Virus record (IMG/VR): IMGVR_UViG_3300005298_000038
Location: 1-8,816 of that record
Direction: 5' to 3' (one strand)
Length of the DNA stretch: 8,816 nt
Every line of letters starts with the position of its first letter. Positions within the stretch are counted from its first letter, which is position 1. Below the pieces are notes generated by a model. It saw nothing but the letters and a program-made list of their open reading frames with translations, ran no database searches and was not told the DNA's origin. This document shows, piece after piece, positions 1 through 8,816 of this stretch. The position numbers and the translations under genes were made by a program.

Positions 1-464
1 AAGGCACTACCGCTACATTCGACATGGTTAATCCCCGCGACTTGATGCAAAAGGAAAATCCCATTAAAGGGAATTGAAAGACATAAGTGGCAGAGATGGC
101 AGACTGAACGTCAGAGGGAACGATGCAAAAGGAAAATCCCATTAAAGGGGATTGAAAGATGTGAATACTCTGATGATTAGTTTGGTGCTGTTTGGTGTGA
201 GATGCAAAAGGAAAATCCCATTAAAGGGAATTGAAAGGCGTACTGCAAGGACGCTATTGCGATTTTAAATGCTCTCCCGATGCAAAAGGAAAATCCCATT
301 AAAGGGAATTGAAAGTTTCTTCGCGTCTCCGGCGCCATTTAGCTGAGTACCGATGCAAAAGGAAAATCCCATTAAAGGGAATTGAAAGCTATCATTCATA
401 ATAGCCACCCTGTTGGAAAAATTTATTGATGCAAAAGGAAAATCCCATTAAAGGGAATTGAAAG
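1..464 (+). CRISPR. CRISPR array, 37-bp repeat GATGCAAAAGGAAAATCCCATTAAAGGGAATTGAAAG (continues off the left edge)
   Basis: Repeats at 44-80, 122-158 (one A>G at 150), 201-237, 279-315, 352-388 and 428-464, plus a probable repeat end (AAG) at 1-3. Unique spacers of 40, 41, 42, 41, 36 and 39 bp. The 3' ATTGAAAG end and internal TCCC/GGGA hairpin are typical of archaeal class 1 arrays and suggest + orientation. Confidence 0.98.
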
Positions 465-1036
465 ACAGCTAGTTTGTTGAAGATTTCGTAAGCTAAGTCT
501 TCGCCTTTGCGGTAACTGCTGTGTAGCATCCAAGTTTGTATTAGCTTCTTTTTGTTTTTTGTTTTGTAATCAAATAAAAGTTTGAACGTTGACGGTTTGG
601 TTGCTTTTGAATCTATCCATTCTTCCGTAACGCCGTGGGGTACAACGTGGACTGGAACTTTGACTCCAGAGTTCAGATAGGATTTTTGGGCAAAATATGA
701 TGGCACTATTATGGCTGTTGCGTAGTCTGTTAGTTTAACCGCATATTCTGTTAGGTGATCTGAGTCTGCAACGTCTACGCCTATAAGCCTTTCAGGCTTG
801 CCTATTTTCGCTAAAAGTCTCCTTTCATAAACTTGCACTGGGTAGAAGTAAGGGTGTAGAAAAAAGACGGCTTTGGTTGAAAGCTGGGCTATTGGCATTA
901 TAACCGTTAAGGCGTTTTCATCAACCTTTTGCACGTAGAAGTATTTGCTTAATTCTTTTATGTGATGCTCTGAGATGAAGTGCCAGCTTACCCATTTATT
1001 TAAGGGGTAAACGTAGAATATGGGGTGTAACGGCAT
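392..1036 (-). CDS. Viral GT4/GT-B glycosyltransferase, C-terminally truncated by the CRISPR array (genuine part 1036-465)
   Basis: Motifs recalled from rudiviral glycosyltransferases: YVYP..VS..F....HIK.L, HP.FY, GVDVADSD, NSG.KVP, HS..RKG.DL. The last ~23 aa (FQFPLMGFSFCINK...) are the reverse-translated repeat 6 and spacer. The C-terminal E-x7-E nucleotide-sugar motif is missing. Confidence 0.85.
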   Translation of the reverse strand: MPLHPIFYVYPLNKWVSWHFISEHHIKELSKYFYVQKVDENALTVIMPIAQLSTKAVFFLHPYFYPVQVYERRLLAKIGKPERLIGVDVADSDHLTEYAVKLTDYATAIIVPSYFAQKSYLNSGVKVPVHVVPHGVTEEWIDSKATKPSTFKLLFDYKTKNKKKLIQTWMLHSSYRKGEDLAYEIFNKLAVFQFPLMGFSFCINKFFQQGGYYE

Positions 1037-1046
1037 ATCATGTCGT

Positions 1047-1061
1047 ATAAAAAAATGGGGG
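1047..1061 (-). terminator. Putative oligo-T terminator downstream of the MCP1 gene
   Basis: Minus strand CCCCCATTTTTTT about 30-45 nt after the MCP1 stop; archaeal U-tract type. A TTTAAA at 1063-1068 may be the TATA box of a leaderless GT transcript. Confidence 0.45.
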
Positions 1062-1091
1062 ATTTAAATTTTAGTTATGGCGTTGCCGTGT

Positions 1092-1469
1092 TTATGGCGT
1101 TGCAACGACTTTAACTATGATGGCGTTAGCGATGTCTGTAAGGTAGCCCTCGTCTAAGCCATAAGCGTTCTTAAAGTAGGCAATGAGTCCAGTGGAGATG
1201 TTGTCTGAGGCTACTCCGCCTTGACGCATTACATGCTTCCAAAGCTTAAGTGCGAAGGCGAGGTATGTCGCCCTTGTACCGCCTGTTACGCCTTTAGCGT
1301 CTAGGTAATCTCTCACCATGGCTCTGATGGTGTCGACAGCGTTTAAGCCTGCTTGGGCACGGGCTAGAGCGACTGATTGAACATCGGTGAACCTTGTACC
1401 TACTACTGTTGGGTTGTATTTCGCCTGATATTTCTGAAACATGTCAATGCCAGACTTATACAACGGCAT
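1092..1469 (-). CDS. Major capsid protein 1, SIRV2-like fold
   Basis: 125 aa. KYQAKYNPTV...KGVTGGTRATYLAFALKL...GLIAYFKNAYGLD..YL matches the recalled SIRV coat-protein pattern KWQAKF...NPTV...YGITGPNRAIYQGFGLK...GLKGYYISAFNAN..VL. Has an AGGTGA RBS (1476-1481) and its own TATA box. Confidence 0.9.
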   Translation of the reverse strand: MPLYKSGIDMFQKYQAKYNPTVVGTRFTDVQSVALARAQAGLNAVDTIRAMVRDYLDAKGVTGGTRATYLAFALKLWKHVMRQGGVASDNISTGLIAYFKNAYGLDEGYLTDIANAIIVKVVATP

Positions 1470-1652
1470 ACAATTTCACCTATTCTTTTCTACGCATGTA
1501 TATTGATATGATATTGTTCATAAAGGTTTGGCAAGGGGAAGGAAGCATATAGCTAAAGTATTCCATGATCATGGCTAACATCTTTAGTTATTTATGATTT
1601 GTGTAAAGCTTCGAAATCATTATATAGATGATTGTTTTAAGAATGGTTTGGC
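1470..1652. promoter_or_regulatory. Divergent promoter region between the two capsid genes
   Basis: Minus-strand BRE/TATA-like AAACCTTTATGAA at 1517-1529. Plus-strand TTATATA at 1620-1626, ~27 nt before ATG 1653 (leaderless), inside the inverted repeat AATCAT-N7-ATGATT. Central palindrome CCATGATCATGG at 1563-1574. Confidence 0.65.
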
Positions 1653-2108
1653 ATGACTGTTATAAAGTCTGAAGAGTTAAGTCTGAAAAAGCTGGTTGCA
1701 AGGTCTAATCCAACTACTTTAAGCGCTATTATTGCGGATTCTACTGAGGTGAAGCTTAAAAAGATGAGCGCTTGGGTTAGGATTTGCTACAGGCTGAACA
1801 GGGCTGTTAAACCTATTGTTGATAAGCATGGCATAACAGGGATGATAAGGGTGGGCTACTATGACTATTCTAAGTCTCTTTGGAAGTTTTTGACCAAGTA
1901 TCCTGAAAGTGTTTGGGATAGGTATATTAAGGCTAAGTTTGATTATTATGTGCAGGCGCATCAGCTTAATCCAGAGGTTTTGAAGGAAGTTACAGACGTA
2001 ACAGTTAAAACTATCAAGGAGATACTTAGTGAGGTGGGGGTGGAAAAGGTTGGGGGCGAGGAAACTGGAGATAGTGGTGCCAGCGAGGTTGTGGGAGAAA
2101 CTGAGTGA
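1653..2108 (+). CDS. Second SIRV2-fold capsid protein paralog (MCP2)
   Basis: Shares with MCP1 the motifs NPT, G[VI]TGxxRxxYxx[FY]xxxLWK and Y[FY]xxAxxL[DN]xxxLx[DE][IV]. Acidic C-terminal tail overlaps the next gene. Confidence 0.8.
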   Translation: MTVIKSEELSLKKLVARSNPTTLSAIIADSTEVKLKKMSAWVRICYRLNRAVKPIVDKHGITGMIRVGYYDYSKSLWKFLTKYPESVWDRYIKAKFDYYVQAHQLNPEVLKEVTDVTVKTIKEILSEVGVEKVGGEETGDSGASEVVGETE

Positions 2109-2223
2109 TTTTGAGGCTAAAACAGGTGTGCGTAAAGAAGATATATTGATGCGTGCAGTTATCAATATTATTGAAGGTGTGAGATGCCCGAAGTGTGGAA
2201 GCGTGTTTAGGGAGTTTGAGTAG
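2050..2223 (+). CDS. Ribbon-helix-helix DNA-binding protein with C-terminal CxxC
   Basis: RKLEIVVPARLWEKL...TGVRKEDILMRAVINII is a CopG-like strand-helix-helix pattern, followed by CPKC. Probable TTG start at 2050 after GGGGTGG; the ORF is open from 2029. Confidence 0.7.
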   Translation: MGARKLEIVVPARLWEKLSDFEAKTGVRKEDILMRAVINIIEGVRCPKCGSVFREFE

Positions 2224-2224
2224 G

Positions 2225-2530
2225 ATGAGTCTGTCTCAGAAGGTTTTAGCCCTTGTAGCTGGAATTGACAACCCGAAAGTAAGGTTCGACATAATGTCCA
2301 CCGTAAACTTCCTTTTCAATTTGTTTATAAGCGGAAGGGTTAATGAAGAACAGCTTAGAGGCGACCTGTTCGAAATTTGCTTAAGTGTGCTTACAGAATC
2401 TTCCCCAGAGTTGACAGAGGAAGAGATTAGAAAGAGAGCCAGCATGTTAGCTGATGAGCTTGTTAGAACCATGAAAATTGAAGGTGTTTCAAAAAGGGCA
2501 CTGGCAAGGTTTGCAAGACTGCCGTTCTAG
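2225..2530 (+). CDS. Hypothetical alpha-helical viral protein (101 aa)
   Basis: ATG at 2225 directly follows the upstream stop (TAG-G-ATG). Protein-like amphipathic helices. Ends convergent with the minus-strand operon. Confidence 0.75.
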   Translation: MSLSQKVLALVAGIDNPKVRFDIMSTVNFLFNLFISGRVNEEQLRGDLFEICLSVLTESSPELTEEEIRKRASMLADELVRTMKIEGVSKRALARFARLPF

Positions 2531-2536
2531 CTTGTT

Positions 2537-2752
2537 CTACGCTTTACCTTTTCTGGTTTTAATTTTCTTCAACAGCCAATGTAAAGCTACGATAAGGGAT
2601 ACTATATAGAGAATTCCAAAGGGGTTAATGCAGAGAAAGTAGAGAATCCATATGTTGACGGGTGTAGGCATTGGTATGACGGCGAAGATTGCTGGGATTA
2701 CGAAGTTTATGGTCAGTATTAGGATTAGGAAGGGTTTAGATTCCTTTTTCAT
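2537..2752 (-). CDS. Small membrane protein (about 2 TM helices, basic termini)
   Basis: Two long hydrophobic stretches flanked by Lys-rich ends. ATG at 2752 lies just after the Hjc stop; an alternative GTG start is at 2761. Confidence 0.6.
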   Translation of the reverse strand: MKKESKPFLILILTINFVIPAIFAVIPMPTPVNIWILYFLCINPFGILYIVSLIVALHWLLKKIKTRKGKA

Positions 2753-2753
2753 T

Positions 2754-3053
2754 TTAAACACCGATGAACTGGTATTTTCTGCCGTCTTTTTTCATGTAGG
2801 CTACTGCTTTACATGTGTAGGTTCCTTCCAAGGCTTTTAGCTCCTTGAAACGCTGTTGAAGTTTGGATGTGTCTTTTGGCGCCTCTTCCTTTTTGCATTG
2901 AACCAGCCAGATTTCTCTGCGGTCTGGGAATATGGCGATTAGGTCTGCTGGGGACAGGCTTCTGGCTGAGCGGACAACTATGGCGGCTCCTTGTTTCAGA
3001 AGCTCGTCTTTAGCTTTTAACTCTATGAAATAGCCAGTCTTATACTTGCTCAA
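2754..3053 (-). CDS. hjc: Archaeal-type Holliday junction resolvase (Hjc family, PD-(D/E)xK)
   Basis: G..IE.K....L...G...VVRSA.S.SPADLIAI......LVQCK matches the Hjc pattern, with Q in the E-x-K position. Rudiviruses are known to encode Hjc-type resolvases. Confidence 0.85.
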   Translation of the reverse strand: MSKYKTGYFIELKAKDELLKQGAAIVVRSARSLSPADLIAIFPDRREIWLVQCKKEEAPKDTSKLQQRFKELKALEGTYTCKAVAYMKKDGRKYQFIGV

Positions 3054-3774
3054 GGTTTATCCCTCTGAGGTTTTTCCCTTTGACTTGTATTCCGCTTGCC
3101 TTTAGTAATCTGATTAGGCGGGTTGTTTGTTCTAGACTTGGTTCGGGAAGTTGTATTAGGTTGGGTTTGCTGTTATAGCCTATCCATACGTATTCTGGTT
3201 CTGTTTCAGTTATCATTTTGAAGAATGGGTCTAAATCAAAATCTAGTATTGGTTCTATAGTTATGACTTTACGTGGAAATATTATCTCTTTGAAGGCTTT
3301 ATGTCTTCTTGTCGGTGGAGGTGCACGTGATATAGCTCTATAATTATCATCTCTATTGGTCTCCAACGTTTCTATTATTATCGCATTATCAACCCCATCG
3401 TTAATAATTTCTGGGACACTTCTTGGACTTGTTGTTGATAGTGTTTCCCAATCTTTACTTTGAAAATAGAACACCTTATCTGAGCAACGTTTTTGATGCA
3501 TTGAAATATAATGAATAATTTTACACATATAACCTAGTGAACAAAAAGCTATGTCTCCGTCTCCACATACGAAAACTATTTTTGAACTAGGAATTCTTTT
3601 AAGCCTTTCAGGATGATAATGCGGAGTGTAATTGTAACAGTCTATGCAATTATGTTTACCCCATCTTTTAAGCTGTCTTTGGAATGAAACTTTACAGTAA
3701 ATACAATCGTGATAGCATCCTACATAAGGATTCCACGTTTTAGTTTCAGCGTACATATGGGTTCTGGTTTGCAT
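3040..3774 (-). CDS. DUF5131 (phage Gp37/Gp68)-like radical-SAM protein
   Basis: TWNPYVGCYHDCIYC (CxxxCxxC), VFVCGDGD, FYFQSK, TIEPIL and VWIGYNS correspond in order to the conserved blocks of DUF5131-like proteins. Confidence 0.75.
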   Translation of the reverse strand: MQTRTHMYAETKTWNPYVGCYHDCIYCKVSFQRQLKRWGKHNCIDCYNYTPHYHPERLKRIPSSKIVFVCGDGDIAFCSLGYMCKIIHYISMHQKRCSDKVFYFQSKDWETLSTTSPRSVPEIINDGVDNAIIIETLETNRDDNYRAISRAPPPTRRHKAFKEIIFPRKVITIEPILDFDLDPFFKMITETEPEYVWIGYNSKPNLIQLPEPSLEQTTRLIRLLKASGIQVKGKNLRGINLEQV

Positions 3775-3801
3775 ACTTCAACACTCCCTTAATCCTCTCC
3801 A

Positions 3802-3975
3802 TTATACTGGTTTTACCCATCCTTTTAGAATTAGCCTAAATAGAGCGATGCAGACCATTGGTGACCATGCGATGTTATGCTTTAAGCATTCTCTGTTGAA
3901 GGGACACTTGTTATATATTGGGCATTTTGAAGGAATCGCTTCTGGAATAAGGTATGATTCGCTTAGTTTAACCAT
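3802..3975 (-). CDS. Small Cys-rich hypothetical protein
   Basis: AGGTGA RBS ~8 nt before ATG 3975; four Cys; overlaps the upstream stop as in an operon. Confidence 0.6.
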   Translation of the reverse strand: MVKLSESYLIPEAIPSKCPIYNKCPFNRECLKHNIAWSPMVCIALFRLILKGWVKPV

Positions 3976-4168
3976 GTTGACCATCACCTAGTAGAATTTT
4001 GAGGATTTCTGCTACTTTATATTTTCTTGAGTTGTTTATGATTTCGTTGTAGCAGTCTAGGCATAGGTTTAGTTTTATTTTGATGTTTTTTGGGAAGTGT
4101 ACTGTGATTTCGTACCATGCTATGGTTATGTCTCCGCATCGGTCACACATTACATCCAAATTAACCAC
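3968..4168 (-). CDS. Small zinc-finger protein (CDRC...CLDC)
   Basis: Two CxxC pairs; coupled to both neighbours. The start could be TTG 4159. Confidence 0.7.
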   Translation of the reverse strand: MVNLDVMCDRCGDITIAWYEITVHFPKNIKIKLNLCLDCYNEIINNSRKYKVAEILKILLGDGQHG

Positions 4169-4349
4169 CTTGCCTTCTGCATTTTTTAATGTAGGCGTAT
4201 GGTGTCATGTATTGGAGTTTTGTGCATGTTTCATTGGGTTTTTTAAGGATTAGGGCGCATATGGGATATGCATTTGTTCGGGTTCTGTAGATGCGTCGCC
4301 ATGCACATCTGCCGTTGTAAGTGCAGATTGGAAGACAGTTAGGATTCAT
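4161..4349 (-). CDS. Small basic Cys-rich hypothetical protein
   Basis: Six Cys; ATG 4 nt after the upstream stop with a GGGGGT RBS-like element. Confidence 0.6.
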   Translation of the reverse strand: MNPNCLPICTYNGRCAWRRIYRTRTNAYPICALILKKPNETCTKLQYMTPYAYIKKCRRQGG

Positions 4350-4352
4350 ATG

Positions 4353-4883
4353 CTACCCCCTTCTCAGTCCGTTTGCGTATTTTGATTGGCTTACGCCTAG
4401 TGAGCCTAATGTTCGCATGATTATGTAGTTTGCTAGTTTCTCGTTTTTTTGGAGGTCTTTTTTGTTTATGTAGAATTTTTGGTTTTGTAGGTCGAAGTAT
4501 AGGGGTATTCTGCCCTGTGTGTGGTGGTTTTTGCGTTTGGCTATGACGTGTAGGGTTTTTCCTTTCCATGTTATTTTACGCATGTAGAAGCCTTCCTCAG
4601 GGTATCTGTGTTGTAGCCTTTCAACGTATATGCGTAGGTCTGTTTCTGTTAGGTGTGGAGCGTTTGATTTTTTGGTTATTATGAAGTCGGCTTTGTATCT
4701 TCCGTATTGGCTTCCGCCTTCAACTATAGGCGTGTGTTCTTTGAATATTTCGATCAGTCTTAGTCCTAGCCCGTGTTCTTCATCGTGACATGATTTGCAT
4801 AGGCGTATGTATTCCAGTGTGCTGTAGTCGGTGATGTGAATGTATAGGGGTGGTTTGGTTGTTCCACATTTCTCGCATTGCAC
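4353..4883 (-). CDS. Protein with N-terminal HNH-like zinc module and unknown basic C-terminal domain
   Basis: CEKC...LYIH...LCKSCHDEEH resembles a degenerate HNH Zn-finger. GGTGA RBS before the GTG start. First gene behind a TTTATAAA promoter. Confidence 0.7.
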   Translation of the reverse strand: MQCEKCGTTKPPLYIHITDYSTLEYIRLCKSCHDEEHGLGLRLIEIFKEHTPIVEGGSQYGRYKADFIITKKSNAPHLTETDLRIYVERLQHRYPEEGFYMRKITWKGKTLHVIAKRKNHHTQGRIPLYFDLQNQKFYINKKDLQKNEKLANYIIMRTLGSLGVSQSKYANGLRRG

Positions 4884-4903
4884 CCTTAATCACCATATAT
4901 ATC

Positions 4904-4956
4904 TTATGTGTTTATGGTTTATAAACTTTATGTATTCTGGAGGTAAAATTTAATAA
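4904..4956. promoter_or_regulatory. Bidirectional promoter with three CATAA boxes around a TTTATAAA TATA box
   Basis: TTATG at 4904-4908, 4912-4916 and 4928-4932; TTTATAAA at 4918-4925 (minus operon); TTTAATAA at 4949-4956 (plus gene). Confidence 0.65.
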
Positions 4957-4990
4957 ATCAAAAACACATGTAAGGTAGTTGGGATGATGT

Positions 4991-5263
4991 ATGAGTGACA
5001 TCGTGGTTGGTTTGCTGAAGGCGTTTGCTCCTACTGTTGCGGAGAAGTTGTTAAGTGTTATTGGGGATCGGAGGATCAGGCGTGATGATTTGAATTTGAT
5101 TATTATTAGTTTGTTGGCGGAGCAGAATCATAATATTGTTAAGAGTATGGATGAGATGTGTAATAGGCTGTATAAGCTGAATGAGGAGATGAATACTGTT
5201 TTGCGTGAGCTAAAAATAACTAATGAGGGCATTGCTGTTCTTTTGAAGCGGACTGAGCGTTAA
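4991..5263 (+). CDS. Hypothetical 90-aa protein with amphipathic N-terminus and C-terminal coiled coil
   Basis: Own TATA box and GGGATG RBS-like element. Heptad pattern in MDEMCNRLYKLNEEMNTVLRELKITNEGIAVLL. Confidence 0.7.
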   Translation: MSDIVVGLLKAFAPTVAEKLLSVIGDRRIRRDDLNLIIISLLAEQNHNIVKSMDEMCNRLYKLNEEMNTVLRELKITNEGIAVLLKRTER

Positions 5264-5423
5264 GTTTCTGTTTTATTGCTGGTATGAAGAGTTTCGGGTT
5301 TTCTAGGAAAATGTCTGTGATTGTTTTTAATAGTTTATAGTTTGAAATGTTTAGTTCCTTGGCTATTGATCTGAATTTTCTGTACTGTTTCTTGTTAAGG
5401 TGGACTGTAACGTCTATACTCAT
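5220..5423 (-). CDS. Ribbon-helix-helix DNA-binding protein
   Basis: DVTVHLNKKQYRKFRSIAKELNISNYKLLKTITDIFL is an RHH pattern. ATGA coupling with the upstream gene. Confidence 0.7.
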   Translation of the reverse strand: MSIDVTVHLNKKQYRKFRSIAKELNISNYKLLKTITDIFLENPKLFIPAIKQKLNAQSASKEQQCPH

Positions 5424-5638
5424 ATGCCTTCACCGTTCTTAAACTTGAAAATGAATGTACATCCGTTGCTGCGTGGAATAATTTCCAAGTCGTCCACGTT
5501 TTGCAACAGTTTCTCTAGGTCTTGTTTGTTTACAATAAAATCCACAACCATTACAAATTTTATTTCGTTTTGACCTCGGTAACGGTAAATCAACCTGTAG
5601 TCAGCAAGTGTTTGCAAAGCTTTAAACAAATCCTCCAT
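5420..5638 (-). CDS. Hypothetical small alpha/beta protein
   Basis: GGAGAGTGA RBS upstream; coupled to the downstream RHH gene. Confidence 0.65.
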   Translation of the reverse strand: MEDLFKALQTLADYRLIYRYRGQNEIKFVMVVDFIVNKQDLEKLLQNVDDLEIIPRSNGCTFIFKFKNGEGI

Positions 5639-5694
5639 TGCGTTTCACTCTCCTTTTTCTTTATGATTTCATGAAACCCGTTCAGTCCAGTTGC

Positions 5695-6033
5695 TCATTT
5701 GAATGTCCCTATGGTTTTCTGTTTCGGGCTTAATGCTTGTCTGAACAGCTTACTTCTTTTCTGCCTTTTTTCTAGAATTTCTGGTCTTGGAAGGTAGTTT
5801 CCTTGTTCTTGGATTTTTTGTCGCATTCTGCGTATGGTTTCTGGGTGTGTAGCCCTGTAGAGGAAGTCTCTTCGGAATTCCTTTGGGATGTTGATTTTAT
5901 CAACTAGTTCCCAGTATAGGAGCATAAGTAGCTTATCGTTGGAGCGTGCATCTGGGTAATGGGCTAGCAAGTAGCGTACTGCCGTTTCCGTGTTTGATAG
6001 AGTATTTTTTAGCTGTTCTTGTGTTTCAGTCAT
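5695..6033 (-). CDS. Conserved hypothetical viral protein (P.AR..D..L...YW...PETIRR.RQKIQ....LP type)
   Basis: Motif pattern recalled from uncharacterised phage and archaeal virus proteins; basic, possibly DNA-binding. AGGTGAGG RBS. Confidence 0.75.
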   Translation of the reverse strand: MTETQEQLKNTLSNTETAVRYLLAHYPDARSNDKLLMLLYWELVDKINIPKEFRRDFLYRATHPETIRRMRQKIQEQGNYLPRPEILEKRQKRSKLFRQALSPKQKTIGTFK

Positions 6034-6056
6034 GCTTATTCCTCACCTTCCCTTTT

Positions 6057-6147
6057 TTGGCGGGAGTTAGCCAACGGTCGCCTCAACCAGCTTAGGTTGG
6101 CAACCCATACGCAGAAAAGTGCTTTTGGGCTGTCCTCCTTTCGCCAA
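6057..6147 (-). ncRNA. Putative structured RNA element (multi-stem) in an intergenic gap
   Basis: About 55% GC (50/91) in an AT-rich genome. Nested complementary arms on the minus strand: UUGGCG/CGCCAA plus GGAG/CUCC, CAGCCC/GGGUUG and GCCAAC/GUUGGC. Confidence 0.4.
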
Positions 6148-6158
6148 TAGCAATCCCT

Positions 6159-6353
6159 CTATTGTCTTGCAGTGTAATCACCTTGGGTTGACTTTACAAC
6201 GAATCTCACCAAAACAAAGTCTGCACCCTTTAATCGTGCCTCATAAATCGCCAACGCAACTTCTTCTGCTCTCGCATTATACATTTTGTTGTAGTAAACA
6301 CAGTTCTCATTGTTATATCCAGCTAACACCACAACAATCATGTCTTCGCTCAC
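6159..6353 (-). CDS. Hypothetical small protein
   Basis: Strong GGAGGTGAGG RBS before the GTG start; in operon orientation. Confidence 0.65.
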   Translation of the reverse strand: MSEDMIVVVLAGYNNENCVYYNKMYNARAEEVALAIYEARLKGADFVLVRFVVKSTQGDYTARQ

Positions 6354-6377
6354 AGCTATTCCTCACCTCCAGCGCAT

Positions 6378-6599
6378 TTATGTTATTCGTTTTCCTTTTG
6401 CTTCTAGGCGTAGGCTTTTTAGGTAGCATAGGGGGCTGTCTTTCTGCTTACATGTGTATGCTAGGCTACAGTCCACTGGTTTGCCGTTTACAAGTTCGCC
6501 GTTAATCAATTTTTGGTTTACCAAGGTTATGCGGGCTTCTAGGCGAGATGCTGGACAGAAGGTTTTAATCTCGTAATAATGGAGTTCGCTCATTGTCAT
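6378..6599 (-). CDS. Small Cys-containing hypothetical protein
   Basis: Four Cys (C...Cx5Cx7C); ATGA overlap with the upstream gene. Confidence 0.65.
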   Translation of the reverse strand: MTMSELHYYEIKTFCPASRLEARITLVNQKLINGELVNGKPVDCSLAYTCKQKDSPLCYLKSLRLEAKGKRIT

Positions 6600-6835
6600 T
6601 CCCTTAACTCTTGTTTAGTTTCTTTCTCCTCTTGTTTACCTTCGTATATTGTAACCAAAATAGCGTCGTTTTCACGTTTTTTGTCAAGGTCAATTTCGAC
6701 GTTTTTGAGGGTGATTCCATGAACCCTTTGGCAGTTGTTGCAGATTAAGTATAGGATTTTATCTTGCGGTTTAGTATATTTCGGCGGGTAATGTAAGTAG
6801 AATAAGGTAGAACCGCAAATGCATTTTAACCTCAT
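6596..6835 (-). CDS. Zinc-ribbon protein (CICG...CNNC) with charged tail
   Basis: CxC plus CxxC; GGAGG RBS upstream. Confidence 0.7.
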   Translation of the reverse strand: MRLKCICGSTLFYLHYPPKYTKPQDKILYLICNNCQRVHGITLKNVEIDLDKKRENDAILVTIYEGKQEEKETKQELRE

Positions 6836-6944
6836 TTTCTTCCTCCTTTCAATTTTTGGTTGTATTTGGCGATTAGGAAACAGTAGGATTCAAGGTCTTA
6901 CCTTTTTCTTTGATCTCTGGCGATATCTTTAGTATTACCATGTT

Positions 6945-7139
6945 TTAGCCCTCTAGTTCATGTTTATGGTTTTCAACATATTCCCGTAAGGCTTCATTTA
7001 CGATTATGTAGAATTTGCGTGTGGGACTTACGAATCGTTTCTTTACTATAGTCCATATTTTGTTGTATAGTTCCTCTTCAACATATAGATGTATTTTTTT
7101 GTAGGCTGTTTTCGCAGTTTGGCTTTTATTTTTGGGCAT
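6945..7139 (-). CDS. Ribbon-helix-helix transcriptional regulator
   Basis: KKIHLYVEEELYNKIW...IVNEALREYV is an RHH signature. GAGGTGA RBS precedes ATG 7139. First gene behind the second CATAA-boxed promoter. Confidence 0.8.
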   Translation of the reverse strand: MPKNKSQTAKTAYKKIHLYVEEELYNKIWTIVKKRFVSPTRKFYIIVNEALREYVENHKHELEG

Positions 7140-7161
7140 GCGGTTCACCTCTGAGAATAGG

Positions 7162-7220
7162 TTATGGTTTTATGTATTTATAAATCTTATGGTGTTTATA
7201 AGTGTAAAGGCTTAAAAATA
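7162..7220. promoter_or_regulatory. Bidirectional promoter with three CATAA boxes around a TTTATAAA TATA box
   Basis: TTATG at 7162-7166, 7170-7174 and 7187-7191; TTTATAAA at 7177-7184; plus-strand AAAGGCTTAAAAA (BRE/TATA-like) at 7206-7218. Confidence 0.65.
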
Positions 7221-7253
7221 TTGAAAGGTCAGTTGTTAAGGTGAGGTGGTTGA

Positions 7254-7526
7254 ATGGTTTGGGAAGTTGTGAGGGGAATACTCGCTGGGATAGTTTCAGG
7301 GGCTGTTACGGCGTTGCTGGGATACGCCAAGACGGGCGGATTGGAAAGCTTTGAACCCAAAAAGGCTGTTCAAACGATCATAGTGGGTGCGGTAGTGGGC
7401 GGTTTCGCTGGAGCTTGGGGTGTAACGTATCAGGAAGCCTACGAATACCTCGGGAGCGTTGGCGCTATAACTTTGATTGAATATGTTAAGAAGTCCATCG
7501 TGAAGAGGCTGTTTCCGCCAGAATAA
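7254..7526 (+). CDS. Small Gly-rich membrane protein (holin-like or virion envelope candidate)
   Basis: 2-3 hydrophobic helices with GxxxG motifs (GILAGIVSG, GAVVGGFAG) and a basic C-terminus. GAGGTGG RBS, own promoter and T-rich terminator. Confidence 0.75.
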   Translation: MVWEVVRGILAGIVSGAVTALLGYAKTGGLESFEPKKAVQTIIVGAVVGGFAGAWGVTYQEAYEYLGSVGAITLIEYVKKSIVKRLFPPE

Positions 7527-7527
7527 A

Positions 7528-7540
7528 ACCCTTTCTTTTT
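7528..7540 (+). terminator. Pyrimidine/T-rich terminator after the membrane protein gene
   Basis: CCCTTTCTTTTT right after the stop. An opposing A8 tract at 7615-7622 could terminate the convergent minus-strand transcript. Confidence 0.45.
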
Positions 7541-7651
7541 ACATGTGTAGAAGTTGCCACGAATTTCCATGAGAAGTATAAAATTTTTGTACTGGAACTA
7601 CAATTTTTTAGAGTAAAAAAAAGAGTCAGAGTTTATTATTTATTTTTTGTT

Positions 7652-8002
7652 TTAGGCTTCGTTACCTTGGTATGTCTGGGCTATGTTGTCTTTGAGTTGT
7701 TCGTACTTTTCAAACCAGCCATGTTCGTAGAGTGTTACAATTTTATGGCACGGGCGACATATCCACATTCCAATATAGGGTTTATCTGTTATCCAATGAT
7801 GGTACTCTAGTCTACGTGGTTTTCCGCATAGTTCACACTTATCAGGTTTTGGTCTTCTAGGCTTTTCAAGTCTAATACATCTAACCTTACTACCTTCCCT
7901 AATGCATATTATCCACTTCCGAGCATATCTACGTTTATACTCTAAGTCTTTATCTCTGTTCCGAATCTTCCATAGTTTATTGTATTCTTTTTTGCTTATC
8001 AT
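7652..8002 (-). CDS. HNH-family endonuclease-like protein with basic N-terminus
   Basis: CELCG...LEYHHW.......WICRPCH is a Zn-binding HNH-like module. TAA-ATG coupling with the upstream gene. Confidence 0.7.
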   Translation of the reverse strand: MISKKEYNKLWKIRNRDKDLEYKRRYARKWIICIREGSKVRCIRLEKPRRPKPDKCELCGKPRRLEYHHWITDKPYIGMWICRPCHKIVTLYEHGWFEKYEQLKDNIAQTYQGNEA

Positions 8003-8425
8003 TTAAAGAACCTCGTAGACTTCTCCACTTATCCATTTTAGAACTTGATATTTTTGGAAGCTGTTTAGCCATTTTTGTATTGTTCTTTCGTCATCTCCTC
8101 TGATGGCGGCTATTGCTTCAACTATATGTTTTCTTGGGATAAGCTGTTGCGGGAATATTGAGTCATATCCAAACTTTTCTCTAAGGTAAGCTTTGACCTG
8201 ATTCCATACTTTGAAGACTCGTGGTTGAGGGTTCGCTGAATTGAGGGTAAGCTGTTTTGTGTGATTTTGTGTGTGTGTTGCCAGCCAAACACCTAAAGCC
8301 TGCTCAACTTCATAGCTGATGGCTCCATGAAACTTTCCATATTTTGCTAAAGCAAGACGTTTCAGTTCTTCAACAAGACTACGTGGAAGGTAAACTTTTA
8401 GTTGAACTTTATCTTCAGCGTTCAT
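8003..8425 (-). CDS. Two-domain DNA-binding protein: N-terminal RHH and C-terminal winged-helix-like domain
   Basis: KVQLKVYLPRSLVEELKRLA...ISYEVEQAL (RHH), a THTQNHT linker, then IPRKHIVEAIAAIRGDDERTIQKWL...LKW...YEV (wHTH-like). GAGGTGG RBS before ATG 8425; the ORF is open from 8440. Confidence 0.75.
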   Translation of the reverse strand: MNAEDKVQLKVYLPRSLVEELKRLALAKYGKFHGAISYEVEQALGVWLATHTQNHTKQLTLNSANPQPRVFKVWNQVKAYLREKFGYDSIFPQQLIPRKHIVEAIAAIRGDDERTIQKWLNSFQKYQVLKWISGEVYEVL

Positions 8426-8440
8426 CCTTCCACCTCGCAT

Positions 8441-8496
8441 AGATTAGTACTAATTCGTGTTTTAGTACTTTAGTACTAATCTTAGTGATATAGTAC
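8441..8496. repeat. 13-bp perfect inverted repeat with TAGTAC iterations (operator-like)
   Basis: AGATTAGTACTAA (8441-8453) and TTAGTACTAATCT (8470-8482). TAGTAC at 8445, 8463, 8471 and 8491. Confidence 0.8.
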
Positions 8497-8507
8497 CATT
8501 TCATGTA

Positions 8508-8542
8508 TTTATTGTTTATTGTTTATTGTTTGTTTATTTATT
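8508..8542. repeat. Tandem TTTATTG repeats
   Basis: (TTTATTG)x3 at 8508-8528, then TTTG and TTTATTTATT. Confidence 0.8.
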
Positions 8543-8816
8543 AGTAAGACAAAAGAAAAGAAAAAAAAGCTCAAAATAAGCTCCTTTTCCCATTTTTCAA
8601 ACACTTCTCTTAAAACCACTACACACACAAATTCACACAAATTTTATGTGTATTTTGTTGTGTATTTTTTTGGTAAGGTTTTTATGCTCAAGTACGCCAT
8701 TCTCTAGTGGTTAAGCCTATGATTTGTCCCCTGTTAAGTGCATGCAAATTAAAGGTAACCCACGAGCACTACTCAGGCACCTGCTCCAACATTTCGAAAG
8801 ACGCCTACAAAGACTG

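What the first reader, a model, noticed from the sequence alone, without database searches (positions are those of the whole stretch)
389..560. CRISPR array fused base-precisely into a core viral glycosyltransferase gene: the virus sits where the next spacer should be
Seen: the last repeat (428-464) is intact, and base 465 is already inside the GT reading frame (...FNKLA|). This removes the C-terminal part of the enzyme, with no leader, degenerate trailer repeat or target duplication visible. Known: spacer-protospacer recombination and prophage insertion into CRISPR arrays occur in bacteria, and some archaeal viruses carry their own arrays. Inferred alternatives: (a) crossover between a host spacer (465-~505) and its protospacer, giving a virus-CRISPR cointegrate; (b) viral DNA captured as a giant spacer; (c) an array inserted into the viral gene; (d) an assembler jump through a spacer identical to the virus. 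Even (d) would link this virus to the host that owns the repeat.
Basis: partly seen in the sequence, partly recalled or inferred. Interest (0 to 1): 0.85.

Follow-up and report, generated by a model that had tools for sequence, protein, structure and literature searches.

The report
CRISPR array joined to virus: probable misassembly
A host CRISPR array and an archaeal filamentous virus are joined exactly at a repeat edge in this contig, but the same sequencing data also contain the virus with its gene intact, so the join is most likely an assembly error through a spacer identical to the virus. It still links the virus to an unidentified host.

Summary
Six 37-nt CRISPR repeats (44-464) end at base 464, and from base 465 the contig is an archaeal filamentous virus. 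It enters a rudivirus-type glycosyltransferase (GT) gene that stops after 190 of about 360 residues.

The biological reading is probably wrong. The window is a whole JGI contig from a Great Boiling Spring enrichment metagenome.
- A MEGAHIT assembly that appears to be built from the same reads holds the same virus, 100% identical over 7,151 nt. The identity stops exactly at base 465, and that contig then continues with the intact GT.
- The rest of the virus is also in the JGI sample.
- JGI, MEGAHIT and one Logan assembly break at one identical base about 328 nt past the junction. The second Logan run stops 10 nt short of it. So the intact-virus branch is a short dead end that assemblers tend to clip, which leaves the array as the only neighbour of the shared segment.
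- The only other assemblies that show the junction are k=31 Logan assemblies. Their k is shorter than any spacer in this array.

Best explanation (about 0.8): a normal host spacer identical to the GT gene caused a chimeric join. A true spacer-protospacer recombinant (about 0.1) needs read-level tests.

What is real: an array with a spacer against this virus, and a virus from an uncultivated lineage only distantly related to Rudiviridae. The host was not identified.

The parts
1..43 (+). Contig start: either a 43-nt partial or whole spacer, or the last 3 nt (AAG) of a seventh repeat plus a 40-nt spacer
   Evidence: The other spacers are 36-42 nt, so 43 nt is slightly too long. 'AAG' matches the repeat's end.
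44..464 (+). CRISPR array: six 37-nt repeats (44-80, 122-158, 201-237, 279-315, 352-388, 428-464) and five spacers (81-121, 159-200, 238-278, 316-351, 389-427). Transcribed on the + strand, judged from the 3' ATTGAAAG handle.
   Evidence: Rfam gives only sub-threshold CRISPR-DR17/DR25 hits. The exact repeat occurs in no GTDB species-representative genome, in no other IMG/VR contig, and a shorter core gave only two single-copy chance hits.
465..503 (+). Presumed spacer S, identical to a protospacer in the viral GT gene. The left edge is exact. The right edge (about 500-506) is inferred from the spacer sizes in this array.
   Evidence: Identity between the window and the intact virus (L005) begins exactly at 465. 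In the intact virus the three bases before it are TCA. This is compatible with the TCN PAM recalled for Sulfolobales type I systems (own knowledge, not tested).
465..1036 (-). N-terminal half (residues 1-190 of about 360) of a rudivirus-type GT-B glycosyltransferase
   Evidence: phrog_2170 E=1.9e-12. 30-34% identity to Rudiviridae GTs. 74% identity to the closest metagenomic full-length GT. The intact continuation is seen in L005 and L026.
392..464 (-). Spurious 23-residue tail of the ORF, read through the last repeat into spacer 389-427
   Evidence: The JGI annotation calls no gene here.
1092..1469 (-). Major capsid protein 1 (SIRV2-type fold)
   Evidence: Pfam PF12193 Sulf_coat_C E=7.8e-17. 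31-35% identity to Rudiviridae coat proteins.
1653..2108 (+). Major capsid protein 2 (paralogue)
   Evidence: Pfam PF12193 E=7.1e-13.
2195..8816 (.). Remainder of the viral fragment: small ORFs syntenic with related uncultivated viruses, including a 244-aa CxxxCxxC protein at 3040-3774(-), zinc-ribbon/HNH-like proteins at 4353-4883(-) and 7652-8002(-), and a protein at 8003-8440(-) with a weak Arc-like repressor match
   Evidence: tblastn synteny with L012, L013, L014.

Best explanation
The contig is an assembly chimera. Two real molecules in one hot-spring enrichment sample share about 36-42 nt. One is a host CRISPR array that carries a normal spacer S, acquired from the GT gene of this virus. 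The other is the intact linear virus. In a de Bruijn graph with k below the spacer length, S is one shared node with two entries (array repeat, or the viral GT C-terminal part) and two exits (viral GT N-terminal part, or the next repeat). Read coverage of the virus is low. There is a hole about 328 nt beyond S, so the viral entry branch is a 324-nt dead end of the kind assemblers clip as a tip. Once it is clipped, the array is the only remaining entry, and the contig runs array - S - virus. Shown: the array; the truncation; the exact boundary; the intact path and the rest of the virus in assemblies that appear to share the reads; the shared break point. Inferred: that S is followed by another repeat in the true array, and that tip-clipping plus a dropout of that edge produced the join.
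For: (1) ENA ERZ27289264 contig k141_1826 (L005) is 100% identical to window 465-7615 (7,151 nt, no mismatch). Identity stops exactly at 465, and the contig continues 324 nt in frame as an intact GT that aligns with homologues across the junction. (2) The rest of the GT and the downstream genes lie on ERZ27289264 k141_62396 (L026), which abuts L005 with a gap of about 4 nt. JGI contig Ga0071330_1044438 from the window's own sample, and Logan SRR350589_53272, end at the very same base as L026. SRR4028098 ends 10 nt short. The assemblies therefore appear to share one read set. The whole virus is present in it, and the intact-virus branch next to S is a 324-nt dead end. (3) The only other assemblies with the junction are Logan k=31 contigs (L006 = window 437-1658). 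L006's left end is the first 31-mer shared with another repeat-spacer junction, so they carry no information longer than 31 nt, which is shorter than any spacer here. (4) MEGAHIT runs straight through the intact path without a fork at 465. This is expected if k-mers longer than S that join the repeat to viral DNA beyond S do not exist (inference). (5) The virus is fragmented in the Logan runs: 1.1-2.9 kb contigs, and no contig holds the whole MCP2 gene. This indicates low coverage. (6) None of 12 related viral loci carries this repeat, and none of the seven closest relatives checked has any CRISPR-like array. (7) Published work lists chimeric contigs among the assembly problems caused by CRISPR repeats (PMC6617893).
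Against: The toy k=31 graph shows that the Logan contig requires the edge S->next repeat to be missing as well. I had to assume this was a low-coverage dropout or graph cleaning. No contig showing S followed by a repeat was found. The JGI assembler passed through six 37-nt repeats, so it used k>=39 or read threading. If its final k exceeded the spacer length with no carry-over from smaller k, the junction would need real reads. I could not establish which assembler or k JGI used. No reads could be inspected.
Confidence: 0.8

Rival explanations
1. Real spacer-protospacer recombinant. Homologous recombination between host spacer S and the viral protospacer joined viral DNA to the array, either as a cointegrate (both junctions present) or as a linear by-product.
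For: The junction lies exactly at the repeat/spacer boundary, with 100% identity on the viral side. Two Logan runs and the JGI assembly all reproduce it. Such recombination is recalled from work in staphylococci (own knowledge; the paper was seen only as a cited title among the hits and was not read).
Against: All assemblies appear to derive from one library, so they are not independent. A cointegrate gives the same k=31 graph as a chimera and would still need the S->repeat edge to be missing. MEGAHIT shows no fork at 465. At the low coverage seen, a rare recombinant is unlikely to dominate. A single crossover with a linear viral genome would break the chromosome.
Confidence: 0.1
2. Virus-borne array, or an array inserted into the viral GT gene. 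A variant of the virus carries the CRISPR array in place of the GT C-terminus.
For: Some archaeal viruses carry mini-arrays (own knowledge). GC content is similar on both sides, about 0.39-0.42 against 0.37-0.43.
Against: No related virus has the repeat or any CRISPR-like array. With at least six repeats it is larger than the viral mini-arrays I recall. No spacer matches related viruses. It would destroy a GT that is conserved in every relative retrieved with it. The intact genome is present in the same reads.
Confidence: 0.04
3. Viral DNA ligated to a repeat by the adaptation machinery ('giant spacer' or half-site integration intermediate; reader's b).
For: The junction is at the spacer-side end of a repeat, where integrase chemistry acts (established knowledge of Cas1-Cas2).
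Against: The orientation from the ATTGAAAG handle puts at least six repeats between the leader and this junction, whereas acquisition is leader-proximal. The viral part is 100% identical over 7.1 kb to the free virus in the sample. That points to a very recent event, yet at least five or six later spacers lie on the leader side of it. No repeat is seen at the other end of the contig.
Confidence: 0.03

Closest known systems
Chimeric metagenomic contigs caused by CRISPR repeats and by spacer-protospacer identity
   Same: A short-read assembly joins host array sequence to a virus through a segment shorter than or close to k. The boundary falls exactly at a repeat edge, the array sits at a contig end, and the intact virus is present in the same data.
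   Different: Here a specific cause can be named: a coverage hole 328 nt away turns the correct branch into a clip-able tip. Read-level proof is still missing.
Spacer-protospacer recombination between phages and CRISPR loci in staphylococci (own knowledge; seen only as a cited title)
   Same: It would give exactly this junction: repeat, then spacer, then phage DNA onward from the protospacer.
   Different: That case was shown experimentally in bacteria with circular or concatemeric phage DNA. Here the virus is archaeal and probably linear, and there is no evidence beyond 31-mers.
Prophage integration into CRISPR repeats in Streptococcus pyogenes (bioRxiv 10.1101/2020.10.09.333658; title and abstract seen)
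   Same: Viral DNA lies inside a CRISPR array.
   Different: As I recall that work, it is site-specific integrase-mediated insertion with the attachment site inside the repeat. Here the last repeat is whole, the break is inside a viral core gene, and no integrase domain was found among the ten window proteins scanned.
Rudiviridae / Lipothrixviridae (Ligamenvirales) of Sulfolobales
   Same: SIRV2-type capsid protein (PF12193) and a conserved GT-B glycosyltransferase. Two capsid paralogues, as in lipothrixviruses.
   Different: Only 30-35% identity to any isolate. It comes from a hot (about 77-86 C), near-neutral spring (near-neutral pH reported for later samplings; PMC9246946). It belongs to a large uncultivated clade seen only in metagenomes. 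The host is unknown.

Membership tests
CRISPR array | Three or more near-identical direct repeats of 23-47 nt, separated by unique spacers of similar length | tested here: met
   Six 37-nt repeats (five identical, one with 1 mismatch). Unique spacers of 36-42 nt.
CRISPR array | Repeat belongs to a described repeat family | tested here: inconclusive
   Rfam CRISPR-DR17 scores 23.4 bits against a gathering score of 42, and DR25 scores 22.3 against 36. The 3' ATTGAAAG handle and the similarity of the 3' 25 nt to Sulfolobales repeats rest on my own knowledge.
CRISPR array | Adjacent leader and cas genes | not testable with these tools
   The contig begins inside the array. The exact repeat is absent from GTDB representative genomes and from other IMG/VR contigs.
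CRISPR array | Spacers match mobile elements | tested here: inconclusive
   Only the presumed spacer 465-~503 matches a virus. The other spacers gave no hit to the virus, to its relatives, or (three tested) to IMG/VR.
GT-B glycosyltransferase (rudivirus core GT, phrog_2170) | Both Rossmann-like domains, including the C-terminal nucleotide-sugar-binding domain | tested here: not met
   The window copy stops at residue 190 of about 360 (profile position 205 of 374). The same virus in L005 and L026 has the C-terminal part with the conserved SRGGGFEHPP block.
Ligamenvirales (Adnaviria) virus | SIRV2-fold major capsid protein | tested here: met
   PF12193 hits at E=7.8e-17 and 7.1e-13, both above the curated cut-off.
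Ligamenvirales (Adnaviria) virus | Linear dsDNA genome with terminal inverted repeats | not tested
   Only fragments are available (window, L005, L026).
Spacer-protospacer recombinant / cointegrate | Physical continuity from the repeat through the whole spacer into viral DNA beyond it, on single molecules | not testable with these tools
   No reads are available. The only extra support is k=31 contigs. The MEGAHIT contig shows the intact path without a fork.
Spacer-protospacer recombinant / cointegrate | Reciprocal junction (viral GT C-terminal part - spacer - repeat) | tested here: inconclusive
   It was not found in IMG/VR. The JGI metagenome scan for the spacer found only the window. ENA and Logan contigs cannot be searched by DNA.
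Prophage integrated in a CRISPR repeat | Attachment site within the repeat and a phage integrase | tested here: not met
   The last repeat is complete and the break lies in a viral gene. No integrase domain was found among the ten window proteins scanned.
Virus-encoded CRISPR (mini-)array | Array flanked on both sides by viral genes, and present in related viral genomes | tested here: not met
   Only one flank is viral. None of the 12 related loci has the repeat, and the seven closest relatives checked show no CRISPR-like array.

The most novel reading that the evidence does not exclude
The junction is physical. In this hot-spring enrichment, a crenarchaeal-type CRISPR array has recombined through a spacer with its matching protospacer in a filamentous archaeal virus. 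The result would be an array-virus hybrid molecule. As far as I know, this would be the first natural archaeal example of spacer-mediated virus-CRISPR recombination, with possible transfer of arrays by virions.
Probability: 0.1. Interest if true: 0.7.

Novelty: not a real feature. Interest (0 to 1): 0.15.

Why it matters
If the fusion were real, it would show spacer-mediated recombination between an archaeal virus and a host array in nature. That would bear on how CRISPR loci move and on how viruses are damaged or escape.

As it stands, the value is practical.
- IMG/VR entry IMGVR_UViG_3300005298_000038 should be treated as virus only from base 465 onward. Bases 1-464 are host DNA.
- The truncated GT is not a viral feature.
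- The contig does give a direct virus-host link: the array has a spacer against the GT gene. This concerns an uncultivated Ligamenvirales lineage from Great Boiling Spring whose host is otherwise unknown.
- The case also shows that agreement between assemblies of the same reads is not independent confirmation.

Tried and rejected
- Exact repeat in GTDB genomes: none. A 21-nt core of the repeat gave only two single-copy chance hits without arrays. The host was not identified.
- Exact repeat and the 35-nt junction-proximal segment in IMG/VR: only the window itself.
- The 30-nt segment 465-494 in JGI metagenome contigs: only the window.
- A 36-nt probe from the intact GT C-terminal part in IMG/VR: no hit.
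- Megablast of the viral part against deposited phage and archaeal-virus genomes: no match. Only protein-level similarity to Rudiviridae was found.
- Protospacers for spacers 238-278, 316-351 and 389-427 in IMG/VR: none. The PAM could therefore not be derived empirically.
- All six spacers against the virus, its right-hand part and the related loci: nothing above chance.
- Exact-protein look-up of the 214-aa read-through ORF and of the 145-aa ORF at 8003-8440: not on record.
- Cluster look-up of the partial GT products: not in the collection.
- Literature search for the run accessions and the assembly method of 3300005298: sample identity found, assembler not found.
- Considered and rejected: using the Logan contigs as independent confirmation. 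They appear to come from the same library and use k=31.

Full report
**What the window is.** The 8,816-nt window is a complete contig: IMG/VR UViG 3300005298_000038, which is JGI Ga0071330_1068202. Metagenome 3300005298 is an in-situ corn-stover enrichment in Great Boiling Spring, Nevada (bioRxiv 10.1101/2022.12.01.518715; owner listed in PMC9599585).

**Checking the observation.** A 37-nt repeat, GATGCAAAAGGAAAATCCCATTAAAGGGAATTGAAAG, occurs six times between 44 and 464. Five copies are identical and one has a single mismatch. The five intervening spacers are unique and 36-42 nt long. The last copy (428-464) is perfect. The repeat has a small 4-bp hairpin and ends in ATTGAAAG, the usual 8-nt crRNA handle (established knowledge). 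So the array is read on the + strand, its leader lies left of base 1, and base 465 is on the leader-distal side. Rfam gives only sub-threshold hits to CRISPR-DR17/DR25.

From base 465 the minus strand encodes residues 1-190 of a glycosyltransferase. Codon 191 straddles the junction. The ORF then reads through the repeat for 23 meaningless residues. Residues 7-190 match positions 7-205 of the 374-position PHROG GT profile and the N-terminal half of rudivirus GTs such as SIRV2 ORF356. More than a hundred metagenomic relatives are about 345-385 aa long, and the alignment shows that the whole C-terminal domain is missing.

**The surroundings.** Next to the GT lie two divergent genes for SIRV2-type capsid proteins (PF12193, E=7.8e-17 and 7.1e-13). 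The other ORFs are small and are syntenic with uncultivated viral contigs. The nearest isolates are Rudiviridae, at 30-35% protein identity. No nucleotide match exists in the phage collection. So the viral part is a fragment of an uncultivated Ligamenvirales-like virus. In its relatives the order is MCP2 - MCP1 - GT - (293-aa gene) - 438-aa gene, with the GT in mid-genome. None of the relatives carries the repeat or any CRISPR-like array.

**The decisive comparison.** An exact-protein look-up of MCP1 found the same virus in other assemblies. ENA ERZ27289264 contig k141_1826 (L005, 7,477 nt) is 100% identical to window 465-7615. The identity ends exactly at base 465. Beyond that point L005 continues for 324 nt, in frame, as an intact GT (...FNKLA-VERSDIALVV...) that aligns with homologues. 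In the intact virus the bases preceding 465 are ...CTCCTTTCA.

A homologue search with the downstream 438-aa gene of a relative led to ERZ27289264 k141_62396 (L026). It starts with the last 69 residues of the GT and carries the downstream genes. L005 and L026 abut with a gap of about 4 nt.

JGI contig Ga0071330_1044438, from the window's own sample, and Logan contig SRR350589_53272 end at exactly the same base as L026. SRR4028098 ends 10 nt short. Three conclusions follow.
- These assemblies appear to derive from one read set, so their agreement is not independent evidence.
- The complete virus, including the 'missing' part, is in the sample.
- There is a coverage hole about 328 nt from the junction, which leaves the intact-virus branch as a 324-nt dead end.

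**Why the junction appears in three assemblies.** Two Logan runs (k=31) contain the junction (L006 = window 437-1658). L006's left end is the first 31-mer that is also present at 53-83 (repeat plus 'ACA'), so it is a graph branch. These contigs therefore prove only that reads contain the repeat abutting at least 30 nt of virus-identical sequence. Any ordinary spacer would give that.

A toy k=31 graph shows the following. With array (repeat-S-repeat) and virus (X-S-virus) both present, S is an isolated 39-nt unitig. The observed contig arises only if the edges X->S and S->repeat are both absent. The first is explained by tip-clipping of the 324-nt dead end. The second must be assumed: low coverage or graph cleaning.

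Low coverage is supported by how fragmented the virus is in Logan. Contigs are 1.1-2.9 kb, and no contig holds the whole MCP2 gene. MEGAHIT, which iterates k up to 141, passes X-S-virus with no fork at 465. That is expected if no k-mers longer than S link the repeat to viral DNA beyond S.

**Weighing the alternatives.**
- A true cointegrate would give the same k=31 graph as a chimera. It gains nothing from the Logan contigs, and it predicts a fork in MEGAHIT.
- A 'giant spacer' conflicts with the array's polarity. At least six repeats lie between the leader and this junction, yet the viral part is 100% identical to the free virus.
- A virus-borne array conflicts with the relatives, with the array's size, and with the loss of a GT that is conserved in every relative retrieved with it.
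- Weakness of the favoured explanation: I could not inspect reads, could not find the array's continuation (S followed by a repeat), and could not learn the JGI assembler's k. The JGI assembler did thread six 37-nt repeats.

I put the chimera at about 0.8, a real recombinant at about 0.1, and the rest together below 0.1.

**What remains true and useful.** The array owner has (or had) a spacer identical to at least 30 nt of this virus's GT gene. The adjacent TCA is compatible with the TCN-type PAMs I recall for Sulfolobales type I systems (own knowledge; not testable here, because no other spacer found a protospacer). The 3' half of the repeat resembles Sulfolobales-type repeats (own knowledge), which suggests a member of the Thermoproteota.

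**Comparison with known cases.**
- Chimeric contigs are listed among the assembly problems caused by CRISPR repeats (PMC6617893).
- Spacer-protospacer recombination in staphylococci is recalled from my own knowledge; the paper appeared only as a cited title.
- Prophage integration into CRISPR repeats in S. pyogenes (bioRxiv 10.1101/2020.10.09.333658) is the real-biology analogue. Its defining features were either not met or could not be tested here.

**Verdict.** The fusion is most likely not a real feature. Interest is low, apart from the virus-host link and the caution about the IMG/VR entry.

Noticed in passing
L005 7477 / L026 1 (about 328 nt left of window base 465 in viral coordinates): Three assemblies (JGI, MEGAHIT, Logan SRR350589) break at one identical base inside the GT C-terminal region (...TCAAAAAAGCGG | about 4 nt | GTGTTGCC...). 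SRR4028098 breaks 10 nt earlier. This is a shared coverage hole, and it shows the assemblies are not independent.
   Followed up: partly
window 3040-3774 (-): A 244-aa protein with a CxxxCxxC motif near its N-terminus (…GCYHDCIYCK…), reminiscent of radical-SAM-like or Gp37/Gp68-type phage proteins. There is no Pfam hit at E<0.01 and only weak PHROG hits. It is 77% identical to a protein in related virus L014.
   Followed up: no
window 8256-8276 / 8621-8641: A 21-nt inverted repeat (95% complementary, 344 nt apart) made of TG/CA-rich sequence, in the most AT-rich part of the contig (GC about 0.29) near its right end. It could be a regulatory or near-terminal feature.
   Followed up: no
L013 3483-4366: A related virus (IMGVR_UViG_3300005573_000154) has more than 20 copies of an AGYGAGCT motif at a strict 17-nt (or multiple of 17) period over about 900 nt. 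This is an unusual periodic array of unknown role.
   Followed up: no
window 1-3: The contig begins with AAG, which matches the last 3 nt of the repeat, followed by 40 nt. This suggests a seventh repeat just off the contig's end, and a read-limited end rather than a graph-branch end.
   Followed up: no
L025, L007 (ENA ERZ27289263): A second assembly holds a strain of the same virus that is about 99% identical (23 mismatches and 4 gaps in 2.4 kb). The virus therefore occurs in more than one sample or library from this study.
   Followed up: partly
proteins P0048, P0082, P0086, P0149, P0159, P0204, P0217: Homologues of the viral GT and of the 438-aa downstream protein are deposited inside MAGs labelled Archaeoglobales, Omnitrophota, Chloroflexi, Ignisphaera, Caldarchaeum and Bathyarchaeia. 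Viral contigs of this clade are probably being binned into unrelated MAGs.
   Followed up: no
window 392-1036: The JGI annotation calls no gene over the truncated GT, although a 214-aa ORF exists. Presumably this is because the ORF overlaps the CRISPR array.
   Followed up: no

What the first reader, a model, noticed from the sequence alone, without database searches (positions are those of the whole stretch)
1092..2108. Two SIRV2-fold capsid paralogs arranged head-to-head and separately controlled
Seen: both proteins share NPT, G[VI]TGxxRxxYxx[FY]xxxLWK and the C-terminal helix motif, yet they are divergently transcribed. MCP1 has an RBS and a terminator. MCP2 looks leaderless and co-transcribed with an RHH gene and a helical protein. 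Known: rudiviruses use one MCP as a homodimer, while lipothrixviruses and tristromaviruses use MCP1/MCP2 heterodimers, to my knowledge from co-oriented adjacent genes. Inference: a distinct adnavirus lineage, or a paralog repurposed as a minor, terminal or non-structural DNA-binding protein.
Basis: partly seen in the sequence, partly recalled or inferred. Interest (0 to 1): 0.75.

Follow-up and report, generated by a model that had tools for sequence, protein, structure and literature searches.

The report
Head-to-head capsid-gene pair, archaeal rod virus
Two divergently transcribed copies of the rod-virus coat-protein gene really are here, but the layout is typical of a hot-spring archaeal virus group already outlined in a 2025 preprint; what is new is that the second copy is intact yet varies far more than the first, so it is probably not an equal building block of the virus shell.

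Summary
ORFs 1092-1469(-) (MCP-A, 125 aa) and 1653-2108(+) (MCP-B, 151 aa) both pass Pfam PF12193. They align without gaps (E 2e-10). The MCP-B model matches SIRV2, SSRV1 and AFV1 coat structures.

The window is the whole contig IMGVR_UViG_3300005298_000038. A relative whose MCP-A is 76% identical is listed as 'Demeterviridae' in bioRxiv 10.1101/2025.08.23.671958. That paper's gene table already shows the same -/+ coat-gene pair next to a glycosyltransferase. In my survey, 43 of 75 related loci with a usable divergent ORF (91 survey loci in all) carry an MCP-B-type gene head-to-head with MCP-A.

Each gene has its own conserved TATA box. MCP-A also has a GGTGA ribosome-binding site and a T7 run. 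MCP-B appears leaderless and heads an overlapping three-gene unit.

MCP-B is under purifying selection (dN/dS 0.19-0.41) and keeps a basic N-terminal arm. It is hypervariable, however: it is 59% identical where MCP-A is 98%, and under 30% where MCP-A is 81%. True heterodimer partners (SIFV0035/0036) diverge equally.

My best reading is that MCP-A builds the shell as in rudiviruses and MCP-B is an accessory DNA-binding or minor virion protein. A lipothrixvirus-style heterodimer is not excluded.

Separately, a CRISPR array at 44-464 abuts a truncated glycosyltransferase, which is probably an assembly chimera.

The parts
1092..1469 (-). MCP-A: the conserved, rudivirus-like major capsid protein gene (125 aa)
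   Evidence: PF12193 at 62.1 bits. 32-35% identical to rudivirus coat proteins. Its profile hits the SSRV1 structure 6wq0 at E 4.8e-16 and SIRV2 3j9x at 4.3e-15. 54-98% identical across 80+ related loci. dN/dS 0.03-0.15.
1470..1652 (.). 183-nt divergent control region. It holds the MCP-A Shine-Dalgarno GGTGA (1476-1480), the MCP-A TATA-like box (about 1519-1526, minus strand) and the MCP-B TATA box TTATATAG (1620-1627).
   Evidence: The length is exactly 183 nt in the window, L002, L007 and L009. TTTCACC, TTTAAAG and GATTATATAG are conserved in the alignment of relatives. The roles as promoters are inferred from the known spacing of archaeal TATA boxes, not measured.
1653..2108 (+). MCP-B: a diverged full-length SIRV2-fold paralog (151 aa). 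It has a basic N-terminal arm (net +7), a helical-bundle core and an acidic disordered tail (129-151, net -6).
   Evidence: PF12193 at 49.3 bits. AlphaFold2 core pLDDT 85-92. The top 8 Foldseek PDB hits are all adnavirus coat proteins: 3j9x, 6wq0, 3fbz, 3fbl, 3f2e and 5w7g. Charges are. dN/dS 0.19-0.41. Hypervariable between relatives.
2050..2223 (+). Small ORF overlapping the MCP-B 3' end (alternative start GTG 2029). It has an RHH-like beta-alpha-alpha pattern plus a CPxCG half zinc ribbon.
   Evidence: Conserved in this position in 40+ relatives. Only weak zinc-ribbon hits were found. The RHH assignment is not statistically supported.
2225..2530 (+). Conserved 101-aa four-helix protein, the last gene of the inferred MCP-B transcription unit
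   Evidence: Its ATG lies one base after the preceding stop. About 50 distinct homologues were found in relatives, including the vent clade, and 37 were aligned. AlphaFold2 pLDDT 88.7 with four helices. No informative PDB fold match, best E 1.2. No Pfam family.
1049..1055 (-). T7 run downstream of MCP-A, terminator-like. It lies between a TTTAAAT box and the glycosyltransferase ATG.
   Evidence: A run of T5 or longer (mostly T6-T8), preceded in most relatives by a C-rich stretch, is conserved in 11 relatives. Function is inferred.
466..1036 (-). N-terminal half (about 190 of about 360 residues) of the glycosyltransferase that follows MCP-A in all close relatives and in rudiviruses
   Evidence: PHROG 2170 glycosyltransferase, covering profile positions 7-205 of 374. 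65-74% identical over residues 1-189 of the full-length 360-362 aa genes in L002 and L003. Homology stops at the last CRISPR repeat.
44..464 (+). CRISPR array: six 37-nt repeats ending ATTGAAAG, with five spacers of 36-42 nt
   Evidence: It is not part of the capsid-gene pair, but it bears on the integrity of the contig.

Best explanation
The window is a partial genome of an uncultivated rod-shaped archaeal virus (realm Adnaviria). It belongs to the hot-spring clade that a 2025 preprint calls 'Demeterviridae'.

MCP-A is the true major capsid protein. It is close to the homodimer-forming rudivirus MCPs and extremely conserved. It is expressed as its own unit, with a TATA box, a roughly 27-nt leader carrying GGTGA, and a T7 run. 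The glycosyltransferase gene follows it, as in Rudiviridae.

MCP-B is an old duplicate of the coat gene that sits head-to-head with MCP-A. It keeps the whole SIRV2 fold, including a basic N-terminal arm of the kind that wraps DNA in solved virions. It has also gained an acidic, disordered C-terminal tail. It is made from its own TATA box as a leaderless first gene of a three-gene unit, together with a small RHH-like/zinc-ribbon protein and a four-helix protein.

MCP-B varies enormously, and in cassette fashion, between viruses whose MCP-A is nearly the same. It most likely works as an accessory protein that binds DNA or attaches to the capsid: a minor or terminal virion subunit that displays a variable tail, or an intracellular DNA-coating or assembly factor. 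It is probably not the obligate 1:1 partner of MCP-A.

Shown here: fold, paralogy, conserved layout, conserved promoter-like motifs, purifying selection and hypervariability. Inferred: transcription start sites, co-transcription, DNA binding and the accessory role.
For: Fold and paralogy.

Clade membership and prior description.

Layout conserved:
- The metagenome scan found 153 relatives and kept 80 loci; the survey covered 91 loci in all.
- Nearly every locus with room has a divergent ORF upstream of MCP-A.
- Of 75 loci with a usable divergent ORF, 43 are linked to MCP-B by iterative HMM.
- The 183-nt spacer and both TATA-like boxes are conserved.
- The T-run after MCP-A is conserved.

MCP-B is functional: dN/dS is 0.19-0.41, and there are 12 intact close homologues with 40 invariant columns.

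MCP-B is not an equal partner:
- L002 versus L008: MCP-A 98%, RHH-like 89%, helix 86%, but MCP-B 59%. dS is 1.2 for B against 0.37 for A.
- L009 versus L029: MCP-A 86%, MCP-B 20%.
- At 81% MCP-A identity, MCP-B is below 30% while its neighbours stay at 39-68%.
- MCP-B lengths range from 136 to 330 aa, with one SIRV2 domain plus variable tails or N-extensions.
- The vent clade keeps MCP-A at 54-62% identity by the query-length measure (58-65% local tblastn identity) but has an unrelated gene in the divergent slot.
- Yardstick: the known heterodimer partners SIFV0035 and SIFV0036 diverge equally across the same relatives (96/99, 62-66/66-68 and 33/36%) and stay adjacent and co-oriented.

Precedent: the hoswirudivirus second coat paralog sits in the same genomic position and is reported absent from virions (PMC10848311).
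Against: - MCP-B in this window is colinear with MCP-A over 118 residues. It retains the NPT motif and a strongly basic N-terminal arm. That arm's only known role is wrapping DNA together with a partner subunit, and the non-virion hoswirudivirus paralog lacks it.
- Every solved adnavirus with two full-length MCP paralogs uses them as a heterodimer (from my own knowledge of the AFV1, SIFV and PFV2 structures).
- The consensus TATA box and leaderless start are compatible with high expression.
- No homo- or heterodimer modelling, expression data or proteomics were available.
- dS is saturated in many pairs, so the dN/dS values are rough.
- The deep phylogeny is unresolved.
Confidence: 0.55

Rival explanations
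1. Heterodimeric capsomer. MCP-A and MCP-B pair 1:1 and wrap A-form DNA together, as MCP1/MCP2 do in Lipothrixviridae, Ungulaviridae and Tristromaviridae. Only the gene orientation differs.
For: MCP-B is a full-length colinear paralog with an NPT motif and a basic N-arm. It has the SIRV2 fold and is under purifying selection. Its adjacency to MCP-A is conserved in 43 loci. Its promoter is consensus-like. Small membrane proteins are encoded nearby (ORFs 2537-2761 and 7254-7526), as expected for enveloped relatives.
Against: The divergence is strongly asymmetric and cassette-like. This contrasts with the equal divergence of the SIFV0035/0036 partners. Some MCP-B types keep only the C-terminal bundle behind an unrelated N-extension (L003 and L021 types). 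The vent clade has the same MCP-A but no recognisable MCP-B. MCP-A is closest to homodimeric rudivirus MCPs. MCP-B lies in a separate transcription unit with putative regulators.
Confidence: 0.3
2. Decaying duplicate. Only MCP-A is functional and MCP-B has been, or is being, inactivated. The preprint raises this possibility for Demeterviridae.
For: The statement in the discussion of bioRxiv 10.1101/2025.08.23.671958. MCP-B has long branches in the tree.
Against: The ORF is intact in all 12 close homologues and in 43 loci. dN/dS is 0.19-0.41, well below 1. There are 40 invariant columns. The core model is confident. The TATA box and the exact 183-nt spacing are conserved. MCP-B is the first gene of a conserved overlapping operon.
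Confidence: 0.05
3. Conflict protein, a special case of the accessory role. The capsid-fold paralog acts in virus-host or virus-virus conflict. It could be a decoy for a host sensor of coat protein, or a poison subunit that blocks assembly of co-infecting relatives. This would explain why distinct alleles are kept and swapped.
For: Between L002 and L008 the dS of MCP-B (1.2) is three times that of MCP-A (0.37). This points to exchange of old alleles rather than simple rate acceleration. Discrete MCP-B types occur among near-identical MCP-A backgrounds. In 1.84 billion cluster representatives (clusters at 50% identity), only 46 match the MCP-B profile and 19 reach E 1e-10. That is a small family split into many 50% clusters.
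Against: There is no direct evidence for any defence or exclusion activity. No PADLOC or anti-defence search was run. Hypervariability fits a surface or terminal adaptor equally well. dS is saturated.
Confidence: 0.15

Closest known systems
'Demeterviridae' (proposed in bioRxiv 10.1101/2025.08.23.671958): rod-shaped viruses linked to Ca. Caldarchaeales by CRISPR spacers
   Same: The member contig 3300005573_000154 (L003) shares several genes with the window: MCP-A 76%, glycosyltransferase 65%, RHH-like 64%, nuclease-like 54%, ORF145 49% and ORF176 39%. Its gene table lists a coat-like gene on strand -1 directly before the PF12193 coat gene on strand +1, then the glycosyltransferase. The text notes two adjacent coat copies next to a glycosyltransferase.
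   Different: The window's own contig id is not found in the held (truncated) supplement. L003's divergent gene is a different MCP-B type: 221 aa with an N-extension and about 10-19% identity. The preprint does not discuss orientation, promoters, selection or hypervariability, and it speculates that one copy is inactivated.
Second coat paralog of Hoswirudivirus (Rudiviridae): SSRV1 gp10, MRV1 gp09 and the ARV2 homologue
   Same: It is a SIRV2-fold paralog immediately upstream of the MCP gene, with the glycosyltransferase downstream. It is the best BFVD structural match of MCP-B. It is reported not to be in virions (PMC10848311).
   Different: It is co-oriented with the MCP, not divergent. It is only 107-108 aa and aligns only to the C-terminal bundle (MCP-B residues 39-116), so it lacks the N-terminal arm. 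It forms its own clade in the tree (100/100).
MCP1/MCP2 heterodimers of Lipothrixviridae (SIFV0035/0036), Ungulaviridae (AFV1 ORF132/ORF140) and Tristromaviridae
   Same: There are two full-length SIRV2-fold paralogs encoded side by side. The MCP-B model matches AFV1 ORF140 and ORF132 structures.
   Different: Their genes are co-oriented and abutting, and the two partners diverge at equal rates. Here the genes are head-to-head with separate promoters, and MCP-B diverges several-fold faster. By sequence, MCP-A is nearer to rudivirus MCPs than to these.
Chiyouviridae (Bathyarchaeia rod virus, PMC10848311)
   Same: It is a hot-spring adnavirus with two MCP genes and virus-borne mini-CRISPR arrays.
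   Different: Its MCP genes (14 and 23) are not adjacent. Its arrays have four repeats each. No sequence link to the window was tested beyond searching for the window's and three relatives' sample ids, none of which is tied to Chiyouvirus there.

Membership tests
SIRV2-fold adnavirus coat protein (Pfam PF12193 Sulf_coat_C) | Sequence match above the curated Pfam threshold | tested here: met
   MCP-A scores 62.1 bits and MCP-B 49.3 bits against a cut-off of 25.2.
SIRV2-fold adnavirus coat protein (Pfam PF12193 Sulf_coat_C) | C-terminal helical bundle superposable on solved coat proteins | tested here: met
   MCP-B model: 3f2e TM 0.80 at rmsd 2.2 A, 3fbl TM 0.78 at rmsd 1.8 A, 3j9x and 6wq0 probability 1.00. 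MCP-A was tested by sequence only: E 4.8e-16 to 6wq0.
SIRV2-fold adnavirus coat protein (Pfam PF12193 Sulf_coat_C) | N-terminal arm that becomes helical and wraps A-form DNA in the virion | not testable with these tools
   Both proteins have a colinear N-terminal segment of about 58 residues with an NPT motif. Net charge is +2 for MCP-A and +7 for MCP-B. DNA wrapping itself needs experiment or a complex model.
'Demeterviridae' (preprint proposal) | Proteome-level clustering with named members | tested here: inconclusive
   Six or seven shared syntenic genes with member L003 at 39-76% identity. The formal proteome-tree or vConTACT criterion was not run. The window is only 8.8 kb of a genome of roughly 26-41 kb.
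'Demeterviridae' (preprint proposal) | Ca. Caldarchaeales host (CRISPR spacer match) | tested here: inconclusive
   The CRISPR repeat attached to the contig was not found exactly in GTDB representative genomes. A shortened pattern hit one unrelated MAG without an array.
Heterodimeric MCP1/MCP2 capsomer (lipothrixvirus type) | Two full-length paralogs | tested here: met
Heterodimeric MCP1/MCP2 capsomer (lipothrixvirus type) | Partners encoded as adjacent co-oriented genes and evolving at matched rates | tested here: not met
   Here the genes are head-to-head. Identity is 98% for MCP-A against 59% for MCP-B, and 86% against 20%. The SIFV partners show 96/99, 62-66/66-68 and 33/36%. This is an empirical regularity, not a formal definition.
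Heterodimeric MCP1/MCP2 capsomer (lipothrixvirus type) | Both proteins present about 1:1 in virions | not testable with these tools
   There is no isolate. Only a single-chain predictor was available.
Hoswirudivirus-type second coat paralog | Short (about 108 aa) bundle-only paralog, co-oriented upstream of the MCP | tested here: not met
   MCP-B is 151 aa with an N-arm and is divergent. hhalign aligns gp10 only to MCP-B residues 39-116.
Ribbon-helix-helix regulator (ORF 2050-2223) | Significant match to an RHH family or structure | tested here: inconclusive
   No RHH Pfam hit in 28 members. No PDB hit. hhalign against the SIRV3 CopG-like repressor aligns in the expected register, but at E 0.051 and probability 1%.
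CRISPR array (44-464) | Regularly spaced identical repeats with unique spacers of similar length | tested here: met
   Six 37-nt repeats (one with a G/A change) and spacers of 36-42 nt. There are no cas genes in the window.

The most novel reading that the evidence does not exclude
MCP-B is a swappable, hypervariable capsid-fold module. Distinct old alleles are exchanged between viruses that share almost the same major capsid protein. One possibility is that MCP-B inserts into or caps the nucleoprotein rod and displays a variable tail that matters for host or virus-virus interactions. Another is that it acts as a decoy or poison subunit in such conflicts. Coat domains fused to large proteins elsewhere (a 1022-aa protein, and a 560-aa protein with FG-GAP/beta-propeller repeats) hint that the fold is used as an anchoring module.
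Probability: 0.25. Interest if true: 0.7.

Novelty: new member of a known kind. Interest (0 to 1): 0.45.

Why it matters
How filamentous archaeal viruses moved between one-protein (homodimer) and two-protein (heterodimer) shells is an open question in Adnaviria evolution. This clade offers a third state: a full-length second coat paralog that is kept, separately expressed and highly variable.

If MCP-B is a minor or terminal subunit, or a conflict protein, the coat fold has been co-opted for something other than bulk DNA packaging. If instead it is a true partner, heterodimers would tolerate far more one-sided divergence than the known families suggest.

In practice, the result corrects the idea that the second copy is dead. 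It also gives roughly 90 loci on which to test these ideas.

Tried and rejected
- tblastn of both MCPs against the phage collection found only rudivirus coat proteins, with no lipothrixvirus or tristromavirus hits.
- A viral-contig scan with MCP-B found only the window itself.
- A maximum-likelihood tree of 59 MCP-A, MCP-B, rudivirus, hoswirudivirus-paralog and AFV1 sequences left all deep nodes open. The timing of the duplication, and any link to the hoswirudivirus paralog, therefore stay unresolved.
- The AFV1 MCPs gave no relatives to use as a rate yardstick. The SIFV pair was used instead.
- The vent-clade divergent ORFs show no profile similarity to MCPs (hhalign probability below 5%), so I do not claim a hidden MCP there.
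- The gene divergent from the MCP in SIRV3 (gp18) is not MCP-like.
- The 330-aa and 279-aa MCP-B variants are not double-MCP fusions. Each has one coat domain plus a long tail.
- The 438-aa protein beyond the glycosyltransferase in relatives, which the preprint labels lipothrixvirus-like by HHpred, gave no PDB sequence hit with phmmer.
- The helical protein has no fold match.
- RHH tests were all non-significant.
- The 99-aa ORF at 2754-3053 looks like a Holliday-junction-resolvase/nuclease by eye, but only a weak nuclease hit was obtained (E 0.4). The 244-aa ORF shows only a CxxxCxxC radical-SAM-like N-terminus.
- The exact CRISPR repeat is absent from the genome collection, and no spacer matches any fetched locus.
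- The direct repeat D2 (1501-1533 and 1621-1653) is only partly conserved in relatives. I treat it as unexplained and probably chance.
- The sigma-70 promoter scanner was not used because it does not apply to archaea.
Full report
**What is in the window.** The window is the complete 8816-bp contig IMGVR_UViG_3300005298_000038. According to a preprint's sample table, sample 3300005298 is a 77 C cellulolytic sediment enrichment from Great Boiling Spring, Nevada. ORF 1092..1469(-) encodes 125 aa (MCP-A) and ORF 1653..2108(+) encodes 151 aa (MCP-B). Both exceed the Pfam PF12193 (Sulfolobus virus coat protein) gathering score, with 62.1 and 49.3 bits against a cut-off of 25.2. They align to each other over 118 residues without a gap, at 23% identity and E 2e-10. 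No third coat-like ORF exists in the window.

**Fold.** Profiles of MCP-A (7 sequences) and MCP-B (12 sequences) both find the solved coat proteins of SSRV1 (6wq0) and SIRV2 (3j9x) by sequence. E-values are 4.8e-16 and 4.3e-15 for MCP-A, and 1.9e-6 and 6.7e-6 for MCP-B. An AlphaFold2 model of MCP-B from a 19-sequence alignment has a core pLDDT of 85-92. It shows helices at 7-17, 28-58, 64-80, 85-103 and 107-127, and a disordered tail at 129-151. The eight best Foldseek matches in the PDB are all adnavirus coat proteins: SIRV2, SSRV1, AFV1 ORF140 and ORF132, and the SIRV C-terminal domain. The bundle domain superposes at TM 0.78-0.80 and rmsd 1.8-2.2 A. The best match among predicted viral structures is the second coat paralog of SSRV1.

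**Expression signals.** The two start codons are 183 nt apart and face away from each other. The spacer is exactly 183 nt in the window, L002, L007 and L009, and three motifs are conserved:
- TTTCACC, which is GGTGA on the MCP-A strand, lies 6 nt before the MCP-A ATG.
- A TTTAAAG/ATAAAGG box lies about 50-57 nt upstream of the MCP-A ATG.
- GATTATATAG lies about 26-33 nt upstream of the MCP-B ATG, with no Shine-Dalgarno motif between them.

From the known spacing of archaeal TATA boxes (centred about 26-27 nt before the start site; my own knowledge), MCP-A would have a roughly 27-nt leader with a ribosome-binding site. MCP-B would be leaderless. These are inferences, not measurements.

After MCP-A, a conserved TTTAAAT box, a C-rich stretch (absent in a few relatives) and a T-run (T7 here at 1049-1055) precede the glycosyltransferase ATG. 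MCP-A is therefore probably monocistronic.

The ORF after MCP-B overlaps MCP-B's last 59-80 nt. The next ORF starts one base after that ORF's stop. No run of five or more T lies between 1892 and 2530, and a T-rich stretch follows 2530. A three-gene MCP-B unit is thus likely but not shown.

The middle gene has a beta-alpha-alpha pattern like an RHH protein and a CPxCG motif. Every statistical test of the RHH label was non-significant. The third gene is a confident four-helix protein with no recognisable relatives of known structure.

**Relatives and literature.** The scans returned four viral contigs, three long metagenome contigs carrying MCP-B homologues, and 80 further metagenome loci out of 153 relatives. 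The long contigs show a rudivirus-like order beyond MCP-A: a glycosyltransferase of about 360 aa, sometimes a methyltransferase, a 438-aa protein, and a protein of 1750-1816 aa.

One relative, L003 (contig 3300005573_000154), has MCP-A at 76% identity. The supplement of bioRxiv 10.1101/2025.08.23.671958 lists it as vOTU_0037 of the proposed family 'Demeterviridae', described as rod-shaped viruses assigned to Ca. Caldarchaeales. Its gene table gives gene 44 (strand -1, HHpred 3J9X coat), gene 45 (strand +1, PF12193 coat) and gene 46 (glycosyltransferase). [quoted passage not shown] It adds that perhaps only one copy is structural or functional.

PMC10848311 states that some rudiviruses have a second MCP paralog that is not incorporated into virions. 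I verified the hoswirudivirus layout in SSRV1, MRV1 and ARV2. A 107-108-aa coat paralog lies co-oriented directly upstream of the 134-aa MCP, with the glycosyltransferase downstream. I also verified that AFV1 ORF132/140 and SIFV0035/0036 are adjacent and co-oriented.

**How general the head-to-head layout is.** Nearly every locus with enough upstream sequence has a divergent ORF of 100-330 aa, 30-260 nt upstream of MCP-A. Of 75 loci with a usable divergent ORF (91 survey loci in all), 43 are linked to MCP-B by two rounds of profile search, including the L003 type. The other 32 are mostly from hydrothermal-vent and Guaymas samples, with MCP-A at 54-62% identity by the query-length measure. Of these, 29 carry a different protein family with no profile similarity to coat proteins, and three carry the helix-protein homologue in that slot.

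**Is MCP-B a live gene?** Yes. Twelve close homologues are intact and share 40 invariant columns. Nei-Gojobori dN/dS is 0.19-0.41, against 0.03-0.15 for MCP-A (dS is partly saturated). Its promoter box and spacing are conserved. This argues against the 'inactivated copy' idea.

**Is MCP-B an equal capsomer partner?** The evidence leans against it.
- MCP-A is 73-98% identical among twelve representative viruses, while MCP-B ranges from 2% to 82%.
- L002 and L008 have MCP-A at 98%, the RHH-like gene at 89% and the helix protein at 86%, but MCP-B at only 59%. dS is 1.2 for MCP-B against 0.37 for MCP-A, which suggests exchange of old alleles.
- L009 and L029 have MCP-A at 86% and MCP-B at 20%.
- At 81% MCP-A identity, MCP-B is already below 30%, while the neighbours remain at 39-68%.
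- MCP-B types differ in length (136-330 aa). Each has a single coat domain plus a variable, often acidic, tail or an N-terminal extension. Some types keep only the C-terminal bundle.
- As a yardstick, the two proteins of the known SIFV-type heterodimer diverge in step across the same relatives: 96/99, 62-66/66-68 and 33/36%.

Against this, the window's MCP-B is fully colinear with MCP-A. It keeps the NPT motif and a strongly basic arm (net +7). The non-virion hoswirudivirus paralog lacks that arm altogether. The heterodimer reading therefore stays open at about 0.3.

**Best explanation.** MCP-A builds the rod as in rudiviruses. MCP-B is an accessory protein that binds DNA or attaches to the capsid, with an outward-facing variable tail, expressed separately together with two small proteins. 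I give this 0.55. Its precise role is not determined. Options are a minor or terminal virion subunit, an intracellular DNA coat or assembly factor, or a conflict protein. The tree could not date the duplication or link it to the hoswirudivirus paralog.

**Rarity.** Among 1.84 billion cluster representatives (clusters at 50% identity), only 46 match the MCP-B profile at E 1e-3 or better, and 19 at E 1e-10 or better.

**Contig integrity.** Positions 44-464 hold six 37-nt CRISPR repeats ending ATTGAAAG, with spacers of 36-42 nt. Homology of the glycosyltransferase to its full-length relatives (360-362 aa) stops at residue ~190, exactly at the last repeat. The relatives examined around this gene (L002, L003 and L007-L009) have the full-length gene there, with no array called next to it. 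The simplest reading is an assembly chimera that runs through a host spacer derived from this virus. A real virus-borne array, as reported for Chiyouvirus, is not excluded. The repeat was not found in the genome collection, so it gives no host assignment yet.

**Verdict.** This is a new member of a kind already outlined in a preprint. The added value here is threefold: evidence that the second coat gene is functional, that it is separately controlled, and that it is hypervariable.

Noticed in passing
window 44-464 and 465-1036: A CRISPR array of six 37-nt repeats (GATGCAAAAGGAAAATCCCATTAAAGGGAATTGAAAG) directly abuts a glycosyltransferase gene cut at residue ~190 of ~360. This is probably an assembly chimera through a spacer, which would link the virus to the host carrying this repeat. 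Alternatively it is a virus-borne array. No spacer matches any fetched relative.
   Followed up: partly
window 2029-2108: The acidic Gly/Ser/Glu tail of MCP-B is encoded in the same DNA as the N-terminus (including the beta-strand) of the next ORF, in another frame. Part of the tail's conservation may therefore come from the overlapping gene, or the tail may have arisen by read-through into it.
   Followed up: no
window 1501-1533 and 1621-1653: A 33-nt direct repeat (73% identity) lies in the divergent control region. Both copies end in GGTTTGGCA. The first spans the MCP-A TATA-like box and the second ends at the MCP-B ATG. It is only partly conserved in relatives, so it may be an operator pair or chance.
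   Followed up: partly
L004, L052-L086 (vent and Guaymas clade), divergent slot upstream of MCP-A: In the deep-sea vent relatives, the gene head-to-head with MCP-A is an unrelated 120-200-aa family. It has a segment (L.I.IPEELW.KLAKLRK) that resembles the RHH-like gene of the window, plus an acidic tail. Many of these loci lack a separate RHH-like ORF.
   Followed up: partly
P0046 (L099:6001-9069) and P0053: PF12193 coat domains occur fused to large proteins. One is a 1022-aa protein with the coat domain at its C-terminus. The other is a 560-aa protein with an N-terminal coat domain followed by FG-GAP/beta-propeller repeats. The coat fold may therefore serve as an anchoring module.
   Followed up: partly
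L041/L042:2750-3742(-) and L035:2523-3362(-): These MCP-B variants of 330 and 279 aa have one N-terminal coat domain followed by a ~150-200-residue low-complexity, partly acidic region. The 330-aa variant ends in a basic AT-hook-like GRKRGRPPGS motif.
   Followed up: partly
BFVD entry Q50I53 (Acidianus rod-shaped virus 1, 124 aa): An uncharacterised ARV1 protein is the second-best structural match of the MCP-B model (probability 1.00). ARV1 may therefore carry an unannotated coat-fold paralog outside the Hoswirudivirus genus.
   Followed up: no
window 2754-3053(-), 3040-3774(-): A 99-aa ORF has a PD-(D/E)xK/Holliday-junction-resolvase-like pattern and is conserved in relatives, but its best database hit is weak (nuclease 4qbn, E 0.4). 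A 244-aa ORF has a CxxxCxxC radical-SAM-like N-terminus, with only sub-threshold hits.
   Followed up: partly
supplement file 5 of bioRxiv 10.1101/2025.08.23.671958, rows for contig 3300005573_000154: The annotation '6JHZ_B CRISPR-associated endoribonuclease Cas2' is repeated on five neighbouring genes (29-32 consecutive, plus gene 3) of very different sizes. It looks like a fill-down error, so that table's labels need care.
   Followed up: no
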